From Escherichia phage OliverMaurmann_Bas86: a DNA stretch of 64,000 nt. The notes under the pieces are model-generated. The model made no database searches. It saw nothing but the letters and a program-made list of their open reading frames with translations, and was not told the origin of the DNA. The position numbers were made by a program, and so were the translations under genes. The stretch lies in the sequence record PQ850622.1; one strand, written 5' to 3'. Below, piece after piece: positions 1 through 64,000 of the stretch. Numbering within the stretch: the first letter of the stretch is position 1; every line of letters starts with the position of its first letter.

Positions 1-1619
1 TTGGTGTAACTCGTACTGGTATCAACTCTGATATCAAACAGTTTACGCAGAAGGTAACTTTCCAGCAACCTGTTACTGTTCCTGATGCTGTAGGTGATTA
101 TGATGCAGTTACACTGAGACAGCTTCGTAACAGTAGTGGAGGTTCTGGTGGTCCTACCATGAGCGGTATCTCCAACTTTGGTATTGGCGATTTCCATCTT
201 CGTGATAGTCGTGCTTTTATCCCAGCTTTTGAAGTTTTGTCTGACGGGCAGCTTCTGAATCGTGCTGACTACCCAGATCTGTGGGCTTATGCACAATTAT
301 TGTCACCTATAGAGGATTCAGAGTGGGTAGATGACATTTACCAACGAGGTAAATACTCTAAAGGAGATGGCTCCACTACTTTCCGTGTTCCAGACCGAAA
401 TGGTATTCAGCTTAACTCCCTTCCGGCGCTTTATGGACGAGGTGATGGTGGAGCTTCGGCTGCTAATGGTCTAATATTTGATGCTGCTGCTCCTAATATT
501 TATGGGGATATTGGTGGTGTTGTTGCTTATGGTCAGACTGGAGCTATCGCCAGAGGGCAGGAAGAAACGGCTCTCGCCCCTCAACCTAGCACTGGTAATG
601 GTGTCTTGAGGGTTAGTTTAAATGCCTCACTAGTCAGTCCTGTTTATGGTCGTTCCACTGATGAAATCCTAACCCGTAACTTTGTAGGCGTTTGGACTAT
701 TCGTGCGCATGGTGGTTTTACTGCTGCTAATACTTCTTGGTCAGTTATTAATAGTGATGCAAACCGTCCTGCTGGTGGAACTCGAGCAACTAGTGGTTCT
801 ATTATTGCTGAATATAAAATTGGTTCAGAAGTAGAGGCTTCTACTACGCTCCAAACTGATGCTTATATCGACGGAGCTTACTATGGGGTTATCAATGTTT
901 ATAATAAAACCAAAGGAGTTACCAAGCAACTATCTTTTGACGATTCTGGAACCCTGAACTCTGATAGATATGCTGCTCGGTTTGGGACATTGATGACTTG
1001 GAGCGAAACAGGAAGTCGCAGAGGTACTTTTTCTATAGACAACCAAGGGATAGGGACTAACTTCTCCTTCAACTCCATACTAAGTGCCTCTCAAGCAACT
1101 AGTGGGGGGTACAAAACTACCACCCATGTTGGCATGATTCACAACGATACTGGATCTTTTGCTGATTCCTGCTGGCATGTTGCAGGGGATGAAGACAACA
1201 AATACGGTTGTCGTTTAACCCTTAGACCAAGCAGGAATGAGATTTATTACTACACTTGGCAGCCCGGCTCCACTGGAACTTACACTCTTGCTATGAATCC
1301 TGTGTCAGATGAAAGGTTGAAACACAACATTCAAGACCTCTCGCCTGATGAAGCAATTCGTGCGATTAAAGGTTTGGACTTCAAATCGTTTGTGTACAAC
1401 AATGATAATCAAGGAAGAACTCGTCGTGGTATCATTGCACAGCAGGCAGAGAAAGTTGAACCTCTTTATGTTAAAACTCGTAAATTCCATGACAACGATG
1501 GGGTAGAGCAGGAACAGAAAGAGTTGGATGCAACTCCAATGCTTTTAGATACCATGCAGGTTGTTCAAGATCTGCTGAAGCGTATTGAAGTTCTAGAAGC
1601 GAAGTTAGCAGAGAAGTGA
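1..1619 (+). CDS. Tail fiber/tailspike protein, 5' end outside window
   Basis: The frame of ORF 159..1619 stays open back to nt 3 (GVTRTGINSDIK..DAVTLRQL). Tail-collar-like motif ADYPDLWAY..GDGSTTFRVPDRNG. C-terminal SDERLKHNI..GIIAQQAEKV plus coiled coil resembles the S74 intramolecular chaperone domain. Confidence 0.75.
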   Translation, partial: GVTRTGINSDIKQFTQKVTFQQPVTVPDAVGDYDAVTLRQLRNSSGGSGGPTMSGISNFGIGDFHLRDSRAFIPAFEVLSDGQLLNRADYPDLWAYAQLLSPIEDSEWVDDIYQRGKYSKGDGSTTFRVPDRNGIQLNSLPALYGRGDGGASAANGLIFDAAAPNIYGDIGGVVAYGQTGAIARGQEETALAPQPSTGNGVLRVSLNASLVSPVYGRSTDEILTRNFVGVWTIRAHGGFTAANTSWSVINSDANRPAGGTRATSGSIIAEYKIGSEVEASTTLQTDAYIDGAYYGVINVYNKTKGVTKQLSFDDSGTLNSDRYAARFGTLMTWSETGSRRGTFSIDNQGIGTNFSFNSILSASQATSGGYKTTTHVGMIHNDTGSFADSCWHVAGDEDNKYGCRLTLRPSRNEIYYYTWQPGSTGTYTLAMNPVSDERLKHNIQDLSPDEAIRAIKGLDFKSFVYNNDNQGRTRRGIIAQQAEKVEPLYVKTRKFHDNDGVEQEQKELDATPMLLDTMQVVQDLLKRIEVLEAKLAEK

Positions 1620-1622
1620 GAT

Positions 1623-1642
1623 AAGCCCCTTCGGGGGCTTTT
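1623..1642 (+). terminator. Rho-independent terminator
   Basis: AAGCCCC-ttcg-GGGGCTT followed by a T run, just after the stop at 1619. Confidence 0.8.
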
Positions 1643-1708
1643 AGGAGTGAAACTGGTGAATAAGTAATGAAACTACTATATCCAAAAGGAAAATGAAAGG
1701 AGAAGAAA

Positions 1709-1927
1709 ATGAAAATGATGAAACAGGTAACTTATGGTCTAGCTTGCTTAGGGACAGGTTTTGTGATTTCCACAGCAGTACCTGTAAATGCAGTAGGCTC
1801 TCATTCTATTATAGAAGCTCCTGTAGAGAAGCTTAGTTCTCAATGTAAACAAAGGACCATTCAAAATAATTTGGTTGTTATTTGCCCAGACGCTCAATCT
1901 TCAGCTCTGAGAAAAATTCTTCCTTAA
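1709..1927 (+). CDS. Small protein with N-terminal hydrophobic segment (secreted protein or single-TMD holin candidate)
   Basis: RBS aaaggag. MKMMKQ then VTYGLACLGTGFVISTAVPVNAV. Sits directly upstream of the endolysin. Confidence 0.5.
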   Translation: MKMMKQVTYGLACLGTGFVISTAVPVNAVGSHSIIEAPVEKLSSQCKQRTIQNNLVVICPDAQSSALRKILP

Positions 1928-1960
1928 TTGACCTAAAATAACAACAAAAGGAGGTCAAAG

Positions 1961-2452
1961 ATGGACGCTATCGCATTGCCGCCTGTACAGATGAGCCTAA
2001 GTCCGGCTGGTATGGAGTTTATCATGAAGCATGAAGGCATGAGAACTAAAGCCTATAAAGACTCCGCTGGAATCTGGACTATATGTGTAGGGGCTACGCG
2101 CGATATGAATGGGTATCCAGTAAGACAAGGATTAACGTATTCTATAGAGGATTGTCTAGCTCTGCTAGATAGAGACACACAAGACTCTGTTCGTGCTACT
2201 CAGAAAAACATAAGAGTTCCTATGCTAGCTCATGAATTTGATGCTGTCACTTCTTTCAACTTTAATGTTGGTGGTGGTGCTTTGTCAGCTTCAAAACTTA
2301 GGAAAGTGATCAACGGAGATGTGAAGGGTGATGTTTACTCAGAGTTCTTACGTTGGGATAAGATAACTGTTAAAGGTGTAAAGCAGCGGAGTCCGGGACT
2401 TCACAATCGCAGGGTTGCAGAAGCAAATCTATACACTACAGGAAAATATTAA
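1961..2452 (+). CDS. Endolysin, GH24 (T4/lambda-type lysozyme)
   Basis: HEGMRTKAYKDSAGIWTICVGAT matches the E-x8-D-x5-T lysozyme catalytic motif. RBS aaaggagg. Confidence 0.85.
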   Translation: MDAIALPPVQMSLSPAGMEFIMKHEGMRTKAYKDSAGIWTICVGATRDMNGYPVRQGLTYSIEDCLALLDRDTQDSVRATQKNIRVPMLAHEFDAVTSFNFNVGGGALSASKLRKVINGDVKGDVYSEFLRWDKITVKGVKQRSPGLHNRRVAEANLYTTGKY

Positions 2453-2464
2453 TGGAGGTGCCTT

Positions 2465-3268
2465 TTGGCTATCGAAACAACTGCGGTAGTTACTACCGAT
2501 TTAAACCCCCTATACCCACGGGACAGGGACTACCTTTATGAAGGGGCTGCCCAGATACGACTGGTCAAACAAGTCTTAATTAACACTTTCCCTAACATCA
2601 CAGAGCCGGTTCAACTTGACTCAGATTCTTTCAACATCCTAGCAAACAAGGTCTCTTTTACTGGAGACTCTATGGACGTTGGTGGTTTGATGATTAAGAA
2701 CCTAACTCCGGGAACTGGTGATAAAGATGCTGTAACCAAAGGTCAGATGGAAGCTTTCATGTTGAATTGGATGCAAAATAAACTATACCGTATTGGTTCT
2801 TATTACATCACTGAGGAAGATATTAATCCGGGAGACTCCAGCTCTCTTGGCTTCGGTTCTTGGGCTAAAGTAACTGGTGTTGTTATGGGTACTGGTGTTG
2901 TTAACCCTGACGGTTCTGTTCCTAACGCCCAGCGTGTGGAATTCCAAGCAGGTGGTACAGGAGGTCGTGTATTCAACACAATCCGTGCTGATAATATGCC
3001 TCTTACTACAATCAATGGTTCTAGTTTCCAAGTCAGTTCTTATTCCCACTCGCACAACATCACGATGGGTCGAGGTGATGCTAGTGGTCACAATAGCAGC
3101 CCTAATTGGTATAGTCCGGGTGGTGGTTACACTCAGGTAACTGACACCAACACTCACTCCCACTCAATCACAGGTTCTGTTAGTTTTGGGCGTGATGATG
3201 TATCAAGACAACCTATCAACACTTTGCCGCCTTTCAGAGCAGCGCATATTTGGAGACGTATTAGCTAA
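2465..3268 (+). CDS. Tail fiber-like protein with C-terminal HxH repeats
   Basis: TTG start behind ggaggtg. DAVTKGQMEAF fiber N-motif. HSHSHNIT..THSHSITG repeats resemble metal-binding fiber tips. Confidence 0.6.
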   Translation: MAIETTAVVTTDLNPLYPRDRDYLYEGAAQIRLVKQVLINTFPNITEPVQLDSDSFNILANKVSFTGDSMDVGGLMIKNLTPGTGDKDAVTKGQMEAFMLNWMQNKLYRIGSYYITEEDINPGDSSSLGFGSWAKVTGVVMGTGVVNPDGSVPNAQRVEFQAGGTGGRVFNTIRADNMPLTTINGSSFQVSSYSHSHNITMGRGDASGHNSSPNWYSPGGGYTQVTDTNTHSHSITGSVSFGRDDVSRQPINTLPPFRAAHIWRRIS

Positions 3269-3277
3269 GGAGGAATC

Positions 3278-6200
3278 ATGGCGCTTTATCCAATAAAATC
3301 TTTAGGGGCTGTAGGGGTTATTGCTGACCAAGCTCCAACTGATTTAGCACCTAATGCTTTCACTAATGCTATCAATGCCCGCTTTGTAGAGCAAAGAGTT
3401 TTTAAGACGGGGGGCAATGCCCCTCTTTCTTATGTAGAAGAAGATAAAGAGATTACACCACTCTCTTTTATCTCAATGCCTTTTGACTACTACAGTGCAG
3501 GTAATAGCTTTCTGGTTGTTGGTACAGACAAAAAGCTATATAAGTTGACAGATGAAAGCTTGACAGATATCAGCCGTAAGGTTGCCACTGTCACAAAAAG
3601 AGCTTCTGCTTCTATTAAGATTTATCCGGTTGTTTCTCAGATTGTTCCTAAAGAGACTTCCATTTCAATGAATTTCAACCAAACTAAAACTTTGGAAGTT
3701 TCTGTTCTTCCGGAAGATGCTAATAATACATCTCTGGTTTGGGAAGTCAGTAATTCCTCTTATGGTAAGGTAGAGGTTGATCCTAGTAATCCTAAAATTG
3801 CAACTCTAACTTCTTATGAAAGAGAGGGGAATTTAGTAGTCACTGTATCAACAGCCGATGAATCTATCAGCGCTCAGATTGCAGTAAACATTATAGATGG
3901 TGATTCTGGTATCTTCTTAAGCCAAGACACAATAACCGTTCGTAAAGGTGGTAACACTACAATAACTGCTGTTACTGGAAAAACCCCTGTAACTTGGACT
4001 TCTAGTAACAATTCAATCCTCTCCATCACACCGAACACTAACACACTAACGGCATCCTTATTTGCAAATGGAGAAGGCAGTGTTACTGTAACAGCGGATA
4101 ATGGCGTGAAGAGTGCTTCGTGCCAAGTTAATGTTATACCACAGATTGACAGCATCACTCTAAGTCAGACTGATGTCCAAATGAGCAGAGGTACTCAGTA
4201 CGTCCTGACTGCTACAGTTAATCCTTCAGATGCTCCTAATAAGACGATAACTTGGACTTCCTCTAACCCTAATATTGCTACAGTTTCCGGAAACAGTACA
4301 GAAGCAGTAATCACTGGACTACTTGCTGGGTTTACTGAAATCACAGCTGTTACCCAAGAAGGAAATAGAGCAGCAACTTGTACGGTAAGGGTAGACCTAG
4401 GTGGAAGAATGATGCGAACTTCTGCAATGTCTTTTTCGGAACCTATGGTTAAGGAGGTACAGTCAGAGGTTGACAATACCTATGCCCCTGCTGAAACAGA
4501 AGAGGTTTTGTATTTTGTAAGTGAGCCTTCTGGTATAGACACTTCAGGTATGTACGAAGGGAACAACTTCTACGACTACTCAAACGTCAATGACATGGAA
4601 GGTTTTGCACGGGCTGCACTTTTGGCTAACGATGCTCCTTTACAGTCGCTCTCTTTAGATATTATTAATGCATCCCTTGATGTTGGAGAAGACATTGTAA
4701 TCACAGCTAATGCTTTACCTGAGGGAGAGTATTTCTACCAGTGGACAGTAGACAAAGCAGGTTATGTTTCAACTACATCTACTACTGGAAAATCTCTAAA
4801 ACTGACAGCTATTCGTAAAGGTGAGATCAAAGTTACTTGTACTGCTAGTCAAATGACTCAGAAAGATTATGATGCTTTTGACGACTATCCTTGGTATCAC
4901 ACCATAATCTCTAACTGTGCAGTGGCTACCACTCATTATGAAACACCACAGGTCAAAGAGTTTGAATCTGAGTATTTCGTAGATCTTCCGGGATGGGGTG
5001 AGCAAACAGTCGTTGATAATGATGGCAATCCTTCTGTTAAGAAATTTAACTGGAAGTGTGAGCGTATTCGTGCATTCAACAACAGACTTTTTGCTCTGAA
5101 TATGAGGGAATCTAATGCATCTGGTGTAACTACTCACTACCCTCTAAGACTTCGGTGGTCGAATTTCGCTAACGAAAACAAAGCTCCATCTCTTTGGGAT
5201 GATTATGCTTATGATCGTTTAACAACTTCAGACCTATCAGCAAACATTGTTGGTCAAACTGAGGCTTTGGAAAATGGGTACGCTGGGTATATAGATTTAG
5301 CAGATTCTAACGGAAGTTTGATTGATGTACTTCCTCTGAAAGATTACCTTTTTGTTTACACGGAGTTCGAAACCTACATTGGTTCTCCAACCAATAACAC
5401 ATATCAGCCCCTTATGTTTAAGAAGCTGTTTAATGACTCTGGCATACTTGCTCCTGAGTGTGCAGTTGAAGTCGAAGGTGGACACTTCGTAGTAACTCAA
5501 AATGATGTGATCTTACATAATGGTGCATCTAAAAAATCTATAGCATCTAACCGAGTCAAGAATCTTCTCATTAATGAGATCTGTCTAGTAAACCCTCTAG
5601 CTACTAGAGTTCACCTACACCAAGACAAGAAAGAGGTTTGGGTTTTATATGTAGGTCCGGGAGAGCCTAAAGAGAGTTTTGCTTGTAATAAAGCCGCTGT
5701 TTGGAATTATGAGTTTGACACTTGGTCTTTCCGTACAATACCATATGCTCAGTGTATTGGGTTAGTCGATCCACCAGTTCTTGAGAGAGGTCCAATCTGG
5801 GCAGATTTTCAAGAGATCACTTGGGATGATCCCTCTATTAACCAATTAGTCTGGAGAAAGGATGCTAATAACTTCCGTCAAAGGATTACAATAGTTGGCT
5901 CTTTCCTGAAGGGATTCTATCAAGTGGATGTTGGTGCTCTGGACTACATCTATGATAGAACCAATGATAGGATTATAGAAAAACCTTTAGAAATGAGGCT
6001 AGAAAGAACTGGTATTGATTTTGATAATGTCACTAATGAGTGGAATCAAAAACATATTAATAGATTTAGACCTCAAGTTACTGGTACAGGTACTTATACT
6101 TTTGAAGTCGGTGGAAGTCAATTCTCAAACGAGTATGGACACAATCACTCAACTAAAGAGTTTAGGGTAGGCTCAGATCGTCATGTATCCGTGAGACTGA

Positions 6201-6301
6201 ACCATCCATACCTATTCTATAATGTTATAGATAATGATGTTAACAGTAATGCTTCTATGAATGGTTTAACCATAGAGTTTAGTGTTGGCGGTCGAAGATA
6301 A
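3278..6301 (+). CDS. Large virion/tail protein with three to four Big_2 Ig-like domains
   Basis: Repeated ..TLxVxVxPxDAxNKxVTWxSSNxxIATV.. modules in residues ~120-370. RBS aaggagg. Confidence 0.75.
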   Translation: MALYPIKSLGAVGVIADQAPTDLAPNAFTNAINARFVEQRVFKTGGNAPLSYVEEDKEITPLSFISMPFDYYSAGNSFLVVGTDKKLYKLTDESLTDISRKVATVTKRASASIKIYPVVSQIVPKETSISMNFNQTKTLEVSVLPEDANNTSLVWEVSNSSYGKVEVDPSNPKIATLTSYEREGNLVVTVSTADESISAQIAVNIIDGDSGIFLSQDTITVRKGGNTTITAVTGKTPVTWTSSNNSILSITPNTNTLTASLFANGEGSVTVTADNGVKSASCQVNVIPQIDSITLSQTDVQMSRGTQYVLTATVNPSDAPNKTITWTSSNPNIATVSGNSTEAVITGLLAGFTEITAVTQEGNRAATCTVRVDLGGRMMRTSAMSFSEPMVKEVQSEVDNTYAPAETEEVLYFVSEPSGIDTSGMYEGNNFYDYSNVNDMEGFARAALLANDAPLQSLSLDIINASLDVGEDIVITANALPEGEYFYQWTVDKAGYVSTTSTTGKSLKLTAIRKGEIKVTCTASQMTQKDYDAFDDYPWYHTIISNCAVATTHYETPQVKEFESEYFVDLPGWGEQTVVDNDGNPSVKKFNWKCERIRAFNNRLFALNMRESNASGVTTHYPLRLRWSNFANENKAPSLWDDYAYDRLTTSDLSANIVGQTEALENGYAGYIDLADSNGSLIDVLPLKDYLFVYTEFETYIGSPTNNTYQPLMFKKLFNDSGILAPECAVEVEGGHFVVTQNDVILHNGASKKSIASNRVKNLLINEICLVNPLATRVHLHQDKKEVWVLYVGPGEPKESFACNKAAVWNYEFDTWSFRTIPYAQCIGLVDPPVLERGPIWADFQEITWDDPSINQLVWRKDANNFRQRITIVGSFLKGFYQVDVGALDYIYDRTNDRIIEKPLEMRLERTGIDFDNVTNEWNQKHINRFRPQVTGTGTYTFEVGGSQFSNEYGHNHSTKEFRVGSDRHVSVRLNHPYLFYNVIDNDVNSNASMNGLTIEFSVGGRR

Positions 6302-6307
6302 CAAATA

Positions 6308-6334
6308 GGGGCTTCGGCCCCTTTTATTGTTTTT
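6308..6334 (+). terminator. Rho-independent terminator
   Basis: GGGGC-ttcg-GCCCC followed by TTTTATTGTTTTT. Confidence 0.8.
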
Positions 6335-6348
6335 AATTGGAGGTACTT

Positions 6349-7317
6349 ATGGGTGCTGGAGGTTTTCGAAAGAATACTGGTAGAAACAACACCACACTTC
6401 CGTACAATGTTGGTTTTCTAAACAATGTGCAGGATACAGAAACTTACAACGTTGCCGTCTATGATGAACTACAAAAAGTTAGTACAGCAACTAATCAGAT
6501 GTTTCAAGCCATTGATGAAATACATGAAGAAATTGATGTTAGGATTAAAGCTCTTAATGCAATGAATCTTCAATTTGATGAACTTGAAAACAGAATTACT
6601 ACAGAGATCGAAACAGCTATTGCTGACATTCAAACACAGATGGGCAATCTGTCCACTGAAGATATTTGGGATAATTCAGTACAACCGCCAGTTAAGCTAG
6701 AAAGTTCTATGGCAGGGTTTAAAACTTCTATAGAAGGTAATGAGGTTAAGATACAGTCTGTTGAGGGAATCGTAAACCAGCAGGGAGAGGAAATTGGCTT
6801 AGTTCAAACAGAGATCTCCAACATTAACAGCAGTCTATCTTCTTATATGAAGCTATCTGACTACGAAGCTACGTGGGGAATTAACTCAAACGTCAACGGC
6901 AGGTATGCTGGTGTCAAACTAACTAACAACGGCACGAATAGTCAGTTCCAAGTTACAGCTGATAAGTTTGTTGTAGGTGATGGTAACTCGGGTAATACAC
7001 CTTTTGTGTTTGAAGGAGGTCGAGCTAAGATAGAGTTTGCTGATATTAAGAACGTCAATATCACAACTGCTCAAATTGCTAATGCTCGTATTCAGTTTGC
7101 TCAAATAGATAACGTGTGGATTACTGATGGTCAGATTGCCAATCTTACAGCTAACAAGATCACTGCTGGCTCTATGAGTGGTTCAAACTGGAGACTTACT
7201 GTTGGTGGGGATTTTGTGATGGGTGGCACAGGTGGGGCACAGCTCTGGATGAATGGTAATAGAATTGATTTCTATGATGGGAGCGGTGCACTGAGAATCA
7301 GAATAGGGAGTTGGTAA
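6349..7317 (+). CDS. Tail fiber/host-specificity-like protein
   Basis: ATG at 6349 behind ggagg (the track start at 6337 is TTG). C-terminal ITTAQIANARIQFAQIDNVWITDGQIANLTANKITAG repeats resemble lambda J-type fiber repeats. Confidence 0.6.
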   Translation: MGAGGFRKNTGRNNTTLPYNVGFLNNVQDTETYNVAVYDELQKVSTATNQMFQAIDEIHEEIDVRIKALNAMNLQFDELENRITTEIETAIADIQTQMGNLSTEDIWDNSVQPPVKLESSMAGFKTSIEGNEVKIQSVEGIVNQQGEEIGLVQTEISNINSSLSSYMKLSDYEATWGINSNVNGRYAGVKLTNNGTNSQFQVTADKFVVGDGNSGNTPFVFEGGRAKIEFADIKNVNITTAQIANARIQFAQIDNVWITDGQIANLTANKITAGSMSGSNWRLTVGGDFVMGGTGGAQLWMNGNRIDFYDGSGALRIRIGSW

Positions 7318-7318
7318 T

Positions 7319-8350
7319 ATGGCTTATGGAATATGGTGTCAACCTGTAGGACCGGGACCAGCTTCCCCAGCTCCTCTCTTTATTGATAGCGGAAGCACTT
7401 TTCCTCAAATAAAAAATTCAATAAGTGGGAGTTTCAACTTTAACGGGGCTGGTAGATCTTTTCCTATTAGTGGGTGGGATGGGAGTGGTCAAATAGTGAT
7501 TGTACCAACAGGCTCTCTTTGTTGGCAATGGGAGGTTCCTCCTAATTTAGTTCCTGATGTATATTGTGTCAACAATATCTATGTAGAGAATAACACATCA
7601 TTCAGGGTTACATTAAACCAAAACCCGGGAAGCAACCCTTTGTTTGACTGTGGTTTCAATGTATATCAAATCTACCCAAGAGCTGATAGGAACTATGGAA
7701 TAACCTTCTCTAATACAGCTGATTATTTCTCTATCTCAGATGCTGGGATTGTGGGTCAATGCATCTGGGCTTGGCAAGGAACTATAAACAACGCTCTACA
7801 GATACCTGATATTGGTGGTTTCTATATGCCTAATGCTGTAGTTTTTGCTAACTGGTCTGATGGTGGTGTTGGTTTATCTTATACATCAGGAGATAGGGTG
7901 ATTCGAGTTTATCAAAACAGGTCTTATAACAATGGCAACACTAATGAAGGTGGTTCTGTGTTTGCTAGGGTTGCTGTATTTTGTAATGGTGCTGGGGTTC
8001 CTGAACACAACGGCGGTTTAAATATATACTCTCCCGGAACTACTCAGTGCGTATTCTCTACTTATAGGTCTCCTTTTACAGTAGACACTTTCGTAGGCTC
8101 AGCAGGTGGAAATACTGGCTTAGCTTATCCTATGATTCCTCTGTCTTCTGGAGTTGGAGCTATCAGAGGAAGTGGGAGTGGTTGGTATTATCAACAAATG
8201 CGTTCTCATACCATGTCAGGGTCTTCAATAGGAACTGGATATGGTAGATATATGTTCCAATGGTCTAATAGTTATGACTTAGGTTCTAATGCTGCTGTTA
8301 ATATCTCCATCCCTGTAATCAACGCTGCTAAGATTTTTGCAGGTTTATGA
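7319..8350 (+). CDS. Hypothetical virion protein
   Basis: Long ORF tightly coupled to its neighbours in the late operon. No motif recognised. Confidence 0.55.
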   Translation: MAYGIWCQPVGPGPASPAPLFIDSGSTFPQIKNSISGSFNFNGAGRSFPISGWDGSGQIVIVPTGSLCWQWEVPPNLVPDVYCVNNIYVENNTSFRVTLNQNPGSNPLFDCGFNVYQIYPRADRNYGITFSNTADYFSISDAGIVGQCIWAWQGTINNALQIPDIGGFYMPNAVVFANWSDGGVGLSYTSGDRVIRVYQNRSYNNGNTNEGGSVFARVAVFCNGAGVPEHNGGLNIYSPGTTQCVFSTYRSPFTVDTFVGSAGGNTGLAYPMIPLSSGVGAIRGSGSGWYYQQMRSHTMSGSSIGTGYGRYMFQWSNSYDLGSNAAVNISIPVINAAKIFAGL

Positions 8351-8362
8351 TAAGGAGTTTTT

Positions 8363-9160
8363 ATGACAAAAATAATGGGAGTGTCAGAGCTTGACCCTTT
8401 GGTCCAACAAGCTTCTAAGAAATATGGCATTCCTGCTGCTCTTATACATGCAGTGATTCAGAGAGAGTCTAATGGAAGACCTTCTGTTGAATCTGGTACA
8501 GGACCAGTAGGTTTAATGCAAATCAGTAAGGGGTTGGCTAAAGATTATGGATATAAACTTGAAGATAGGTTAGACCCTGCAAAGAATATTGACATGGGTG
8601 CTAGATATTTAAGAGATAACCTGAAAGCTTTTGATGGTGATGTGAGGAAGGCTTTGGTGGGGTATTCAGAAGGAACTGGTGGTGCTAAGCAAATGTTTGC
8701 TGGTAAGAGAGGGTTTACACCTCAAGCTTTAGATTCAATGAATAATAAGCTGTTCCTACCATTCTTTGATAAGAACACAGCAGCGGCACAAGTGGCTAAT
8801 CCTGTAGGTGCTTTGAAAGCAGTTCAGCCTGTGGACCAGTTTGATTCTAATACGCTGACTAGAGAAGGTGCTGCAAACGCTCCTACTCAAGCAGAGATAG
8901 CTGCAAGCAAGGCTGGAGCTTTAGGTGGTCGTCCTGTAGAGTTTTACTCTGATGAACAATCTACTGGGGAAAATCAAAAACCTCAACAGAACTTTGGAAA
9001 TGCTGTATTGGCAGCTGCTTCTATGCTTGCAGGAAAACAGCCTAACTCTCAAACCGTACAGAGAGCACATGCCCCTACTCAAGCAGGTTCTCGATACAGT
9101 CCACAAACACAAGCCGTGCTGAGACGTTTGTCTAGCATAGGTACTGATATTTACAGATAA
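8363..9160 (+). CDS. Lytic transglycosylase (SLT domain), probably virion-associated
   Basis: IQRESNGRP..GPVGLMQIS..Y is the SLT catalytic Glu-Ser and GLMQ motif. Confidence 0.85.
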   Translation: MTKIMGVSELDPLVQQASKKYGIPAALIHAVIQRESNGRPSVESGTGPVGLMQISKGLAKDYGYKLEDRLDPAKNIDMGARYLRDNLKAFDGDVRKALVGYSEGTGGAKQMFAGKRGFTPQALDSMNNKLFLPFFDKNTAAAQVANPVGALKAVQPVDQFDSNTLTREGAANAPTQAEIAASKAGALGGRPVEFYSDEQSTGENQKPQQNFGNAVLAAASMLAGKQPNSQTVQRAHAPTQAGSRYSPQTQAVLRRLSSIGTDIYR

Positions 9161-9169
9161 GGAGGACGT

Positions 9170-10222
9170 ATGTCTCTTTTCGGTTCTGCTCCTAAATCTA
9201 AGACTACGGTAGCTCCGTCTTCTCAGGTTGATGCTCTTCTGAAACAGATTGTAGCAAATGCTCAGGCTATGAATCAAAACGATCAAGGTTTTATTGGTCG
9301 TAACGTAGCGGGTTTTAATGAAAACCAAACAGCAGCTCTTTCTAATTTAGCAAATTCTAACACACTCAACCAACTCAGTCAGATGTACACCCCTAGAACT
9401 CAACAAGGGTTGGACCAGATGAATGAGTTGGCTCAGAAATATCAAAACCTAGTTAATAAAGGTGGTATCACTGCTCAGGATGTTAATAATTTTAGCTCTG
9501 GATTGAATAGCTCTGCTTTAGCTAAGTCTACAGGTAAAGCTGCTGCTAATGTATCTCTTGGTAATGGTTCTGATTCAGGTTCTCTTAGACGTGCTGCTGC
9601 TCAAGGTGCTGCTCTTTCTTCAGCGAACACTAATCTCTCTCGCTCTATTCAGGGTAAAAATATGGGTGTTAACACTCTTCTGAATAACAACTCTTATCAG
9701 CAAGGTTTGCTAAACGCTCAATCTGGTTTAGCAGGTCAGAACTTGAATCTAGGTGCTGCTGGAGTACAAGCTGGTCAACAGGCAATACAGAATCAGCTTA
9801 CTGCTGGTAATCTTCAACAACAGCAAGATCAACTCCAAGCTAACAACAATTGGGAGAATGCTATTGGCAATCAACAGTACGGTTGGAATCAGCTTAACAA
9901 TCAGCTTAATGTATTAAACTCAGTAAGCCCTATGGCTGGATACACTATTACTAATAAAGGTGCTGCCCCTAGTGCTTCGCAACAAATCCTTGGTGCTGGC
10001 GTTACAGGTCTTGGTATTGCTGGTCGTTTAGGTGCTTTTACCCCTAACCAGCAAACTACTAATGCTTGGAACTCATACAATGCTTCTGGAGGTCAAGCCG
10101 GATTGGCTGGTCCTATGATTGGTGGCTCAAACCTGTCTCAACAGAATGGTCAGAGCAACTGGTTATCTACCGCAGGAAGTAATATCTTAGGTGGTGTTCT
10201 AGGAGCCTTTGGAGCAAATTAA
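9170..10222 (+). CDS. Q/N/G-rich low-complexity virion protein (paralog 1)
   Basis: MSLFGS..KTT start, NVAGFNENQTAALSNL motif, Gly-rich hydrophobic C-tail. Paralog of 10232..11200. Confidence 0.6.
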   Translation: MSLFGSAPKSKTTVAPSSQVDALLKQIVANAQAMNQNDQGFIGRNVAGFNENQTAALSNLANSNTLNQLSQMYTPRTQQGLDQMNELAQKYQNLVNKGGITAQDVNNFSSGLNSSALAKSTGKAAANVSLGNGSDSGSLRRAAAQGAALSSANTNLSRSIQGKNMGVNTLLNNNSYQQGLLNAQSGLAGQNLNLGAAGVQAGQQAIQNQLTAGNLQQQQDQLQANNNWENAIGNQQYGWNQLNNQLNVLNSVSPMAGYTITNKGAAPSASQQILGAGVTGLGIAGRLGAFTPNQQTTNAWNSYNASGGQAGLAGPMIGGSNLSQQNGQSNWLSTAGSNILGGVLGAFGAN

Positions 10223-10231
10223 GGAGGAGCT

Positions 10232-11200
10232 ATGGCTTTATTCGGTGGTGGGAGTAGCAAGACTACTTCTAAAATGACAAGACCTGACTACATTCAGTCC
10301 TATATTGATCAGTTGGTCAATCAGGTTAATAACACTAGTTCAGGCGATTATGTGTATCGAGAAAATGTTGGACTTAATCAAAACCAGCAAGAAGCTCTGA
10401 ACAATCTATCACAATCTGGTGCATTAGGTGCACTTTCTTCTCAGTATATGGATGCTGCTCAATCTGGCTTAGGTTATCTAGATAATGCATACTCTGGATA
10501 TAACAACCTGTCTAACTCTGGTCAAATCACTGGGGAACAGATTGGTGCTCTTGCAGGCCAGCTCTATGACGATGAGGCTGTGCAAGCAGCTATTGCAGCG
10601 AATAATGAACAAACCCAACAGAGTTTGGCTAGGAATGCACTTCCTCAAATCTCTCAGCAGTTTGCTGGTCAGCAAGGTTCTGGTGCACGTATGGCTAAAT
10701 CTTTTGCTCAAGGTGATGCTCTGAACCAGATGCAGAACACAGCAACCAATATTACTAATAGTGCTTATGACTCCGCTCTAACTCAAGCACAGAACATTCT
10801 TTCTGGTAATAGACAAACACAAGCATCTGCTTTGGGTGGTTTATCTAACATTGGCTCCAATCTTGCTAATCTAGGAAACCAAGCTGGTCAGTTATCACAA
10901 CAGCAAATGATGAATCAGTGGAATGCAGGACTGCAACAGCAGCAACAACAGCAGTCTGATTTGAACAATGCTTATGAGAATGCTCAGAATGCCGCTAATT
11001 GGGGTTGGCAGGATATTAACAATCAACTAGGTGCTGCTGGGGTTCTTAATGGAGCTTTAGGGACAACCACAACTACTAAAACATCTGGTGGTAGTGGAGG
11101 CTTCCTAGGTGGTGCTGCTAGCGGTGCTGCTGCTGGCTCAGCTTTTGGCCCTTGGGGTGCTTTAGCTGGCGGTGTTATCGGTGGCTTAGCTAGCTCTTAA
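10232..11200 (+). CDS. Q/N/G-rich low-complexity virion protein (paralog 2)
   Basis: MALFGGGSSKTT start, NVGLNQNQQEALNNL motif, poly-Q, GGxxGxxAG C-tail. Confidence 0.6.
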   Translation: MALFGGGSSKTTSKMTRPDYIQSYIDQLVNQVNNTSSGDYVYRENVGLNQNQQEALNNLSQSGALGALSSQYMDAAQSGLGYLDNAYSGYNNLSNSGQITGEQIGALAGQLYDDEAVQAAIAANNEQTQQSLARNALPQISQQFAGQQGSGARMAKSFAQGDALNQMQNTATNITNSAYDSALTQAQNILSGNRQTQASALGGLSNIGSNLANLGNQAGQLSQQQMMNQWNAGLQQQQQQQSDLNNAYENAQNAANWGWQDINNQLGAAGVLNGALGTTTTTKTSGGSGGFLGGAASGAAAGSAFGPWGALAGGVIGGLASS

Positions 11201-11214
11201 TTAGGAGAATAATT

Positions 11215-12882
11215 ATGCAACAAACTTCTTATGCGTATCTTCGCAGTCAAGACCCAAGAAATCAGATTTATGGTGTTAAACAAGGGGCCGCTTCGGCCTC
11301 TCCATACATGGCAAGACCTGCTTACCCAGCTGCTGATGTTTCAATGTATAGTCAGAGACCTCCTGCCTCTCCTGTAGGTTTATCCTCTCTTGTTGCTACT
11401 GCTCAAGAAGACCAAGAAGCTATGTTAAATCCGGGATTTAGGCAGCGCCTTATGGAAGCAGAGAATCAAGGGACTCCTACAAGCCTTCAGGGTATTGATA
11501 TTGGCGAACCAGCTCCTGCTATGAATAACCCAGATCTATCCTCTGATGAGGGTCTACAAGCTGCTGGGTTGATGCCTAGTGACCCACTTCCTGTTACTCC
11601 TCCTCGTAAACCTCTGGAAGAAACAGATAAAGAGTTCTCTCCAGTTCAGGTGGAACAGGCTCAGAATGTTATTAACACTTTAGCTAATAGTAATCCAGCT
11701 CCTGAAGGTATGGCTGGTGCAACTCGTGCTAAAGACCAAGAACGTATTAATAATGATATTATGGAAGTAGCTAAAGCTAAAGATCCAGCACAAGCTTGGA
11801 ATGAGCTTCAGAAGCAACCGTTCTACCAGAAGTCTAGTTTCTATACTGGCTTAATGGGTGTTGGTCTTTCTATCATGTCAGGTAAATCCCCTATTGAAGC
11901 TTTCCAGATTGGTTCTGGCTTAGCTGCTCAGGATGAAACTAAACAACAACTAGAAGCCAACCGTGATGCTCTGTTAGAACAAGGCTATTCTCAAGATTCA
12001 GTTGCTGCTGCAATTGCTTCGGGAGATCCCTCCCTTCTCAAAATGCGTCAGATTAGTCCTCAGGAGAAGATGGCTCTTGCTGCTCAGGATGAAGAACGTG
12101 CTAATCGTGAGTGGGATAGACGTCAACAGATTCAAGAGAATTCGATGCGGGAACGTGCTGCTGAAACTCGTCGTGCTGCTGAAGAACGTGCTAATGCTCA
12201 GTTCGAGAAACAGAAAGAACTTATTGGATATCGTGATCAAGTTAAAGCAGAGCGTGCAGAGAAGGCTGCTCAGAGCTTTACTTTCAACCCTAAAGAAGTT
12301 CGTCTGGCTCAGAACACAGCAGAAGGTACAGTTGCTAAGCAGTGGGCAGAGAAAGCAGGTCTGTTCAACCAGTCTCATAAGGACTTGGATTTAGCAGACA
12401 AAGCTGTTAAGGATAAGGATTACCAAACTGCTCGTTCTGCTTACATGCAGGCTATTATGAACTCCGCAAGGGCAGAAATTGGTGCTAACCGTTCTCTCCA
12501 AGCTGATGACTTGGCTCACTTTGCAGAAGACCCGTCAATCTTCGTTAAGGTTGGTAATACTTGGTCCCTTAAAGCAGGCTATCGTCCTTCTGATGCTGCT
12601 CTGTCATATGCTCGTAAGCAGGCAACTGTTGGTGCTACTTCCGCTGAGAAAGGTGTGAAGGATGCTAAGAAAGCAACAATTGAGGCATATATCGGTTCTG
12701 GTATGGATAAGAAAAGAGCTACAGCTCTTGTCAACCGTGCTATCCCATCTGCTGGTTTCTATGACCCATTCGGTACGTTTGAGAGTGAAGCTGAAGCAGC
12801 TGTTGGTGGAGATACTACAAATCCTCGCTTAACAGGTGCTCTTTCTTCTTCAGCGGCAGATACGAGTTGGATGTTCCAGTAA
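11215..12882 (+). CDS. Hypothetical internal virion protein
   Basis: 555-aa ORF with RBS in the late operon. Charged coiled-coil middle part. Confidence 0.6.
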   Translation: MQQTSYAYLRSQDPRNQIYGVKQGAASASPYMARPAYPAADVSMYSQRPPASPVGLSSLVATAQEDQEAMLNPGFRQRLMEAENQGTPTSLQGIDIGEPAPAMNNPDLSSDEGLQAAGLMPSDPLPVTPPRKPLEETDKEFSPVQVEQAQNVINTLANSNPAPEGMAGATRAKDQERINNDIMEVAKAKDPAQAWNELQKQPFYQKSSFYTGLMGVGLSIMSGKSPIEAFQIGSGLAAQDETKQQLEANRDALLEQGYSQDSVAAAIASGDPSLLKMRQISPQEKMALAAQDEERANREWDRRQQIQENSMRERAAETRRAAEERANAQFEKQKELIGYRDQVKAERAEKAAQSFTFNPKEVRLAQNTAEGTVAKQWAEKAGLFNQSHKDLDLADKAVKDKDYQTARSAYMQAIMNSARAEIGANRSLQADDLAHFAEDPSIFVKVGNTWSLKAGYRPSDAALSYARKQATVGATSAEKGVKDAKKATIEAYIGSGMDKKRATALVNRAIPSAGFYDPFGTFESEAEAAVGGDTTNPRLTGALSSSAADTSWMFQ

Positions 12883-12894
12883 TCTAAGACCTAA

Positions 12895-12940
12895 GTCCTA
12901 TCTCTTATAATGTATATAGGAGGTAGGACATTTTTATTTA
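12895..12940 (+). terminator. Hairpin plus T-run whose loop carries the phage promoter motif
   Basis: GTCCTATCTC (12895-12904) pairs with GAGGTAGGAC (12920-12929), followed by ATTTTTATTT. The 15-nt loop is TTATAATGTATATAG. Confidence 0.5.
12908..12918 (+). promoter_or_regulatory. Candidate phage-sigma promoter element TAATGTATATA
   Basis: Lies 35 nt upstream of ATG 12953. The same 10-mer AATGTATATA recurs at 22900(+), 22835(-) and 33801(-). Confidence 0.55.
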
Positions 12941-12952
12941 TAAGGAGACGTT

Positions 12953-15900
12953 ATGGCTAATTTAAAATCGTGGGAAGAAGCTTCCAAAGCTCCTGCGTAT
13001 CTGAATGCCTCTCCAGAGCAACAGGCTCAAATGAGAGAACAATACAAGGCAGCAGGGGGCACTATTCCTGAGACTCAACCACAAGAGCAACCACAACAAG
13101 AAGAACGAGGTGTTATTGGGGAGTTTGCTCAAGGTGTGTCTAACGCTCTTCAATCAGGTGGTGCTAACATTGCAGCTAGTGCTGCTAAAGGTTTAGGTGG
13201 GCTGGTAGAGATTGGTGAAAACCTAACTGGTTCGGAAACAAGCTATGGTAAGCGCATTCAAGAGAACTCTAAGCAATTGCTGGAAGAACGCTTATCCAAG
13301 ATAGAAGATGGTTTTGGTAAAACAGCTGGTCAGTATGCTGGTGTTGCTGCTGATATTGGTTTGACAGTTGCAAACCCTGCTGTTGCTGCTGCTGTTATCG
13401 CAGCTCGTGAAACAGGTCGTGCTTATGCTGATCAAACTCCTAAAGAAGATGAAGATAAGTCAATCTTAGATGCTGCTCTTGTTGGTGGTGCTAACTACGC
13501 TGCTCAGAAGATACTTCCGGGCATGACTGGTACAGCTTCTACTACTCTAGGTCGTGTAGGACAAAGCGTAGCCTCTAACGCGGTTGCTGGTGCTAAGGGT
13601 GGTGCTATTGTTGGTGCTGCTGAAGCTCAGAACAAATATGGAGATGATACTACTCTAGCTAATGTCTTAGAAGGGGCTATTGAAGAAGGTGCACTCGGTG
13701 CCGCTTATGGTGGGGCGATTGGTGGGGTTCATGGGTTAATAAGTCGTCCTAGTCCTCAAGTGTTTGATCGTACTCCTGAGCATGTTAAGACTGACATTGC
13801 TGCTGAAGATGAGGCTATTCGTAAAGCTGCTAACGCTGATGAACTTCGTGAAGCCTATGCTAAAGCTGAGAATGCTAATGCTGCCTCTGCTTTAAACCTT
13901 CTGGATGAAAATGGTTTCCGAATCACAGATGCAGTTGCTATGGACTCTCCTGCTGTTCAACGTATATTAAATACAGATCAAAATCGTGCAGAGAAGGCTG
14001 CTACGGTTCAGAAAGATAGTTCTAACGTTCCCGGTCTTAATCCTTTAGCTTCTCCTAAGAAGACTCAAGGTAAAGCTTTTGCTGACAATGAGTACAACCA
14101 GAAACAAGCTGTGGCAATGAAAGATGCAATGGCTGACTACACTAAAGATAACACCAAAGCCCTTACTGATGTTCTAGACAATCTAGACCGAGAGTTAGTA
14201 GCTCTGAGAGCAAGTGGTGATTTTACTGGTAGTGCTATTGACATTAAAAACCGTACTCAAGCTGATCGTGATTTTATTGATGCTTATAAAACTTTTTACA
14301 GTGAAGCTAATCGTTTCAAAGCTCGTGATGGTGAAGACCTAAACAACTTCATTGATAAAGCTACTCAGTTGCAGAAGCTCTCTGAAAATGTTTCTCCAGA
14401 AATGAAGAAGGCCATTGGTGGATTAAAGAAACTAAAAGGTATGCCTGAAGGTTTTAACCCTATCCAAGATGCTTTCACTCTGAATAATACAGCTAAGTTC
14501 ATGAGTAACCAAGACCGTGGTTGGACCTCTCTGACTGATGACGGTTTTCGTGAAGCTCCGGCTCCTGTGTTAGTTAAGAATCCTCTCGGTGCAGCCAAGT
14601 ATGTACTTAACCGCTTTACTTCCGATCGTGCTCGTGCTCAACGTGAGAAGCAACAGTCAGCTAATAGCGAAGCTATCCGCTCTTTGGCTAGGGCTGATTT
14701 AGAAGTACAACGAGCTAGGACTCAGGCTGAAGAAGCAAGAGCAAAAATGGAAGAAGAACCAACCACAGAAGACATCAAATTCCGTACTCAAAATGATGCA
14801 CCTTCCGAACCGGTTCGTGAGGAGCCTTCTGCTACTACTGTGACAGAAGAAATTCCTTCCTCTCCAGCTCCAACTGAAACACCTCTTACTGCGAGGGATC
14901 TAGTTGCTCAAAGACGTGCTCTCCAACAAGCAGAGCTTAGACGTCAAGAAACTGAAGCTGCTCAGGCTCAAGAAAGTGCTACACCAGAACCTGAACCACA
15001 GCAAGAAGCTCTTACAGCTAGAGAATTAGTAGCTCAGCGTAGGGCTGTAGCAGAGGCTAAGAAACGTCAAGAGGCAGAGGAAGCAGAACGTGCTAAAGAA
15101 GCTCCTGAGGAGGCCGTAGAAGAGCCTAAAGAGAAACCTGAGCCATTACCTGCTCGTGCTCCTAAAGCTCCTGAGAAGGCTCCTGAGCCTGTTAAACCAT
15201 CACTCGGTGTAGAGCGTCTGGCTTCTATGTCAACTGCTGCCCGTCAGGCAACAAAAGATCGTGCTGACCGATTTGCTCGTTCTTTGTATTCGGCTGCTGC
15301 TAAAGCTAAAGCTACTGCGGAAAACTTCCTTTCTTATAAAGGAGACCCTAAAGAGCTTATGCGTCGTATCCGTCAGGAAGACCAAGCAAACAACACACAG
15401 CGTCATGAAGAGATGGCTAGAAATCAACTGGCTTCCCAGCAAGGCATTGCTTCTGCTAAATCTCAACATGTTCGTGCCTCTTTTGCTGATTGGGTAAAAG
15501 AACGTGGGTTGCCTTCTGATATCGCTACTAAAGCCTTACGGGCTGAAGAGAAAGGTTTAGGTGGGAACGTCACAAGCCTAGATTCACTGAAACGAAGAGC
15601 TGAACGTTTATATCAGAAACAGAGAGATGATGAATTTGACCGTCTCTATCGAGAGGCTCTGGAAGAGAATAAAGCGTTTGACAAGAAAGATGCTCCTAAA
15701 CTGGTAGATCAGAAGAAAGAACTTCAGGATGAAATTGGTACACTGCTTGATGCAGAACCTTTACGTCCTGCTCAGAAAGATGCTATGCGTAAGATCATGG
15801 AAGACTTTGTGGAGAGTAAGTTTAAATCTTCAGAGAAAGCTGGAAGGGTTGAGGCTTTGGAAGTTGGTCAAATGAAGGATGTGTGGGATGGGTTTATTAA

Positions 15901-17398
15901 TACCTATAACCGAGAAGTTAACATGTTCAACAAGGCTAACAAGAACTCTCAATACGAAGCAGCGGCTAAACACTTGCAAGCACGTCAAGAACGTCTTGAG
16001 ACGCTCCGTAACAGAGCTAAGGCTCGTAATGATGCCAAGGCAGCTATGGAAGCTGAAAAGCAGTCATTGGAAGCTATAGCGGCTCAGAAATCCGAGATGG
16101 AGAAGATGTTCAAAGAGTTGCCTGAAAGTGTCAGAGAAGCTCAGGAAGGTCGTACTTTGAAACAGCTTGCTGCTCACCACGATAAAAACTCTCCAGTACC
16201 ACCAGAGCGTTTCCGTAGTATTATTGAACGTATTCACAACGCTGAGAGTGATTACCTCGATCGCAAACGTCGTTTGACCGAAGCAGAGGAAGATGCTCGT
16301 GAGGCTAAGTGGAATAGGATGTATGAACAGGCTGAGGAAATGAACCGTAGGTTTGATATTGATTCTAGAGTGAAGAGAGACAAGGCTCTGAAAGAAGCTC
16401 AGGAACGAGAGAATGACCTAATGGCAGTTCAACGTCAACGTGATGACATTCATAAACGTTTAGTCAACACTCTGGAAGAGAAGGGGGTTTCTAGAGAGGA
16501 TGCTGAAGCGTATGCTGGTTCTTATATGGACAATCGGTATGCTTTGTTAGAGAAACCTATGACTCCAGTGGAACATCAGAATGCTCGTGCTCGTATCGAA
16601 TCTGACGTAGAGAAGTTTGTTAAGAAGTATGAAACAGCTACTCCAATCGAAAGAGAGATTGCTAAGGCAACTGGTGATGCAGATGGGAAAGCTTCTGACC
16701 TTGATGCAGAAACAGCAAAAGCTATCGAAGATGCTCGTAAAGTTGATTCTGATTTTAAGAAACTTTTAGATGAAGAGAAAGAAATGGAGAAGATTCGTTC
16801 GGCTCTACCTGAGGATGAAAGATCTCAGGCTAACTCTGATATTCTTGAAAGTATTAAGAAGCAGGAAGATGACTTTGCTAACAAAGCAGAGAAAGCTTTT
16901 ATTGAAGGGAAAGACTTGCAGGAGTTGGCGAGTGTTGCAGAGGTTCTAGATAGGGTTCATGGTGCAGATAAGGCTGGTAACAACCGTCGATTTGTACGTG
17001 CTCTACAGACTGCTGCTGAGAACAAGAAACGTTATGGAGATAATCCAGTGGCTTGGTTTAGTGCTGATGATTATTCTGCTATTGCGAAACTTGGTGCTGC
17101 TTCGGCAGGTGGTAACAAATCTCGAGCACTTGAGAAAATCTTTGGTTCTACAGCAGAACAAGCTAAAGGGAAACTTTTAGGGAGGGATGATGTAGCTAAG
17201 ATTAGACGTGTGATTGAAGCGAATCCTAATGCTAAGATTCCTTCTTACAAGACAACTACTCGACAAGAGTATTTACAGTTCTTGGAGAAGTATAATGATG
17301 AGGGAGAGTTGAAAGTCAAACGTGGTTCTCTGTCTGACAAGTTAGAAAGGGGTAAGCGTCAAGCTAAACTTCGTGTTAGAGTTCGAGCTAAGGAGTAA
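12953..17398 (+). CDS. Very large (1481 aa) internal virion/ejection-type protein
   Basis: Gly/Ala-rich hydrophobic N-part followed by a very long E/K/A/R coiled coil. Internal tandem repeat LTAR(D/E)LVAQRRA. Confidence 0.7.
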   Translation: MANLKSWEEASKAPAYLNASPEQQAQMREQYKAAGGTIPETQPQEQPQQEERGVIGEFAQGVSNALQSGGANIAASAAKGLGGLVEIGENLTGSETSYGKRIQENSKQLLEERLSKIEDGFGKTAGQYAGVAADIGLTVANPAVAAAVIAARETGRAYADQTPKEDEDKSILDAALVGGANYAAQKILPGMTGTASTTLGRVGQSVASNAVAGAKGGAIVGAAEAQNKYGDDTTLANVLEGAIEEGALGAAYGGAIGGVHGLISRPSPQVFDRTPEHVKTDIAAEDEAIRKAANADELREAYAKAENANAASALNLLDENGFRITDAVAMDSPAVQRILNTDQNRAEKAATVQKDSSNVPGLNPLASPKKTQGKAFADNEYNQKQAVAMKDAMADYTKDNTKALTDVLDNLDRELVALRASGDFTGSAIDIKNRTQADRDFIDAYKTFYSEANRFKARDGEDLNNFIDKATQLQKLSENVSPEMKKAIGGLKKLKGMPEGFNPIQDAFTLNNTAKFMSNQDRGWTSLTDDGFREAPAPVLVKNPLGAAKYVLNRFTSDRARAQREKQQSANSEAIRSLARADLEVQRARTQAEEARAKMEEEPTTEDIKFRTQNDAPSEPVREEPSATTVTEEIPSSPAPTETPLTARDLVAQRRALQQAELRRQETEAAQAQESATPEPEPQQEALTARELVAQRRAVAEAKKRQEAEEAERAKEAPEEAVEEPKEKPEPLPARAPKAPEKAPEPVKPSLGVERLASMSTAARQATKDRADRFARSLYSAAAKAKATAENFLSYKGDPKELMRRIRQEDQANNTQRHEEMARNQLASQQGIASAKSQHVRASFADWVKERGLPSDIATKALRAEEKGLGGNVTSLDSLKRRAERLYQKQRDDEFDRLYREALEENKAFDKKDAPKLVDQKKELQDEIGTLLDAEPLRPAQKDAMRKIMEDFVESKFKSSEKAGRVEALEVGQMKDVWDGFINTYNREVNMFNKANKNSQYEAAAKHLQARQERLETLRNRAKARNDAKAAMEAEKQSLEAIAAQKSEMEKMFKELPESVREAQEGRTLKQLAAHHDKNSPVPPERFRSIIERIHNAESDYLDRKRRLTEAEEDAREAKWNRMYEQAEEMNRRFDIDSRVKRDKALKEAQERENDLMAVQRQRDDIHKRLVNTLEEKGVSREDAEAYAGSYMDNRYALLEKPMTPVEHQNARARIESDVEKFVKKYETATPIEREIAKATGDADGKASDLDAETAKAIEDARKVDSDFKKLLDEEKEMEKIRSALPEDERSQANSDILESIKKQEDDFANKAEKAFIEGKDLQELASVAEVLDRVHGADKAGNNRRFVRALQTAAENKKRYGDNPVAWFSADDYSAIAKLGAASAGGNKSRALEKIFGSTAEQAKGKLLGRDDVAKIRRVIEANPNAKIPSYKTTTRQEYLQFLEKYNDEGELKVKRGSLSDKLERGKRQAKLRVRVRAKE

Positions 17399-17406
17399 AC
17401 AAGAAA

Positions 17407-17443
17407 AGCCCCCAACCTGAAAAGGAAGGGGGCTTCTTTATTT
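17407..17443. terminator. Bidirectional terminator between convergent operons
   Basis: AGCCCCC (17407-13) pairs with GGGGGCT (17428-34), flanked by an A run upstream and a T run downstream. Confidence 0.7.
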
Positions 17444-17495
17444 CTAGATGTTAGAATCCATCGAATTCATCATACATCCCAATTTTCTTCTTCAA

Positions 17496-17762
17496 TCACA
17501 AGACCTCCCAATCATCTGCAAACAAATCACCCTGAGATGGAACCCATCCGGGTTGCATAATACCCTGAGCATTCTTTAAGTCTAAATGAGGGGCGATGAC
17601 GAATCGACCAGTGATGCCAGCTTTTTCATAATCAGAACCCGGTCGAGCTTCTTCTACTTCATATCCACCTTCTTTGATGATGAACTGATTTGCACCATTC
17701 CAACCAGAGCGAGCAATCCTCTTCCCTTCTTTTACTTTAATAAGCGCTGAACTGAAATCCAT
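17496..17762 (-). CDS. DUF2829-family protein (Tad2-like candidate)
   Basis: MDFSSALIKVKEGKRIARSGWNG start and a W-P-S-x-x-D-L-F-A-D-D-W-E C-terminus fit my recollection of the DUF2829 profile. Confidence 0.7.
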   Translation of the reverse strand: MDFSSALIKVKEGKRIARSGWNGANQFIIKEGGYEVEEARPGSDYEKAGITGRFVIAPHLDLKNAQGIMQPGWVPSQGDLFADDWEVL

Positions 17763-17770
17763 TTGTTCTC

Positions 17771-18073
17771 CTAGATTAAATCGTAATACTTAATAATATC
17801 AGAGAGCTTAAACTCTCGAATGTCATTCTTATCATTGTCCCAAGCGGTCATTATCCAACAAGGTTTGCCCCCATTATGATAACGGGAAGAAGCAACTGAG
17901 GTTCGTAAAGGAATAACGGAGCGGTCTGCAATCTCGCCTCTCCAATTACGATAGCTAAAGCGAAGAACTTGTTTCGTAGATACTTGATCATGTGTGTTTT
18001 CCTTGTTCATAGATTCAAAGATTTCCCTTTCTTCAGGAGTCTCTAGATTTTTTAAATTCGCGTCTTGCATCAT
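17771..18073 (-). CDS. Hypothetical protein, WYL-like pattern
   Basis: FSYRNWRGEIADRSVIPL..CWIMTAWDNDKNDIREFKLSDI resembles the WYL domain pattern (weak). Confidence 0.45.
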   Translation of the reverse strand: MMQDANLKNLETPEEREIFESMNKENTHDQVSTKQVLRFSYRNWRGEIADRSVIPLRTSVASSRYHNGGKPCWIMTAWDNDKNDIREFKLSDIIKYYDLI

Positions 18074-18437
18074 TCTCTTCCTTAGTTTTTATCTTATGGC
18101 AAGGCTCTTTGCATAAGACTTGAAAACCATCTTTCTCAACTAAAGCCCTCTCGATGATTTCATCCCAAGTAGCTTCATGGTCCACTGGGACAATAGGCTC
18201 TATATGGTCTACTGCTACGTCTTTAAGAGGAGAATCATTACCACACATAGCACACTTATAGTGCATTGCCAGTTTGCCAGTTTTAGGGTTGATTTTACGT
18301 TCTGTCTGAGCCTCTTTGAGAGAATCAAACATAGGTTTCCATTTCCTAGTCAGAGAACGAATCCCTGACTTAATGAAGGAGTTATAACGTGCTTCAGTCC
18401 ACTGACCAGAGCATCTTGTCTTCTCAGCTTTCGCCAT
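18033..18437 (-). CDS. HNH endonuclease
   Basis: CAMCGN..VAVDHIEPIVPVDH..LCKEPCHKIKT gives a CxxC..DH..H..CH arrangement. Confidence 0.65.
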   Translation of the reverse strand: MAKAEKTRCSGQWTEARYNSFIKSGIRSLTRKWKPMFDSLKEAQTERKINPKTGKLAMHYKCAMCGNDSPLKDVAVDHIEPIVPVDHEATWDEIIERALVEKDGFQVLCKEPCHKIKTKEENDARREFKKSRDS

Positions 18438-18615
18438 AACCTACATCCATATCAGCGTCTTCCCAAATGCGTTTATTGACTCGGTGTGATTCTTTATCAG
18501 CACGAGGGATACGACCTGTGCGACGATCAAATGCTTGGTGCTTAATCTTTTGATCTTTACGAGATTCACGAGTAGAGGAGTTTTCATCATACGAACGATA
18601 GTCAAATTTACCCAT
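18424..18615 (-). CDS. Small basic hypothetical protein
   Basis: 63-aa ORF that fits the gap between coupled genes. Confidence 0.4.
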   Translation of the reverse strand: MGKFDYRSYDENSSTRESRKDQKIKHQAFDRRTGRIPRADKESHRVNKRIWEDADMDVGYGES

Positions 18616-18628
18616 TATAATATCCTTA

Positions 18629-19447
18629 TTACCAAGTTTTATCTAACCATGACCAATCAAAGAGGTCACCTTCAGCTTGTCCAACGAAGAGCAATCGAGC
18701 ATTTTCTAACATCTTAGCTTCTGCTTCTTCCTCGAACCTTTTATAGTATTCCATTCGTATAATATGATAAAGAGTCCACTTATCGAATACCTTCTCAATA
18801 AGTTTGATTGCAGCCTTACTACCAATGCCTTTACGACGCATTACTAGATTGCCACCCCACATCATTTCAACCTTCTCACCGCATCCGGGAATGTTATCTG
18901 TGCTATCCCCGATCAGCATCTGGTAGAAGAAGTTCTGCCATGCTACTTCTTCTGATACATAGTGAGGAGGTACTTCTTTCTGTCTCTCCCCGCAAGCCCA
19001 ACGGTAATGCCATCCGGGAGTGATTAACAAGTCTTTATCACGGGTGCAAATGATAGTGTTCTTATCACGTCTCTGTCTTTCAGCTAGGGCATCATCCGCC
19101 TCTCTCCCAAAAACTTCTACGTATTCGTAATTCTCTTTAATGTAATCACTGACATTTTGCCAGTGGTGAGGTCTTTCTCCCGGTGGTCGATTAGCTTTAT
19201 AACCTTGCTGCTTAGCAATATCAAACCGAAAATTACCACCTTCGCTGAAGTAAAAGATTGTTTTCTCACAACCAGACCTTGCAATGATTACATCTATTTT
19301 ATGTTGAAGTCGTTCAATCAAGAATCCATAATCAACTGGAACACGACCTGTGTCTAGAAAAGGATGCTCTTGTGTAAGAGCACCGACTTCATATCGCAGA
19401 ACATCTGCATCCACAATTGCTACTTCAGGATAGATTACATCAGACAT
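18629..19447 (-). CDS. 5'-3' exonuclease / flap endonuclease (T7 gp6-like)
   Basis: YKANR, EADD, TRDKDL and GDSTDNIPG motifs. ATG at 19447 behind ggagag is preferred over the track start at 19471. Confidence 0.75.
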   Translation of the reverse strand: MSDVIYPEVAIVDADVLRYEVGALTQEHPFLDTGRVPVDYGFLIERLQHKIDVIIARSGCEKTIFYFSEGGNFRFDIAKQQGYKANRPPGERPHHWQNVSDYIKENYEYVEVFGREADDALAERQRRDKNTIICTRDKDLLITPGWHYRWACGERQKEVPPHYVSEEVAWQNFFYQMLIGDSTDNIPGCGEKVEMMWGGNLVMRRKGIGSKAAIKLIEKVFDKWTLYHIIRMEYYKRFEEEAEAKMLENARLLFVGQAEGDLFDWSWLDKTW

Positions 19448-20036
19448 AGAGATCTCTCCGTGTCTCTTCAATAATCCACTCTAAATCATCAACTGCCTCT
19501 TCTACAGAACGGTCATTAAAGAGGAGGTAGGTTGGTAGGTTTGTTCCTTCAATATAAGAACGGGAGTCCCCTTCAAAGGAGCAGCCATCTCGGAGAATCT
19601 GAACTACTCGAACATAGAAGTGTTTCTCTAGTTCTTCAACTTCAGCTTTGAACCCACCATCAGAGAAGACGATAACATCATTCTGTGATGGGATACGTTG
19701 TTGAATACTGCTAACAGCAAGTTTACCCATGCAGGTCTCACCAAACATAGGTTTCAGATAATCCTCACTAGTTGCAATCATCAAGTCTCGAACTGACTTA
19801 CCGCCCCATTCAGGACGGATATGTTCTTTCCACTCACGGTCGTTGTACAGCTCCATGAACTTATAAAGAGGGAGACCTAATGCAGCAGCAGCCACCCGAT
19901 ACATAGGCTCCTTAAAAGCCTTTACATGCGGTCTAAACTCAGTGTTACCAGCGGTCTTCTCTAACCAAGCATTAGCGATTGTATCTTTACCACAACCCGG
20001 AGGTCCATTTAGAATTACTACTAATGGTTTACTCAT
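19440..20036 (-). CDS. P-loop kinase (dNMP kinase-like)
   Basis: Walker A in LNGPPGCGKDT. Size and genomic context resemble phage dNMP kinases. Confidence 0.55.
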   Translation of the reverse strand: MSKPLVVILNGPPGCGKDTIANAWLEKTAGNTEFRPHVKAFKEPMYRVAAAALGLPLYKFMELYNDREWKEHIRPEWGGKSVRDLMIATSEDYLKPMFGETCMGKLAVSSIQQRIPSQNDVIVFSDGGFKAEVEELEKHFYVRVVQILRDGCSFEGDSRSYIEGTNLPTYLLFNDRSVEEAVDDLEWIIEETRRDLYV

Positions 20037-20686
20037 TATTGAATCATCCCTTGAAGATCTTCTTTATCAAAGTGCTTCTCTACTACCGCTTCATACAGAT
20101 CACGATTCTCCGAATAACGGCGATAGAAGGTTCCGTGTGAAATTCCCAGCTCTTGTTGGATGTGATCATGAGGAATACCGAGGAAGAGCATTGAGAACAT
20201 ACTTGCCATCTTGCGGTTTTCCATAATATCACTTAGGTCTTGGAAGAAGAAAAAGATTCTAGATTCCAAGAATGGGTCTCCAGTAGAATCATGCTTATCC
20301 ATAGCAATCTCTAAAGGACTTTCCCATGAATTCATCTCGGGAGGTCTAAACATATCAGCCTCTGGAATAGAATAGATACGTCTGTCTCCAACTGTCTGAC
20401 GATTAGAACGAATCGACCAGATGATATTCTTCACACGATAAGTCATGTGTTCAATATCTTTTTCATCGGTAAGCAGTAGTTCTTCTTGCTTTGCAAATAC
20501 AAAACGCCAAGAGTTCAGTAACACTTCCTGAGCAACATCCTCTGCTTCGTGATAATCTTTAATGTCGTACATAAAATACTTATGCACAACTTTCCAATTC
20601 TCTCGATAGAATTCATCGAAGGTTGGGTAGTACTTAATAGGTATGCCATGAATACGATAGCGTGTGGGTGTTGTCTTTTTCTTCAT
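20036..20686 (-). CDS. Phage sigma factor (ECF-like sigma-70 family)
   Basis: Region-2-like [14 protein letters not shown] and region-4 [21 protein letters not shown]. Resembles the phiEco32 sigma as I recall it. Confidence 0.75.
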
Positions 20687-20710
20687 AAGTCATCCTTAAC
20701 TTACTTTACA

Positions 20711-20935
20711 TTAAACTACACAGAATAAATACATTGCTGTTTCAGGGGAAGGTATGTGGTCACTAGGATATCTAACCCTAATCCACTCATCATCTTCTGC
20801 TACATAATAAGCCCAATAAGACCCATTTTCATTAATAAAGAACTTGAAGGTACAACCAAAGATTTGGTTATTGTGTTCCCATACTGCATGAAACTGAGTA
20901 ACACCTTCTGGTATTGTAAGTTCCGCTCTGATCAT
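20711..20935 (-). CDS. Hypothetical protein
   Basis: 74-aa ORF, coupled (ATGA-type overlap) to its upstream neighbour. Confidence 0.5.
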   Translation of the reverse strand: MIRAELTIPEGVTQFHAVWEHNNQIFGCTFKFFINENGSYWAYYVAEDDEWIRVRYPSDHIPSPETAMYLFCVV

Positions 20936-21198
20936 TGTATTCCTCTCTCCTTTAGAGCTTTAAGCAAACCGTTGTGGTTAGCGGCACAGGTTGTATAATT
21001 GTCCTGATACCACTCGAGTGTTGTTGCAAGTGCTACTCCCTGTCCACTCTGAAGTAAAGGGAGGTCTACATCACATTCAGCTTTTAGGTTTGTTGGTAAG
21101 GGCATTAGCTGCCTGCTGTTGTCGCTCGTTGAACAAGCCATCAAACTAGAAGCGAGCAAAATCACCAAACAACTCTTTTGCTTTTTCTTTGTAAGCAT
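20932..21198 (-). CDS. Outer-membrane spanin (o-spanin) lipoprotein candidate
   Basis: ATG at 21198 behind aaggtg. MLTKKKQKSCLVILLASSLMAC contains the lipobox LMAC. The 5' end overlaps the 3' end of the HNH gene. Confidence 0.6.
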   Translation of the reverse strand: MLTKKKQKSCLVILLASSLMACSTSDNSRQLMPLPTNLKAECDVDLPLLQSGQGVALATTLEWYQDNYTTCAANHNGLLKALKERGIQ

Positions 21199-21631
21199 TT
21201 TCTGCACCTTCTTGAGTGCTATGATAACCAAGCCAAATTACTTTGTTTTGATATCCGATACGAGCACTCCATTTATTAATATCTGACCTGTATCCTACAC
21301 CTTTTATTCCAGTTAAAGAGTTCTTTTGAACTATTTTATTGGCATTGTTGAGGACAGGTGTTGCTTTTCTTAGATTGCTCCAAGAGTTATTAGACTTATC
21401 TAAATCTTTATGGTCTATTTGGAAATCGGGAATTTCTCCAGTTTTTATATACCAAGCAACTCGGTGAGCTTTGTATGTCTTTCTCTGAAAATTCAATGTT
21501 ACATAACCAGCTTTTGTTTTACACCCTGCAACCTTTCCTGCGAGTCTTGAGTTCCACTGAGCGCTCTTATCTTTAGAATGTTTCCAGTACAGAAGACCGG
21601 AAGCCTCGTCATAAGACAGATATTTAATTAA
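21146..21631 (-). CDS. HNH_3 + AP2-domain homing endonuclease (start unresolved)
   Basis: The frame is open to 21631 and encodes YDEASGLLYWKH..GYVTLNFQRKTYKAHRVAW..IDHKD..N, then an AP2-like GVGYR..WSARIGY. There is no in-frame ATG upstream of TTG 21496. Confidence 0.75.
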   Translation of the reverse strand, partial: LIKYLSYDEASGLLYWKHSKDKSAQWNSRLAGKVAGCKTKAGYVTLNFQRKTYKAHRVAWYIKTGEIPDFQIDHKDLDKSNNSWSNLRKATPVLNNANKIVQKNSLTGIKGVGYRSDINKWSARIGYQNKVIWLGYHSTQEGAENAYKEKAKELFGDFARF

Positions 21632-21969
21632 TTCTTTAATTTCAGTGCCTCCGCTGCTTGTTGTTGTCGTTCATTGAAAAGTCCTACATACTCATCACTA
21701 GCACACACATTGTAAAAAACTGGCTTAGTCTTTTCATAATGCATCTCTTTGTAAATAGTTTCCGTGTTCTTCTTCCAGTTAGATAAACCAGTCAGAACTT
21801 TCTGAGCCACTTCATCAGCAGCCTTAGCTCTCTCAACCTCAATCTCTTGCTGTTTCTTCTCTTGGTCAAGAGCATTACTATCACTTCTGTATTGCTCAAA
21901 CTTGACACCACCAAAGAAAACCAGAGCTGTGAAGATTAAAAAACCTATATTGTTTTGAAGCTTTTCCAT
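21628..21969 (-). CDS. Inner-membrane spanin (Rz-like i-spanin)
   Basis: ATG at 21969 behind ggag. N-terminal TMD IGFLIFTALVFFGG, then a coiled coil, then ..NVCASDEYVGLFNE, which is Rz-like. Confidence 0.7.
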   Translation of the reverse strand: MEKLQNNIGFLIFTALVFFGGVKFEQYRSDSNALDQEKKQQEIEVERAKAADEVAQKVLTGLSNWKKNTETIYKEMHYEKTKPVFYNVCASDEYVGLFNERQQQAAEALKLKN

Positions 21970-21981
21970 TTTAACTCCAAC

Positions 21982-22005
21982 GAAAAAAGCCACCCGAAGG
22001 TGGCT
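21982..22005 (-). terminator. Rho-independent terminator
   Basis: Minus strand reads GCCACC-ttcg-GGTGGC followed by TTTTTT. Confidence 0.8.
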
Positions 22006-22027
22006 AAGCTATTACAAGGAGAGATTC

Positions 22028-22768
22028 TTAGAATGGGCTATCATCTTCTTCAAAGGTTGATTGCGGCTCTTCGTTAATGGTAGGAATACTTGGAGTAGCA
22101 TCTTTCTGTTCAGTGTCAGAAGCTTTAGTAACTTCACGACCAGCCAGAGGGATATTCTTAGCATCGTTAGCTTGAGTCAAGAGGTTACGTTGGAATGGGA
22201 AGATTGCTTGATAAGCAGCTAAGTTAGCGTCAGTCTCAGCATACGGTTCGAAGAAGATCAACTCACTACGAGGAGCACCTACCGCGTCACGATATTTAGT
22301 CGGGATTGGAGTGATGCTTTTAATGGAGTTTTTCTTCTCACCAGCTTTATTGGTGTAAGAGTTAACCAGAATGTTAACAGGCTGACCTAACAGCATATCT
22401 TTAAACCAACCCAAATCACCTTTCAGTGCTTGAACACTTGGGTCGATCATTTTAATCAGATTTAGAATACCAGAGTTCTTAGCTCGTGGGTTTACATCAA
22501 AAGATTTAAACTGGCAAGCAGGACGAGGGTCCAGAGGTTTGCCTTCATTATCAGTCCCTGTTGCATCTACGCCAATCAGCTCAAAAGCTAAGTCCATACG
22601 GAAAGCTGGGTTCTTAGGAGTAACTGCTTTGGTTTTAGGGTCAATCCAAGGGTCACGATTGTGAACACCCAAACCTACAACACGAACAATACGTGCTTCG
22701 TACTCACCATCAGGGATTACATCGTAGTTGGATTTACGGGATACAGACAGTTCAGGGATCATAGACAT
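22028..22768 (-). CDS. Single-stranded DNA-binding protein (T7 gp2.5-like)
   Basis: The acidic C-terminal tail ..FEEDDSPF, ending in an aromatic residue, is typical of phage SSBs. Located in the replication module. Confidence 0.7.
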   Translation of the reverse strand: MSMIPELSVSRKSNYDVIPDGEYEARIVRVVGLGVHNRDPWIDPKTKAVTPKNPAFRMDLAFELIGVDATGTDNEGKPLDPRPACQFKSFDVNPRAKNSGILNLIKMIDPSVQALKGDLGWFKDMLLGQPVNILVNSYTNKAGEKKNSIKSITPIPTKYRDAVGAPRSELIFFEPYAETDANLAAYQAIFPFQRNLLTQANDAKNIPLAGREVTKASDTEQKDATPSIPTINEEPQSTFEEDDSPF

Positions 22769-22825
22769 ATTAATATTTCCTTATATAGATTTAAGATTGT
22801 TGCTCTCTTTGAGCGGTTTGTATAC

Positions 22826-22836
22826 TATATACATTA
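22826..22836 (-). promoter_or_regulatory. Candidate phage-sigma promoter TAATGTATATA
   Basis: Lies about 60 nt upstream of SSB ATG 22768, in the loop of the TGTATA/TATACA inverted repeat (22819-22848). Confidence 0.55.
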
Positions 22837-22898
22837 CACTTATACAGATAAGGTTCTATTATACTATAACCTTTTTGGTAGTAGATAATGACAAGTAG

Positions 22899-22909
22899 TA
22901 ATGTATATA
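22899..22909 (+). promoter_or_regulatory. Same motif TAATGTATATA in divergent (plus) orientation
   Basis: Points away from SSB into an ORF-free, hairpin-rich 200 nt and then antisense to gene 23104..23742. Confidence 0.4.
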
Positions 22910-22998
22910 TGGTATAGCTAGTAAAGCTATTGCAGGCTTGTATATTGGGCAATCATTGTAACCCTTGCAAGTACCGAAGGGCAGGAGACACCTGCGAG

Positions 22999-23067
22999 AT
23001 AAAAATAGAGAATTAAGGAATCCTTGATTTAGGTTGTGGGGACTCCTAGGGACTTTGATTCTCTATT
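22999..23067 (-). terminator. Long-stem terminator-like structure
   Basis: A perfect 10-bp inverted repeat, AATAGAGAAT (23004-13) and ATTCTCTATT (23058-67), encloses smaller hairpins. On the minus strand it is followed by TTTTAT. Confidence 0.5.
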
Positions 23068-23103
23068 AAAATCAAAAGAAAACTTAACTTAAAACAATAA
23101 CTT

Positions 23104-23742
23104 CTACCATTCTAAAAGACCTTTAAAACTAGTTTGTTCTACTGTTCTCTGATAAGGTAAGTTAGATTCTGCTTGTTTGCTTAGCATCTCTTGTACTTTA
23201 TCAGTAATTGGATAATCTTTTTGTAATAAAGAAGCTACCCACTCTTTCCTACTTTCCAGCTCTTTTCTAATTTCTTGCAGAGACACAGCTCTGTAATCAA
23301 TTTGTTCCATAGAGGTACAAAAATATCTCCAATCTTTGATAGTAGAATTATGAGTATGAGCATAGATATTATACTTTCCTCTCATTTCATCAGAGTGAAT
23401 AGGGATATGAGTTACCCAAAATTCTTTGTATTTATAATCACCACTGATGTGTCTAAAGACTTTCATCATATCAGGTAGAAGTTCTAATCTATCATGGTTC
23501 CCTAAGACAAGATGTTTCTCTCCCTTTATTTCAGCGATAATATCAAGTGCATACTTCTCAAACACCCAGTCACCTGTAAAGAAAGTTTTATCACGTTTAG
23601 TAACATGATCAAACGCTGCTAAGATAGCTTTATCATGTTCTTCAATACTACTAAACTTCTTCCTAAAGTTACAGATATTACGATGGCCTAGGTGACCATC
23701 ACCTGCAAAATAAACTTCAGCCACTTTCGTATGTGTCCTCAT
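23104..23742 (-). CDS. Calcineurin-like metallophosphoesterase
   Basis: GDGHLGH, TGDW, GNHD and HTH motifs occur in the canonical order. Confidence 0.75.
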   Translation of the reverse strand: MRTHTKVAEVYFAGDGHLGHRNICNFRKKFSSIEEHDKAILAAFDHVTKRDKTFFTGDWVFEKYALDIIAEIKGEKHLVLGNHDRLELLPDMMKVFRHISGDYKYKEFWVTHIPIHSDEMRGKYNIYAHTHNSTIKDWRYFCTSMEQIDYRAVSLQEIRKELESRKEWVASLLQKDYPITDKVQEMLSKQAESNLPYQRTVEQTSFKGLLEW

Positions 23743-23974
23743 AATATGAGTAGTTGAAGGATTCAGCTTTCGTTTCAGCCTCCTCCATATCGTCTGTTTC
23801 CAGAATCACTCTCCAGCCAGAGCCGTTAGGGTATTCAGCTCCCTCATCTAGCCAGACTTTGTATCGTTTAGATTGTGCAACCATCGCAGATGTAATCTCC
23901 ACTGAGAGACTCTTGTAGGAGTCGAGATTGCTCATCGGCATACAGAGCATCAATTTCTTCCTTGAGCTTTGCAA
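23717..23974 (-). CDS. Hypothetical protein (start uncertain)
   Basis: Overlaps the upstream ORF by 107 nt if the start is at 23974. Internal starts at 23935 and 23884 are possible. Confidence 0.4.
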   Translation of the reverse strand: MQSSRKKLMLCMPMSNLDSYKSLSVEITSAMVAQSKRYKVWLDEGAEYPNGSGWRVILETDDMEEAETKAESFNYSYYEDTYESG

Positions 23975-24071
23975 GTTCTACGAAGTTTATCAATTGACCA
24001 TAATCCGTCGCATCAGTGACGAATTGAAACAAACCTTTACCTTCAGCTTTAATAATATACTCTTTAGACAT
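23868..24071 (-). CDS. Hypothetical protein
   Basis: 67-aa ORF whose start codon overlaps the stop codon of upstream gene 24071..24295. Confidence 0.5.
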   Translation of the reverse strand: MSKEYIIKAEGKGLFQFVTDATDYGQLINFVELAKLKEEIDALYADEQSRLLQESLSGDYICDGCTI

Positions 24072-24295
24072 TATAAGATCTCCCTTTGTTTGCTGTTAAT
24101 GACTGTCATCGCTGTGACTGGATTGTTTGTTCCAAGATATTCTAGAACAGGGACACCCTTAGTCGGTTTATCAGCCTCTATGTAATTCTTAACCTTGCCA
24201 CCAAGAACCGCTAGAGAAGCCTGAGCTTCCGCTTCATCATAATGAATTCGGTCAACTGTTTTCTTTCCAATCTTATAAGTGTGAACGTAAATCAT
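24071..24295 (-). CDS. Hypothetical protein
   Basis: ATG at 24295 behind aagga is preferred over the track start at 24331. Confidence 0.5.
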   Translation of the reverse strand: MIYVHTYKIGKKTVDRIHYDEAEAQASLAVLGGKVKNYIEADKPTKGVPVLEYLGTNNPVTAMTVINSKQREIL

Positions 24296-24306
24296 TTTAA
24301 TCCTTA

Positions 24307-24486
24307 TTAACGAGTTGTAGTACGACTCCAACCTTCAACATAGCAATGACCGCCTACAAACTTAGTAGGTGCATTAAATTCTTTTGATATTCGTGTCTCA
24401 CAATCTTCTTTGCTGAAGTCTCCAAAAATATCTATTACCCAAAGAAACAAAGCAAAAGCGACAGCCCAGCATATAAACTTCTTCAT
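24307..24486 (-). CDS. Small membrane/secreted protein (59 aa, below track cutoff)
   Basis: MKKFICWAVAFALFLWVIDIF.. The ATG overlaps the TGA of the upstream gene (ATGA). Confidence 0.45.
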   Translation of the reverse strand: MKKFICWAVAFALFLWVIDIFGDFSKEDCETRISKEFNAPTKFVGGHCYVEGWSRTTTR

Positions 24487-24875
24487 CGTATCACCAGAGG
24501 CTCTTCAGAGTACACAGGAGAGGCTATTTCTACCGGAGGTGCTGCTCTAAGGTCATTAAGCCTTACGCCCTTCAGCATACCATCTAGGTGGTCCATTTTA
24601 GGGATACCGACAGGGAAGTCATCAATCCAAACATCCACAAAGAAACCCAAGCTCTGAGTGACAGAATCCTTCTGAACACCGTTGCAAAAGATAACAGGAA
24701 TATCTAGACTTGCTGCATCTGCTAGAAGCTCTTCATTTGAATACCCATTGGGCTGAGCAAAACGATAAGTGACAATACGAACATCGTGTCCACGAGATTT
24801 CATAAGACCTACAATGTGGGTCCACATCTCCTTGTCCACTGTAAAAGTGTCATCATAATCTAAACCAATATTCAT
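24483..24875 (-). CDS. HAD-superfamily phosphatase-like protein
   Basis: N-terminal GLDYDDT matches HAD motif I (DxDxT). Confidence 0.55.
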   Translation of the reverse strand: MNIGLDYDDTFTVDKEMWTHIVGLMKSRGHDVRIVTYRFAQPNGYSNEELLADAASLDIPVIFCNGVQKDSVTQSLGFFVDVWIDDFPVGIPKMDHLDGMLKGVRLNDLRAAPPVEIASPVYSEEPLVIR

Positions 24876-24890
24876 ACTAGCCTCTTAGAC

Positions 24891-24914
24891 AAGAAAAGCC
24901 ACCCGAAGGTAGCT
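24891..24914 (-). terminator. Rho-independent terminator
   Basis: Minus strand reads AGCTACC-ttcg-GGTGGCT followed by TTTCTT. Confidence 0.7.
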
Positions 24915-25156
24915 TATTTATTCTGTGTTTCCAGTTCACTGATACGAACTTTCAAACCATTAATTTCAGCCTGAGCGGCTTCTAGCTTAATTAGGGCTTC
25001 TTCAGCGTCAGCTTCTGTTTGAAGAACCACAGTAGTTAGTTCATACAAAGCCTGACGTAGTGAATCTTTGCCCATAGAATGAATCTGTGCAACAAAGAAT
25101 TGCTTACCTTCAGTTGTTTCTAGAGTCTCTTTCAATTCTTTAGATGTTAAAGTCAT
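24914..25156 (-). CDS. Coiled-coil hypothetical protein
   Basis: 80-aa ORF, helical and charged. Confidence 0.55.
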   Translation of the reverse strand: MTLTSKELKETLETTEGKQFFVAQIHSMGKDSLRQALYELTTVVLQTEADAEEALIKLEAAQAEINGLKVRISELETQNK

Positions 25157-25158
25157 TA

Positions 25159-25326
25159 TTACTCCCTTTCATAAATTTTGAGAACTGTACCACCATCCGC
25201 TTTAATCTGAGCAGCGACTTCATCGCGTTCTTCATTAGAATAAACCAGTTGGTTGTGAAATTTTCCTGTAGCATCTTGGAAATATACATTCCATTTTGGA
25301 GCAGGTTTACGAATCAAATCCATCAT
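25159..25326 (-). CDS. Small hypothetical protein (55 aa, below track cutoff)
   Basis: MMDLIRKPAPKWNVYFQDATGKFHN.. Fills an otherwise empty gap. The start overlaps the upstream stop. Confidence 0.45.
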   Translation of the reverse strand: MMDLIRKPAPKWNVYFQDATGKFHNQLVYSNEERDEVAAQIKADGGTVLKIYERE

Positions 25327-25457
25327 TGATCTTTCTCCTCTCGTTCAACCCATGTATGAAAAAGCTCCCCATACACTTTGGCATCATCAAAACGTCCTTC
25401 TTCCTGTGCGAGTTTTTGTTGCTTCAAGCACCATTCAGAACTTTTTACTTCTTCCAC
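25323..25457 (-). CDS. Small hypothetical protein (44 aa, GTG start)
   Basis: RBS aaggagacaagga precedes the GTG. The TGA overlaps the next ATG. Confidence 0.35.
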   Translation of the reverse strand: MEEVKSSEWCLKQQKLAQEEGRFDDAKVYGELFHTWVEREEKDQ

Positions 25458-25514
25458 TTCCTTGTCTCCTTAAAAAGAACTAATCAATAAGACTAGTTCA
25501 TTTCGTAATACGAT

Positions 25515-25706
25515 TCAGCTCTTCCACGGGAGGTTGATGGTTAAATTCTTAATAGAGAAATCTTTATCAGGAAACTCTTCCATTAACTCAGCCGCTTCTT
25601 GAATAGCTTTTCTTTCTGTGTTATAGATGCAGAAATGTCCATTACAGCAAACAATTGCATCTTTTGCTCCCGTAATGGCCCATGTTTCATGTACATGTCT
25701 AGTCAT
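25515..25706 (-). CDS. Hypothetical protein
   Basis: 63-aa ORF directly downstream of the polymerase gene. Confidence 0.5.
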   Translation of the reverse strand: MTRHVHETWAITGAKDAIVCCNGHFCIYNTERKAIQEAAELMEEFPDKDFSIKNLTINLPWKS

Positions 25707-25723
25707 TATTCCTCCACTACAAA

Positions 25724-27571
25724 TTAGTGAGTGTGATTCCAGTTTAACCCAATCTTACAATCAGATGCAAGAGGACATTCCATTTTGAGGTATTCACCTG
25801 CTTTACGAACACACTCTTCAGTGAGGGTACGAAGTTTGTTAACATCGTCACGATGTACAGTGAACTGGCCTTCATCATGCATGTCAATAACCTTCGCACA
25901 ACGAACACCATCACGCTCAATCCATTTATTAAGGAATAGCATTGCATACTTCATAACAATCGCCCCAGCGCTCTGTAAGAGAGTGTTTAAGGCTTTATGA
26001 ACCATAACCTTTCCAGTTGCATCTCTTCTCATTGTAATACGACGTCCATCCACACCGTAGATGTATCCACTTTGTGCTTTCTCTGTCATACGTTCAATAA
26101 GAATTGCAATACAAGGATTCTCTGCTAAGAATCTTGCCCTCATGACAGCCCCTTCATCAGAGCCACCACCTACGATGCTTCCTAACTTAGCGTCACCAGC
26201 TCCGTAGTTGAATGCATAGATAAACGTTTTAGCATTATCACGAGTAGGAAGGCCAGCAAGTTTTTGGTTATGTGAGTGAATATCTCCTTCTAAAAGAATA
26301 TCTCTGTACATAACAGCAGAAGCTAGACCGCGTTCAGCTTCTCGTTTCTTAGCTGGGTTGTTTTCCTGCTCTGCTTCAGCGAGCATCTCACGACATTCTT
26401 TGATAAGGTAATGAGCAAGCATCCTCAGCTCAAGACCAGAGCCATCGTAACCTAAGAAGATTTCACGACCAGCAGGTACATAAAATTTATAAGCACCTAT
26501 TGGTTTGTCTTTCTTGCCCGGTTTTCCCATTTCGTAGATAATGTTAGTACCCTTTCGTACGTAACACCCATCAGGGATATGGTTGGTAATGATGAAAGGA
26601 TGGTTATGACTATCGTCTGAGGAATAGTCAGATTGAAAAAGACTGCGGCACTCGTGACCAAACAAACCGCGAGAAGGAATATTAACAACAATGCGATGTT
26701 TAAAACGAAATGTCGGAGTAGCGCAGCTATTAGCTTCGGCGGACAACTTACCATCTTTACGTTCCTTGTCGATAAGCCCGCTAATCAAACCTAGCCTGTG
26801 AGCCGCTACAACGCGTCTCTTAAGCAAACTTCCTACACCCCCTAGCTCACCCCCAAGCCCCTCTTCAAGAGTCTCCTCAAGGTTTGTAGGGGCTGTAGGC
26901 CACTTGTTTGATGTAGCCAAAGCTTTTTTGATTTCATCAAAGGTTACAGGCTTCTTCCTATTAGGGTTGAGACCTAAACCGCTGACATAGGCTTTCATAT
27001 AATTGACAGTGTGATAACGGAAGTGCTTATCCAAAAACCTTCGGATATCAGCATCTATCATCTCTGCTGTCTGTTTCTCTTTAGCGTTACCTCGAATCCA
27101 AGCAGAATACCATGCAGAGTATGTACCATACTTCTTCATAGCTTTACGAATTTCAAAAGTATTCCAAGGTTTCTTAGAATAATTCCACTCTGGAGGTATA
27201 AAACCTTCATCCATCAAGGCTTCTTTGATACGTGCATCTTTTGATGGGTCAAAGTCTACATACTCAACGCAAGTAAACGCCCCACCGATATCTTCTCTTT
27301 TAAGACCAACCCTATCACAATAGAGTTGAGGCCACTTCTGCAAAGCACCGGACTTCTTAAAAGGTTTAGAATAAGTTGAACCATCCACCCGCATTTTGGG
27401 GAGGAGAGGAATCAGTTCTTTATCAATATTGACAATAATCTCTTTGAGAAGATGAACAAACCACCGAGCGTTTCTTCTGTTGAAGTTGACTCCATGCTTC
27501 GCCTGTTTTGAGATTATATCAGCGACTGTCATCTCCGTTATGAAAGGTAACTTATCAGGGTTATCCATCAC
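25724..27571 (-). CDS. Family A DNA polymerase, polymerase domain only
   Basis: Motif A YDGSGLELRMLAHY, motif B RDNAKTFIYAFNYGAG, motif C VIDMHDEGQF. No exonuclease motifs in this ORF. Confidence 0.9.
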   Translation of the reverse strand: MMDNPDKLPFITEMTVADIISKQAKHGVNFNRRNARWFVHLLKEIIVNIDKELIPLLPKMRVDGSTYSKPFKKSGALQKWPQLYCDRVGLKREDIGGAFTCVEYVDFDPSKDARIKEALMDEGFIPPEWNYSKKPWNTFEIRKAMKKYGTYSAWYSAWIRGNAKEKQTAEMIDADIRRFLDKHFRYHTVNYMKAYVSGLGLNPNRKKPVTFDEIKKALATSNKWPTAPTNLEETLEEGLGGELGGVGSLLKRRVVAAHRLGLISGLIDKERKDGKLSAEANSCATPTFRFKHRIVVNIPSRGLFGHECRSLFQSDYSSDDSHNHPFIITNHIPDGCYVRKGTNIIYEMGKPGKKDKPIGAYKFYVPAGREIFLGYDGSGLELRMLAHYLIKECREMLAEAEQENNPAKKREAERGLASAVMYRDILLEGDIHSHNQKLAGLPTRDNAKTFIYAFNYGAGDAKLGSIVGGGSDEGAVMRARFLAENPCIAILIERMTEKAQSGYIYGVDGRRITMRRDATGKVMVHKALNTLLQSAGAIVMKYAMLFLNKWIERDGVRCAKVIDMHDEGQFTVHRDDVNKLRTLTEECVRKAGEYLKMECPLASDCKIGLNWNHTH

Positions 27572-27584
27572 CCACTCCTTATAG

Positions 27585-27938
27585 TTATTGGTATATTAAA
27601 TCTGTGAATGCTTGGTTGTCTTCAACAATATCTAAAGCTTCATATGAATCAGCCAATTCATCCACATAAAAGACTGCTGGAACATCTTCTGCTCGCTGTC
27701 TACGAGCTTCTCTCTGTTCATTACTATCCCTCTGAACCTGTGCTAGTTTCATCCCCCACACCTGCTCATACAGCTCTGGATACTTATCGCTAACCACCAC
27801 AAAGTTTCGAGCTGGTTGGTTTCGGTTAATCTTCGCTGTCAATTCGATAAACTGACGAAACTCTTGAATAGAGAGGTTATCATGGATATTGTCCCACTTG
27901 AGAACGCAGTGTCGTTCTAGGCGTTGAGGTACTGGCAT
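27585..27938 (-). CDS. Hypothetical protein
   Basis: 117-aa ORF in the replication module. Confidence 0.55.
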   Translation of the reverse strand: MPVPQRLERHCVLKWDNIHDNLSIQEFRQFIELTAKINRNQPARNFVVVSDKYPELYEQVWGMKLAQVQRDSNEQREARRQRAEDVPAVFYVDELADSYEALDIVEDNQAFTDLIYQ

Positions 27939-27941
27939 AAC

Positions 27942-28211
27942 TTACTCCACTGTCGGGAAAGGTTTCAAATTATTCATAGCTGTACGAACAATAGCACAGA
28001 TTTCAGGGTCACGATAAGAGAGGAATTTTCCATCCTTGCCACGAATCATTACATTAGTTCGCGCTGTTTTGTTAGGTAATAAAGAGATCCCTCCAAGCAG
28101 GTGGTTGGTAGGATGTTGTCCTTGATTAACTTTGTAATCATGAGTGTGAGCCTCACCATTAAAGAGATGATCACGGATTTGAATTAAACTGATTTTCATA
28201 TTATGCACCAA
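27942..28211 (-). CDS. Hypothetical protein, tandem paralog A
   Basis: Shares TARTNV-x-RG-x-x-GKF-x-S-x-RD..NLKPFP with 28201..28452. Confidence 0.55.
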   Translation of the reverse strand: MVHNMKISLIQIRDHLFNGEAHTHDYKVNQGQHPTNHLLGGISLLPNKTARTNVMIRGKDGKFLSYRDPEICAIVRTAMNNLKPFPTVE

Positions 28212-28452
28212 AGTTAGGGAAAGGTTTCAGGTTTTCAATGGACTTAGCGATACGCTTAGGGACACTCTTATCGCGGAAGGAGATGAATTTGCCATTAGCA
28301 CCACGAAGGGCTACGTTAGTACGAGCTGTTGTTGGATTAAACTGAATCATCTCAACAGAGCCTGTAATGTTTTCTACAGGGAAAGTGTAGCTCTCAGTTG
28401 CATTCATAGAAGGAAGGAAATCAGTTACAGTGATATAAGTTACTTTAGACAT
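28201..28452 (-). CDS. Hypothetical protein, tandem paralog B
   Basis: See 27942..28211. Confidence 0.55.
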   Translation of the reverse strand: MSKVTYITVTDFLPSMNATESYTFPVENITGSVEMIQFNPTTARTNVALRGANGKFISFRDKSVPKRIAKSIENLKPFPNFGA

Positions 28453-28473
28453 ATTTATTACCTTAGATTATAT

Positions 28474-28505
28474 AAAAGAAAAGGCCACCCGAAATGGGTA
28501 GCCTT
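28474..28505 (-). terminator. Rho-independent terminator
   Basis: Minus strand reads GGCTACCC-atttc-GGGTGGCC followed by TTTTCTTTT. Confidence 0.8.
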
Positions 28506-28508
28506 ATA

Positions 28509-28823
28509 TTAACTAGAGCTTAAAGCTCCTTTGCGACCGCCTGCTGATTTTCCAGCACGATCTCCACTTTTGCCGCCGTTCGAGCGATTTCGAGAGACTG
28601 ATTCAACACGTAAGTTACTTGACGCATTAGAACCTCCCGACTTGATTGATCGTTTATGTCCAACGTCTTTACCTCGGACAGCAGCTTTTCCATCGCGCTT
28701 TTCAACGATGCGACGTGCACGGTGGCGCTGAGCATCTCCGCTCTTGCTACCAACACCTGTCTCCCCACGTTTGATTGCGGTACGTCTTTCTTGCTCATAA
28801 TCTCTTTTCGCCTTATCCGTCAT
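28509..28823 (-). CDS. Basic Gly/Ser/Arg/Lys-rich low-complexity protein
   Basis: Its codon style (CGT, GGT, GCT, GAT) matches the rest of the phage better than the overlapping alternative frame 28520..28798. Confidence 0.5.
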   Translation of the reverse strand: MTDKAKRDYEQERRTAIKRGETGVGSKSGDAQRHRARRIVEKRDGKAAVRGKDVGHKRSIKSGGSNASSNLRVESVSRNRSNGGKSGDRAGKSAGGRKGALSSS

Positions 28824-29193
28824 TGTTAGTTATCCTCTGATTGAAAGTGTGAATTGCGTGGCAGTTAGCGCAGAGGATTCTGCACTTCTTCATCTCTGCC
28901 TTCACTTGAGAAATTGATCTCGTGTGACCTTGAGATAGCTCAAAGGATTTTTCAGAGGGGTTAATATGGTCAAACTGGAGAGCAGAAGCGTGTTCTTTAT
29001 AGCCACACAGAGAGCATCCGTAAAAGGTTTTAACTCTTCTGATGAATACTAATTGTCGATTTCTTCTCTCTTCATTGTAAAGCCTACGCTTCTCCCTATT
29101 AGCTGGGTCCGCGTACCTGCACCTGTCTGAACAGTATTTTTGAAATACAAACCTCTTCTCAAATACTTCTTGACAAGTAGGACAAACATCCAT
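28813..29193 (-). CDS. HNH endonuclease with N-terminal zinc ribbon
   Basis: CPTC..CSDRC, then CSLCG..FDHINP..CANCH. Confidence 0.7.
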   Translation of the reverse strand: MDVCPTCQEVFEKRFVFQKYCSDRCRYADPANREKRRLYNEERRNRQLVFIRRVKTFYGCSLCGYKEHASALQFDHINPSEKSFELSQGHTRSISQVKAEMKKCRILCANCHAIHTFNQRITNNDG

Positions 29194-29268
29194 GTTACTA
29201 ACTCCTCCTTAAAATCCTTATAGGTAAGTACATTACATAGCATCAAGCACAGCTATCATATGCTACTT

Positions 29269-30006
29269 TCATGATTTTTCAGATTCCATTGCTTTAACAA
29301 TAGCTTTACAGAAACCTGAACGAACAATATCGTCTGATTCACCATCTACTAGAGCGGCAAATTCAAATAAATTGTGACGGTATATGAAATCAGTAGCCCA
29401 ATCTAGACCACTCTCACCACGCATGTCGTGCTGATTAGTGTCCCCCATACAGAACATCTGAGAGGTTTCACCAAGACGTGTCATGATTGAATATGCTTCA
29501 TCAGGAGTAGTATTCTGGAACTCATCAACAATTACAATAGAATCGTTGAATGAGCGACCACGGAGATATTCCAGAGGTACGAACTCAATGTTACCGTTGC
29601 CAATTTGACACTCATAGAAGCCTTTACCATAACGCTGAGTGATAACATCAACAATAGGCATTAAGTATGGTTCAAACTTCTCACGAAGCCCACCGGGAAG
29701 TAATCCAAGACTGTTACCCATACCAACAGCAGGTCGGCTTAGGATAATCTTCTCAATCTTCCCACTTTTCAGAGCATCAATAACAGTTGTTGTGATAACA
29801 TAAGTCTTACCACAGCCAGCAGGAGCATCTGTGAATACAACCTGTTTGGTTTTAATTGCATCAAGCAGCTCACTCTGGAATTGGTTCTGAGGTACTACCG
29901 GCTTAGCAAGAACTACTTCTTCAAATTCCCGCTTTCCTTTCTTGGTGACGAGAGCTTCACGACGTAATTCTCTCCGTGATGCTTTCCGAGATTCTCTACG
30001 ACTCAT
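29269..30006 (-). CDS. phoH: PhoH-like ATPase
   Basis: Walker A DAPAGCGKTY and Walker B IVIVDEFQN. Typical PhoH length and layout. Confidence 0.9.
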   Translation of the reverse strand: MSRRESRKASRRELRREALVTKKGKREFEEVVLAKPVVPQNQFQSELLDAIKTKQVVFTDAPAGCGKTYVITTTVIDALKSGKIEKIILSRPAVGMGNSLGLLPGGLREKFEPYLMPIVDVITQRYGKGFYECQIGNGNIEFVPLEYLRGRSFNDSIVIVDEFQNTTPDEAYSIMTRLGETSQMFCMGDTNQHDMRGESGLDWATDFIYRHNLFEFAALVDGESDDIVRSGFCKAIVKAMESEKS

Positions 30007-30184
30007 TTCCTACCTCCGTGTTCTTCATATAAGAAGCTACAGGATTTACACTCTGAGCAATGGATACCTATAACCTTAATTTCGACAAACTTCTTATTCT
30101 TCCCTTTAGTCGGGGAGCCTTTGGCAAGCTCCCGTATTACTTTCGAGTCCAAATGGAGAAGAGTTGATTCACATTTAAAACATT

Positions 30185-30505
30185 TCAGATTGATTTGTCC
30201 TTATGTAAACGGTATACTTCAGTAGTCATACAAGCTATACGCTCGTCATGTGGGAGATGCATACCAGTAGAGCCGTTCCATCCTTCGAACTCTGAATCAA
30301 AGAATCCAATAGGCTCGGGATACATCTCTTGCAAGGTGGTTAAGTCATCAGCCACTTGTTGCCACTTATCGTCAGACCAGATTGGGTCATCCAACCAATA
30401 ATACAAATAGGAGTGGATAAGCATCTGTGTTCTGTGTCGTTTAATCACTTCAGCAGGACTGATTTCATTTCCGTTACCAGTCCTAAATGTACTATCGTTG
30501 ATCAT
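30185..30505 (-). CDS. Hypothetical protein with LigA domain-Ia-like motif
   Basis: SYLYYWLDDPIWSDDKWQQVADDLTTLQEMYPE resembles YY-x-D-x-P-x-x-SD-x-x-Y-D..L..LE..P of NAD-ligase domain Ia. Confidence 0.5.
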   Translation of the reverse strand: MINDSTFRTGNGNEISPAEVIKRHRTQMLIHSYLYYWLDDPIWSDDKWQQVADDLTTLQEMYPEPIGFFDSEFEGWNGSTGMHLPHDERIACMTTEVYRLHKDKSI

Positions 30506-30691
30506 TTAGATAACCTTGTGCTCGTAGATGCTGGGGTTGAAATAATGCAACCAGTTTATATATTGTTTCTGTTCAAGGTAGTGTCTGCAATCATGACAAA
30601 AAGCATGACCCAAACCTGTTTCCTCGTTCAGCTTGAAGTTGATAAGAAGCTTCTGCTTTTGACAGAAGCTACATGTTTTGTATAAGTCCAC
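30506..30691 (-). CDS. Small Cys/His-rich protein
   Basis: CSFC..HAFCHDCRH pattern. Confidence 0.45.
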   Translation of the reverse strand: MDLYKTCSFCQKQKLLINFKLNEETGLGHAFCHDCRHYLEQKQYINWLHYFNPSIYEHKVI

Positions 30692-30699
30692 AGTTTTAC

Positions 30700-30834
30700 C
30701 TATTCATCTGAATTGTGACTACAACAATACTCACAAACTCCGCAGCAAGGACAAATCTCTACTGTAGGGTCGTAAGCATCATCAACTGTCATACCGCACC
30801 GTGTACAGAAAACATCATCATCGTTTTCTTCCAA
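30700..30834 (-). CDS. Possible 44-aa Cys-rich ORF (TTG start)
   Basis: ..FCTRCG..ICPCCGVCEYCC.. No ATG start. Weak call. Confidence 0.25.
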   Translation of the reverse strand: MEENDDDVFCTRCGMTVDDAYDPTVEICPCCGVCEYCCSHNSDE

Positions 30835-30836
30835 AA

Positions 30837-31484
30837 TTAACTCTCCAAAGTTTTCTTCAAAGCTGCCCATGAGATTGGATAGAGTTTAGCCATCTCTTCA
30901 TCTAATGACTGAGCAAATAGTCGAACTTCATATTGAGCATGGGATGATAGTCGTTGACGACACAATTCAAACCAGCCATACAAGCTACCAGTCCAGTACC
31001 AAGTAGTTACCATACCTTGAGGTAAAACAAATCTAGCTTGTTCAGGAGCTACGAACTTAATCAATTCGTCATAACTAGCAAGAGATGCCTCGTACGCAGA
31101 GTTAAACAAAGCTAAAGCTTTTGCCTCTTCCTCCCCTTCAAGAAGTATTCCAGAACCAGAATGTAGATCATCTGGACGGGAGAAGATTTCTTTAGGTATG
31201 AAAATATCCACTGCTCCATCTTTATATCTACGACTCATCTCGTTCCAAGAAAAACCAACTTGATGCTTCTGTAACTGTCGTGCAATTGCTATAGGAGCTT
31301 CGCATCTGAAGCTCGCTTGTGGGTGACGAAAAGGACTTACGTGTCGTTCCCGAGCTAGAAAATTTATTAGACGAGTGTCACTTTCTTTTAATTCTTCCCT
31401 TTCTACCCCCATAGTTACACGAGCAGCATTGACTACTGTAAGATCTGAACCGAAGTTATCAATTAATGAAGCTTTGATTGTCAT
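30837..31484 (-). CDS. thyX: ThyX-like flavin-dependent thymidylate synthase homolog with divergent signature
   Basis: ThyX-like ..RHVSPFRHP..QLQKHQVGFSWNEMSRRY. The canonical RHR-x7-S motif reads KHQ here. Confidence 0.8.
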   Translation of the reverse strand: MTIKASLIDNFGSDLTVVNAARVTMGVEREELKESDTRLINFLARERHVSPFRHPQASFRCEAPIAIARQLQKHQVGFSWNEMSRRYKDGAVDIFIPKEIFSRPDDLHSGSGILLEGEEEAKALALFNSAYEASLASYDELIKFVAPEQARFVLPQGMVTTWYWTGSLYGWFELCRQRLSSHAQYEVRLFAQSLDEEMAKLYPISWAALKKTLES

Positions 31485-31950
31485 TTATGTAAGTCTCCTT
31501 GACTTTATTATATTCCCTAGAGGCTTCTTCTATGGTTGAGAAGAGTCCTATGTGCTTAGATTTAAATACCGCCCGGTAAGCAATAGAGCCACTTTTCCTT
31601 CTATGGACAGTCACTCCAATCACTCCGGTTGATAAATTATTACTCTGAGCTACTTTGTTTAGGCCATTTCCTGATCTAGTAGTCCCCCTAAGATTCTCTC
31701 TTTTGTTGTTTATCCTGTTGCGGTCTATGTGATCTACTTCTTCAGGAAGCAATCCAGTGTCCCACCAGTAAGCAAGTCGATGAGCGTAGTATCTAGCACC
31801 TTTATAAACGATTCTCAAATACCCATTGGTATTTACAGAACCAGCTATAGACCCTTTGTGTCCTTTTCCATAAGTTTTAACCCATCGGAAATCTCCAGTC
31901 AAAGGGTCGTAATCAAGAGCTTCTTTTATTGACGGGTCAATATCATTCAT
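31459..31950 (-). CDS. HNH_3 + AP2-domain homing endonuclease
   Basis: YDPLTGDFRW..GYLRIVYKGARYYAHRLAYWW..VDHIDRNRINN, then GVTVHRR..YRAVF (AP2-like). Overlaps the thyX start by 26 nt. Confidence 0.8.
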   Translation of the reverse strand: MNDIDPSIKEALDYDPLTGDFRWVKTYGKGHKGSIAGSVNTNGYLRIVYKGARYYAHRLAYWWDTGLLPEEVDHIDRNRINNKRENLRGTTRSGNGLNKVAQSNNLSTGVIGVTVHRRKSGSIAYRAVFKSKHIGLFSTIEEASREYNKVKETYINDNQSFIN

Positions 31951-31965
31951 CCGTGAATACCCTTA

Positions 31966-32241
31966 TTATTTATTGCCTAGAGCTGTATCCAAAAATGCTT
32001 TCAGGTTTGCTTCAGTCTGCATACCGGAGAGGCTGTAGTGTGCACCACTGTTACGGTCAGGCACAACGAAAGCAGGGATACTTCGTACACCATACTTAAC
32101 AGCTTGTTCACGACCATCACCTTCAAGGATGTTAATCTCTTCCACTTCTACATCAAACTCCTTAACAACCTTCTCAAAGGTAGGAGCCATTGCTTTACAT
32201 GGAGCACATGAATTACTATAAAATTTAATTACTTTACTCAT
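31966..32241 (-). CDS. Thioredoxin
   Basis: FYSNSCAPCKAM contains the CxxC active site. ATG at 32241 behind aagga is preferred over the track start. Confidence 0.8.
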   Translation of the reverse strand: MSKVIKFYSNSCAPCKAMAPTFEKVVKEFDVEVEEINILEGDGREQAVKYGVRSIPAFVVPDRNSGAHYSLSGMQTEANLKAFLDTALGNK

Positions 32242-32242
32242 T

Positions 32243-32419
32243 CTATTCCTTGTTAATAAACAGATTGATATGGCGCTGAGTAGCAGGGACAACAATAAAA
32301 GATTTATACTGCCCTTTTGCTAAATCATGAGCAATCTTCTTTGTCTGACCAAGACCCATTACACAGCCACTAACAATAATGGCATGTGCTTGTAATTCTT
32401 CAGGGAGGTTTAATTTCAC
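32243..32419 (-). CDS. Possible 58-aa ORF (GTG start)
   Basis: aaggaatccaaaga precedes the GTG. Fills the gap between two genes. Confidence 0.35.
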   Translation of the reverse strand: MKLNLPEELQAHAIIVSGCVMGLGQTKKIAHDLAKGQYKSFIVVPATQRHINLFINKE

Positions 32420-32431
32420 TCTTTGGATTCC

Positions 32432-32617
32432 TTACAGCATAACAAGAACGATAATAAGAGGTAGTGTTATAGCAAAATGTACCAGAACAACACTACCTAG
32501 CTTGATAGCTTTAACATCCTCTTCTGCTGGGTTTTCTTTAATTGCTAAATTTCGAGCTTTATAGATAATAGTACCAACTATTAACGACCACACGGCCCAC
32601 ACAACCAATGAAATCAT
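32432..32617 (-). CDS. Small two-TMD membrane protein (paralog 1)
   Basis: MISLVVWAVWSLIVGTIIY..VLVHFAITLPLIIVLV. Confidence 0.5.
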   Translation of the reverse strand: MISLVVWAVWSLIVGTIIYKARNLAIKENPAEEDVKAIKLGSVVLVHFAITLPLIIVLVML

Positions 32618-32626
32618 ATCAAACCC

Positions 32627-32806
32627 TTATGCAGTCAGAAGGTGAAGCAGGAATGGGATAACAACAGCTACGACAACCATGATGGTTGATGCTGTTTGAA
32701 TCTCACCTTTCTTGTCAGGGGTTTCTTCAATAAGCTTACCAGAAGCCCAATAGATACCACCGCCAATAAAGATAGCCCAAATACCCCATACGATTGCTGA
32801 TAACAT
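32627..32806 (-). CDS. Small two-TMD membrane protein (paralog 2, 59 aa, below track cutoff)
   Basis: MLSAIVWGIWAIFIGGGIYWASGKLIEETPDKKGEIQTASTIMVVVAVVIPFLLHLLTA. RBS aagga. Confidence 0.5.
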   Translation of the reverse strand: MLSAIVWGIWAIFIGGGIYWASGKLIEETPDKKGEIQTASTIMVVVAVVIPFLLHLLTA

Positions 32807-32867
32807 ATATCTATATCCTTATAAATGAGTTCGCCCCACCTCGGGTTAGGAGACAGGGCGGAGGTTT

Positions 32868-33443
32868 TTAGTAAGACACATCACCACTTGAGTGGGACAT
32901 GTTGCTCTTGACGAAGTAACAGAACTTGCCAAGACCTTCATTAATTTCTTGAAGCATACTCTGGTCCACTGGATAGGTGCACAAGTCTGAATCAAACTCA
33001 TCCATCTTCTCAATGATACACATAAGAGTCATGCACATGTCGGAAAGCATACCGTCCATGTCGAGATCAGCGTTACCTTCTCGGAACCAAGCATGGCCTA
33101 AATAATTACTAGCAGTAGCATCCACTTTAACACAATGAAAGCGCATACGCTCTGCTATTCGGTCGCCTGCCTCACGAGCATAATCTTCTAGTTCATCGAA
33201 CATACCATGAACACCTTGGAAACCAGCTCCAGAGACGTTCCAGTGGTAGTTCTTTGCTTTGATGTGTAGAAGTTCAAGGTTAGCTTGCACACCACACAAG
33301 ATGTGTTCTAAGCTGTTACCGCTAATCAGTTTATTCATTCCCTCAAGACGAGAGATAGAAGAGTCAGTAGTAGAGAATGGGTTGCTAGAACCCACTCGTG
33401 TTAGTTCTGGTAAGTCGAAGACATTATTATGCATTAGGTGCAT
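32868..33443 (-). CDS. Dps/ferritin-like protein
   Basis: KAKNYHWNVSGAGFQGVHGMFDELEDYAREAGDRIAERM matches the Dps ferroxidase helix pattern HW-x-x-x-G..F..H..F-[DE]-E..D..AER. Confidence 0.75.
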   Translation of the reverse strand: MHLMHNNVFDLPELTRVGSSNPFSTTDSSISRLEGMNKLISGNSLEHILCGVQANLELLHIKAKNYHWNVSGAGFQGVHGMFDELEDYAREAGDRIAERMRFHCVKVDATASNYLGHAWFREGNADLDMDGMLSDMCMTLMCIIEKMDEFDSDLCTYPVDQSMLQEINEGLGKFCYFVKSNMSHSSGDVSY

Positions 33444-33774
33444 CCCCTTCTAAGTTAGTTGAATTAGCTACATTACGAGCAATGTTATCCATGACCTGCT
33501 GGGTAATAACAATGCAATTCTGTGGGTCTACAGACTTAGAACGCCCCATTTCAGGGTCATAAACCTTAACACGCTTGGCTGTTGAGCCAGTAACTTGCAA
33601 CACTTTGAGAAGATAACCTTGGTTTCCAATAGACCATGCAACAACATCACGATTCTTGATATAACGACCAAGCATATCACGATGATAGAACTGCTGCATA
33701 ACTTTAGCTTTGCTAATCTCTTCAGATGGCGGGGCCACTTTACTCAAATCTAACATAACTCTCTCCTGTTTCAT
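33427..33774 (-). CDS. Hypothetical protein
   Basis: 115-aa ORF downstream of promoter motif 33792-33802. Confidence 0.5.
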   Translation of the reverse strand: MKQERVMLDLSKVAPPSEEISKAKVMQQFYHRDMLGRYIKNRDVVAWSIGNQGYLLKVLQVTGSTAKRVKVYDPEMGRSKSVDPQNCIVITQQVMDNIARNVANSTNLEGDAPNA

Positions 33775-33791
33775 ACAATATTCTTATACTG

Positions 33792-33802
33792 TATATACAT
33801 TT
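33792..33802 (-). promoter_or_regulatory. Candidate phage-sigma promoter AAATGTATATA
   Basis: Lies 18-28 nt upstream of ATG 33774. Contains the 10-bp palindrome TGTATATACA. Confidence 0.5.
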
Positions 33803-33826
33803 GAGAGTTATCATATCTACTACCAA

Positions 33827-34033
33827 CTAGTAGTGGACCTTGCTAGTCAAGGACCCAGCACTGTTATTATCATTTTGAAACCAGCGATGAATCTCCACTT
33901 TTTCAGCGAGTCCTAAAGCTTTTGTAGCTTTCTTAGCAAGACGAGCTTCTTGTCGTGTGTCGAATAATTTAAGACAGTCACCACCGAGATCTTTGTTAGC
34001 CCATTTAACACGAACTGCCCATAATTTAACCAT
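33827..34033 (-). CDS. Hypothetical protein, tandem paralog
   Basis: Shares V-R-V-x-W..TRQEAR..KK..I-H..KVHY-stop with 34033..34248. Confidence 0.5.
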   Translation of the reverse strand: MVKLWAVRVKWANKDLGGDCLKLFDTRQEARLAKKATKALGLAEKVEIHRWFQNDNNSAGSLTSKVHY

Positions 34034-34248
34034 TAGTAATGTACCTTTCCGCTGATATAGAAACGACCTGATTTAAAGTCCTGAGCTTTGTGGATAGTGA
34101 TCTTGTCAATAGTACTTTCGCAGCTTAATAAGAACTTCTTATGAGCGCGAGCTTCTTGACGAGTGTTTCTGATACCCATTGACTCTGTACCACTGCTCCA
34201 GTGAACGCGGACTACCCAACGTCTTTTCATTGTTCCAAACTCCATCAA
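34033..34248 (-). CDS. Hypothetical protein, tandem paralog
   Basis: See 33827..34033. Confidence 0.5.
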   Translation of the reverse strand: MMEFGTMKRRWVVRVHWSSGTESMGIRNTRQEARAHKKFLLSCESTIDKITIHKAQDFKSGRFYISGKVHY

Positions 34249-34782
34249 TTATACGCCTTTAGAAGCAACAACCCCATCAGAGTTATTGTAACGACCCTTC
34301 ACTGCATAGGAATCATCACCAGCGTGAGAGTGTTCAAACATAACCATTTGACCAACACGCATCCCAGCACGAACTCGTAAGCTGTGATTGTGGGTAACGT
34401 TATGGAACTCAAAGGTTAGCTTACTGCTGTTAAACCCTGCATCAGCCCACCCAGCATGTAAGTGGTTCAAACCACAACGAGCCATTGAGGAGCGAAGTAC
34501 AAACAGACTTGAGATGTTATCTGGAAGGTTAAACTCTTCCATTGAGTGCGCTAAGAAGAATTGTCCCGGAGTGATGACAATACCATCTTCAGGGATTTTC
34601 ACCTCTTTCCACTTGAGGTTTTCTTTAGCATCAATGTCAACAATGCCGTCAGCCTGTTCTTCAACAAGGATAGTATCACCAATACGGATATCCACACTAG
34701 CAGCGTTAACATATTTATGCTCCGCATCTAAAAAGCCATTATCAATAACACTGTGTAATTCTTGAGAACCTAAAAGACTCAT
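34249..34782 (-). CDS. dcd: dCTP deaminase family protein
   Basis: SVDIRIGD, LRSSMARCGL and GWADAGFNSSKLTFEFHN fit the Dcd/dUTPase trimeric fold motifs. Confidence 0.85.
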   Translation of the reverse strand: MSLLGSQELHSVIDNGFLDAEHKYVNAASVDIRIGDTILVEEQADGIVDIDAKENLKWKEVKIPEDGIVITPGQFFLAHSMEEFNLPDNISSLFVLRSSMARCGLNHLHAGWADAGFNSSKLTFEFHNVTHNHSLRVRAGMRVGQMVMFEHSHAGDDSYAVKGRYNNSDGVVASKGV

Positions 34783-36227
34783 GAGTTTCTGTTTCCTTGT
34801 ACAGATGATGCCAAATTGTTAATCATGTTACGAGCTGTTTCACGAGTCAGCGTAACACCTGCTAAGTTACTATCAAGTTCACCAACTAATTCACGAGCTG
34901 TTGCTCGGAGTTCTGCACCAAGTGTAGTGTTAGAATGAGCCAGACCATTACGACGACCGACAGGTCGAGGAGTATTGTTAGCATCATTAGCTAAAGATGC
35001 AAAACCAATACGAGCAGCTTCACGAGCGGCTATAGCTGCTACCCGATCTTCCGTAGGGGTTGGCAAATCACCAACTTCTACACGTTCTATATCACTAGAA
35101 CGTAGACCCTGAACAACAGAGCTAACTGTTTCCCATGAACGACGGGAGCGCTGCAAATCACCCATAGATGGAGAAGAAGCAGGTCGAACAGTTACTCCAC
35201 CTGTATCATGAGTGACGTGCCATGTACGAGTACCCATTCCAGAAGAACGGGCACTACCAAAACTACCAGTGAAAGTATCACGAGGTGCCTCTGTAGCAGG
35301 TGCTGCGAATCTTGTCTGTTGCCAAGAGTCACGTCTGTCAGTTCCCGGAGTCCAAGGCTGCGTAATTGCTTCAGCACCTATAGTGGTTAATCCGCTAGAC
35401 CATTCTGTCTGTAGATTAACTTCCTCGTCCAGATAACTACGACCCCTTTCCTGAGGAATGTTTAATATAGTTTCCATCATCTTCAGGGTATAATGATGAC
35501 GCTGATTCTGATATAAATTTACACCAGCCATAGGTCCAACTAAATCACTAATCAGGTGAACTTCTGGCTCACCGAAAGCTCCCATTGCAAGGTGCATGTA
35601 TTCAGTAGAACTGCTATAAACTGCAACAGTTGCTTCAGGCCACTTCTTGTGAACATACTTCATTTCACGACTAGATACCACAGGAATGTCACGAGTGTAT
35701 GACATTGCAAACAAACCTTCGTTTGACACATACAGATTACCAAGAGTCATAAACCCTTGACAGATCATAGGAAAGCGACGGCTTAAAGTATCCATATCCA
35801 AAGGTAGATTAATCATCATCTGGATTTTAACTTGATCAATCTCAATTTCCAGAATCTCTTGGAAAGTGAAAAGCGCTTCAGCATAGGTTGTCCCGTTAAC
35901 AGGCTGAATTAGTCGAGATGTAACCTGAAGCCCCTTACTTTCTGTCCAAGATAAGAAGTTGTCAAGGAATAGTGCAGCATTACCTACGTTAGCAGGGCTG
36001 TTTTCTTGACGAGTGTTCCAACGAAGCCCTCCTTGAACTAGGAAGATATCAACATCATTCGGAGTTCTATTTTGAAAGAACGTATCACGGATAGCACCAC
36101 CTGCAATAACAGGATAGATGCCATCAGGGACTACGTTATCTCTGATCAAATTACGAATCAGGTCAAGCCCTACACTGAGGGCTTCTCCTTCTTGAAGGTT
36201 CAATTCAGATAGTGGAATCTTAATCAT
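34779..36227 (-). CDS. Class II (CCA/polyA-type) nucleotidyltransferase-like N-domain plus long S/T/R/G-rich C-terminal region
   Basis: VIAGGAIRDTFFQNRTPNDVDIFL matches GG-x-x-RD..D-x-D. Residues ~270-480 are low-complexity. Confidence 0.5.
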   Translation of the reverse strand: MIKIPLSELNLQEGEALSVGLDLIRNLIRDNVVPDGIYPVIAGGAIRDTFFQNRTPNDVDIFLVQGGLRWNTRQENSPANVGNAALFLDNFLSWTESKGLQVTSRLIQPVNGTTYAEALFTFQEILEIEIDQVKIQMMINLPLDMDTLSRRFPMICQGFMTLGNLYVSNEGLFAMSYTRDIPVVSSREMKYVHKKWPEATVAVYSSSTEYMHLAMGAFGEPEVHLISDLVGPMAGVNLYQNQRHHYTLKMMETILNIPQERGRSYLDEEVNLQTEWSSGLTTIGAEAITQPWTPGTDRRDSWQQTRFAAPATEAPRDTFTGSFGSARSSGMGTRTWHVTHDTGGVTVRPASSPSMGDLQRSRRSWETVSSVVQGLRSSDIERVEVGDLPTPTEDRVAAIAAREAARIGFASLANDANNTPRPVGRRNGLAHSNTTLGAELRATARELVGELDSNLAGVTLTRETARNMINNLASSVQGNRNS

Positions 36228-36229
36228 TT

Positions 36230-36778
36230 CTACATTTTCCAGTTGAGAGATGGGGGATTCTTATAATCAAATCCAGCCATTTGGCAAAGACACATGTAAA
36301 CCTTAACTGTCAAGTTAACGTCTTGTTCACAATACGTGAACATGTCTTCAGTGAAAGCATCCCATGCTTCTTCCTGTTCACCATAGTCACCCTTCAGCTC
36401 TCCCAGAAATTCGCCCCATTGCTTGAGGCCATGACCGCGAGGTCCGTGTCTAGGGTCGCCTTTGGGATATTCTGGACTGTCACCAATACGGTCAGGCTTG
36501 AGGTATCGACTCAGGCACAGGGTATCAAAGACATTAAAACGAAAAGGTATCACATGAGAGTAGAATTTAAACAAAGCAGGAAGGTCAAAATCAATAATAT
36601 TGTGACCTATTACTACATCAGCTTCTTTCAGTTTGTGTAGTGCTTCTTCAATTTGGTGAGGGCGATACCCCCACCGTTCTCCAGACAGTACATCAAATAT
36701 CCATATACACCAGACATTCTGAATACCATCATAGAGGTTATCACCTTCAATATCAAACGCATACAGTTTCTTTACCAC
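36230..36778 (-). CDS. 3'-5' exonuclease (DnaQ-like), separate exonuclease part of the DNA polymerase
   Basis: Exo I FDIEGD, Exo [11 protein letters not shown], Exo III YCEQDV. Confidence 0.8.
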
Positions 36779-38562
36779 GGACGTGCCTCCCCTTCTTGTG
36801 AAAGTAAGGAAGCTGCATCTTCTCCGTTGGTGACTGTAAACGGATTATCTTCATCAACTTCATGATCTTCTCGTTCCACAAGACGACCTGTTTCGTTAAT
36901 GTATTTGGTATAGCAAACCCCTGTCTGTCCATAGTTACGCTCTTTGAGCAGACGTATGATTGACAAGTTTTTACCTAACCCATCCGCTTGTTTATTACGT
37001 TCGAAACCGATAATACATTGACACCAGCGCATTAATGAACGTGAGCCAGTAAACTGTACTTCTTTAACCTGACCACCTTCTTCGTGAGGGGCACCGCCCG
37101 CCGGAGCATTCAAGTGAGATAACACAAAAGCAGTGAAGTCTAATTCCTTACACATACCAGCAAGCTCTGAAGCAATCTTACTGATTTCTGTATTCACTTC
37201 GGATGGAGTTAAGTGAGATACCAATGCAGTGATGTTATCAAGAATGATAAATTTACACTGATTCTCAACTACCCAAAAGCGAATACACTGCTTAATGTCT
37301 TCCCATTCGTTCTGCCCAAAGTTGTCATACAAGAAAAACTTATCAGCGTATCGAAGTGCTTCATCTCGTAGCTGGCTTTCTTCGTACTCAACATCTGGTC
37401 GGTGGAAAGGTACAGATGCTGACTTACCTGCAATGTTCTTAACAGACATGCCTACCTTCTCTTCCAAGAAGAAGCCACCACCATTAAAACCATGCTCAAG
37501 GCAAAGCCATGCTACCAGTTCGTGTGCGATTAAGGTTTTACCTGAACCAACACCACCGCCGATTGCAACCATCTCTCCCCAACGAATACCGAAAGTCATG
37601 TCGTTAAGAGTTTTCCACGGATAAGGGATACCCCACTCCGCTTTCTTCAGAGCATCTTCAAGGCAATCAAAAACTGTAACAGCGCCGGCAGGAGATTCCC
37701 GCTTAGCTGAATATTTCAGATTGTTGAAAAGCTCTTGACCTCTCCCTGCAAGTAACATGTCGTTTGCATCTTTGATTTCCTTTTCTTGTCCGTTATAAGT
37801 GAACGTACCTTTTGGAATTCTTGCAAACTTGACATGTGGGTACAGAGAACGACCTTTAGTCAATGCAATCTCTCCTGCATCATCATTGTCCATGCAGAGT
37901 ACAATCTCCTCGAAACCATTAATAAAATCACGATTTCTTGACAACACAGAAGAGATTGAACCTGCACCGAACGGAAGAGAGACACAAGCAGGTTTGATAT
38001 TAGTTGCGTTTGTGAACGCAGTAAGTACGTGGAATCCAGACATACAAGAGAGTGGGTCTTCGAAGATGAAGAGCTTCTTATTGTAAACATCGCCACGTTG
38101 TGCTTGAGCCATACCAAATAAGTCGGCTTCTTTCACATTACCTACATAATAGAACTTCTTGCTGTCTAGAAGTTTTACTTCATATCCAACAATATTCCCA
38201 TCACGTTCACGAGGGAAGAAGTAGCTGTCAGGAGTTTGACCGTCTGTTTGACTTAAACCAATACGGCATCCATAACGTTCAGATACAGCTTTAGGAATTA
38301 AGCGACGAGTCAATTCTCCCTGAGGAAGCTCTAAGCAATCGTCTAAGACTTCTCGGAGTTCTTCAGGGGACAGCTCTTTCTTTTCATTAGGGGTGGGCGT
38401 CGTTCCTTTCTCGAAGATTTCATACGCACCACATCTGTTACATGAACCCCACTCCTCACCGGACTCTTCATTTCGGAAGAGAATCATGTGATTGCGGGTC
38501 TTATCACGACCATGAGAGATACACTCTTTACAGCCCGTGTCTCCCAAAATGATCTTTGACAT
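36772..38562 (-). CDS. Primase-helicase (T7 gp4-like)
   Basis: N-terminal zinc ribbon [24 protein letters not shown], Walker [10 protein letters not shown], Walker B FIILDNIT. Confidence 0.9.
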
Positions 38563-38597
38563 GCTCTATCCTCCTTGGAATTCCTTGAGCAATCTTC

Positions 38598-38804
38598 TTA
38601 GTAAAACGATCGTATTTCTTCCCACACATCATCTTGCAAGTTTCTAAAACCCTGCAAGGTTTGCTTTGTTCTGTGAATAAATTCTTCAGAGTGCTTATCA
38701 GGTGTGAGCATACTGACAAACTTTTCATAGCGATTAATCTTCCACCGCATCTTCAAGTAGTCAGATTCCAGCTTTCTTAACTTCTGCCTGTCAGTTACTG
38801 TCAT
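38598..38804 (-). CDS. Hypothetical protein
   Basis: ATG at 38804 behind aggtgagaagg is preferred. The track start at 38900 would overlap GGCT-like gene 38791..39222 by 110 nt. Confidence 0.45.
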   Translation of the reverse strand: MTVTDRQKLRKLESDYLKMRWKINRYEKFVSMLTPDKHSEEFIHRTKQTLQGFRNLQDDVWEEIRSFY

Positions 38805-39222
38805 CCTTCTCACCTGCCAGATATGCTGTCCAGTCACCAGATTCAACCAGAACATCTTGTTCTTCGTCGATGTGATAAATCCACGCTTCCACAGTTTCAC
38901 CGCTGTCCAATAATACTGGAATCAGCGTACGCTTATAAAAGGTGTATGGGTTATCATTGCCACGGTGACCTTCCAGACCGTCATATGGGCCTTCCAGACC
39001 AGCTTGGGTTGTTTCAAAGACTTCTACACGAACAGGCTTACCATTGCTGTCATGCTCCAAAGATACACTTGGGAAGTATGCTGTGCAATACTGATACAGG
39101 TTACAGTTGTTTACTGTCCACCCTTCACCAATAGACACACCACCTGCACGAGCATTGATAGCATGGTTGTGTTGACCTTTTCTCAAGCTTCCGTAAGTTG
39201 CAACTAGTACTTTATCAGACAT
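38791..39222 (-). CDS. Gamma-glutamyl cyclotransferase-like (AIG2/GGCT fold) protein
   Basis: N-terminal VATYGSLRKGQHNH is the YGSL-x-x-G signature of the GGCT/AIG2 family. Confidence 0.7.
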   Translation of the reverse strand: MSDKVLVATYGSLRKGQHNHAINARAGGVSIGEGWTVNNCNLYQYCTAYFPSVSLEHDSNGKPVRVEVFETTQAGLEGPYDGLEGHRGNDNPYTFYKRTLIPVLLDSGETVEAWIYHIDEEQDVLVESGDWTAYLAGEKDDSN

Positions 39223-39288
39223 TATATTACCTTTTAGTGTTTCAGTTAAATTCGAACTAGCCTCCTCTTTCGAAGAGGCTAAAGCAAA

Positions 39289-39474
39289 TTATTCTACTTC
39301 GAAGTGTTTGATCACACCAGTCAACACATCAGATTGGAATGTACCCACTAGCTCTGTACCTCGGAAGAAGTTAACACTTGTTCCAAGTGATTCAAAGCGA
39401 TCTGCTTGAATGTCCAGAGATTGAATATTTCCTTCTGCTGACATTGTACGAAACATGATTGTGTATTTATTCAC
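39289..39474 (-). CDS. Hypothetical protein
   Basis: 61-aa ORF coupled to the upstream gene. Confidence 0.45.
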   Translation of the reverse strand: MNKYTIMFRTMSAEGNIQSLDIQADRFESLGTSVNFFRGTELVGTFQSDVLTGVIKHFEVE

Positions 39475-39713
39475 AGACTTGTTACTCCCTTATCTGCTTG
39501 TGCAATTGCGATGATACGCTCAGCACATTCCATTGAATATTTATCACCTCGTTTGAGGAAGGTGATGATTGCAGAGAACTGATTACCAATCATTCTCTTA
39601 TTTGTGATACCGAACTCTTCACAGAGTTGGTTGATAGCTTTACGAGAGCCTACAATCAGAGGCTCTTTTTCTTCGGTCATTCCACGGCTGATCAAATCTT
39701 CGATAGACAACAT
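39471..39713 (-). CDS. Hypothetical protein (possible HTH)
   Basis: 80-aa ORF. INQLCEEFGITNKRMIGNQFS is HTH-like (weak). Confidence 0.5.
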   Translation of the reverse strand: MLSIEDLISRGMTEEKEPLIVGSRKAINQLCEEFGITNKRMIGNQFSAIITFLKRGDKYSMECAERIIAIAQADKGVTSL

Positions 39714-39739
39714 TACAAATTCCTTTTTGTTTAATTTAA

Positions 39740-40975
39740 TTACAGAGTTACTGCTACTTCGCTACCTTCAACATTGACAGACTCTAACTTGCGAGGGTTA
39801 TGAATCTGTACCGGATTAACCGGAACGTTCCAACCACTACGGTAGAAGTTACGACCATCACAGAACAAAATGACATTGGCAGACATTGCATTCGGTTGCA
39901 GGTTGTTATGGACATGACGGATATCTGCAATCCAATAACCACGAGACAAAGTGTAACCAGTAGGTGCATTACGAATAGTTTGAGTATTCATCTGACCTTC
40001 CAGTTGCATCTCTTCAGGAACTACATCTACCGAATCAACTGGCTGTGCTACCTGATCTTCCAGTGCAAAGTTTTCATCATTAGCGCTTTCGCTGTCATCT
40101 ACCAACTCACCGTCTCCATCTTCAATCGGAGTCTGGTAAACCACTTTATACTGAGGAGTATAGAGAGGGTTCTGAGCTTTAACAAACTCAAGGATGTTAT
40201 GGCGGTAGGTATCCAGAGTTGTACCAGTCAGGCCCGGTGCTGTATTAACTTCCAGTACCCACGCTTCTTGACCTTTGGTGATAATATCAACTGCACCGAA
40301 ATCCAGACCCATTGATTCAACAGCTTTCACCGCATTGATCAGAGAGGCGTCATTCGGAGCATCTGTGAAGGAGCTTGAGTAAACCCAGCCAGTGTGGTGA
40401 TTACGAATATCTTCACGATAGTTAGGGTCTTCGCGATAACCATTGCGACGAATCTTCTTCTGAACATAGGTGATTACACCTTTGAACACATGAACACGCC
40501 ACTCACGACGTGGGCCTTGAATGCCTTTAGTGTACAGTTCAGCTCGACCAAGACCATCACCCGGTTCTACAACAACAATACCCGAACCAGAGTGACCAGT
40601 CAGCTCATGGCGCTCATACACAATATTACCAGTGTTTGACCACTCCTGAGCAGTCTCTTGAACATCTGTGTATTCCACAGTTTTAACACCTGCTTGGTCC
40701 ATCACACTGAAAGCACGACGTTTGTTCGCTGCCATATATAAGGCTGCGGTACGGTTAAGGACGGTTGCAGAACCAAAGAATGATTCAGGATAGCGACGGT
40801 TCCCGTAGTTAACAACCACATCACCTTCACGAGAACGCCAGCGGCTATTCTCTGAAAGAAGACCCATCACGTTAGCATTGATGCGTTCATCACGGATAGT
40901 ATCACTGATAGCAGATACTAGAGCGTTAACAGAATCAGACGGGCCATACGGAAGAACACGGATACGAGTAGTCAT
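39740..40975 (-). CDS. ATP-grasp ligase (RimK-like)
   Basis: Layout and motifs fit an ATP-grasp fold (..ANKRRAF..GV.TV.., EWRVHVFKG, DFGAVDII..WVLEVNTAPGL). The C-terminal 130 aa are unassigned. Confidence 0.75.
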   Translation of the reverse strand: MTTRIRVLPYGPSDSVNALVSAISDTIRDERINANVMGLLSENSRWRSREGDVVVNYGNRRYPESFFGSATVLNRTAALYMAANKRRAFSVMDQAGVKTVEYTDVQETAQEWSNTGNIVYERHELTGHSGSGIVVVEPGDGLGRAELYTKGIQGPRREWRVHVFKGVITYVQKKIRRNGYREDPNYREDIRNHHTGWVYSSSFTDAPNDASLINAVKAVESMGLDFGAVDIITKGQEAWVLEVNTAPGLTGTTLDTYRHNILEFVKAQNPLYTPQYKVVYQTPIEDGDGELVDDSESANDENFALEDQVAQPVDSVDVVPEEMQLEGQMNTQTIRNAPTGYTLSRGYWIADIRHVHNNLQPNAMSANVILFCDGRNFYRSGWNVPVNPVQIHNPRKLESVNVEGSEVAVTL

Positions 40976-40977
40976 TT

Positions 40978-41208
40978 TTAGATACCTTTTAGTTTAAGAA
41001 TTTCGTTACGACAGGATTGAATTTTAGCTTCGATTGCCCAATACTCAGCGAACATTTCGTCTTCTTGGGCATCGCTTGGAGAGTCAATTAAGTTAAAAGC
41101 AAACGGATACAGCTTTCGCTGCTCCGTTACCAGTTGTTGAAGTCGGAGTTGTTGATACTCCAGCATTGTCAGGTGAGGCTTAGCTCCCTTGCTTGACATG
41201 AGGCTCAA
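40978..41208 (-). CDS. Hypothetical protein
   Basis: 76-aa helical ORF. Start uncertain. Confidence 0.45.
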   Translation of the reverse strand: MSLMSSKGAKPHLTMLEYQQLRLQQLVTEQRKLYPFAFNLIDSPSDAQEDEMFAEYWAIEAKIQSCRNEILKLKGI

Positions 41209-41413
41209 CTTTAATCCCCTTCATTTTAACATAGTCAGCCAACACGTTATTGATAACGGTTGGAAAAGGGATTTCTACTGGAGAGTCAACCAGCTTCCCA
41301 ATACCTTCTTGCATCCACTTCTGGATTGCTCGGAGGTTATCACATCCTGTGCTTGTCATCGGAATACGGCGGGTAGTTACCACGTTATCCAACATCAGTT
41401 TACGAACTTCCAT
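41180..41413 (-). CDS. Hypothetical protein
   Basis: 77-aa ORF directly downstream of the GATase. Confidence 0.45.
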   Translation of the reverse strand: MEVRKLMLDNVVTTRRIPMTSTGCDNLRAIQKWMQEGIGKLVDSPVEIPFPTVINNVLADYVKMKGIKVEPHVKQGS

Positions 41414-41424
41414 AACTATACCTC

Positions 41425-43458
41425 TTAGTGTTTACCTTTACAGTAATCTGAATTACAGATCACCCTGTTTTCTTTGTTCAGTGAGCAAGTTTCTGCATCA
41501 CGCCACGGAATTTGTTTATAACAGACTGCACAAAACCCAATTGAAGTCCAGAGGGCTTTTGTAAACTCAGCTGTTCGTTGTCCATCGTAACTGACAACTG
41601 TTTTTCGGAGAGAGGTTGACTTTTCTGGAAATGTCTCCGCTTTCTCAGCGGGTACCTCCTTTGGGGCATTCTTTGGACCATAAACAGAGATGGCATAAGT
41701 ATCACCACCACGTTTTTCCAAATACGAATTAGGAACATCTGCAAGTGTGATGTCCCCTGAACGTTTTGCTGAGCTGACCATTACAATCATACGGCTAAGC
41801 ATACGTTCATCAACACGAACAGCTACTTCAGGACGACGTGGGTTGGTTGTGTCTACTGCTTTAGTCCAAATATAACCTTCAGATAGAGTAACATTCTTTA
41901 CTTTATCTTTGATTTCTTTGGAGCAGATATAACAAACGTCTTCACCACGAAGTTTACTCATTTCGTTGTCAAACTCGAAATCAGTCTTGACTTCACCACA
42001 GATAGCACATACACCCAAAGGCACATCTTCTTCCTCTTCAGAGGTTTTAGATAACGCTTCGAAGCATTCTGGATGCCAGTATGCCTGATAAGCAAACACA
42101 GCCTTACGAGCATCTTTCCAGTCAATGTGCTTATCACAACCACCACAGTCACCATGAGAGTGAGATTCCCAGAACTTACGAGTGACTTCTACACCATTCT
42201 TAGTGATGAAGGAGTCCTCTGCATCAAAAGGGATATCATCATCAAAATCAGCAGTAGTGCTTTGAGGCTCCTTATCTGTAGCATCAACAAACAGCCCTGA
42301 AGTTAGTACGAGGCGAATCATACTGTCCACTTCGGAGATACAAGCGATTGTCCCGCGATATACTACCTTTGGGTTTTCAAGAGCCTTAAGATATTCATCT
42401 TTGGCTACGTTGTGAACATCCCCTTCGACATACTCTTGGGCTTTATCATCGTAGATGTAACCAACCATCTTACCACGATCTGTGTTGTTATAAGCATGGA
42501 ACTCGTGAGGAGTAATATCCACACGACCATCACGACGATAAGGAAGACCACGATCGGCAGCCAGTTTGTTCTGGTCTTCAATCGCTTTACGACGACGAAT
42601 GTCTCCGCTTGTCACGCCGGGCTTGTCGTCTTTGTTTCCGTAAATGTCGCTTGTGCTGCTGCTTGGTTTGTTTGTCTGTTGGTTCTGATAAAGAGAGGAG
42701 TTCGAGTAATAGCCGCCCCAGCGACTCGTTACCGTAAAAACCGGAAGCTTGTGCTCCACCTCTTGAACCAGAGTCATACGACTGTTAGACACATCAAAGA
42801 TATACTCAGTTCCCACTTTACACTCGAAGTGGTCATTGATACGGTTCTTGTGGGATTTAGAACGCTCTAAAATCCACATAAGCATAGCTTCTTCAGAAGC
42901 CCCAAACCAATCCAAACCACAGCGGGCTAGGTGGAAAGGACGCTCATCATTACGGATAATGTGAAGCGTGTTGTCTTTAGCATCATGCCAAATCAAAGTG
43001 AATGCACCATCCAGTTTTTGGATAGTCTCTGCTGCTCCAATGGTGTTAATTGAGTGGCAGATGTTTTCACTATCAACTTCGAAACGCTTACTGTCAGGAA
43101 GGAGATCTTGATCTAACAGGGTTCCATTATGAACCAGAGTAATATCCCCGTGAGTAAATGGGTGAGCATTTCGAGCATTGACAGCCCCACGAGTGGCATG
43201 TCGGCTGTGACCAACAATCCACGAAGGAGGAACTACGTAGTTCGTAAGCCCTTTGGTAATATTTGTATATTCTGTCTGGAGCATAAAAGCATAAGAAGGA
43301 AGAGCTTCTTTATAAGAGAAGACTTGCTTTTCACCTTTACGCTGACCAAACACACCAGTTGAGTGCTGTCCACGGAAAACACCAGCATACAGAAGTTGGT
43401 TGAAAATGTCCAAATCTGCTGAGGTCATGTTGCCGCCAGCTAATACGATACCACAAAT
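41425..43458 (-). CDS. Class II (Ntn) glutamine amidotransferase fused to a Cys-rich zinc-ribbon region; predicted ATT start
   Basis: The frame upstream of ATG 43428 reads TAG-AAA-ATT-TGT-GGT-ATC-GTA, giving (M)CGIVLAGG, the canonical GATase-II N-terminus, behind aggtgga. HSRHATRG and NAHPF motifs are present. The C-terminal half has 3-4 CxxC pairs. Confidence 0.8.
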   Translation of the reverse strand: MCGIVLAGGNMTSADLDIFNQLLYAGVFRGQHSTGVFGQRKGEKQVFSYKEALPSYAFMLQTEYTNITKGLTNYVVPPSWIVGHSRHATRGAVNARNAHPFTHGDITLVHNGTLLDQDLLPDSKRFEVDSENICHSINTIGAAETIQKLDGAFTLIWHDAKDNTLHIIRNDERPFHLARCGLDWFGASEEAMLMWILERSKSHKNRINDHFECKVGTEYIFDVSNSRMTLVQEVEHKLPVFTVTSRWGGYYSNSSLYQNQQTNKPSSSTSDIYGNKDDKPGVTSGDIRRRKAIEDQNKLAADRGLPYRRDGRVDITPHEFHAYNNTDRGKMVGYIYDDKAQEYVEGDVHNVAKDEYLKALENPKVVYRGTIACISEVDSMIRLVLTSGLFVDATDKEPQSTTADFDDDIPFDAEDSFITKNGVEVTRKFWESHSHGDCGGCDKHIDWKDARKAVFAYQAYWHPECFEALSKTSEEEEDVPLGVCAICGEVKTDFEFDNEMSKLRGEDVCYICSKEIKDKVKNVTLSEGYIWTKAVDTTNPRRPEVAVRVDERMLSRMIVMVSSAKRSGDITLADVPNSYLEKRGGDTYAISVYGPKNAPKEVPAEKAETFPEKSTSLRKTVVSYDGQRTAEFTKALWTSIGFCAVCYKQIPWRDAETCSLNKENRVICNSDYCKGKH

Positions 43459-43535
43459 TTTCTAATCCACCTGAAGGGTAAACCCTTTCATCTAATTAAC
43501 CTTTAAATGCGCCCTGTATAAGAGCGCCCGTTGTG

Positions 43536-44636
43536 TTACAGCAGTCGTTCTAATTGCATTTCCAGAAGGTCTGGAATATAACCAGTGACGTTATCATCAC
43601 TGCTACCTGATTCACGCATCAATGCAAACATGTGACGAATTTCACGAACCGTTGCGATTCGAGTGCTTTCAATCTGAGGGGTGTAGTAGGTCATGATCTC
43701 TTCGTAGACACTGTTGGCATTACCGCGCACATATCCCAAGAAACCATAGAAGTCATTCATATCACGTAAGTTGATAAGGACTTCACCATCAGGGCCAGTC
43801 TGTTGCACACGAACACGACCAACCAAAGTCACAGATTGCTCACGACAGAAGAGAATATCACGAGCAAGACGATACCCTTCAGTGAGATCACTGTCTCTTG
43901 GAGTATAGTCTAGGGGTAGATGTTGAATCATAGGAGCGAAGCGCAGCTCATTCAACTTCTCAACATAAGCTTCATTGTCTAAATCTGCATATTCAACAGC
44001 CAGTTTCTTGAGAACCAAGAAGCGGTTGACCAGATTCAGAAGTTGGCTCTTTTTCCACTTCGGCTCTGAGATACGGAACTCAACAGAACCAAATTGAGAT
44101 AGAGGCAAAAGATTAAGGGAGGTATATTTATCCCAGCTATTAACAAGAGAGTGGAAGAAAGCTTCCCCGTCTCGGTTGAACGCTGACGAAGCATTCATAA
44201 CTTGTGCTTGAACGACAGCAAAAGCTGGACAGAAGTTGCTACGATAGCGATGGTATCCAGAACATTTGAACATCATCTTTTCATAGAACGTCCATCCAAG
44301 AATAACTTTCTTAAGGATGTTACTATCAGCGTCACGCATATCCATATGAACATGAGTGGAGCAGCGCCAAGTTCCCTCGGCTCCAGAATCCTGTACTGCT
44401 TCACTCAGATTGTTAATAGCACGAAGTAATTCTTCACCGTTGTAAGGTCGTGCACATACTAATTCACAACCATCACGAAGAGAGCCATCTTCAGTACAAA
44501 CCCACATATCAGCGTCAATGTCAGTTGTACCTTCGACTTCTAACTCAATACCAACACCACACTGAAAAGCAATACTTGGATGCGGTTCAGATAAGCGAGG
44601 GTTACGGTATCCAAAAACTTGTGCTACGGTTGTCAT
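43536..44636 (-). CDS. Amidoligase_2-family (GS-like) enzyme
   Basis: GVGIELEVEG, TEDGSLRDGCELV and CSTHVHMD match my recollection of the putative amidoligase family. Confidence 0.7.
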   Translation of the reverse strand: MTTVAQVFGYRNPRLSEPHPSIAFQCGVGIELEVEGTTDIDADMWVCTEDGSLRDGCELVCARPYNGEELLRAINNLSEAVQDSGAEGTWRCSTHVHMDMRDADSNILKKVILGWTFYEKMMFKCSGYHRYRSNFCPAFAVVQAQVMNASSAFNRDGEAFFHSLVNSWDKYTSLNLLPLSQFGSVEFRISEPKWKKSQLLNLVNRFLVLKKLAVEYADLDNEAYVEKLNELRFAPMIQHLPLDYTPRDSDLTEGYRLARDILFCREQSVTLVGRVRVQQTGPDGEVLINLRDMNDFYGFLGYVRGNANSVYEEIMTYYTPQIESTRIATVREIRHMFALMRESGSSDDNVTGYIPDLLEMQLERLL

Positions 44637-45259
44637 AATGATTCCACCAACTCTACATTATATGATGACAGGTCTGAAGAAATATGCTTGAACTTCTCCA
44701 GAAGGTTTAAAGATTGACGACCATTGTCGCCATAACCAGCTTCAAGAAGCACGTTTCCAACGTAAGCCCCTTTGTAATAAACTTTTCCATCGACAGGATT
44801 GATATAGATGAAACGAGTAACCAACCCTTCAAACTCTGGATTAAACAGGTTGTACACCAATTCACCCGGAATCGAACGACCGAGAGAAGGAGGTGCACCG
44901 CGAAGTTTGTTTCCCATCAAACCTTTAGCTCTCTGACGAACAGGGTTGATATGGGTCCAGCTCACCATGTTATTGCCATGCTGAAGGTATCCTACATCTG
45001 GAGATTCCAGAATAAGGCTGTGATCAAACACTGGTATATTGCTAACAATCTGACGTTCAAACTGACCTTCAGAGTTTTTAGTCCAACGTTCTGCCTCAAA
45101 CACTAAAGACATTTCAGCGTCGTGTGAGTAGTCGTCGATATCAAAGTTACCTTGCTGACGAACATCAAGCACATATAGAGGGAGGTTTTTACCATCAGGT
45201 GATCGCTGAGCAATCCATGTTCCACAATAATAGTGTTGAAAATCTCTTAACAAGCTCAC
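44633..45259 (-). CDS. Hypothetical protein of the amidoligase cluster
   Basis: 208-aa ORF, translationally coupled on both sides. Confidence 0.55.
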   Translation of the reverse strand: MSLLRDFQHYYCGTWIAQRSPDGKNLPLYVLDVRQQGNFDIDDYSHDAEMSLVFEAERWTKNSEGQFERQIVSNIPVFDHSLILESPDVGYLQHGNNMVSWTHINPVRQRAKGLMGNKLRGAPPSLGRSIPGELVYNLFNPEFEGLVTRFIYINPVDGKVYYKGAYVGNVLLEAGYGDNGRQSLNLLEKFKHISSDLSSYNVELVESL

Positions 45260-45268
45260 AATATCACC

Positions 45269-46078
45269 TTATACAATCTGGAGTTTAGAGGAGAATTTAT
45301 CCGCTTCTTTAACATCGTTGCTGTTGATGATGTTATGAAGCTTTTCGATTGGAAGACGAGAGTGAAGTGACATCAACACTTCCATATCACAGCCTTGAAC
45401 AACCTTATCCACTTGCTCATAAACAAACTTGCGGGTTGACTTCTCACCAATCCAGAAGTTAGAAAGAGAACGATATTCAATACCGTAGTCCTTGTAACGA
45501 ATAGCAGAAGCCTTTCCGTACAACTCTTTACGACGAGTGTCTTTATCCATGATTACAGCTGGCAAGGACAGGAAGTAATCACACAGCACACCCAACATCA
45601 TTTGAGTTTGTCGATTGATCTCCAAAGTTCCAGAGACACCGAGGTGCACATGGCCCCCAGCAGTACGCAAACCTTTATCGGTTGCGACTGGTGAAGGGTT
45701 CTTTTGTCCAGTGAAGGCGTTGAAATCAGGAGTACAGCCAAATACAAAAGCTGACGGATGGAATGATTCAAGCTCTTCTGAAGTGAACACATGAGAGCTA
45801 ATCCCAAGCGCTGCTTCCAGACCACGATCATTCAGGATTTTGTTAGTCAGATCAATACCGCGCTGAATATTATCATCAAACGCTTCAAACCCTTTCTGTG
45901 GGTTAATATCAAACTCAGCCAGAACGTTGTCTTCTTGAAGACGAACATCAGGAGCCAGATCAATTTTGTTATCTTTAGAACATCCCAGCTTACCAGCCAC
46001 AGAGGTGATAATACCGGAAGCAGTACGAACAAACATTTCCGGATCCGACCCTATTAAGAATTTACGTTTAGTAGTCAT
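45269..46078 (-). CDS. phiEco32-type COOH-NH2 ligase (GCS-like, type 2)
   Basis: N-terminal FLIGSDPEMFV and the later GGHVHLG fit my recollection of this family. Confidence 0.65.
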   Translation of the reverse strand: MTTKRKFLIGSDPEMFVRTASGIITSVAGKLGCSKDNKIDLAPDVRLQEDNVLAEFDINPQKGFEAFDDNIQRGIDLTNKILNDRGLEAALGISSHVFTSEELESFHPSAFVFGCTPDFNAFTGQKNPSPVATDKGLRTAGGHVHLGVSGTLEINRQTQMMLGVLCDYFLSLPAVIMDKDTRRKELYGKASAIRYKDYGIEYRSLSNFWIGEKSTRKFVYEQVDKVVQGCDMEVLMSLHSRLPIEKLHNIINSNDVKEADKFSSKLQIV

Positions 46079-46545
46079 GCTTTAGTCCAACCTTTATGAG
46101 ATAGATAGTTTTTAAATCTGCCACTGTGCACAGCGCCCATGTGGCCTTGATGTAAGTCGTTGCTTCTACAGAAGTCTCTAAGATTGTATATTGTTACAAC
46201 CTCGCCATCTGGAGATCTAAACTTCCAAAATCTAGCATTCCCTTTCACAGCGTTTTCTTCACTGGTCAGAAGTTGGAAATTACTTGGGTGGTTATTAAGT
46301 TTATCGCCATCGATGTGATCAACAGTCATACCATCCGGAATAGGCCCAATAAACAATTCATACATAAGTCTATGTAATAAAAAGTTCCTTGTTATCTTTT
46401 CAGGAGCCTGAACTGTTGTAAACTTAAGATAACCATCTTTATCAGGAAACAGTTTCCTCTGTTTCCCTGTTCTTGCATGGAATATACTACCGTCTTCGAA
46501 CACCAAGAAGGTAGCAACTCCGACTACTAACTCCCTAAATTCCAT
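46075..46545 (-). CDS. HNH_3 homing endonuclease
   Basis: GYLKF..LHRLMYELFIGPIPDGMTVDHIDGDKLNNHPSNFQL. Inserted inside the amidoligase cluster. Confidence 0.75.
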   Translation of the reverse strand: MEFRELVVGVATFLVFEDGSIFHARTGKQRKLFPDKDGYLKFTTVQAPEKITRNFLLHRLMYELFIGPIPDGMTVDHIDGDKLNNHPSNFQLLTSEENAVKGNARFWKFRSPDGEVVTIYNLRDFCRSNDLHQGHMGAVHSGRFKNYLSHKGWTKA

Positions 46546-46569
46546 AGAGAGCCAATAAGGAAAGCACGC

Positions 46570-47520
46570 TTAGTCATTGTAATACTCCACGAGTTCATCA
46601 AAAAGGGAAACAACACGAGCACCAGCTTCTTCTGGTGTCATTGAGGAAGGTACTGCTTGCATCAGTCGTTCGATAAAACTGCGAACAGTGATTCTGTCCA
46701 TACGCTGATCTAATACTTCTCGCTTGTGACCTGCACAAGTTGACCAGAGACGCAACCACTCACTCATACTTTCATAATGGTCAGGGTCTTGGTCACGACG
46801 GCGTGCCATACGACGGAGAACTCCATCATTATGGTTTCGTACATAACCATCTCGGTTATCATCAACACCGAACACATTCTGAACCCATACGTTTTCAGAA
46901 AATTCATCAGTGGTGCAAATTAGTGGCAGAAATGCAATTGCACTCATGTCACCATCAAAATAAGTCGCTGCTGACTCATCGGTTGAGTCTACGTCATTAC
47001 TATAACACCAGCGACCAAAGAAGTTACGACTTAAACCAGCTAAGCGTAGAGCTAAACCGATTCGTTGTCGCTTAAGCAACTCTTCCTTGTCTTGTACGCC
47101 TTCCTGAAGGAACTCCATTCCATTAAAATCACCATCCAAATAGCTACGGATGGTCATTAGTCCAGTAAACACCTTGTCTGCTGGATGGTTTCGAAGGTTC
47201 ACGGCAATGGAGTTCACCGAAGTGACAGAGAACATATCTTTATAGCAAGACATTGAGTTAAAAATGTCTGTTGCTTCAACTAAAGCTCTTTCGATATCTT
47301 TAGCCGGCACGCCATAAAAATTGTGAGGCCAGAAGTTAATAACTTCAATTTCTGAAGTTCTGTCACGAAGGCTTGTTCGGTTACGACTTTCACCGTTAAT
47401 GTCTGTAACAGAATACATGTGCATACAGTTAAAAGTACCAAAGCAAGCTCTTCCTTTGAACACTGACTCACCGAAATCCTCTGCCGGTGTTACCGGAGCA
47501 ATCGATGCGGAGATTGACAT
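46570..47520 (-). CDS. Hypothetical protein of the amidoligase cluster
   Basis: 316-aa ORF. No motif recognised. Confidence 0.55.
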   Translation of the reverse strand: MSISASIAPVTPAEDFGESVFKGRACFGTFNCMHMYSVTDINGESRNRTSLRDRTSEIEVINFWPHNFYGVPAKDIERALVEATDIFNSMSCYKDMFSVTSVNSIAVNLRNHPADKVFTGLMTIRSYLDGDFNGMEFLQEGVQDKEELLKRQRIGLALRLAGLSRNFFGRWCYSNDVDSTDESAATYFDGDMSAIAFLPLICTTDEFSENVWVQNVFGVDDNRDGYVRNHNDGVLRRMARRRDQDPDHYESMSEWLRLWSTCAGHKREVLDQRMDRITVRSFIERLMQAVPSSMTPEEAGARVVSLFDELVEYYND

Positions 47521-47528
47521 ATTCGCCT

Positions 47529-48746
47529 CTATTTATTAAAGAATAATTTTTCCATAATGGTTTCCCACTCTTCTGAGGGGAGGGTTGAGAACCCGTTTCC
47601 GTGAAGCCTGTTTGTCATGCAACTAATAATATTGTACATGTTGTAGCTTCGGGTGGATTCTGTTCCATTGTTCCAGTTATAACCGAAAACAATTTTATCG
47701 AAGGAGGTTTTATCCGTAGTTACTTCTCGGATGAACTCAACCAAGAGCGATTTCTCTGTGATGACCGCACGTTCACCATCTGGCAGATTACAATACTGAG
47801 GAAGAAGGATTGGTAAGAACATCGAATTGTTCACTCGACAATCGCGCACACCTTCACTGCGATAGATTAGGCTTGAGAAGTCTTCATCACGCAGGTGTCC
47901 TTCACCTTCAGTGTATTCACACTGTCGCCATTTGGTCTGGCGAGGTTCAACCATTGTACTACCAACGCCTACTGTATACAGAGACGCTTGGAAGATACAT
48001 GAATCGTAATCATTCCCTGTTAAAGCAACTTGCTCATTGCCGAACACATCCACTGAAGAGTTGATCAGTCGGCTGAATGCAAGAGAGGCTAAAGGGGACC
48101 AACCTTTCTTATACATCTTGTTCAACATTTCATACACAGCAGATTTTTCATCATCTGTATAGAATGTACGATTCAGCATCAGATAGAACAGAGCGCGATC
48201 AGCAGGACAACCATCAGTACAAACACCCATGAATCCTACTTCATGCCATACCAGACATGAGTCAGAATCCTTATCCATGAATGCTTCAAAGGCTTCCATT
48301 ACAGCCCTGTCAGTAACATCAGGACGGTTGTTTTCTTCTGCCCATGTTTCTACATGAGAAGGAGGACGAGGGTCTCCATTCTCCACCCCTTCGCGGAAAT
48401 ATTGAGTGGTAATAGGCTTTTTATCACCATAACGTTTTACACCATAAGCGGGAAGGTGTGTACCAGAGTTCCAGATGTACTTAATTTCGGACATAGGCAT
48501 CATGTTTTCAAGAACGTTCTCTTCAGCAGTGCCTTGACGAACCATCATATTTTCACTCCACACCTTAATGCGGATATTCCAGCCGTAGTTGCTGTCATAC
48601 GTGTTATAATAATCAGGATCACCATCTTCATCTTCATCATAATCACCACCCTGATAGTAACCTGCTTTCAGGAAACCATAACAAGGAGGCCAGATGGTTA
48701 CAACATCATCTGATTCTTTCCAGCTTTGAAGTGTTACAGGGAACAT
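47529..48746 (-). CDS. Hypothetical protein of the amidoligase cluster
   Basis: 405-aa ORF. Acidic D/E/Y-rich insert near the N-terminus. Confidence 0.55.
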   Translation of the reverse strand: MFPVTLQSWKESDDVVTIWPPCYGFLKAGYYQGGDYDEDEDGDPDYYNTYDSNYGWNIRIKVWSENMMVRQGTAEENVLENMMPMSEIKYIWNSGTHLPAYGVKRYGDKKPITTQYFREGVENGDPRPPSHVETWAEENNRPDVTDRAVMEAFEAFMDKDSDSCLVWHEVGFMGVCTDGCPADRALFYLMLNRTFYTDDEKSAVYEMLNKMYKKGWSPLASLAFSRLINSSVDVFGNEQVALTGNDYDSCIFQASLYTVGVGSTMVEPRQTKWRQCEYTEGEGHLRDEDFSSLIYRSEGVRDCRVNNSMFLPILLPQYCNLPDGERAVITEKSLLVEFIREVTTDKTSFDKIVFGYNWNNGTESTRSYNMYNIISCMTNRLHGNGFSTLPSEEWETIMEKLFFNK

Positions 48747-48757
48747 CTTTTACCTCT

Positions 48758-49120
48758 TTACTCTGCTACCAAAAGGCTCAGAGATTTGCGAATGTAGTCA
48801 ATACTACGGAAGTTTCGATAGTTCTCTTGGAAGCGCATTTTTTCAAACTCTGCTTCCTGAAGCTCTACCTCTGCTGCTTTATATCCTGATAAAGCTAAAC
48901 TTACCACATCCTGAGGTAAGGTATTACGACGGCGAATAAGATATTTATTCGCTTTTAGTTTACCTTGTGCACGAGCCATTTTGGCCTTTGCCGCCTTGAT
49001 ACCATGAGAAATCCAAAGCAGTTGCTGTTTCAGATCTTCCTCATCCATACCACCTAAATCATTTGCTACTTTATGAAGCGTAGACAGGTTCACATGGCCT
49101 TTAATGGGGCGTAGGTTCAT
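48758..49120 (-). CDS. Hypothetical helical protein
   Basis: 120-aa ORF. Confidence 0.5.
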   Translation of the reverse strand: MNLRPIKGHVNLSTLHKVANDLGGMDEEDLKQQLLWISHGIKAAKAKMARAQGKLKANKYLIRRRNTLPQDVVSLALSGYKAAEVELQEAEFEKMRFQENYRNFRSIDYIRKSLSLLVAE

Positions 49121-49284
49121 AACTTCTCCTGTTTGTCACATTGATTGGTTAGCCAGTTGTAAGACCCTCTGTTATTCTTGCTTAACTCGCAAGATGCAAA
49201 AGAGTACATCCTGACAAACCCCACAGTGGCTAAGCAAATAAAGATTGCTGCCAATAAGAATTTAGCTTTCAACTTATTATCCAT
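49117..49284 (-). CDS. Small membrane-anchored protein (55 aa, below track cutoff)
   Basis: MDNKLKAKFLLAAIFICLATVGFV.. RBS agagg. The TGA overlaps the next ATG. Confidence 0.45.
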   Translation of the reverse strand: MDNKLKAKFLLAAIFICLATVGFVRMYSFASCELSKNNRGSYNWLTNQCDKQEKL

Positions 49285-49304
49285 ACAACCTCTTCTTTGA
49301 ACTT

Positions 49305-49329
49305 AAAAAAGGACTCTCATAAGAGAGCC
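49305..49329 (-). terminator. Rho-independent terminator
   Basis: Minus strand reads GGCTCTC-ttat-GAGAGTCC followed by TTTTTT. Confidence 0.8.
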
Positions 49330-49392
49330 AAGCTTTAAGGCCAATTAAATAGATATCACCCAATATCTGTGGATAACCTGCTCTTAAAATAT

Positions 49393-49525
49393 TCTATCCG
49401 ACGGATGTTCGAGGATTATTCCTCTCCCTAGCATCGGCCCCATACGGGAAAGATTAAATTAAGATTAGGTTAGTTGAGCCAGAATAGCTCACATAGCCCT
49501 CTGATACTCACGAGGGCTATAGATG
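49393..49525 (-). repeat. Conserved structured non-coding element, copy 1
   Basis: Aligns with 53929-54055. Contains stop-proximal hairpin ATAGCCCTC/GAGGGCTAT (49493-49520) and inner hairpin GAGGA-ttat-TCCTC (49411-24). Confidence 0.6.
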
Positions 49526-49777
49526 TTACTCTGTATCTCCGTCGAAGCGGAGGATTGCTGTCGGAACAGGAATAACTGCCATGTCAATCTCTAAACGGAA
49601 GAGATGACCTGTGCTCAACTGAACTGCTGTTACCGGCTTAGCGATACCAGCAACAGAGGCAGAAGGGATTCGGATAAAGAATTCCCCCGGATATTCAACC
49701 GAACGAAACACATCTCCCGGTGTCATATCTTTTACTTGAACAGTAGGCTCAGGAGGTGTTTTATTGGAAATTTGCAT
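49526..49777 (-). CDS. Small protein, PGDxF paralog family member 1
   Basis: ..DMTPGDVFR..L.TGHLFRL..VIPVP. Confidence 0.55.
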   Translation of the reverse strand: MQISNKTPPEPTVQVKDMTPGDVFRSVEYPGEFFIRIPSASVAGIAKPVTAVQLSTGHLFRLEIDMAVIPVPTAILRFDGDTE

Positions 49778-50010
49778 TACAAACCTTTCTTAGCACGATC
49801 TTTGGCAGTCTTGCCAGTGCGAATACGGTGGGAAACATTAACCAGTTCGCCGCCTTCGACGATGGTTACGCTTTTATTTTTCGCAATATCGAATACAGTC
49901 TTCTCTGTACCGCCCAGACGAATCTGTTTAGGTTCGCTGTGGGTCTGAGTTGATTTAGACTGGAACTGGAACGGCTGACGGATGGCATCAATTGCGCTAA
50001 CTTTAGACAT
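49777..50010 (-). CDS. Small basic hypothetical protein
   Basis: 77-aa ORF whose stop overlaps the next start. Confidence 0.5.
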   Translation of the reverse strand: MSKVSAIDAIRQPFQFQSKSTQTHSEPKQIRLGGTEKTVFDIAKNKSVTIVEGGELVNVSHRIRTGKTAKDRAKKGL

Positions 50011-50037
50011 GCTTTATTACCTTACATTAAAGAGAGA

Positions 50038-50451
50038 TTAAACAACAAATTGGAACGCTTCGTATCCAAACTTGTATGAGAAGTCATGCTTGAATTTCAC
50101 TACACGACCACGATCACGGAAAGATTTCAGACGACTAATAAAGCCAGCCATCGGCTCAGGGTCAATAGGGCTACGAATCTTCATAGCTACAGAGTGCAGC
50201 TTGAAGCGTTTACCAGTGCTACAGGCCATCATCACATACTCCATACGAGTAGTCCAGATGTTGAGCACCATGCTTGTTTTCTCCGCTGACCAACCAGTCT
50301 TGCGGGCGATTTCTTTATGGACATTAAGCTCCAAAGGAAGAGGGAATTGCTTGTTGAATGAAGCCGGATATAGCTTGACCAGAAGGTCAATGTTTTCTTT
50401 ATACGTTAAGTAAGCCAATTTCTTGCTTACGTTAGGGAATTTCCCAGACAT
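50038..50451 (-). CDS. ProQ/FinO-domain RNA-binding protein candidate
   Basis: LYPASFNKQFPLPLELNVHKEI..SAEKTSMVLNIWTTRMEYV..GKRFKLHS parallels E. coli ProQ FPHCF..RPLKIGIFQDL..LRSALRLYTSSWRYL..GATRVDLDG. Confidence 0.65.
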   Translation of the reverse strand: MSGKFPNVSKKLAYLTYKENIDLLVKLYPASFNKQFPLPLELNVHKEIARKTGWSAEKTSMVLNIWTTRMEYVMMACSTGKRFKLHSVAMKIRSPIDPEPMAGFISRLKSFRDRGRVVKFKHDFSYKFGYEAFQFVV

Positions 50452-50629
50452 TTTTTGAAGCTCCAAAACAGCGCCGAAAAGAGAGGCGTCATAGTAGCTA
50501 AAGGGAGGAGAGAAGAGGGCTTATTTACTTGCCTTTTTCTGTCCGTTAATGTACCAGAGAACTGAGCCATCAGGCTGTCGCTGACCGAAGCCTTTCAGGT
50601 TAACCATTTCTTCTTCAGAGTAGGCACGT

Positions 50630-50893
50630 TTATTCACTGATCTTCTCCACTAAATCCAGAGTTGCCGATTCAAACACAACACCAACTGGCATACTAGGTG
50701 CCATATTACGAACGTATCCACTCTGCATAGACACGGCTCGAGAGTATTCAGAACCGTTAGAGCTTTTGTTTACCTTCATGTAAAGGGTTTGTTCTTTATC
50801 TTCTTTCAGAGTAAAGAAAGAGCCGGGAAGAAGCCCCTGAACAGTCAGAGGGATATCTGCAACATGAGTCTTATTGATAGTAAGAACTGTCAT
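50630..50893 (-). CDS. Small protein, PGDxF paralog family member 2 (divergent)
   Basis: ..GLLPGSFFTL..LYMKV.. Confidence 0.5.
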   Translation of the reverse strand: MTVLTINKTHVADIPLTVQGLLPGSFFTLKEDKEQTLYMKVNKSSNGSEYSRAVSMQSGYVRNMAPSMPVGVVFESATLDLVEKISE

Positions 50894-50896
50894 TGC

Positions 50897-51151
50897 TTAT
50901 TCCTTAATAGTTGCTTCAGCTTTAATAGGAATAACAGCAACATCTTTACGAGGTGCTGTCGCTCGGCCCGTATTAAGACAGGCTACAAGTCTGTGCTCAT
51001 CCGCACCCTTAATACAGAGTCGAGTAGAGAACTCGGTAGACAATAAGATGTACAAATCATCATCTTCACTATTAGGGAACATGAAGCAATCCCCGAGTCG
51101 TAAAGCACTGAGAGGTATTGCATTCTTACCTGCTGGTTTGTTAACTTTCAT
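50897..51151 (-). CDS. Small protein, PGDxF paralog family member 3
   Basis: ..LRLGDCFMF..LYILL..VAVIPI. Confidence 0.5.
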   Translation of the reverse strand: MKVNKPAGKNAIPLSALRLGDCFMFPNSEDDDLYILLSTEFSTRLCIKGADEHRLVACLNTGRATAPRKDVAVIPIKAEATIKE

Positions 51152-51427
51152 TTAACCACCTTTAGTTATGGACCGATTTATGAGAGAACTCTTGGAAGAA
51201 TGCTTTCATAAATAGGGGGAGGGGACGAATCCTCCCATATCCTATTAATTAATATTGCATGTAAGATCTAACAATTCGATGCTGTAGTGGATAGCGTAAA
51301 ACGCTTACCGGCATTAAACCCAGCCCATGAGGGGCTTATGTGAATAAAATGCTCAACATTGAGCGGTTAGTTGATAGGAGATCTGAAGTCCTATCTCAAA
51401 GGACTCTCGTAAGAATCCTTCACGATA

Positions 51428-51694
51428 TTACTTAGTAACAAAGACTGTCACCTTATCCATTACCCAGCCTATCAACATAAGTAAAGGTAAGAAGAGGATA
51501 AAGATCAGCATAAAAGGCCAGAAGAATATCACCGTCCAAATAGAGTATTCATCAGGCTTACCACTCCACGAGGAATGGAAGAAGTTGTAGAGTGTATTGG
51601 TTTTGAAGCACCACTTAACTACAATGGCTGCCAACCACCAACCAATAACATAAATCAGGAGGACATACGCTGCTGTAACCATTGACCGTTCCAT
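51428..51694 (-). CDS. Integral membrane protein (3 TMD)
   Basis: Hydrophobic stretches AAYVLLIYVIGWWLAAIVV and IWTVIFFWPFMLIFILFLPLLMLIGWV. Confidence 0.55.
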   Translation of the reverse strand: MERSMVTAAYVLLIYVIGWWLAAIVVKWCFKTNTLYNFFHSSWSGKPDEYSIWTVIFFWPFMLIFILFLPLLMLIGWVMDKVTVFVTK

Positions 51695-51909
51695 TGATAG
51701 TTGCGAGTGACCACGTTTCCGTGGATAAGAAAGTGCTGTCGACGAAGGGTATCTTTAACGTTGTAATAGGCAGCGTTTCCAAGATGGCCTTCTTTGATAA
51801 GCCAACGCAGGTTGCGAATACCAACTAACAACATAAGTACTTGTTGCTTGTATGAAGTTTGAGCTGCTGTTTCAAGTAGAGCTTTCGTATCAGAATAATG
51901 ACCGGACAT
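51655..51909 (-). CDS. Hypothetical protein
   Basis: 84-aa ORF. Confidence 0.45.
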   Translation of the reverse strand: MSGHYSDTKALLETAAQTSYKQQVLMLLVGIRNLRWLIKEGHLGNAAYYNVKDTLRRQHFLIHGNVVTRNYQWNGQWLQQRMSS

Positions 51910-51910
51910 A

Positions 51911-52237
51911 TCACCACTCCTTACCTGTTGTTGTCACAGAGCCACCACACAGCTCACCACGGGAGATGAAGTCATAACGTGACCAATCACCTTGGGTAGC
52001 CATATCACGCTTTGCATAAGCCTTCTCGTCAACAGCACCGCCATTGGAACAAGAAGCACCAGCATAATGCATATCAATTTCTCCACTAGGAATCTTCTCT
52101 CCGCTATGCCAACGGGAAACACAGACACCTTCTACAGATAATGCACACCATCCATCAGGACGATGCTGTACGCAGCCTGTAAGAGCTACACAGGCGATAA
52201 AGATACAGGTTAAGGTAATTACACCACCCCAACTCAT
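51911..52237 (-). CDS. Lipoprotein
   Basis: ITLTCIFIACVALTGCVQH contains the lipobox LTGC. Confidence 0.6.
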   Translation of the reverse strand: MSWGGVITLTCIFIACVALTGCVQHRPDGWCALSVEGVCVSRWHSGEKIPSGEIDMHYAGASCSNGGAVDEKAYAKRDMATQGDWSRYDFISRGELCGGSVTTTGKEW

Positions 52238-52374
52238 GATCCCTCCTGAAGCGCCTTACGGCGGCTATCTCGCCAAGCCATCCATAGGTAGGTTTTAAGT
52301 TCTTCTCTTTCTTCTTCTCTGAACAAAGGAGAAGTAAAGATATCATCGAACCACTCATTAAACTCAGGGGTCAT
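52234..52374 (-). CDS. Small acidic protein (46 aa, below track cutoff)
   Basis: Strong RBS aggaggg. MTPEFNEWFDDIFTSPLFREEEREELKTYLWMAWRDSRRKALQEGS. The TGA overlaps the next ATG. Preferred over track ORF 52155..52358. Confidence 0.55.
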   Translation of the reverse strand: MTPEFNEWFDDIFTSPLFREEEREELKTYLWMAWRDSRRKALQEGS

Positions 52375-52392
52375 AAACCCTCCTACGTTGAT

Positions 52393-52470
52393 TGGTGCAC
52401 CCTACAGGATTCGAACCTGTAACCGACGACTTAGAAGGTCGCTACTCTAATCCAATTGAGCTAAGGGTGC
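52393..52470 (-). tRNA. tRNA-Arg (anticodon UCU), CCA encoded
   Basis: Minus strand reads GCACCCTTAGCTCAATTGGATTAGAGTAGCGACCTTCTAAGTCGTCGGTTACAGGTTCGAATCCTGTAGGGTGCACCA. 7-bp acceptor stem GCACCCT/AGGGTGC, anticodon loop CTTCTAA, T-loop GGTTCGAATCC. Confidence 0.9.
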
Positions 52471-52479
52471 TAGATTTAT

Positions 52480-52689
52480 TTAACTAAAGATACGAATGGC
52501 TACATCGTGACCAATATGACCGGGAACTTTATGCTGCTCTATTTTCAGACAGCGCTTACAGATACGAGATACACGAGACTCTTTTCTCTCGACTGGAGTG
52601 TCTTTTGCGTGAGTGATTTGAAGGTTTTCAGTGATCACCCACTCATGTTTACACTCAGAATCTTCGGGCTTTTTCTTACGAAAGAACAT
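52480..52689 (-). CDS. Small zinc-ribbon protein (family with 52698, 52872, 62203)
   Basis: ATG at 52689. ..CKHEW..CKRC.. Confidence 0.5.
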   Translation of the reverse strand: MFFRKKKPEDSECKHEWVITENLQITHAKDTPVERKESRVSRICKRCLKIEQHKVPGHIGHDVAIRIFS

Positions 52690-52697
52690 AACACCTC

Positions 52698-52862
52698 TTA
52701 GATCAGATCTGTTTTCTTGTGCAGACCACACACTTTACAGCGAGAGTAGATACGCAACCCTTGTCGCTCTCTGTCAGTAAGTTTATTTGTGATCGTCAGT
52801 TCATAAGTAGAAAGATCTTCCCACTCATGGAAATGAAATAGACGTTTGAACCATTTGATCAT
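52698..52862 (-). CDS. Small zinc-ribbon protein (54 aa, below track cutoff)
   Basis: MIKWFKRLFHFHEWEDLS..RCKVCGLHKK. RBS aaggaa. Confidence 0.5.
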   Translation of the reverse strand: MIKWFKRLFHFHEWEDLSTYELTITNKLTDRERQGLRIYSRCKVCGLHKKTDLI

Positions 52863-52871
52863 AATGATTCC

Positions 52872-53018
52872 TTAGATTATGTCACGACGACTAACTTCAC
52901 CACACACCTTACACTGGATAACGTAACGTACGCCCCTTGCATCTCCACAGATCAGCGGACGGGTGTCGATAATCTTCCAATCATGACAATGGAAGACACG
53001 CTTTAGCCACTTAATCAT
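52872..53018 (-). CDS. Small zinc-ribbon protein (48 aa, below track cutoff)
   Basis: MIKWLKRVFHCHDWKIID..QCKVCGEVS. Paralog of 52698..52862. Confidence 0.5.
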   Translation of the reverse strand: MIKWLKRVFHCHDWKIIDTRPLICGDARGVRYVIQCKVCGEVSRRDII

Positions 53019-53019
53019 A

Positions 53020-53277
53020 TTAAGCACACGCCGGTAGTTCAATTAACTGAGGAGTACGACAAGGACCGTCTTCATACACACCAACCAACGTTGGCATGTA
53101 AGGCCCAGCGCACTGGTATTCGTCGAACAGTTCATTGTAAGTAGGCTTCCACTTCCAAGCCCACACATAACCCATTCGGTCAATGGCAATGTAACGAGTG
53201 TTCAGAGGAACTTGCATCATTACATCACCAACTGCTATTACTTTCGTAATAACTGCTGCTCGGAAGTTTGTCTTCAT
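53020..53277 (-). CDS. Hypothetical protein
   Basis: 85-aa ORF. Confidence 0.5.
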   Translation of the reverse strand: MKTNFRAAVITKVIAVGDVMMQVPLNTRYIAIDRMGYVWAWKWKPTYNELFDEYQCAGPYMPTLVGVYEDGPCRTPQLIELPACA

Positions 53278-53525
53278 GGTGATTTAATCTCAATCTGAAC
53301 ATTGACAACAAATACAGTATGGTTTGCACTGTACACCGAAGTGCCGATGATTGGCTTATCATCACTGAGGATTTCAACAGCGTGATCGAGGTTGATCTTC
53401 AGATGAAGACGACCTGATTCCATGAAGAAATCACCAGCACGTATCTCACCGAACTTAGCTGGCACACCGATAGAAGGTATCAGTATGTCAGTGCGACCTT
53501 TACGGTCAAATAAACGATTGAACAT
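53274..53525 (-). CDS. Small protein, PGDxF paralog family member 4
   Basis: ATG at 53525 behind gagagg, downstream of terminator 53569-99. ..IRAGDFFM..LHLKI.. Confidence 0.5.
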   Translation of the reverse strand: MFNRLFDRKGRTDILIPSIGVPAKFGEIRAGDFFMESGRLHLKINLDHAVEILSDDKPIIGTSVYSANHTVFVVNVQIEIKSP

Positions 53526-53568
53526 ATCAACCTCTCTTGTTAGTTTAAGTAAGAGTTGTCCCTTAATT

Positions 53569-53599
53569 AAAACAACAAAGGCCACCCCGAAGGGCAGCC
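53569..53599 (-). terminator. Rho-independent terminator
   Basis: Minus strand reads GGCTGCCC-ttcg-GGGTGGCC followed by TTTGTTGTTTT. Confidence 0.7.
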
Positions 53600-53608
53600 C
53601 ATTATTAA

Positions 53609-53749
53609 TTATCCACCGTAGAACCAATCACCTTGACGCTTACGGATGTTAGTTGTCAGACGAAGCATGGCAGACTCAATCTTCAGAGCACCATTTGCTA
53701 CTGCATCCATACGTTCAGGACGGTTCATACGTTTGGTTGTCTTCTTCAT
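53609..53749 (-). CDS. Small basic protein (46 aa from ATG 53749)
   Basis: MKKTTKRMNRPERMD.. The upstream part of track ORF 53609..53884 overlaps a hairpin-rich non-coding stretch. Confidence 0.4.
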   Translation of the reverse strand: MKKTTKRMNRPERMDAVANGALKIESAMLRLTTNIRKRQGDWFYGG

Positions 53750-53788
53750 ATCGTTCTCTCTTTGTTGGTGGAGGCAGGTTTGCCAGTT

Positions 53789-53822
53789 AATATAAAGGGA
53801 AGCCCTACACGTTAAGGCTTCC
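53789..53822 (-). terminator. Terminator-like hairpin
   Basis: Minus strand reads GGAAGCC-N11-GGCTTCC followed by CTTTATATT. Confidence 0.45.
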
Positions 53823-53928
53823 GCTTGTACAAACTGTCGAGAACTCTCTACCCCTAGATTGTTCTCTATCCCAAACCGATACATACCCCTACATATCGGA
53901 AAGCTGTTCGAAAATTAACAGGTTTTAG

Positions 53929-54055
53929 TCTATCACCGGATGTTTGAGACAAGTCTCGCCCTAGCGGTGAGCCATATGGCGTTGAGATTATAGTTAATTG
54001 AGGAACACCCTCACATAGCCCTCTGATAGACACAAGGGCTATAAGTCGATGTTAC
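53929..54055 (-). repeat. Conserved structured non-coding element, copy 2
   Basis: Aligns with 49393-49525. Stop-proximal hairpin at 54015-54042. The inner hairpin is GAGAC-aa-GTCTC (53946-57), a compensatory change relative to copy 1. Confidence 0.6.
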
Positions 54056-54286
54056 TTAACCATTGATATGAGTTACTTGAACATCAGGTACAGGGATAAC
54101 TTCATGGTCTTCCTGTAATTGGAACAGTGTCCCCTGACTAAGACCAACCACACGATGCATATCGTTAAGTCTAGTGTCTGTCTTTAGGTAGACATTTTCA
54201 GAGTTAGTTGGTAAACGGAACACATCGCCCGGACGTAACTCACTGAGCTTTTTAGTAACAACTACAGAGAAGAGATTAATTTTCAT
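54056..54286 (-). CDS. Small protein, PGDxF paralog family member 5
   Basis: ..LRPGDVFRL..VYLKT..GTLFQL..VIPVP. Confidence 0.55.
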   Translation of the reverse strand: MKINLFSVVVTKKLSELRPGDVFRLPTNSENVYLKTDTRLNDMHRVVGLSQGTLFQLQEDHEVIPVPDVQVTHING

Positions 54287-54474
54287 TTGATTAACACCAA
54301 ATCAGTACGACGTTCGAAGGAAGGGGAGGATTCACCATTCCACTGAACAAGATAACAGAGAACACCATCAATCGTTGTTCTCCGACGAATAACACCTGTA
54401 ACAGTTCCACCAACAAGGCGAACGGTGTCGCCAACGGTAAATTTAACCTTTGAGCGCATCTCCTGTTTCCTCAT
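54283..54474 (-). CDS. Small SH3/KOW-like protein (start uncertain)
   Basis: ..KFTVGDTVRLVGGTVTGVIRRR..YLVQWNGE. The long track ORF to 54612 overlaps the upstream gene. Confidence 0.4.
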   Translation of the reverse strand: MRKQEMRSKVKFTVGDTVRLVGGTVTGVIRRRTTIDGVLCYLVQWNGESSPSFERRTDLVLIK

Positions 54475-54748
54475 TCTGGCGTTTAATTTCTTCAGTGAGT
54501 TGCTTATTAAGATCTTGAATACGCTTAATCTCCCAACCCAAAGAAGCCAAACGATCGTTACGTGCTTCGATTTGTTCCTGCATTTTAAGTAATTTGGAAC
54601 GAACATCAGCATTAAAAACTTCTTCTTGCTTAAGAAGGAACTCGTAACGACGCTTCCAGCTTGCTGATTTATTTCTTAAAACAATAAACCCTAGAGTAGA
54701 AACCGTTACAGTGAGTACGAAAAGGAACTTATAAACCTCTAAAGACAT
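54443..54748 (-). CDS. Membrane-anchored coiled-coil protein
   Basis: N-terminal TMD FLFVLTVTVSTLGFIVL followed by a charged helix. Confidence 0.55.
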   Translation of the reverse strand: MSLEVYKFLFVLTVTVSTLGFIVLRNKSASWKRRYEFLLKQEEVFNADVRSKLLKMQEQIEARNDRLASLGWEIKRIQDLNKQLTEEIKRQNEETGDALKG

Positions 54749-54949
54749 ATCTTTATCCTCTTAAAGTAAGATATTATAAGAAATATTATTTAGAATTTAT
54801 TATTTCTAAACTTAATTTCTATCAATAATTTTCAGAGGTCTATATACAGTCATTACCTCTGGTCCCAAATCACTTCCACTTTTTACAGAGAAAATCATAA
54901 GTGTGTGATTTATAAGGAAATTTAGTTTGTCAATATTGGCACCTATGAA

Positions 54950-55336
54950 TCAGTCACGGGAGCTATTATTGAACACTAAATCACCACAATACATCGGATT
55001 GGTATACCACTTTGGCACCCCTTCGCTCTTACTCTGAAAGTATGTACCGCTGTACAAAGGCACATAATCTTTCTTCAGTGCACGTCTTGCAAGCCGCTCG
55101 CTCTCTCTGATTGATCTCTTTATCAGAGAGTTATCATCACGAATTAGCTTTACATAACGCTTAAAAGGTTTCTCCTTCTTTAATAGGACGGGTATCCACT
55201 CGAACTGGTTTCGTTGATTTATAACCTGCTCGGCAGTCAGTTTTCGTTGTGACATTCTGTTTATTACGGTATCCGCTACTAATGCTTTGCAAGCGGTTGG
55301 CTGATTCCCTGCCTCATAATAAATAGTCAATGTCAA
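54950..55336 (-). CDS. SleB-type cell wall hydrolase (Hydrolase_2) homolog
   Basis: IYYEAGNQP..ALVADTVINRM..VINQRNQFEW matches E-A..AV..V-x-NR..V-x-x-x-x-QF. TTG start; the upstream frame is open to 55363. Confidence 0.65.
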   Translation of the reverse strand: MTLTIYYEAGNQPTACKALVADTVINRMSQRKLTAEQVINQRNQFEWIPVLLKKEKPFKRYVKLIRDDNSLIKRSIRESERLARRALKKDYVPLYSGTYFQSKSEGVPKWYTNPMYCGDLVFNNSSRD

Positions 55337-55389
55337 AAGTAGCTGGGCTGTCGTTATCAGAACTTACTACCCCCTTGTTTTACGGGCAT

Positions 55390-55415
55390 AAAAAAGCCCC
55401 ATCCGAAGACGGGGC
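55390..55415 (-). terminator. Rho-independent terminator (third of three)
   Basis: Minus strand reads GCCCCGTC-ttcg-GATGGGGC followed by TTTTTTAT. Confidence 0.85.
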
Positions 55416-55470
55416 GACCTGAAAGAGTGAACATGACCTCACTCATTTAAGAATCCTCGAAAAGACTCTT

Positions 55471-55494
55471 AAAAAAGCGGCCTCGTTAAAGGCC
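55471..55494 (-). terminator. Rho-independent terminator (second of three)
   Basis: Minus strand reads GGCCT-ttaacg-AGGCC-gc followed by TTTTTT. Confidence 0.65.
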
Positions 55495-55574
55495 CGGTCA
55501 AATGACCATCCAATAGGGGTTGAACCATGCCAATGATTCACAAAGGGAGTTCCCTTTAGGTATCACTAGCTACG

Positions 55575-55596
55575 CAAAAAGCCGCACAAAGGCGGC
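55575..55596 (-). terminator. Rho-independent terminator (first of three)
   Basis: Minus strand reads GCCGC-ctttgt-GCGGC followed by TTTTTG. Confidence 0.65.
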
Positions 55597-55655
55597 AGAC
55601 ACAAAGACGCTCAAGAAGAGCGTCATAGTAGTTGACTACTGGTACAGAAGAGGGC

Positions 55656-56099
55656 TTACTTAACTCTTGCTGTTTTGAGTGGGTCAATATATTTTTCAAC
55701 TCCCCACTTATGCTTACTATCAGCGTAGAAAACATCTGGTGCACATTGGCTAGTAGTAGGAAATGCTTTCGGTGGCTTAGTGCTACCTTTATTCTTCTGC
55801 TTACCTTTAGTGCGACCGTTACAAAAGATTTCTAAACGTTTTTCTTGTTCTGTTTTTGCTGCACCGTTGGTTAACAGAGAACGCTTGTGATCAGCAAGAA
55901 GAAGAGCATCAGCACGATGAACACGACGACCTAACACCTTCGCTACGGTAGAAGGTTTATGTTCTTGAGCGGCTTGTTTGATAGCTCTTCGTTTAAGGCT
56001 ACGTTTGCTAATATGGTTAACAGCGGCTGGCTTTTCTTTTTCCAGCTCACTCATAGAGAACACTCGTCCGCCTTTCATGCTGATTTTAGATTTAGCCAT
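55656..56099 (-). CDS. Basic hypothetical protein
   Basis: 147-aa K/R-rich ORF. A TATAAT hexamer at 56128-56133 (minus) lies upstream. Confidence 0.55.
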   Translation of the reverse strand: MAKSKISMKGGRVFSMSELEKEKPAAVNHISKRSLKRRAIKQAAQEHKPSTVAKVLGRRVHRADALLLADHKRSLLTNGAAKTEQEKRLEIFCNGRTKGKQKNKGSTKPPKAFPTTSQCAPDVFYADSKHKWGVEKYIDPLKTARVK

Positions 56100-56169
56100 T
56101 TCTTTATTCCTTTCGCTGATAAATTATATCGTGCAAGCCTTACCACATAGCAAGGCTTAACCAAATAAC

Positions 56170-56379
56170 TTAATCAATTAAACTAAACGATTTCCAACTA
56201 CGTGTAATTGCTACCTTTTCGCCATCAAAGAGAACACTTACAGAGATCAGTTTACCGCGACAACTGGATACCGTGGTAATACGTCCGGTTAATGCCTTAC
56301 CTTTATTCAGGTAGTGATAGCGGACACGACGTCCTAACAAACGAGTAGCTTTCTTCTCTAACGTGCTTAAGCTGGTCAT
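56170..56379 (-). CDS. Small hypothetical protein
   Basis: 69-aa ORF whose start overlaps the upstream stop. Confidence 0.5.
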   Translation of the reverse strand: MTSLSTLEKKATRLLGRRVRYHYLNKGKALTGRITTVSSCRGKLISVSVLFDGEKVAITRSWKSFSLID

Positions 56380-56600
56380 TAAATAGCCCCTTTATATTGG
56401 AGTGATCTTACACGACGATACATAACAGTTGATGCACTAATCGCCGCTTGTTTTCTTTCGTGCTCATGCTGATTCTTTCGAATCTTATCCATCTCGGCAT
56501 CATTACGACGACGTTGTAAGATTCTGCTACATTTGCGATGGTTATTATTAGCACGTGCTTTCTTACAGATAGGGCACAAATGGGATTGAGTTAAGATCAT
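56379..56600 (-). CDS. Small basic Cys-containing protein
   Basis: HLCPICKK..HRKC, then R/K-rich. Confidence 0.5.
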   Translation of the reverse strand: MILTQSHLCPICKKARANNNHRKCSRILQRRRNDAEMDKIRKNQHEHERKQAAISASTVMYRRVRSLQYKGAI

Positions 56601-56830
56601 TTGCGTAACCCCAGCTTACGAAGGAATCGGCCTAACTTAGTTTCTTGCGTGATAGTGTAAGTAACAGAGTTATCAATCAAGGCTTGTTCTTGAATCGGCG
56701 ACGGATACCATTCACCGGTAAGAATGCATTTGCATTCGATTCCATATCTATCGGTTTTACGATAGGTCATATTGTTTAAGATATTACGATACATCTTAAC
56801 TTCTGTTTTCAATTTTGGCATGGTGATCAT
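56597..56830 (-). CDS. Small hypothetical protein
   Basis: 77-aa ORF, coupled. Confidence 0.5.
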   Translation of the reverse strand: MITMPKLKTEVKMYRNILNNMTYRKTDRYGIECKCILTGEWYPSPIQEQALIDNSVTYTITQETKLGRFLRKLGLRK

Positions 56831-56875
56831 CTCTTTTTAGTTTCTTTGATTAGCACACTGAATCAATGCACTAGT

Positions 56876-56908
56876 AAAAGAAAAGGCGCTACCCTTTCGA
56901 ATAGCGCC
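56876..56908 (-). terminator. Rho-independent terminator
   Basis: Minus strand reads GGCGCTA-N10-TAGCGCC followed by TTTTCTTTT. Confidence 0.8.
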
Positions 56909-56927
56909 CCATGTGTTTTATTGTTGG

Positions 56928-57830
56928 TTATGCTGCCAGTTGGCGTGCCGCCATAATCTCGGCAGCTTTGCGTAACACTTCCTCTTCTTCCTGCGCAGCT
57001 TTCTCATTAGCTTTGACAGTTGAAGCGTTTGAGATACGACCGCGAAGGTTAGACAATTTTTCAGTCATTTCATTGATCACCTTTTCCATTTCATCGGCGT
57101 ACGAGTCCAGAGATTCAAGCTCTTTAGTTGAGGCATTAATCAGGTAGTCATCGCTGATAGAAACAGTTGAAGCGGTTACTTTCTTAAGGAGTGAATCGAA
57201 AGTTTTCTTAACTTTGCCTACTTCTTCACTCAATGCGATAGTATTGTCAGAAGATGCGCCGTTGCGTTCATCTGCCAGTAGTGCCGCTTCAATACGGATT
57301 GCAGCCAGACGGTCAACCAGTGCATAAATATCCTGATTAAAGTTTTCGTTAACCTTCTGGTTGATCTGGTTTGCTACCGGAACATTGTCGTTGCAACCTT
57401 TGTAGAATGCTGGGTTATCAACCTGCACGTCTTCACCTTTAGCAAAGCGTTCAAAGGAATTAGACCAGCGGGCGCGGTTTTGTTCCATTTTGGCCTTAAC
57501 TTGTTCCGGTTTAGCATCCTCTTTCGCTTTCGCTTCACCTTCCAGATTAATCCATTTCTTTTTACCGTTCGCCCCGTCGCTGTTGTACTTGATCGGGGTT
57601 AAGAAAGAGATGGCAACCGCAATCACGTCTAAGTCACGATAACGCTCAGTTAACAAGAAATCAACCGCCGCCTGCAATACATCCAGTTTCTTACCGTTGG
57701 TGCGGAAGTGCTGCAAATGGCCTAACAGGAAGTTAGAAACATCTTGTTTGATTGCCGCGTTGTTGCTACGAATGTTGTTAGCCAGTGCATTAAAGCCGGA
57801 TTCGTTAACCAGATTAAAAACTTTAGCCAT
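56928..57830 (-). CDS. Helical early protein of unknown function (300 aa)
   Basis: ATG at 57830 behind ggtga (the track start at 57839 is GTG). First long gene after the promoter/boxA array. Confidence 0.6.
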   Translation of the reverse strand: MAKVFNLVNESGFNALANNIRSNNAAIKQDVSNFLLGHLQHFRTNGKKLDVLQAAVDFLLTERYRDLDVIAVAISFLTPIKYNSDGANGKKKWINLEGEAKAKEDAKPEQVKAKMEQNRARWSNSFERFAKGEDVQVDNPAFYKGCNDNVPVANQINQKVNENFNQDIYALVDRLAAIRIEAALLADERNGASSDNTIALSEEVGKVKKTFDSLLKKVTASTVSISDDYLINASTKELESLDSYADEMEKVINEMTEKLSNLRGRISNASTVKANEKAAQEEEEVLRKAAEIMAARQLAA

Positions 57831-57898
57831 GATATTCACCTTTCAATTGTAAGGGCACTATGCCCCCGCTCTCTATGAGCTTTTTAAGTCACTATTGA

Positions 57899-57938
57899 CT
57901 TATCAATAATCACTCAATATCAAGTAATTATTGATAAG
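57899..57938. repeat. Perfect 12-bp inverted repeat with 16-nt spacer
   Basis: CTTATCAATAAT (57899-910) and ATTATTGATAAG (57927-938), 70-110 nt upstream of ATG 57830. Confidence 0.8.
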
Positions 57939-58650
57939 CGAGGCGGTCTTATCAGGAGTTAACCTTGCCGCCTCCTTATCCGTGATGTTTCATCTGGTAT
58001 CTTTAATTAGTCGCTATAAATAAAGCCGACCTGATAGCGATGATCAATCATCACAATAAGGCAGTGCGTCCGACTCTATTTAATTACTTTATCGTAACCG
58101 TCGGCAATATCGTCTACTTTGCTTTCGCTCCCGCCTATCCTTTTGTACTAACTCTCAATCGCTAACCATCGCCCACTACGGGAGGTTATTGCGAAAGAGT
58201 CATTAGCCGTCTAATGCATTGACGTTTTATATCTTTCAGCAGGTTTACTACATAAACTGATTATGTACGCCATCAATAGTGGCCTCAAATCATTCACATC
58301 GTAAACGTTCACACTAAACCTTATTGTTAAATAGCAATTTGCCACTTTTTAACCATTCACCGCCGCCCCCAATTGGGCGTTAATTCGTCGGATTTGCCTA
58401 CCCTGATAAACTTCTTTCACTGTAGCACCTTGTTAGCGATGGCCGCCGCTACCCTTTAACCGTGGGCGATTAGTTTAGGCCGTTGCGTGTACTCAATGAA
58501 TCCGTTTTATCAGTGGTGACGTTTCCAGTTAAGGGATTGTAAAAACTGTTTACCCTGATAATTTAGGGAGTCTTACGCCGTTTTATCTGGTATGTTTTCC
58601 GATGGTTATTATCATCCAACATATTCAACCGATATAGGAGAATGTTTAAA

Positions 58651-58663
58651 TTGTTAAAGAGCG
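58651..58663 (-). promoter_or_regulatory. rrn-type boxA-like element, copy a (CGCTCTTTAACAA)
   Basis: Minus strand reads CCGCTCTTTAACAATTTAAAC. Hairpin AGTGTG/CACACT (58675-92) lies just upstream on the transcript. Confidence 0.65.
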
Positions 58664-58750
58664 GTAAATCTATCAGTGTGCTTTCTCACACTATGCAACT
58701 GTTAGCCGTTGTTACGCTTTTCTTAAGCGGTGAATTGCTTAAGTGTGCTC

Positions 58751-58779
58751 ATTATGAATCATGCTGTTTTAGCTGTCAA
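58751..58779 (-). promoter_or_regulatory. Sigma70-type promoter P-a
   Basis: TTGACA (58779-74), 17-nt spacer, CATAAT (58756-51). A-rich upstream flank. Confidence 0.65.
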
Positions 58780-58881
58780 CCGCTTTTTTAATCTTTTTCG
58801 TCGTTCCCTTTATTGGGAGGATATATCAATCAGCTATATTTGATTGAAGATTAAGCGGTAAGGCTTAACTCACGATTCATA

Positions 58882-58894
58882 TTTTTAAAGAGCG
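58882..58894 (-). promoter_or_regulatory. rrn-type boxA-like element, copy b (CGCTCTTTAAAAA)
   Basis: One mismatch to copy a. Confidence 0.55.
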
Positions 58895-58917
58895 GTGTTT
58901 CTTACTGCTTGGTGAAC

Positions 58918-58944
58918 ATTCTATCAGAGTGTTCACCTTGTCAA
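58918..58944 (-). promoter_or_regulatory. Sigma70-type promoter P-b (extended -10)
   Basis: TTGACA (58944-39), 15-nt spacer, TG-a-TAGAAT (58923-18). Confidence 0.55.
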
Positions 58945-59016
58945 CTCTTTTTATCATCTTCTTTTATTCTATTCCCTTATCTCGCTTGAATCTATGCGAA
59001 AGGGCAAGATGATAAA

Positions 59017-59029
59017 TTGTTAAAGAGCG
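59017..59029 (-). promoter_or_regulatory. rrn-type boxA-like element, copy c (CGCTCTTTAACAA + TTTATCA)
   Basis: Minus strand reads GGCAC-tta-GTGCC-CCGCTCTTTAACAATTTATCATC. The hairpin at 59031-59043 immediately precedes it. Confidence 0.7.
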
Positions 59030-59075
59030 GGGCACTAAGTGCCGGATGTTTCAAGTCATCGCTGACCGTGTGAAC

Positions 59076-59103
59076 ATCTTATCATAGTGATTCGATGTGT
59101 CAA
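59076..59103 (-). promoter_or_regulatory. Sigma70-type promoter P-c (extended -10)
   Basis: TTGACA (59103-098), 16-nt spacer, TG-a-TAAGAT (59081-76). AAAAATAG lies upstream. Confidence 0.65.
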
Positions 59104-59165
59104 CAACTATTTTTCGATTAATGCATCTTGATAAACTAGCGACCGTTAAGGCCGCTAACCTTACC

Positions 59166-59366
59166 TTAGTTCATACGTTTAAAGGTTAAATCTTTATCCG
59201 TACTTACCAGCGATAACACCGCAATAGCTTTGCCTTTATCGGCATCGGCTACCATCTCTTTTGCCTGCTGTAATGTACTACCGACTATTCTCATAATCAT
59301 GTTAGTAACGTTAATGCTAGTGCAAGTGATTTGCGTGTCTTTGCTTGAGAAGGTGTAGATGTTCAT
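59166..59366 (-). CDS. Small hypothetical protein
   Basis: ATG at 59366 behind gagga is preferred over the track start at 59405. Confidence 0.5.
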   Translation of the reverse strand: MNIYTFSSKDTQITCTSINVTNMIMRIVGSTLQQAKEMVADADKGKAIAVLSLVSTDKDLTFKRMN

Positions 59367-59420
59367 TGATAAATCCTCGTTATGGCATGGTTGAGAGTTT
59401 ATCAAGATACACTAATCGAA

Positions 59421-59433
59421 TTATTAAAGAGCA
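59421..59433 (-). promoter_or_regulatory. rrn-type boxA-like element, copy d (TGCTCTTTAATAA)
   Basis: Preceded on the transcript by hairpin GGCTA-gatgtt-TAGCC (59450-35). Confidence 0.6.
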
Positions 59434-59491
59434 AGGCTAAACATCTAGCCTATCAGGAGGTAACTTACTGCATCGCGTCCTGACAAGATTC

Positions 59492-59519
59492 AATATACAC
59501 TATCCTAAAACCGTTGCAA
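59492..59519 (-). promoter_or_regulatory. Sigma70-type promoter P-d
   Basis: TTGCAA (59519-14), 16-nt spacer, TATATT (59497-92). Confidence 0.5.
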
Positions 59520-59681
59520 GCCTTTTTCTAAAATAATTTCACTTTCTTTTAGGTATAGAGGAACACGCGCACGAATAACATCAAGGGAGGAAGAAAACAA
59601 GCATTATAATCAAAAGCTAGGCATGTAGGAGGCGTTCTAACGAGATAAACAGGGGCAAGATGTGCAATCACCTTAGAAATG

Positions 59682-59705
59682 AAAAAAGCGCCTCAAAAGG
59701 GCGCT
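59682..59705 (-). terminator. Rho-independent terminator
   Basis: Minus strand reads AGCGCC-cttttg-aGGCGCT followed by TTTTTC. Confidence 0.8.
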
Positions 59706-59725
59706 TAGAGAGTCTTACGGGTTGG

Positions 59726-60052
59726 TTACGGATTGGTGCAAGTGCCGTTACCTGATGCTATTTCGTTCATCGACTCATCGAACAACGTCATGCTAGACCG
59801 CATCATGTGATCAATGGTGATTTGCTTGCCTGTTGTCTGATTGACCAGCATTGCAGACTTACTATCAACTATCTTGCTGTCGTAGTCGTTCAGGTCAATC
59901 AATATTGCCTTGCTGGACTTCTTGCCAGTGTCGTAGTTTTCCATTAGATAGGTGCATTGCAGACCATCTAAACTGGCCTCGTTGAATACGGCAGCATGTG
60001 ACACGGAAGAAACAGCGAACAAGGCAGCACATACAGCTAATTTAATTTTCAT
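59726..60052 (-). CDS. Secreted (Sec signal peptide) small protein
   Basis: MKIKLAVCAALFAVSSVSHA-AV. Confidence 0.6.
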   Translation of the reverse strand: MKIKLAVCAALFAVSSVSHAAVFNEASLDGLQCTYLMENYDTGKKSSKAILIDLNDYDSKIVDSKSAMLVNQTTGKQITIDHMMRSSMTLFDESMNEIASGNGTCTNP

Positions 60053-60145
60053 GATTCAACCTCAAGAAGAACGTGCAACAAAGAAAAACAAGTCATAGAT
60101 AAATGCTATGATACAGAGAACTAACAGACAATGCAAAAAAAATAC

Positions 60146-60421
60146 TTATGTAACATTACTCACCACTTTATCTAGATGATCATCGAACGTTTCACAAATG
60201 GATTGCACTTCGTCAATATCTAGTAACAGACCGTGACGGGCAAAGAATTGAGCTAACTCAAGATAATCCGCACCAATAAGCATGACACCATTGAAAGGGG
60301 CGATCTTAACATCTTGAGATGTTACCAATAATAAATTACCAATATCAGCAATAGCATCATAATTCAGTGTAACGCCTACGCCGTAATTATGTGTTTCAAT
60401 AATGGCGATAGTTTCCATCAT
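60146..60421 (-). CDS. Hypothetical protein
   Basis: 91-aa ORF whose start overlaps the upstream stop. Confidence 0.5.
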   Translation of the reverse strand: MMETIAIIETHNYGVGVTLNYDAIADIGNLLLVTSQDVKIAPFNGVMLIGADYLELAQFFARHGLLLDIDEVQSICETFDDHLDKVVSNVT

Positions 60422-60669
60422 TAGTTATCCTCGATAGTCAATAACTCTTCCAGCGATAAGCCAGATTTAACCAGCAAATCACGATACTCGTTAGCATCCA
60501 TCGGATCGAGGCCGGACAATTGAGCGATGGTCATGCGTGCACGTAATGAAGGTAAGGAAACTAAAGCACGGATAGGGATCAATACAAGCCCATATTTACC
60601 ACTGATAACTAAATCACCGTGCTGGATGCACATATGAGCATTTACTACGATTGCAAATGATTCATTCAC
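60421..60669 (-). CDS. Hypothetical protein
   Basis: 82-aa ORF, coupled. Confidence 0.5.
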   Translation of the reverse strand: MNESFAIVVNAHMCIQHGDLVISGKYGLVLIPIRALVSLPSLRARMTIAQLSGLDPMDANEYRDLLVKSGLSLEELLTIEDN

Positions 60670-61166
60670 TGGATAGCCTCACAATTAGCAAAGTTAATAA
60701 AGGTTGTATAAACTGCTACACCGTCATTGTAAGCAGTGGTAGCGAGTACAGTTTCACTCACATCCCCATAACTAACGAGATTCGTTACGAACTGTAATTT
60801 CTCTTTCTCGACCTTCTGATATAGAGAGTAAGTCACCATATCTTGATCACTATCAGCACGTTTCAATTTAATGACTGACTGAGTGCCAGATTTCTCGCCC
60901 AATGGGGTAAGAGTGACACGCACATTAGCGGTAGTGACTTCATTGAAGTGTACACGCCAGAAGGCATCATTACCATCACTACCAACGTCACGGCAGACCA
61001 TATCAGGAGCATTCTTAAACGTGCTAACAAAGGATTGCAGACCTGTAGGAGCGGATAACGCTTTATCATCTTTAGCCTGAACATTGGTAGCGATAGCACT
61101 AACACCGATAGCTGCAACCAGTGCATAGGACGCTAGATTGATAGCCTGCATTGCTTTGATAGCCAT
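60666..61166 (-). CDS. Secreted protein (signal peptide)
   Basis: ATG at 61166 behind aggag. MAIKAMQAINLASYALVAAIGVSAIATNVQA-KD. Confidence 0.6.
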   Translation of the reverse strand: MAIKAMQAINLASYALVAAIGVSAIATNVQAKDDKALSAPTGLQSFVSTFKNAPDMVCRDVGSDGNDAFWRVHFNEVTTANVRVTLTPLGEKSGTQSVIKLKRADSDQDMVTYSLYQKVEKEKLQFVTNLVSYGDVSETVLATTAYNDGVAVYTTFINFANCEAIQ

Positions 61167-61300
61167 TATTACTACTCCTGATAAATGAAAGATTGTTTGT
61201 CGTGTGTAGTTACTTAGGCTGATCAACCTTCACTACTCACTATCACCGCTAACTACTTTACATCACTGCTTCATTAACGATAATTCAAACTACGATTGCA

Positions 61301-61328
61301 ACTATATATTAAAGGAAAAACATGTCAA
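61301..61328 (-). promoter_or_regulatory. Sigma70-type promoter P-e (leftmost-operon start)
   Basis: TTGACA (61328-23), 16-nt spacer, TATAGT (61306-01). Confidence 0.6.
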
Positions 61329-61617
61329 CCACTTATTTTCAAACTATTTCATAAGTCACTGAATATAAAAGGAATTTAATTTACTAAACTTTCTTGTTCA
61401 GAGATACAGCTTACCAAATAGATGTTATTTTATAACACTTACAGAACGGGTAGCAGACCAACGGGATAGATAGATGGGTAAGACGTGCCGCATAGGTTAG
61501 CCAATGGGTAAGAAGCCTAACGAGGAAGGGGAAACGGGTAGGATATAATGTAAGTTAGTTACAGGTAACAGGTCAGACCATGCGGTGATAAATTACCAGT
61601 CAAATTCCCTACTCATC

Positions 61618-61690
61618 AAAAGAAAAAAGAAACGCTGAAAAAGAAAAGAATAAAAGAAAGAATAAAAATAATAACTAAAGTAAACAACTA
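61618..61690 (+). repeat. A-rich, nearly all-purine tract
   Basis: AAAAGAAAAAAGAAACGCTGAAAAAGAAAAGAATAAAAGAAAGAATAAAAATAATAACTAAAG, lying between the two iteron clusters. Confidence 0.8.
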
Positions 61691-62202
61691 CCAGTCTAAA
61701 CATACATACATCAATAATCCACTCATGAATAATCACATAAGTTATTACATTCAAACTATGGGGGATGGTCATCAATGGTATAGTTTACATAGGTTATCAT
61801 TAATGTTCTTACTATTAATACCGGTTAGTTATAGTCTTCTATTAGTATGCCTGTACAGTGCTAGCCTTTCATCCCTTCTCAATATGAGTAAGAGAAATAC
61901 GGGTGGGAGAATACTGGTTAGATATACATGGGTATTAAATAGATGGCTTATATCAATGGGTAGGGTATTTATGGGTAGGCATACCTCTGATAGCAGGTAG
62001 GGCAAGGATTAGAGCTTAAAGGCTGATTGATTTCCTAAAGGCGATTGCATTCCCTATAACCCTTTTTTAAATGAGGACTCCCCCTTTTACCAAAACACGC
62101 TCGGAGGGGCTAGGTCCACTCGGTCAAATCAGAATTTTAAACTCTTATATATAACTATATGCCCCAACGTTAGTTGTGGATTTAAGAATAAGGAACTATT
62201 TT

Positions 62203-62367
62203 ATGTGGAAGATTAAGTTACTACTTAAGCAATTCAAATGTAATCACGAGTACTATCCAATCCGGATATCAAGAGGTGATGAACGATTACACACTTATTA
62301 CAAGAGTACATGGAGATGTGCAGACTGTGGTAAGGTGAGGAATAGTAAATGGGTGGATAGGCCTTAA
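62203..62367 (+). CDS. Small zinc-ribbon protein (same family as 52480/52698/52872)
   Basis: ATG at 62203 behind aaggaa. MWKIKLLLKQFKCNHEYYP..WRCADCGKV. Confidence 0.5.
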   Translation: MWKIKLLLKQFKCNHEYYPIRISRGDERLHTYYKSTWRCADCGKVRNSKWVDRP

Positions 62368-62502
62368 TGTGAGGTGGACTTTATGGGTATGCCTTTATGA
62401 GATCCCCTTTACATCAGCGTACATGGGTTTATACATGGGTGGGCCTTTAGATGAGTACGCCTTTATGGGTTGATCACTCTCGTTTATCAGAGGAGAACAA
62501 AT

Positions 62503-62751
62503 ATGTTTCTAGACTTTTTATCAGAGGTACTTCCCTACTTCCGCACTGAGAAATGTGCATTTGTATTTGATGAAGGGGAGGAGTCAATGACTTGTTTGGG
62601 TAGATTAGTAGACCTAGACGATGATGAAGATTTTGATGCTACGATGGACATTAGTTCATTGGGCTGGTTGTACATGAGATGCTTTGTAAGTTACAAGGCT
62701 GAAACGTTTAAAGATTATCGCTATAGCGCTGAAGGAGAGAATGATGAATAA
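62503..62751 (+). CDS. Acidic hypothetical protein
   Basis: ATG at 62503 behind gaggag. D/E-rich. Confidence 0.5.
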   Translation: MFLDFLSEVLPYFRTEKCAFVFDEGEESMTCLGRLVDLDDDEDFDATMDISSLGWLYMRCFVSYKAETFKDYRYSAEGENDE

Positions 62752-63400
62752 CAATATGACAGGAACTAATACACTGAATGCAATCTACGAGAACATGGGA
62801 TGTAAAGGCGAGGTTGTTTACAATGGTAATCTCCGTCCTTTATCAGAGGACACTTTCTATCTGAATCGTGTTCATGAAACTACTGGAGGTCAGTCCCGAG
62901 TTGAGATGGCAAAACAATTGGCTCATGGTTCTGTGTATGGTTATGCTCCTTCAACCCGTGAAATATGGGAAGGTTTGATTCCTTGTACAGAAGCTAAAGA
63001 TGTGAAAGATTATTTCACTGTAGCGAAAGAAGTTAAACGTAAGTGTCCGTCCAATTTAGAAGTTGTTCCGTATGTAGCTGACAAACATGCACACCTACCG
63101 GACTATGCCCGTGAGATGATTGAGATGATAGAAGAGGCTGAGTATGAAGCTCTGAATAATTATTTAAATTCAAAAGAGCAATGGTCTCGTAATGTAGTAA
63201 TTGACGAAGAAGGTAATGAAGTTGTAACGTGGGTGCATGTTAGTGAACAAGCTCTGGACCCCGAGCTTGAAGAATACAAAAAATTTTTGGCGTCCTCTTC
63301 TTTTGAGGTAGAGAATGACAAATCTATTCCAGTTAGCTGGGAAGGTGAAACTGTAGCTCTCCAGACTTTGTTCAACCTACACGTAGGTGATGTAGACTAA
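62741..63400 (+). CDS. Hypothetical protein
   Basis: 219-aa ORF with RBS aaggagag. Confidence 0.55.
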   Translation: MMNNNMTGTNTLNAIYENMGCKGEVVYNGNLRPLSEDTFYLNRVHETTGGQSRVEMAKQLAHGSVYGYAPSTREIWEGLIPCTEAKDVKDYFTVAKEVKRKCPSNLEVVPYVADKHAHLPDYAREMIEMIEEAEYEALNNYLNSKEQWSRNVVIDEEGNEVVTWVHVSEQALDPELEEYKKFLASSSFEVENDKSIPVSWEGETVALQTLFNLHVGDVD

Positions 63401-63411
63401 TAAAAGGTGTT

Positions 63412-63437
63412 GCCTCCTCTCGTGGGAGGCTTTTTGT
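63412..63437 (+). terminator. Rho-independent terminator
   Basis: GCCTCC-tctcgtg-GGAGGC followed by TTTTTGTTG. Confidence 0.8.
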
Positions 63438-63465
63438 TGTAACGATAATGTAGAAGGAGTATAAG

Positions 63466-63933
63466 ATGTTTGGAGAAAAAGGAGAACTCACGCCTGCACA
63501 GGTAGCTGAGATTACAGGAAGACTGCCCGGAGTAACGGAAGAACTTGAATCCAAGGGCATGGAACCAAGCACAGGGAAGTTCACTAAAGGTAATAAATTT
63601 GGACGTCCCAAAGGTAGTAGAGGTAAATTGACACAGCTCATGCTCGATCGTGTTGCTGCTAGTCACCTGTCTCCCGATGAAGTGTTGATTCAGATTTATG
63701 AAGATCCAAATATTCCACCTGATCTTAGATTCAAGGCTGCAAGTAAAGTCGCTGATCTGGTATATCCTAAGGCAGCTTCTGTTGAGGTTAAGATTGAGGA
63801 AGAGAATGTAATCAATGAAGAGTCACTGAACGCACAGATTCGAGACTTCTTGACTGGTGCACTGAAAGTGGATGTGCTACCTCCAGAGGACTCTGAGGAC
63901 GCTGAAAAGGAGGAGGAAGCGGACGAGAGTTAA
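63466..63933 (+). CDS. Terminase small subunit-like protein
   Basis: ..GNKFGRPKGSRGKLTQ..PDEVL..RFKAASKVADLVYPK resembles the GN-x-x-GRPKG..R..AA..L-x-x-Y-x-x-PK pattern of many small terminases. Located at the start of the rightward operon. Confidence 0.5.
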   Translation: MFGEKGELTPAQVAEITGRLPGVTEELESKGMEPSTGKFTKGNKFGRPKGSRGKLTQLMLDRVAASHLSPDEVLIQIYEDPNIPPDLRFKAASKVADLVYPKAASVEVKIEEENVINEESLNAQIRDFLTGALKVDVLPPEDSEDAEKEEEADES

Positions 63934-63962
63934 TAGGAATAAAGGGGAGGGTTCTTTTCGCG

Positions 63963-63983
63963 AGGGATCTCTCCCTTTTTTTA
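63963..63983 (+). terminator. Rho-independent terminator
   Basis: AGGGA-tctc-TCCCT followed by TTTTTTTATTTT. Confidence 0.6.
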
Positions 63984-64000
63984 TTTTATTGGAGGAATAT

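Follow-up and report, generated by a model that had tools for sequence, protein, structure and literature searches.

The 64,000-nucleotide stretch of Escherichia phage OliverMaurmann_Bas86 analyzed here (PQ850622.1; the window) carries five small open reading frames (ORFs) that a sequence-only reading had grouped into one protein family. All five are present, on the minus strand: member A (49526–49777; 83 aa), the tandem pair B (50630–50893; 87 aa) and C (50897–51151; 84 aa), the divergent or peripheral member D (53274–53525; 83 aa), and E (54056–54286; 76 aa), which is the family's most central member. The start codons of E and A overlap the stop codons of their upstream genes (ATGA and TAATG, respectively), C has the ribosome-binding site AAGGTGG, and B starts 3 nt past the C stop. 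For D, an inner ATG carries an AGAGAGG ribosome-binding site, and a longer, TTG-started version of the ORF would cross a terminator-like hairpin at 53579–53600; both observations argue for the inner ATG as the correct start. Thirteen orthologue pairs covering all five members gave dN/dS values of 0.03–0.32 (E: 0.30–0.32, against ECBP2 and TH34; A: 0.09–0.26; C: 0.03–0.09; B: 0.21–0.24; D: 0.07–0.18). Together with the ribosome-binding sites and the start/stop overlaps, these values identify the ORFs as coding. Selection on the orthologues is purifying rather than diversifying, a pattern that suits stable targets equally well as an arms race.

Members A and E are each directly followed by a copy of a conserved non-coding element, as had been proposed from the sequence. 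Both copies lie on the minus strand and bear a hairpin (copy 1: 49340–49521, hairpin at 49492–49521, RNA fold z = −3.85; copy 2: 53860–54043, hairpin at 54014–54043, z = −3.64). The 34-nt hairpin segments (49488–49521 and 54010–54043) are 91% identical, while the ~190 nt around them are 71% identical, and a terminator-like hairpin at 49312–49329 comes after copy 1. Between element types, 8 of the 35 predicted pairs stay paired through two-sided changes, and this compensatory pairing is suggestive of a structured RNA. The element had no match in Rfam, and a sigma-70 scan returned fewer promoter-like sites than shuffled sequence, none of them at the element.

Pairwise identities among the proteins are low (13–32%), which would suit the view that their likeness arose by chance or that the ORFs are not genes at all. 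Direct protein evidence is likewise absent: the 34 proteins detected in the SU10 proteome include none of the family, although that sample consisted of concentrated virions and is therefore uninformative. Formal alignment, however, returned the significant pairwise similarity on which the family depended. Within the window, phmmer linked E to A at 3e-5, to C at 6e-3 and to B at 0.07–0.2, with no significant match between E and D; hhalign of the subfamily alignments gave 3e-10 for A–E, 2.7e-6 for C–E and 4e-4 for B–E, and cross-hits between groups of the PHROG database connected A with the family of B at 2.8e-5. We then scored all 771 window ORFs with a family HMM built from 123 representatives from outside this phage lineage, which yielded E-values of 1e-20 for E, 3.4e-19 for C, 1.4e-17 for A, 2.5e-13 for B, and 0.058 for D. 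In hhalign comparisons of the outside profile with the 481 window ORFs of 45–200 aa, the probabilities were 99.2% (E), 98.8% (C), 98.7% (A), 97.0% (B) and 73.2% (D), and the next best ORF reached 8.2%. Neither scan revealed an additional member in the window; two ORFs with weak phmmer hints (61829–62008 and 63160–63396) were lost in the profile tests. With profile E-values of 1e-13 to 1e-20, a clean gap to every other ORF, dN/dS far below 1 and retention of the ORFs in many phage genomes, a chance or non-gene origin is effectively refuted by the HMM scan, the hhalign scan and dN/dS, and we give it next to no weight.

The motif originally described for the family proved roughly correct. Its G-(D/S)-x-F element occurs throughout; A, B, C and D include departures from Y-(L/M/I)-K and V-x-P-V. 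The five also fit a description as stand-alone proteins of ~70–90 aa with the ordered core L-x-x-G-(D/E/S)-x-F, (Y/F)-(M/I/L)-(K/R), V-x-L-x-x-G and V-x-(P)-V, except that B lacks the proline, C has Y-I-L-L, and D, as aligned by hhalign, is without the conserved turn glycine. Where the family has G-D-x-F and V-I-P-V, B reads G-S-F-F and V-G-V-V. Across the family, the fixed core comprises an N-terminal M-K-I, L-x-x-G-D-x-F (strand 1), Y-M-K (strand 2), A-V-x-L-x-T-G (the turn between strands 3 and 4) and V-I-P-V (strand 5). Positions above 2 bits of information content are mainly hydrophobic or glycine, with a few polar ones, while the other positions and the loop joining strands 2 and 3 vary freely; columns 38–50 carry only 0.2–0.9 bits and many indels. 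Such a distribution of conserved and variable positions is binder-like.

The AF2 model of member E (pLDDT 81.3) has five strands and is predicted to form the small, closed, antiparallel barrel of an SH3-like fold. A structural search of BFVD found matches in N4, EP335, Hera, Myduc, Cronus, 7-11 and Vibrio phages. The initial impression that the proteins contain no recognizable domain was borne out: searches of Pfam with the five proteins (E≤10) and with 120 family members (E≤0.01), of NCBIfam, and of PDB sequences with the 120-sequence profile returned noise only. Domain fusions offered no functional hint. The long proteins P0063, P0128 and P0161 are tandem repeats of the family domain with no other Pfam domain, and the matches of P0045, P0054 and P0059 (globin, SLH/Ig, RCC1) were repeat-driven false positives.

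Of the five, member D stands out as distinctly more divergent. The other four match the outside profile over their full length, D only at the profile–profile level. It could be argued that the family consists of four ORFs and that D shares the G-D-F-F and L-K-I motifs by chance. The single D sequence is not significant against any sibling, its HMM score is just 0.058, and it belongs to a PHROG of its own (22099) that shows no cross-hits. Its AF2 model (pLDDT 73) places a helix at 46–54 instead of family strand 3, its structural matches to family members all have E-values above 0.06, and its BFVD hits overlap only weakly with those of E. The N-terminal half of D (FGEIRAGDFF...LHLKI) nevertheless suits the family, the C-terminal half being atypical, and D ranks highest of all ORFs beyond the four in both whole-window scans (73% vs 8%). 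Its orthologues each match the family HMM (4.5e-5 to 2e-3), and a profile of D with five orthologues (from GAP52, PKM.Lu.22.1, ECO319P1 and TH34) aligns with the family at 95.3% (E = 2.3e-8, 56 columns) and with subfamily E at 94%. The D model is not an independent test, since its input alignment contains the family. We consider an unrelated D unlikely and regard the five genes as very probably real, diverged paralogues of one SH3-like family.

By sequence similarity, the family is not private to OliverMaurmann_Bas86 but widespread in phages, N4 gp21 included. An exhaustive profile search retrieved 315 clusters (E≤1e-3), nearly all of them full-length matches of 70–90 aa, whereas word-indexed protein searches gave only close phiEco32-like orthologues; tblastn found matches in 318 phage records, mostly from Vibrio and Escherichia phages. 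All five proteins are full-length members of their PHROGs (E-values of 1e-21 to 1e-40), and four of the five cross-hit one another's groups: E falls into phrog_16423 (6.8e-24), A into phrog_6570 (1.2e-21), C into phrog_7832 (1e-21) and B into phrog_12612 (2e-29). Neither these groups and 22099 nor the further related PHROGs (7431, 8365, 9955, 10911 and 34455) have an annotated function. Over this region, Gordonclarkvirinae genomes are 92–95% identical to the window, and the BASEL isolates Bas87 and Bas88 are 93–95% identical. Copy number varies from five members here and in SU7 to seven in ECBP2 and PKM.Lu.22.1, eight in TH34, and nine in SU10 and phiEco32 (gp95–98, 104, 109 and 113–115), while the first 30 kb of N4 hold one.

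The assignment of these genes to an early region agrees with work on phiEco32 and SU10, whose early genes were defined by experiment and correspond to this region (PMC8948821, PMC4281155). The members sit in the leftward cluster that is early in phiEco32, at positions corresponding to gp91–gp115, and fall within the range of SU10 CDS 69–125, which were classed as early (PMC8948821, PMC4281155). Synteny with these two phages suggests that the genes are expressed early in OliverMaurmann_Bas86 as well. Early timing may not be universal in the family, given that N4 gp21 lies in a part of its genome that we take to be middle-transcribed.

We propose that each gene encodes a stand-alone, cytoplasmic, five-stranded SH3-like beta-barrel of ~80 residues. 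The genes would be transcribed in leftward operons, early as in the relatives, from host sigma-70 promoters, and each paralogue would be a small binding protein that, early after infection, engages a host or defence protein of its own in order to block or redirect it. The gene set would expand and contract through tandem duplication and through cassette gain and loss. To this explanation as a whole we assign a probability of about 0.45. Its mechanistic part, the binding of host or defence proteins, is drawn by analogy and is somewhat more tentative; any particular target would likewise be a matter of inference. We found no characterized homologue in Pfam, NCBIfam, the PDB, PHROGs or the literature. 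The role in host takeover or anti-defence first suggested for these genes is consistent with their early position, the binder-like stand-alone fold, the variable copy number, and the reported high resistance of Gordonclarkvirinae to tested defence systems (PMC11990801).

Two other functions deserve consideration. The proteins might target nucleic acids or the machinery of transcription or translation, and so tune host or phage expression instead of blocking defences. Many bacterial SH3-like, Tudor-like and KOW barrels do so, among them the CarD, Mfd and UvrD domains on the RNA polymerase beta subunit, the NusG/Spt5 KOW domains, ribosomal L2/L24/L14e, EF-P and HspQ/YccV. The median pI of the family is 5.7, however, with only 19% basic members, which counts against general nucleic-acid binding, and we judge such an expression-tuning role improbable. 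Slightly less probable again is that the proteins serve the phage itself, for example as adaptors or chaperones in replication, DNA modification or protease control, and are products of dispensable accessory genes that have no host target. Close relatives with the same core machinery differ in copy number and in which paralogues they carry, which speaks against it.

If the proposed binder function is extended to the whole family, the proteins could represent a scaffold for binders that is shared across phages and had not been described before: a pared-down SH3-like barrel whose loop is hypervariable, swapped as cassettes to give a changing repertoire of inhibitors of host immunity and takeover targets. 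Lytic phages would duplicate these cassettes, bounded in the present case by a conserved structured RNA element. We regard this extension as unlikely; if it is true, one source would provide several new anti-defence proteins and would help to account for the resistance of Gordonclarkvirinae to most tested defence systems. Many inhibitors of bacterial machinery and immunity have come from small early phage proteins, most of which are still unclassified ORFans. Here, at least 10 PHROGs of unknown function are united as one SH3-like superfamily of 315 clusters with a defined core and a hypervariable loop. N4 and the BASEL isolates Bas87 and Bas88, all of them tractable, carry the family, and its amplification to 5–9 copies in phages whose resistance to defence systems is reportedly unusual offers a concrete, testable set of candidates. 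Should the paralogues have different targets, they would be a natural case of one scaffold with many specificities; otherwise, they would be an ordinary accessory gene family.

The SH3-like barrel is a generic fold whose representatives bind RNA polymerase, ribosomes, DNA and metals as well. Known small barrels of this type (the ribosomal L2 C-domain, the DtxR/IdeR SH3 domain, FeoA, Tudor, KOW, EF-P domain I, HspQ/YccV, CarD and VapX) share only 5–19% identity with the family, and their functional motifs are not evident in it. Their Pfam models are unmatched, including those of KOW, Tudor, FeoA and DtxR-SH3 for the five proteins at E≤10 and for 120 members at E≤0.01; the likeness is one of fold, not of family. 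The PHROG database divides the superfamily into at least 10 groups without function or fold, and we found no paper that links these groups or describes the SH3-like fold or the amplification.

T7 Gp2 is a small early phage inhibitor that acts by binding a host protein, and we know of no inhibitor of the Gp2 or phiEco32 gp79 type that forms a multi-copy family. gp79, an 82-aa RNA polymerase inhibitor, displaces sigma-70 (PMC12276001, PMC8948821). Inhibitors of this kind occupy the family's genomic niche and size class, being small, stand-alone and encoded outside the late structural genes, and they act by binding a host protein. Neither gp79 nor Gp2 is homologous to the family, and the gp79 sequence looks helical; the family HMM does not hit gp79, which is matched in the window by an ORF at 39471–39761 (2.6e-39) and by none of the five.

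The non-coding element, for its part, recalls the PeSL promoter/stem-loop cassettes of T4-type phages (PMC2839356, PMC4122927): in both, a conserved intergenic stem-loop is repeated in a variable region of small ORFs and lies at the boundaries of cassettes whose gene content varies between close relatives. Unlike in PeSLs, the hairpin here comes without a convincing sigma-70 promoter, and the element is longer (~190 nt) and has the compensatory pairing described above. A direct counterpart of the proteins is N4 gp21, an uncharacterized 74-aa protein for which we found no published functional study. It matches the outside HMM at 1.1e-16 and the predicted structure at a Foldseek E-value of 1.1e-4 (TM 0.75), and like the members described here it is of the same size and stands alone, in a single copy (within the first 30 kb) that lies downstream of gp15 and gp16, the genes for the phage RNA polymerase.

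All five ORFs of the proposed PGDxF family are present on the minus strand (A, 49526-49777; B, 50630-50893; C, 50897-51151; D, 53274-53525; E, 54056-54286). The starts of A and E overlap the stop codon of the preceding gene (TAATG and ATGA, respectively), B begins 3 nt past C, and good ribosome-binding sites precede C and D. For D, the internal ATG chosen in the sequence-only reading is correct; a longer, TTG-started ORF would cross a terminator-like hairpin (53579-53600). In the 13 orthologue pairs whose synonymous divergence could be measured, dN/dS lies at 0.03-0.32, a signal of purifying selection on the protein. The SU10 proteome, obtained from concentrated virions, lists no family member.

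Pairwise similarity, on which the proposed family had been made to depend, is significant for A-E, C-E and B-E, while D joins at profile level only. Within the window, phmmer linked E to A (3e-5) and C (6e-3), reached only 0.07-0.2 for B and gave no E-D link; with orthologues added, hhalign yielded 3e-10 for A-E, 2.7e-6 for C-E and 4e-4 for B-E. Among PHROG profiles, A matches the family of B (2.8e-5). Searched exhaustively with a profile, 1.84 billion representatives yielded 315 clusters at E ≤ 1e-3, of which almost all are 70-90 aa long and match over their full length. We then ran an HMM built from only 123 of these outside sequences on all 771 window ORFs, which recovered E (1e-20), C (3e-19), A (1e-17) and B (2.5e-13), with D ranking next at 0.058, followed by noise. 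Compared with the outside profile by hhalign, exactly the five reported ORFs stood out among 481 window ORFs of 45-200 aa (99.2, 98.8, 98.7, 97.0 and 73.2%); the next best reached 8.2%, and no sixth member was found. Since the outside sequences came from a search whose profile had A, B, C and E as its seeds, this test stands independently for D and for the lack of additional members, and less so for the four seeds.

D is probably a peripheral member. Its orthologues in TH34, GAP52, ECO319P1 and PKM.Lu.22.1 each match the family HMM weakly (4.5e-5 to 2e-3), and a D-subfamily profile aligns with the family at 95.3% (E = 2.3e-8). The D model (pLDDT 73), which is not independent because its alignment includes the family, retains the N-terminal strands and has a helix at residues 46-54; its structural matches to family members are weak, though they overlap the match list of E. 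Taken together, the phmmer, hhalign, outside HMM and D-subfamily results confirm a five-member family with D as its divergent member, and the original observation is correct and specific. In Cronobacter phage GAP52 (locus L008, 6204-8994), the D-type homologue is flanked by genes whose annotations give similarity to TerD/TerZ tellurium-resistance and stress proteins and to a putative phage-inhibition membrane protein; such surroundings are unusual for early genes of a phage.

As anticipated, no domain is recognisable: Pfam has no match for the five proteins or 120 relatives, no NCBIfam model matches, and the family profile found nothing among PDB sequences. PHROGs spreads the proteins over 10 or more separate families, none of them with a known function. 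The AlphaFold2 model of E (pLDDT 81.3, pTM 0.67, 16-sequence alignment) has five beta-strands. The suggested structural comparison, run with Foldseek on structure predictions for viral proteins, recovers this fold at 18-30% identity in uncharacterised proteins of other phages, including N4 (gp21), EP335, Paul, Hera, Myduc, MP2, Cronus, Vp_R1 and 7-11. Among the 123 outside members, positions above 2 bits are mostly hydrophobic or glycine, with a few polar residues (M1-K2-I3; (L/F)15, L18; G21-D22-(V/C)23-F24; Y34-M35-K36; V52, L54, G57; V68, P70, V71), and from their place in the sequence we infer that they form core and turns. Information is down to 0.2-0.9 bits in columns 38-50, between strands 2 and 3, where most indels also lie. 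Inspection by eye revealed neither an obvious signal peptide nor an obvious membrane segment.

Matches to the consensus sequence (tblastn) occur in 318 phage records, mostly of Vibrio and Escherichia phages. N4 gp21 is a clear member by sequence (1.1e-16), and we found no paper on its function. Counted with the outside HMM and including D-type members, the family has five members in this window and in SU7, seven in ECBP2, eight in TH34, nine in SU10, nine in phiEco32 (gp95-98 in tandem, gp104, gp109, gp113-115 in tandem), seven in PKM.Lu.22.1 (Grimontviridae) and one in the first 30 kb of N4. Gain and loss are clean and involve whole genes; in both ECBP2 and TH34 the E orthologue has an additional member to either side, and the window lacks both. 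One metagenomic contig places two members inside a run of small genes without Pfam matches. Metagenomes also encode two-domain proteins of 126-177 aa (P0040, P0061, P0071, P0087, P0104, P0132) and multi-repeat proteins (P0063, 834 aa; P0128, 387 aa; P0161, 406 aa), the latter showing several repeats in a row on visual inspection, with 3-4 stretches matched by HMMER; none has another Pfam domain. Given these proteins and the whole-gene turnover, the domain is a self-contained, readily duplicated unit.

Over the 6 kb that hold the five ORFs, the window is 92-95% identical to Gordonclarkvirinae Escherichia phages (Bas87, vB_EcoP-101114UKE3, Bas88, PAS59, SU7, ECBP2 and others), which are phiEco32-like podoviruses of C3 morphology. 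The leftward small-gene cluster at the same genome end of phiEco32 and SU10 was assigned to the early class by experiment, is transcribed from host sigma-70 promoters and has been called the most diverse section of the genome (PMC8948821, PMC4281155). On the minus strand of 48500-58000, terminator-like hairpins number 23 (6.9 expected), with several strong ones between small-gene clusters at 53579-53600, 55396-55415, 56883-56910 and 49312-49329, and promoter-like sites are rarer than expected (8 found, 19 expected); it looks as if partial terminators would divide the early region into short units. Divergence from SU7 across 49526-54286 is strongly mosaic: dS is 1.09 for A (60% amino-acid identity), about 0.5 for B and C, and 0 for D and E, 3.5-4.5 kb from A. 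This indicates replacement of individual small genes or alleles by recent recombination. Midway through the early small-gene region sits a tRNA-Arg (anticodon TCT; 52393-52470, minus strand), as it does in SU7 and phiEco32.

Many SH3-like barrels act on RNA polymerase, ribosomes or nucleic acids, and the fold neighbours favour such a role here as the main alternative. We consider it unlikely: the family is acidic to neutral (median pI 5.7, 19% basic members; 5.0-7.7 for the five window proteins), with no motif match and no obvious shared basic patch. A role internal to the phage appears slightly less likely again. Our tentative preference (probability about 0.4) is that the paralogues are protein binders, each aimed at different host or defence targets, in which a stable scaffold would present variable surfaces. 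The fixed core with its variable loop and surface, the small stand-alone proteins, their early operons, and their turnover and amplification in tandem all point in this direction. Such binders would agree reasonably with the host-takeover or anti-defence function guessed in the sequence-only reading, and with the reported high resistance of Gordonclarkvirinae to tested defence systems (PMC11990801).

The phage carries a known transcription-takeover factor, a homologue (39471-39761, minus strand; phmmer 2.6e-39) of phiEco32 gp79, the RNA polymerase inhibitor that displaces host sigma-70; gp79 is unrelated to the family. Directly upstream of E, the C-terminal part (KVKFTVGDTVRLVGG...YLVQWNG...) of ORF 54283-54612 (minus strand) resembles a distinct mini-domain of KOW- or SH3-like type, and the ORF has no match to the family profile. 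The genes at the corresponding position, phi32_116 and SU10 gp115 (297 nt), bear the annotation 'DNA helicase', which seems an unlikely label for a protein of ~60-100 aa.

The family is thus far catalogued only as PHROGs of unknown function and is absent from Pfam, and we found no description of the superfamily, its fold or its amplification. We regard it as a solid, moderately interesting lead and no surprise.

The conserved non-coding element noted behind two members is likewise borne out. Its two minus-strand copies (49340-49521 and 53860-54043; ~190 nt) open with a 10+2 bp hairpin, UAUAGCCCU(C/U)-loop-GAGGGCUAUG, 4-12 nt past the stop codons of A and E. In SU7, ECBP2, TH34 and phiEco32, the same hairpin always lies directly 3' of the last member of a cluster, even where the gene differs (SU7 locus L001, 3493-3522 and 8305-8334; loci of other relatives, L002 22993-23022, L006 5386-5415 and 11032-11061, L011 6849-6878 and 12696-12725). 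With their downstream flank (231 and 271 nt), the copies are stabler than shuffled sequence (z -3.85 and -3.64), and the internal loops hold conserved CUAGGG and AACAUCCG boxes. Among nine copies of two paralogous types, pairing is kept through two-sided changes in 8 of 35 predicted pairs, covariation that is suggestive and not proven because the copies represent effectively two or three independent lineages. Rfam has no match for the element, and no convincing promoter is present at it. The element may be a 3' RNA structure that serves in processing or stabilisation, or else a cassette boundary, for which the PeSL motifs of T4-type phages (PMC2839356, PMC4122927) would offer a parallel.

Follow-up and report, generated by a model that had tools for sequence, protein, structure and literature searches.

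Genomic context of the FinO-domain gene

The window analysed here is a 64,000-nt stretch of the record of Escherichia phage OliverMaurmann_Bas86 (PQ850622.1), a virulent podophage that infects E. coli. It is placed in the genus Suseptimavirus (Gordonclarkvirinae), within the phiEco32-like group of C3 morphotype. Between 47 and 60 kb every gene lies on the minus strand, and within this block an ORF that starts with an ATG at 50451 and ends with a stop codon at 50038-50040 encodes a small FinO/ProQ-domain protein, hereafter the FinO protein (Table 1). The surrounding 49-52 kb are 96% identical to the corresponding stretch of AnnaHegner_Bas87 and 92-94% identical to those of MLP3, SU7 and ECBP2. 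The gene is a member of a cluster of small ORFs that is flanked at each end by a structured non-coding element; read in the direction of transcription, the order is IG_B, ORFs of 84 aa, 87 aa and possibly 28 aa, the FinO gene, ORFs of 77 aa and 83 aa, and IG_A. In the SU7 record, a promoter is annotated in IG_B, at the beginning of the cluster's first gene, and a terminator is annotated in IG_A. The proteins flanking the FinO protein have no Pfam match, and all of them fall into PHROG families labelled as unknown function. A neighbouring gene has recently been lost in the window's own lineage, which implies that the region is plastic. The window contains no second FinO-like ORF.

Table 1. Features of the FinO-gene region in window coordinates. 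The z values compare the folding of each of the four IG elements with shuffled controls.
Feature	Position	Strand	Description and basis
FinO/ProQ-domain CDS	50038..50451	minus	137 aa, stop codon counted in the coordinates; ORF, profile matches and AlphaFold model
GGAG ribosome-binding site (Shine-Dalgarno)	50461..50464	minus	9 nt 5' of the ATG; read from the sequence
Weak hairpin followed by a U-run	50465..50497	minus	CUACUAUGACGCC...GGCGCUGUUUU; directly upstream of the FinO-gene ribosome-binding site
IG_A	49285..49525	minus	multi-hairpin element ending the FinO cluster; z -4.0; candidate 3' UTR or sRNA; intrinsic terminator at 49312-49329 plus tail
IG_B	51152..51427	minus	structured; upstream of the FinO cluster; z -3.9; SU7 promoter predicted at its 3' end
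IG_C	53750..54055 (about)	minus	diverged second copy of the IG_A core; z -3.4; core at 53893-54006, with a terminator-like hairpin of its own after it at 53798-53822
IG_D	55337..55655	minus	tandem terminator-like hairpins; z -5.8; first hairpin at 55606-55631, last terminator at 55396-55415

The hairpin that precedes the FinO gene's ribosome-binding site is a copy, now diverged, of IG_D's first hairpin (repeat family D19), and it could serve as an attenuator or a processing site. The SU7 record carries an annotated ribosome-binding site at the equivalent place before its orthologue.

In phiEco32, the early genes are transcribed by sigma70 and shut off later (PMC12276001), and the promoters of the phage sigma factor follow the consensus TAATGTATA (PMC4331800). 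A phage-sigma (gp36-type) promoter before the FinO gene was considered and rejected, as there is no exact copy of TAATGTATA in the 47-60 kb region. The best sigma70-like promoters are located at the upstream end of the block, namely TTGACA-17-CATAAT at 58779 and TTGACA-16-TAAGAT with a TG element at 59103. Since phage-sigma promoters are absent and strong sigma70-like starts are present at approximately 58.7-59.1 kb, the FinO gene is probably expressed, and its protein made, early in infection.

Family assignment and structural model

The first-pass annotation had assigned the product to the FinO/ProQ family from motifs aligned by eye. All four motifs that it quoted are present in the translation, as YPASF (residues 28-32), PLEL (39-42), LNIWTTRMEY (63-72) and GKRFKL (80-85), and the profile match and the structural similarity on which it had made the assignment depend were both searched for and both found. 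When the single protein was compared with Pfam PF04352, the match (E = 1e-5, 25.9 bits) lay 1.1 bits under the gathering score of 27, and the 98%-identical representative of its cluster carries a precomputed PF04352 match. When 1.84 billion cluster representatives were searched exhaustively with phmmer, 43 homologues emerged, 37 of which were aligned (alignment A1) and used as the basis for a family profile and an AlphaFold2 model. PF04352 is matched by every one of these 37 homologues, the best at 1.7e-20. The A1 profile in turn matched the sequences of the solved FinO-domain structures, with E values of 8.9e-15 for the N-terminal domain (NTD) of ProQ (5nb9), 5e-12 for RocC, 1e-9 for FinO, 2e-9 for Lpp1663 and 5.7e-6 (rounded, 6e-6) for NMB1681. 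The family profile was needed for this purpose: a direct phmmer search of the PDB sequences with the single protein gave nothing relevant. For the homologues, a word-indexed search with that one sequence had recovered nothing beyond its own cluster, whereas the exhaustive search gave the 43.

The AlphaFold2 model built on A1 has a mean pLDDT of 93.2 and a pTM of 0.86. Its secondary structure elements follow the order H-H-H-H-E-E-H(-H), which is that of the FinO-domain fold, a bundle of helices in which a short beta-hairpin precedes the final helix. The domain spans approximately residues 10-110, and residues 98-137 are modelled as two helices against it; residues 114-137 comprise a helix and tail that are specific to the subfamily. 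In a Foldseek search of the PDB, the best 26 matches are all FinO-domain structures with a probability of 1.00, and the next match has an E value of approximately 1. A Pfam scan of the protein gave no match to ProQ_C, the Tudor-like C-terminal domain. Chance similarity to FinO/ProQ is ruled out by the profile, family and fold evidence together, and the product is, as first proposed, a FinO/ProQ-domain protein; it is a minimal, single-domain member of the family. It has a mass of 16 kDa and a pI of 10.0, with 24 Lys and Arg residues versus 11 Asp and Glu residues. The gene differs from its SU7 orthologue synonymously at 11 codons and non-synonymously at 3, and it is therefore under purifying selection.

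Conservation of the RNA-binding surface

By mapping the residue roles from the RocC-terminator crystal structure (PMC9674577) onto the phage protein through the HMMER alignment of the A1 profile, the expected RNA contacts can be compared residue by residue. Y72 and R82 align with Y70 and R80 of ProQ and with Y87 and R97 of RocC, and both are invariant in the subfamily (37/37). In RocC, Y87 and R97 hold the terminal nucleotide of the RNA, and the mutation R97M lowers the affinity more than 200-fold (PMC9674577). T67 is also kept (RocC T82, ProQ T65), as is the N-cap Ser, which is S55 in the phage protein (RocC S70, ProQ S53); this position holds Ser or Thr in 27 of the 37 members. On the other hand, the N-cap Arg (ProQ R58, RocC R75) is replaced by Ser60, and the position is occupied by Arg in 5 and by Arg or Lys in 6 of the 37 sequences. 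The mutation R75D costs RocC more than 100-fold in affinity (PMC9674577). The invariant R69, which lies nearby, might offset the lost N-cap Arg. In addition, the near-universal Gly of the beta-turn that precedes helix 4 (RocC G52, ProQ G37), which is present in 33 of the 37 relatives, is Asn43 here. Asn is able to take the same turn conformation as Gly; the replacement thus weakens the match to the family and still allows membership. With Ser60 and Asn43 in place of the canonical contacts, hairpin recognition by the phage protein may differ from that of its characterized relatives or be weaker.

The subfamily has an invariant signature of its own, formed by W66, R69, E71 and Y72 (W-x-x-R-x-E-Y), and a conserved C-terminal helix (residues 114-128) that is packed on the fold in the model and is absent from the solved FinO domains. 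On the evidence of this alignment, we read the protein as a genuine FinO domain in which the pocket for the RNA 3' end is conserved and the surface that contacts the hairpin appears to be modified.

It is very improbable that the protein has a FinO-like fold with a degenerate RNA site, so that it binds protein or DNA instead or is a dispensable passenger. The loss of the N-cap Arg and of the beta-turn Gly, the extra C-terminal helix, the sister genera that lack the gene and the plasticity of a region from which a neighbouring gene has just disappeared would all fit such a course; however, the Tyr and Arg of the pocket, together with W66, R69 and E71, are invariant in 37 divergent members, and the protein is strongly positively charged and under purifying selection. 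An invariant pocket combined with such charge and selection would be difficult to account for unless a conserved ligand site exists at the canonical place.

Comparison with characterized FinO-domain proteins

Bacterial RNA chaperones fall into three main classes, of which the FinO/ProQ proteins are one, and, to our knowledge, functional work to date has concerned only chromosomal or plasmid members. The N-terminal domain of E. coli/Salmonella ProQ, which binds terminator hairpins with U-tails, is the best match of the sequence profile, and its residues Y70/R80, S53 and T65 correspond to Y72/R82, S55 and T67. ProQ differs in having a linker and a Tudor-like C-terminal domain, both of which are absent from the 137-aa phage protein, and its residues R58, R62 and G37 are replaced by S60, N64 and N43.

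The best structural match is Legionella RocC (PDB 7rgu, with the RocR terminator bound), which served as the template for the 3'-nucleotide pocket and for the N-cap Ser (S70). In contrast to the phage protein, RocC has a long C-terminal tail, one dedicated sRNA partner and the essential R75. In overall build, the protein resembles NMB1681, the minimal ProQ of Neisseria meningitidis (PDB 3mw6), which is also a small, single, basic FinO domain with short extensions and lacks any accessory domain; the two have the same fold (Foldseek probability 1.00, TM 0.5-0.68) at an identity of approximately 20%. However, NMB1681 is chromosomal and is the global RNA binder of its bacterium, and compared with it the phage protein has the subfamily C-terminal helix and the W-x-x-R-x-E-Y signature and lacks the N-cap Arg.

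Plasmid FinO (F plasmid, PDB 1dvo) and FopA resemble the phage protein in being FinO domains carried on a mobile element, and FinO is matched by the profile at 1e-9. The plasmid proteins, however, act on the cis-antisense pairs FinP/traJ and Inc/repZ of their plasmids, and the phage protein lacks the long helix found at the N-terminus of FinO. Recent capture from a plasmid (kin of FinO, FopA or PcnR) was also considered and rejected, as tblastn gave no match at E<=0.01 in 72,556 plasmids.

Phage relatives and prior annotation

The subfamily is restricted to virulent phages. The SU7 orthologue (SU7 gp092, A0A8F3C9D8, 98% identical) is named 'ProQ/FinO domain-containing protein' in UniProt, and a fold search of predicted viral structures returned similarly named proteins in phage 7-11, an Aeromonas phage, and Sinorhizobium and Rhizobium phages. 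Homologues with 31-35% identity were found by tblastn in 7-11-like Salmonella phages, phiEa21-4-like Erwinia phages, Aeromonas LAh phages and the Shewanella phage KASIA. These proteins (SU7 gp092, 7-11 G0X555, phiEa21-4 gp115, those of the LAh phages and KASIA p031) are true relatives at 31-98% identity, all from virulent phages, and some of them carry an extra C-terminal domain of approximately 100 aa, giving forms of 227-234 aa. Their surroundings differ as well: outside Suseptimavirus the FinO gene adjoins NAD-salvage genes, as in 7-11, phiEa21-4 and the metagenomic phage contig L009, whereas here it lies in a cluster of small ORFs.

Some Erwinia and Aeromonas records label the homologues 'proQ: RNA chaperone' or 'sRNA-binding protein'; PHROGs 18901, 35316 and 21591, which hold the phage homologues, are labelled 'unknown function', and NCBIfam has no model for the family. 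A review of the FinO/ProQ family includes phage-encoded members (PMC9977716), and the KASIA genome paper describes FinO-like proteins as rare in phage genomes (PMC8541194). The first-pass annotation had called a phage-borne RNA chaperone with its own RNA clients unusual; in view of the UniProt names (SU7, 7-11), the depositors' labels and these two papers, that claim was overstated. The protein counts as new within a known family rather than as a new kind of system; UniProt already annotates it automatically, and the identification of the domain is in itself little new. We found no study in the literature that tested the function of a FinO-domain protein from a virulent phage.

Structured non-coding elements around the gene

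The gene had also been described as lying among structured non-coding elements that end in intrinsic terminators, and this description agrees with the results of folding, terminator counts and covariation in IG_A. Four structured stretches exist close to where they had been placed, and each folds far better than its shuffled controls, with z values from -3.4 to -5.8. Between 46 and 60 kb there are 29 terminator-like hairpins versus 9.9 +/- 3.1 expected, an enrichment of approximately threefold, whereas the control region at 26-40 kb has 13 versus 8.9 +/- 2.7 (approximately 1.5-fold). The terminator-like sites on the plus strand of the FinO region are weak. An Rfam scan of the window at gathering and permissive thresholds returned only tRNA-Arg, with no family for the IG elements and no FinP.

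The best characterized of the four is IG_A, which shares a core of approximately 110 nt with IG_C. A covariance model of this core (R1) recovers IG_A, IG_C (72 bits, E=1.4e-15) and the copy in phage 7-11. Across nine IG_A sequences, 14 predicted pairs stay paired despite changes on both sides. Within the 24-pair core, 96% of the cells are paired and 8 pairs show changes on both sides, versus 28-48% of cells and 0-3 such pairs in slid controls. The element is 85% conserved in phiEco32 and, across a family boundary, 70-77% conserved in Salmonella phage 7-11. It ends in a conserved intrinsic terminator, GGCUCUCUUAUGAGAGUCC followed by U6, and as a structured RNA with such an end it is a candidate ligand of the FinO protein. 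The tail of the terminator can pair with an A-rich run upstream, a pairing that is seen in most ProQ ligands (PMC12001967). Tail pairing of this kind is also common among terminators generally.

Distribution of the elements and of the gene

If the phage protein were a dedicated matchmaker that stabilizes or pairs one or a few specific phage RNAs (IG_A/IG_C, IG_B or IG_D), in the manner of FinO with FinP/traJ, FopA with Inc/repZ or RocC with RocR, its gene and its partner would be expected to travel together. Several observations favour such a matchmaker. A FinO protein of a mobile element usually has a single cognate RNA, encoded by that element (PMC9977716); the structure of IG_A covaries, ends in a terminator and lies 0.5 kb downstream of the FinO gene; the gene-carrying suseptimaviruses have two copies of the IG_A core; and a FinO homologue and IG_A occur together in phage 7-11 and its relatives. 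However, comparison of the records shows that the association of IG_A with the gene across lineages fails in both directions. IG_A is present in approximately 104 phage records, among which the FinO gene occurs only in approximately 21 of Suseptimavirus and a few 7-11-like phages; some 80 kuravirus-type records have IG_A without the gene. No FinO gene was found by tblastn of whole records in phiEco32 and the other kuraviruses that have IG_A, and a hidden, divergent copy in the early region of phiEco32 was rejected by a profile search of its six-frame ORFs, which gave none. In the opposite direction, the Erwinia phage phiEa21-4 carries the FinO gene, but R1 detected no IG_A-like RNA anywhere in its complete genome, nor did it detect one in the 16.4 kb around the FinO gene of L009. 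A pattern scan of IMG/VR detected the IG_A RNA only in phiEco32-like and 7-11-like phages and in no further lineage.

The other two candidates fare similarly. IG_B is conserved in the kuraviruses and also occurs, at 76-80% identity, next to tRNA genes in N4-like Gamaleyavirus phages; these phages are absent from the tblastn matches to the FinO protein, which counts against IG_B as a private partner. Of IG_D, the 5' 235 nt are confined to Suseptimavirus records, all of which carry the gene, and the last terminator is common to the kuraviruses. This restriction would suit a cognate RNA; shared ancestry explains it equally, and the link of the 5' part to the gene is indistinguishable from common descent within one genus. 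Neither an antisense partner nor a target was identified for any of the elements. Taken together, a dedicated matchmaker seems unlikely, and the first-pass idea that the elements are the protein's own clients gains no support from the comparison of genomes. The elements at the two ends of such variable gene cassettes seem more akin to shared regulatory or terminator modules than to private clients of the protein. The kuraviruses run the same early region without the FinO gene, which implies that the gene is accessory.

Proposed function

Based on the results presented above, we favour, with a probability of roughly one half, a fairly general binder of terminator 3' ends that acts mainly on early transcripts of the phage itself. 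If it works as RocC, ProQ and FinO do, the protein would grip the base of an intrinsic-terminator hairpin, and the pocket formed by Y72 and R82 would bury the 3'-terminal nucleotide of the U-tail. RNA 3' ends would thereby be shielded from exonucleases and polyadenylation, and the protein may also help RNA pairing. The main substrates would presumably be the early transcripts of the region, all of which are predicted to have strong hairpin-plus-U ends, including those that end at the IG_A terminator, which closes the protein's own cluster.

The same pocket reads a generic feature, the 3' end of a terminator, and host ligands of ProQ are thus also plausible. The protein could compete with or replace host ProQ (or plasmid FinO/FopA) on host RNAs, re-routing regulation by sRNAs and 3' UTRs; alternatively, it could keep labile antisense or antitoxin RNAs alive beyond host shut-off, so that RNA-based abortive infection is not fired. 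Host takeover is a common task of the small proteins that virulent phages encode in their early regions, and this general knowledge favours such a role for an accessory gene that is scattered patchily over virulent but unrelated phages of Enterobacterales, Aeromonas and Shewanella and that adjoins NAD-salvage genes in 7-11, phiEa21-4 and L009. On the other hand, the sequence indicates no particular host RNA, and the argument is purely inferential. The low identity to E. coli ProQ and the lack of a plasmid homologue in the tblastn search, moreover, argue against a recently captured gene or a mimic. We consider a role in host takeover or counter-defence doubtful.

A further reading, which we regard as quite unlikely, combines elements of both alternatives: the protein may be a specific post-transcriptional device with an altered recognition rule, which either partners the conserved, covarying IG_A/IG_C RNAs or, as a counter-defence factor, keeps host or plasmid antisense or antitoxin RNAs, normally ligands of ProQ/FinO, alive past host shut-off. 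The altered N-cap, with Ser60 and the invariant Arg69, would then give a rule unlike those of ProQ, FinO and RocC.

Returning to the general binder of terminator ends, if the protein does bind RNA 3' ends, it would mean that phages bring their own means of transcript protection or chaperoning, and it would provide a naturally occurring variant of the surface with which FinO domains bind RNA. The interest of the finding is modest at present; demonstration of a specific RNA partner, or of a role directed at the host, would raise it. The protein itself is small and confidently modelled, and the conserved terminator of its operon is a ready first test ligand. By tblastn, the product of Bas87 is 100% identical to it, and approximately 20 other records encode products that are 96-99% identical; GenBank labels the gene product of Bas87 and of the approximately 20 near-identical records 'hypothetical protein'. 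Since Bas87 belongs to the public BASEL collection and infects E. coli, the protein is readily approachable by experiment.

Structured non-coding elements of the early region

The four structured non-coding elements flanking the FinO gene and the other features considered here are listed in the table. The compensatory changes in IG_A are clear: 96% of the cells are paired, and 8 of the 24 core pairs have changed on both sides, compared with 0-3 in slid controls. The element ends in an intrinsic terminator. Phages of the phiEco32-like and 7-11-like groups carry it in ~104 records, and it matched no Rfam family. As a 3' UTR or an sRNA, IG_A is a candidate for a new family of phage RNAs that does not depend on the FinO gene.

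Paralogous ~80-aa proteins are encoded by genes dispersed across the early region, and they cross-match PHROGs 7832, 6570, 12612 and 16423, all of which are annotated as 'unknown function'. One of these genes lies directly upstream of IG_A and another directly upstream of IG_C, which suggests that the ~80-aa gene and the RNA constitute a duplicated gene-plus-RNA module. According to the annotation of the related phage SU7 (gp114), the real gene within the 91-aa ORF probably begins at an internal ATG, at 53749, and encodes 46 aa; IG_C would therefore reach to ~53750.

The sole exact DnaA-box 9-mer in the 64-kb window, TTATCCACA, is kept in all 8 of the 8 orthologous IG_A copies examined and is absent from IG_C, the paralogous copy; by exact 9-mer, the window holds no cluster of such boxes. 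Since the box partially overlaps a predicted long-range stem, its occurrence in IG_A may be a coincidence.

A stretch of ~190 nt in IG_B is 76-80% identical to sequence in N4-like Gamaleyavirus phages, which belong to an unrelated family (Schitoviridae) and in which the counterpart adjoins tRNA genes. Both versions end in the hairpin GGGAGGAYUCGYCCCCUCCC. This sharing between unrelated phages suggests that a regulatory or RNA module has been exchanged horizontally. The 5' 235 nt of IG_D found matches only in Suseptimavirus records, and the first hairpin of IG_D recurs in diverged form at 50465-50497, directly upstream of the FinO gene RBS.

Features of the window and of FinO-domain loci in other phages
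Feature	Coordinates	Strand	Remarks
IG_A	49285-49525	-	multi-hairpin non-coding element, ~200 nt; conserved
DnaA box TTATCCACA	49368-49376	-	inside IG_A
~80-aa paralogues	49526-49777, 50630-50893, 50897-51151, 54056-54286	all -	PHROG cross-matches
28-aa ORF	50524-50610	-	possible; still present near gp093 gap
IG_B	51152-51427	-	~190 nt common to N4-like phages
91-aa ORF	53609-53884	-	mechanically listed; overlaps IG_C
IG_C	53893-54006 (core)	-	second copy of IG_A core
IG_D	55337-55655	-	four or five terminator-like hairpins in tandem, with U-runs; z -5.8
18-nt repeat CCGCUCUUUAACAAUUUA	58647-58664, 58878-58895, 59013-59030		three copies, minus-strand reading
FinO-domain locus, phage 7-11	L003 949-5198
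FinO-domain locus, phiEa21-4	L011 30737-33998
FinO-domain locus, metagenomic contig	L009 8001-11394

Gene content and probable early promoters

The window lacks the gene for an 85-aa predicted membrane protein (SU7 gp093). All close relatives listed carry an extra matching stretch of ~265 bp in the 50633-50648 region; only the comparison with SU7 confirmed that the extra gene lies between the 87-aa gene and the FinO gene. At the junction, a 16-bp stretch (50633-50648, minus strand) can be aligned with the sequence on either side of the gap, and the absence of gp093 is consistent with a repeat-mediated deletion.

In three other lineages (7-11, phiEa21-4 and the metagenomic contig), an NAD-salvage pair, ribose-phosphate pyrophosphokinase and nicotinamide phosphoribosyltransferase, recurs at most 1-2 genes from the FinO-domain gene; the window shows no such linkage.

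The copies of CCGCUCUUUAACAAUUUA lie at the upstream end of the early region, where they accompany the strongest sigma70-like promoters, and together these predicted sites probably form a cluster of early promoters.

What the first reader, a model, noticed from the sequence alone, without database searches (positions are those of the whole stretch)
57831..58650. ~800-nt ORF-free, repeat- and hairpin-rich leader between the promoter/boxA array and the first long early gene
No ORF longer than about 20 aa with an RBS exists on either strand in this stretch, yet it lies downstream of three strong promoters. Read on the minus strand, it contains short direct repeats: TTATCAGGGTA twice (58560-50 and 58415-05), AGATAAAACGG/TGATAAAACGG (58593-83 and 58514-04), and ATACCAGAT(A/G)AAAC (58600-586 and 58000-57986). 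It also contains several perfect stems: GAGGCGG/CCGCCTC at 57940-74, TCGCTAT/ATAGCGA around 58011-42, and CGCCC-AATT-GGGGGCG around 58365-80. A perfect 12-bp inverted repeat, CTTATCAATAAT-N16-ATTATTGATAAG (57899-938), lies just upstream of the gene. The region could be a long structured leader or ncRNA, a set of protein-binding sites, or a decoy. The TTATCAG core also follows boxA in rrn leaders.
Basis: seen in the sequence. Interest (0 to 1): 0.55.

Follow-up and report, generated by a model that had tools for sequence, protein, structure and literature searches.

The report
Large structured phage early-leader RNA
The gene-free stretch is real: it encodes an intricately folded RNA of about 830 nucleotides at the start of a phiEco32-like coliphage's early transcript, preceded by ribosomal-RNA-type boxA anti-termination signals, and it matches no described RNA family and has no known function.

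Summary
The window is a phiEco32-like E. coli podophage (Gordonclarkvirinae). Positions 57840-58650 (minus strand) lie inside the largest ORF-free gap of the window, downstream of four sigma70-type promoters. Each promoter is followed by an exact rrn-type boxA.

The stretch is not a spacer. It is full-length in all 97 related phage genomes and is locally better conserved than the flanking genes. It folds into a multi-domain RNA with heavy covariation:
- 238 predicted pairs, 99.3% of cells paired (34-46% in slid controls).
- 74 pairs with compensatory double changes (6-9 in controls).
- G·U makes up 10.8% of paired cells and A·C 0.26%, so the structure belongs to the sense transcript, not to DNA.

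A 9-bp helix joins two domains as a pseudoknot. Ten uncultured relatives, only 47-62% identical, keep the same plan: promoter, hairpin, boxA, then an 870-936-nt leader and the same first gene, with the key helices covarying.

There is no Rfam match, no conserved ORF, no tandem repeats and no similarity to the host. I found no published description.

Best reading: a new large structured leader RNA, made Rho-resistant by boxA and the Nus factors, that works as RNA. Its function is unknown; a scaffold or decoy role is favoured over pure cis control.

The parts
59492..59519 (-). Promoter-like site P1 (TTGCAA-16-TATATT), the most upstream module
   Evidence: Read from the sequence. It lies partly outside the range scanned. 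No transcription start has been mapped.
59421..59432 (-). boxA#1, GCTCTTTAATAA
   Evidence: Pattern search; sequence.
59076..59103 (-). Promoter P2 (TTGACA-16-TAAGAT with an upstream TG)
   Evidence: Consensus scan, 10 of 12. The SU10 paper states that three sigma70 promoters lie in this spacer (PMC4281155).
59017..59028 (-). boxA#2, GCTCTTTAACAA. With its flanks, CCGCTCTTTAACAATTTATCA (59030-59009) is identical to the E. coli rrnA leader.
58918..58944 (-). Promoter-like site P3 (TTGACA, 15-nt spacer, TGaTAGAAT extended -10), embedded in a 12-nt inverted repeat
   Evidence: Read from the sequence; inverted repeat I13. The spacer is short, so this is the least certain of the four.
58882..58893 (-). 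boxA#3, GCTCTTTAAAAA
58751..58779 (-). Promoter P4 (TTGACA-17-CATAAT) with an A-rich upstream tract. The inferred start is near 58744.
   Evidence: Consensus scan, 11 of 12. The equivalent promoter lies about 67-76 nt before the last boxA in most distant relatives.
58675..58692 (-). boxB-like hairpin (AGUGUG-AGAAAG-CACACU) 12 nt 5' of the last boxA
   Evidence: Three of six pairs show compensatory change in the 26-sequence alignment. A hairpin with an A-rich loop is kept, with a different stem sequence, in all 10 distant relatives.
58651..58662 (-). boxA#4, GCTCTTTAACAA, which opens the leader
   Evidence: GCTCTTTAA is invariant in all 26 close and all 10 distant sequences; the tenth base is C or T among the close ones.
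58348..58650 (-). Domain I, closed by helix 58650-58638 / 58361-58348. It contains a long bulged arm (58520-58396) and several hairpins.
   Evidence: RNAalifold and pair counts. Covariance model R1 of the arm finds it in distant loci L068 (E 9e-4) and L066 (E 9e-3).
58324..58347 (-). Hairpin (58347-58329) overlapping an invariant boxA-like GCUAUUUAACAA (58335-58324)
   Evidence: UUAACAAU is also kept in the distant relatives shown. Nus binding is untested.
58053..58327 (-). Domain II, closed by the 10-bp helix ACAAUAAGGU/GCCUUAUUGU (58327-58318 / 58062-58053) plus a 5-bp helix
   Evidence: By inspection, the closing helix covaries in the distant set (ACAAUUUGG/CCAAAUUGU).
58462..58470 (-). 5' strand (AUCGCCCAC, in Domain I) of the inter-domain pseudoknot helix
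   Evidence: 100% paired in 26 sequences with two compensated pairs. It is 9/9 in 9 of 10 distant sequences, with variants such as ACGGCCUAC/GUAGGUUGU.
58168..58176 (-). 3' strand (GUGGGCGAU, in Domain II) of the inter-domain helix. It is extended by CCC/GGG (3-6 bp) across an asymmetric loop.
57980..58056 (-). Domain III, a long irregular hairpin. Its base helix is UUGUGAUG/CAUCACGG and its apical loop carries the conserved UUUAUA.
   Evidence: Folded on 17 diverse sequences: 27 pairs, 21 with compensatory change.
57940..57974 (-). Hairpin GAGGCGG...CCGCCUC. An invariant unpaired UGAUAAG sits on its 3' side, and its apical loop is UUAACU, with GGUUAACU invariant.
   Evidence: Three compensated pairs.
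57899..57938 (-). It is a possible RNase III substrate.
   Evidence: I4. Five of ten modelled pairs are compensated and G·U pairs are present. It is 10/10 in 8 of 10 distant sequences.
57852..57902 (-). Three short hairpins (57902-57885, 57880-57868, 57867-57852) just before the ribosome-binding site
   Evidence: Support is weaker: 0, 1 and 1 compensated pairs.
57828..57846 (-). Shine-Dalgarno AAGGUG and the ATG of the first early gene
   Evidence: Sequence. AUCAUGGCUA is conserved in all relatives.
56928..57830 (-). First early gene (300 aa), the homolog of phiEco32 gp124. It always accompanies the leader.
   Evidence: PHROG 13018, function unknown; no Pfam match. The AlphaFold model is mostly helical, with four short strands, and has no PDB fold match.
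56883..56910 (-). Strong intrinsic terminator-like hairpin plus U tract directly after the gene
   Evidence: A terminator is annotated at the same place in phage SU7.

Best explanation
The region is the body of a large leader RNA of about 830 nt. It belongs to a previously undescribed RNA family confined to phiEco32-like (Gordonclarkvirinae) phages and their uncultured relatives.

**Proposed mechanism**
1. Host sigma70 RNA polymerase starts at four tandem strong promoters.
2. Within about 45-75 nt, each transcript carries an rrn-type boxA. The last boxA is preceded by a boxB-like hairpin.
3. boxA recruits NusB/NusE, and with them NusA, NusG and SuhB. The elongation complex becomes resistant to Rho.
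4. This allows polymerase to cross a long untranslated RNA, as in rRNA operons and CRISPR arrays.
5. The leader folds into three domains followed by a chain of hairpins. A 9-bp pseudoknot ties Domain I to Domain II.
6. The folded RNA itself is the selected product.

**Committed guess on function**
- About 45%: it acts as an abundant early RNA scaffold or decoy that binds host or phage protein(s). It would do so either while still at the 5' end of the early transcript or after excision at its long helices.
- About 30%: it acts purely in cis, through mRNA stabilisation, polymerase modification or translation control.

**Status of each step**
- Shown computationally: ORF-free; conserved; covarying sense-strand structure; exact boxA; the architecture is kept in distant relatives.
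- Inferred from established knowledge: the action of Nus/boxA against Rho.
- Speculative: what the RNA does.
For: **Conservation**
- The leader is full-length (810-824 nt) in all 97 related phage records.
- Against Kuravirus relatives it is 85-91% identical, where the next gene is 75%, the following genes about 58%, and the promoter array about 40-47%.

**Structure**
- RNAalifold on 26 distinct sequences gives 238 pairs, 74 with compensatory change.
- 99.3% of cells are paired, against 34-46% when partners are slid. Compensated pairs number 74, against 6-9 slid and 38.7±3 shuffled (0 of 500 shuffles reach it).
- 71 of 81 pairs in which both columns vary are consistent, against a 4.5% background.
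- G·U makes up 10.8% of cells and A·C 0.26%.
- Unpaired bases are 47% A and 10% C.
- MFE z-score is -6.5 for sense and -4.7 for antisense.
- The pseudoknot and the Domain III base helix are verified.

**Distant relatives**
- Ten loci are only 47-62% identical yet keep the promoter, hairpin and boxA, and a leader of 870-936 nt.
- Their own consensus fold has 145 pairs, 85 of them compensated, against 27-36 slid.

**boxA**
- Four exact copies occur in the window, all on this strand and all in the array.
- One copy with its flanks is identical to the rrnA leader.
- Published work shows that boxA/Nus protects long untranslated RNA from Rho (PMC7665894, PMC4807359, PMC5725501).

**Independence from the downstream gene**
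- Leader and gp124 alleles recombine independently.
- The leader is intact in phage myPSH1131, where only residues 1-146 of the gene are matched.
Against: - No expression, end-mapping or probing data were available. The two primary phiEco32 papers (Savalia 2008, Pavlova 2012) are not held in the library.
- No terminator or proven processing site separates the leader from the first gene, so a free trans-acting RNA is unproven.
- The MFE z-score alone is not unique. A terminator cluster at 55000-55810 reaches -5.1.
- The alignments contain clades, so single-pair covariation is cheap (4.5% background). The case rests on stacks of pairs and on the slid controls. No R-scape-type phylogeny-aware test was run.
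- No partner protein was found: the gp124 homolog has no recognisable fold.
- boxC is absent, and Nus binding is untested.
Confidence: 0.6

Rival explanations
1. Purely cis-acting leader. The structure serves only the transcript or the polymerase that makes it. It could work in any of three ways:
- as a barrier to 5'-end-dependent RNase E decay of the early mRNA;
- as a put-like RNA that modifies RNA polymerase so that it reads through the terminators after the first gene and about 1.3 kb further on;
- as a control on translation of the first gene.
For: - It sits immediately downstream of the early promoters and is contiguous with the first gene. No terminator lies between them.
- Intrinsic terminators follow at 56910-56883 and 55600-55395.
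- A chain of hairpins ends 6 nt before the Shine-Dalgarno sequence.
- HK022 put is a precedent for a cis-acting RNA just after early promoters (own knowledge; mentioned in PMC7665894).
Against: - About 830-930 nt, three domains and a conserved inter-domain pseudoknot are far more than known cis elements need; put is about 65 nt.
- The Shine-Dalgarno sequence is not held in any covarying helix. The predicted boxA-RBS pairing has no covariation and is broken in two sequences.
- Promoter-like sites follow the downstream terminators, so read-through is not obligatory.
- The leader and the first gene recombine independently.
Confidence: 0.3
2. Decoy of the rrn operon. The multiple boxA copies and the rRNA-like structured RNA titrate NusB/NusE/SuhB, or ribosomal proteins and assembly factors, away from host rRNA operons. 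This would contribute to host shut-off.
For: - There are four boxA copies and a fifth boxA-like element per longest transcript, behind very strong promoters.
- One module is sequence-identical to the rrn leader.
- The order is boxB-like hairpin before boxA, as in rrn.
Against: - boxA has a sufficient cis role.
- The structured body has no similarity to rRNA or to any host sequence.
- Titration would not require a conserved 3-domain fold.
Confidence: 0.07
3. DNA-level element. The region would be a replication origin, a set of protein-binding sites or operators, or cruciform-forming palindromes in the end of the genome that enters the cell first.
For: - It is gene-free and rich in TGATAA/TTATCA: 13 of the window's 102 copies lie within 1.5 kb.
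- It contains inverted repeats.
Against: - Pairing is maintained through G·U (675 cells) but hardly ever through A·C (16 cells), so only one strand is selected.
- Helices change sequence while keeping their pairing, which destroys any fixed DNA recognition site.
- Long-range helices about 300 nt apart covary.
Confidence: 0.02
4. Hidden coding capacity or a neutral spacer. The region would either encode small proteins or be conserved only by recent common descent or recombination.
For: Some annotators-45-aa ORFs here; for example, the leader match covers four annotated 'hypothetical proteins' in phage 101114UKE3, of which three lie wholly inside it.
Against: - No ORF is kept across the 26 sequences on either strand, and indels break the frames.
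- Conservation exceeds that of the adjacent genes.
- Structure persists at 47-62% identity.
Confidence: 0.01

Closest known systems
E. coli rRNA operon leader with its Nus-factor antitermination site (boxB-boxA-boxC)
   Same: - Tandem strong promoters with A-rich upstream tracts.
- A hairpin, then boxA, in that order.
- boxA identical to the rrn consensus; one copy with its flanks is identical to rrnA over 22 nt.
- A long, structured, untranslated RNA downstream.
- A second boxA-like element after the first large domain, recalling the spacer boxA (own knowledge).
   Different: - No boxC.
- The downstream RNA is unrelated to rRNA.
- It is followed by protein-coding genes.
- It is carried by a virulent phage.
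- There are four promoter-boxA modules in series.
[quoted passage not shown] 2020, PMC7665894)
   Same: The logic is the same: an unusually long untranslated transcript preceded by a boxA that antagonises Rho.
   Different: Here the protected RNA is a single complex fold, not a repeat-spacer array, and no Cas-type processing is involved.
Phage lambda nut sites and HK022 put RNAs
   Same: They are RNA signals placed just downstream of early promoters that reprogramme the host polymerase. Lambda nut also uses boxA and the Nus factors.
   Different: - Lambda has boxA before boxB and needs the N protein.
- put is about 65 nt (two stem-loops) and has no boxA.
- The present element has the rrn order, the rrn consensus and an 830-nt body.
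- No N-like protein was looked for.
Large 'ornate' non-coding RNAs associated with phages or prophages (GOLLD, ROOL) and other large bacterial RNAs (OLE, HEARO)
   Same: - The size class is similar, at roughly 0.6-0.9 kb.
- They have multi-domain folds supported by covariation.
- Unpaired regions are A-rich.
- They are associated with phages.
- Their function is unknown.
   Different: - There is no match to any Rfam model, even at E up to 10.
- This RNA is a 5' leader fused to an mRNA in a virulent coliphage.
- It is coupled to boxA.
Phage T7 early leader (promoters A1-A3, then an untranslated leader with RNase III site R0.3 before gene 0.3); own knowledge
   Same: - Tandem host-type early promoters lie at the genome end that carries the early genes.
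- An untranslated leader follows.
- A long hairpin precedes the first gene; here it is the 16-bp hairpin at 57938-57899.
   Different: The T7 leader is short (roughly 170-430 nt, depending on the promoter) and is not a multi-domain fold. RNase III cleavage here is only conjecture.

Membership tests
rrn-type Nus/boxA antitermination site | boxA RNA matching GCUCUUUAACAA on the transcribed strand | tested here: met
   Four copies match GCTCTTTAANAA exactly, all on the minus strand inside the array. The 22-nt CCGCTCTTTAACAATTTATCA is identical to the rrnA leader of E. coli IAI39. The last copy is invariant over GCTCTTTAA in all 36 sequences.
rrn-type Nus/boxA antitermination site | Located shortly downstream of a promoter, within the transcript | tested here: inconclusive
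   Consensus promoters lie about 45-75 nt upstream of each boxA in the window and in most distant relatives. Sigma70 promoters in this spacer are reported for phiEco32 and SU10 (PMC4281155). No 5'-end data were available to me.
rrn-type Nus/boxA antitermination site | boxB hairpin 5' of boxA (rrn order) | tested here: met
   A hairpin at 58692-58675 covaries, and a hairpin is retained with different stem sequences in all distant relatives. The rrnA leader shows the same order.
rrn-type Nus/boxA antitermination site | boxC (GU-rich, UGUGUGGG-like) 3' of boxA | tested here: not met
   After boxA#4 the sequence is AAUUUAAACAUUCUCC. Compare GACAAUCUGUGUGGG in rrnA.
rrn-type Nus/boxA antitermination site | Binding of NusB/NusE and Nus-dependent resistance to Rho | not testable with these tools
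   This needs binding assays, nusB/suhB hosts and bicyclomycin.
Lambda-type nut site | boxA followed by a boxB hairpin with a GAAAA-type loop, bound by a phage N protein | tested here: not met
   The order is reversed: the hairpin comes before boxA. An N homolog was not searched for.
Any described RNA family (Rfam 15: GOLLD, ROOL, OLE, HEARO, 6S, RNase P, tmRNA, group I/II introns, riboswitches, T-box and others) | A covariance-model score at or near the family's gathering threshold | tested here: not met
   The best hits score 12-20 bits against thresholds of 34-100, at E 0.4-10, and all are eukaryotic miRNA/snoRNA-type chance matches. ARAGORN finds no tRNA or tmRNA.
Structured functional RNA (generic) | Base pairs maintained by compensatory substitutions beyond the phylogenetic background | tested here: met
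   See the numbers in the report.
Structured functional RNA (generic) | Strand specificity (G·U tolerated, A·C not) | tested here: met
   675 G·U cells against 16 A·C cells, out of 6237.
Protein-coding gene or small ORFs | An open reading frame conserved across relatives | tested here: not met
   No ORF of at least 25 aa is shared by all 26 sequences on either strand.
Repeat-based RNA (ToxI-like antitoxin, CRISPR-like array) | Tandem or regularly spaced direct repeats | tested here: not met
   TRF finds none at a score of 30 or more. The repeat finder gives only short two-copy families.
DNA palindrome / operator / origin | A fixed duplex recognition sequence, symmetrical on both strands | tested here: not met
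   The arms of the inverted repeat change sequence while keeping their pairing and use G·U.

The most novel reading that the evidence does not exclude
The leader is a new class of large catalytic or scaffold RNA used by a virulent coliphage in the first minutes of infection. Examples would be an RNA-only or RNA-protein assembly that captures a host factor, or an RNA that neutralises a defence system. It would be produced in rRNA-like amounts because the phage has copied the cell's rRNA transcription and antitermination design.
Probability: 0.35. Interest if true: 0.88.

Novelty: new variant of a known kind. Interest (0 to 1): 0.72.

Why it matters
- **Rarity.** Well-supported bacterial or phage RNAs longer than about 500 nt are rare, and each one found has opened new biology. 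This one sits in a genetically tractable E. coli phage group (phiEco32, SU10, BASEL Bas86-94) that is common in nature. That group is reported to resist many defence systems (PMC11990801).
- **A borrowed host design.** It shows a virulent phage copying the host's rRNA design: tandem UP-element-type promoters, a boxB-like hairpin and boxA. The apparent purpose is to push polymerase through a long untranslated RNA, seemingly without a dedicated N-like protein. That widens the known uses of Nus/boxA antitermination beyond rRNA, suhB and CRISPR arrays.
- **Annotation.** Several deposited genomes call spurious small ORFs across this region.
- **Engineering.** Deleting this "empty spacer" to make room for payloads may not be neutral.

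Tried and rejected
1. **Rfam.** Scans at E up to 1 (3.5 kb) and E up to 10 (0.94 kb) gave only chance hits.
2. **tRNA/tmRNA.** None found.
3. **Tandem repeats.** None found.
4. **Host similarity.** Searching the leader against 5426 E. coli genomes for similarity or antisense complementarity gave no match at E up to 10.
5. **Conserved small ORFs.** None.
6. **Homology to the analogous leader of Salmonella phage 7-11.** nhmmer and covariance model R1, with filters on and off, found nothing.
7. **Wider distribution by exact motif scans.**
   - IMG/VR and metagenome scans returned the same phage group plus chance hits.
   - The GC-rich motif GGGTAGCGGCGG...GCTA was too unspecific.
8. **Function of the adjacent gene.** PHROGs gives "unknown", Pfam nothing, and the AlphaFold model (pLDDT 76.7) has no PDB fold match.
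9. **MFE z-score as a discriminator.** The leader has the lowest of 16 segments, but a terminator cluster comes close, so I do not rely on it.
10. **Predicted pairing of boxA with the RBS (A1 columns 53-63 / 895-905).** It has no covariation and is broken in two sequences. I rejected it.
11. **RNAalifold hairpins at A1 columns 682-695 and 739-756.** I replaced them with the better-supported Domain III base helix.
12. **A possible UGAUAAU/AUUAUCA loop-loop contact.** One side varies without compensation. I rejected it by inspection.
13. **Single-column mutual-information search for tertiary pairs.** It was swamped by clade structure: 4.5% of random column pairs look "covarying".
14. **Literature.**
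   - No paper combines phiEco32 with boxA, or Kuravirus with non-coding RNA.
   - The SU10 paper calls the region a "spacer" holding three promoters.
   - Savalia 2008 and Pavlova 2012 could not be read.
Full report
**What the window is.**
- The region matches 97 phage genomes of the subfamily Gordonclarkvirinae (phiEco32, SU10, SU7, NJ01, BASEL Bas87-94 and others). The nearest is vB_EcoP-101114UKE3, at 99.7% over 1.5 kb.
- In phiEco32 the homologous place is the unannotated gap of about 1.9 kb between genes 125 and 124.
- The SU10 genome paper describes it only as a "spacer region" that holds three sigma70 promoters (PMC4281155).
- Genes here are read on the minus strand.

**Checking the observation.**
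- The stretch 57840-58650 has no ORF above 44 aa on either strand.
- The gap free of any ORF of at least 60 aa spans 57840-59165. At 1326 nt it is the largest in the window; the next is 405 nt.
- Upstream lie four promoter modules, not three. Each is followed by an exact boxA: 59432-59421, 59028-59017, 58893-58882 and 58662-58651.
- boxA#2 with its flanks (CCGCTCTTTAACAATTTATCA) is identical over 22 nt to the leader of an E. coli rrnA operon. There, as here, a hairpin precedes boxA.
They are not individually beyond chance, and there are no tandem repeats.
TCGCTAT/ATAGCGA is not supported by the relatives.

**Conservation.**
- All 97 genomes carry the leader full-length (810-824 nt), at 75-99.8% identity.
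- Against Kuravirus relatives the leader is 85-91% identical to the window. The gene just downstream is about 75%, the next genes about 58%, and the promoter array about 40-47% with many gaps.
- Three phages (NC-B, PAS59, TH34) show the reverse: leader 74-77%, gene 89-96%. So the leader is under its own purifying selection, and it recombines independently of its neighbours.
- No ORF is shared by the relatives on either strand.

**It is an RNA structure.**
- A consensus fold of 26 distinct sequences (alignment A1) has 238 pairs, 74 with compensatory double changes.
- Counted independently, 99.3% of cells form standard pairs, against 34-46% when every 3' partner is slid by 1-3 columns.
- Compensated pairs number 74, against 6-9 when slid and 38.7±3 in shuffles; none of 500 shuffles reaches the observed value.
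- The sequences fall into clades, so single column pairs "covary" cheaply: 4.5% of random variable column pairs do so. Yet 71 of the 81 structural pairs in which both columns vary are consistent.
- G·U pairs make up 10.8% of paired cells and A·C only 0.26%. The selected structure is therefore that of the sense strand, the strand transcribed from the promoters. It is not a DNA cruciform or a palindromic binding site.
- Unpaired positions are 47% A and 10% C. From my own knowledge, this is typical of folded RNAs and makes a poor substrate for Rho.
- The MFE z-score is -6.5 or -5.9 in my own control run. That was the lowest of 16 segments, but a terminator cluster reaches -5.1, so I treat it as supporting evidence only.

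**Architecture (window coordinates, minus strand).**
1. A covarying boxB-like hairpin (58692-58675), then boxA (58662-58651).
2. Domain I (58650-58348).
3. A hairpin overlapping an invariant boxA-like GCUAUUUAACAA (58347-58324).
4. Domain II (58327-58053), closed by a 10-bp helix.
5. Domain III (58056-57980), a 27-pair irregular hairpin. Twenty-one of its pairs are compensated across 17 diverse sequences.
6. Hairpins at 57974-57940 and 57938-57899.
7. Three short hairpins, then the Shine-Dalgarno sequence and the ATG at 57830.

A 9-bp helix, AUCGCCCAC (58470-58462) with GUGGGCGAU (58176-58168), joins Domains I and II across both closing helices, which makes it a pseudoknot. It is 100% paired, with two independent compensations in the close set. 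Further variants occur in distant relatives, for example ACGGCCUAC/GUAGGUUGU. It is extended by a 3-6-bp GGG/CCC helix.

**Depth of the family.**
- The adjacent gene (a homolog of phiEco32 gp124, 300 aa) has homologs down to 45% identity on uncultured contigs of up to 100 kb.
- I fetched ten such loci. All ten share the following:
  - a stretch of about 0.9-3.4 kb with no called gene, or only one or two small ones, upstream of the gene;
  - one to three exact boxA copies within the DNA held (nine of the ten have two or three);
  - a last boxA 870-936 nt before the ATG, compared with 832 nt in the window.
- In most of the ten, a TTGACA-type promoter lies about 45-75 nt before a boxA.
- All ten also have an A-rich-loop hairpin just 5' of the last boxA.
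- Their leaders are only 47-62% identical to the window. Even so, they are detected by a profile of A1. Two of them (L066 and L068) are also detected by a covariance model of the Domain I arm.
- Even with a crude alignment they keep 48-79% of the projected pairs, against 37% when slid.
- Folded on their own, they give 145 pairs, 85 compensated, against 27-36 when slid.
- The family therefore extends well beyond the cultured E. coli phages.
- It was not found in Salmonella phage 7-11. That phage has an analogous ORF-free leader of about 1.05 kb (z = -4.5), but no boxA and no detectable homology.

**What it is not.**
- There is no Rfam family, even at E up to 10.
- There is no tRNA or tmRNA.
- There is no similarity or extended complementarity to any of 5426 E. 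coli genomes.
- There are no repeat arrays and no conserved coding.

**How it most likely works.**
- *Shown.* Promoter consensus sites, exact rrn-type boxA and a long untranslated, folded, conserved RNA occur in that order.
- *Inferred from established work.* boxA RNA is bound by NusB/NusE, and with NusA, NusG and SuhB this gives an elongation complex that resists Rho. That is how cells complete long untranslated transcripts such as rRNA and CRISPR arrays (PMC7665894, PMC4807359, PMC5725501, PMC6614797). An untranslated RNA of about 830 nt is exactly what Rho would otherwise truncate, so the boxA modules and the leader make sense together.
- *Speculative.* The role of the folded RNA is unknown. 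Its size, its three-domain plan with a conserved pseudoknot, its invariant unpaired motifs, its very strong promoters and its independence from the allele of the next gene point one way. They make me favour an RNA that acts as a scaffold or decoy for protein(s), possibly after cleavage at its long helices (about 45%). I rate a purely cis role in mRNA stability, polymerase modification or translation lower (about 30%).
- The adjacent protein gave no clue. It has no Pfam domain, its predicted structure is mostly helical with a long C-terminal helix, and it has no PDB fold match.

**Comparison with what is known.**
- In the way it is transcribed, the element works like an rRNA operon leader, and it meets the sequence definition of an rrn-type boxA site. 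It lacks boxC, and factor binding is untested.
- Its body belongs to no known family. In size and style it is closest to the large "ornate" RNAs of phages and prophages (GOLLD, ROOL), but it does not match their models.
- I found no paper describing it.

**Verdict.**
It is a new, deeply conserved, large structured leader RNA coupled to host-type antitermination signals.
- Novelty: a new variant of a known kind.
- Interest: 0.72.

Noticed in passing
window 59520-58650 (minus strand): This is an array of four sigma70-type promoters with A-rich upstream tracts. Each is followed 45-75 nt later by an exact rrn-type boxA. One boxA with its flanks is identical to the E. coli rrnA leader over 22 nt. 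The layout copies an rRNA operon control region.
   Followed up: yes
window 58911-58937 and 59070-59089: A 12-nt inverted repeat, GGTGAACATTCT/AGAGTGTTCACC, spans the -10 region of promoter P3. A related 20-mer lies at P2 (I13 and D4). It could be an operator for early shut-off or a 5'-terminal hairpin of the transcript.
   Followed up: no
window 59113-59144 and 59389-59420: A 32-nt inverted repeat (84% complementary) brackets the small 66-aa ORF at 59366-59166, between P1/boxA#1 and P2 (I1).
   Followed up: no
window 55395-55600 (minus strand), and about 55335: Three tandem intrinsic terminators, one with a CUUCGG loop, are followed by a promoter-like TTGACA...TATTAT. This explains the low folding z-score (-5.1) of 55000-55810. 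A single strong terminator also sits at 56910-56883, right after the first early gene.
   Followed up: partly
whole window; 57900-59404 in particular: The hexamer TGATAA (both strands) occurs 102 times against 49±6 expected, and 13 of the copies lie within the 1.5-kb promoter-plus-leader region. In the leader, many copies are the complementary strands of helices. The genome-wide excess is unexplained.
   Followed up: partly
L063 (Salmonella phage 7-11, NC_015938 88864-89916): A distant relative has an analogous ORF-free stretch of about 1.05 kb upstream of its first early gene. That gene starts in the same ATCATGGCTAAA context. The stretch has a folding z-score of -4.5, no boxA and no detectable homology to the phiEco32-type leader.
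   Followed up: partly
window 58324-58335: A fifth, imperfect boxA (GCTATTTAACAA) lies inside the leader between Domains I and II and is invariant in 26 sequences. It recalls the second boxA in the 16S-23S spacer of rRNA operons. It is also part of a hairpin and of the Domain II closing helix.
   Followed up: partly
L017 (NC_070982, phage 101114UKE3) 650-2320: The deposited annotation calls nine 30-50-aa 'hypothetical proteins', on both strands, across the promoter array and the leader. None is conserved among relatives, so they are probably over-predictions.
   Followed up: yes
L026, L053, L056-L059: The 21-nt pattern AATTGCTATTTAANAATAAGG also matched six unrelated environmental contigs. These show no wider similarity to the leader and are taken as chance matches.
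   Followed up: partly
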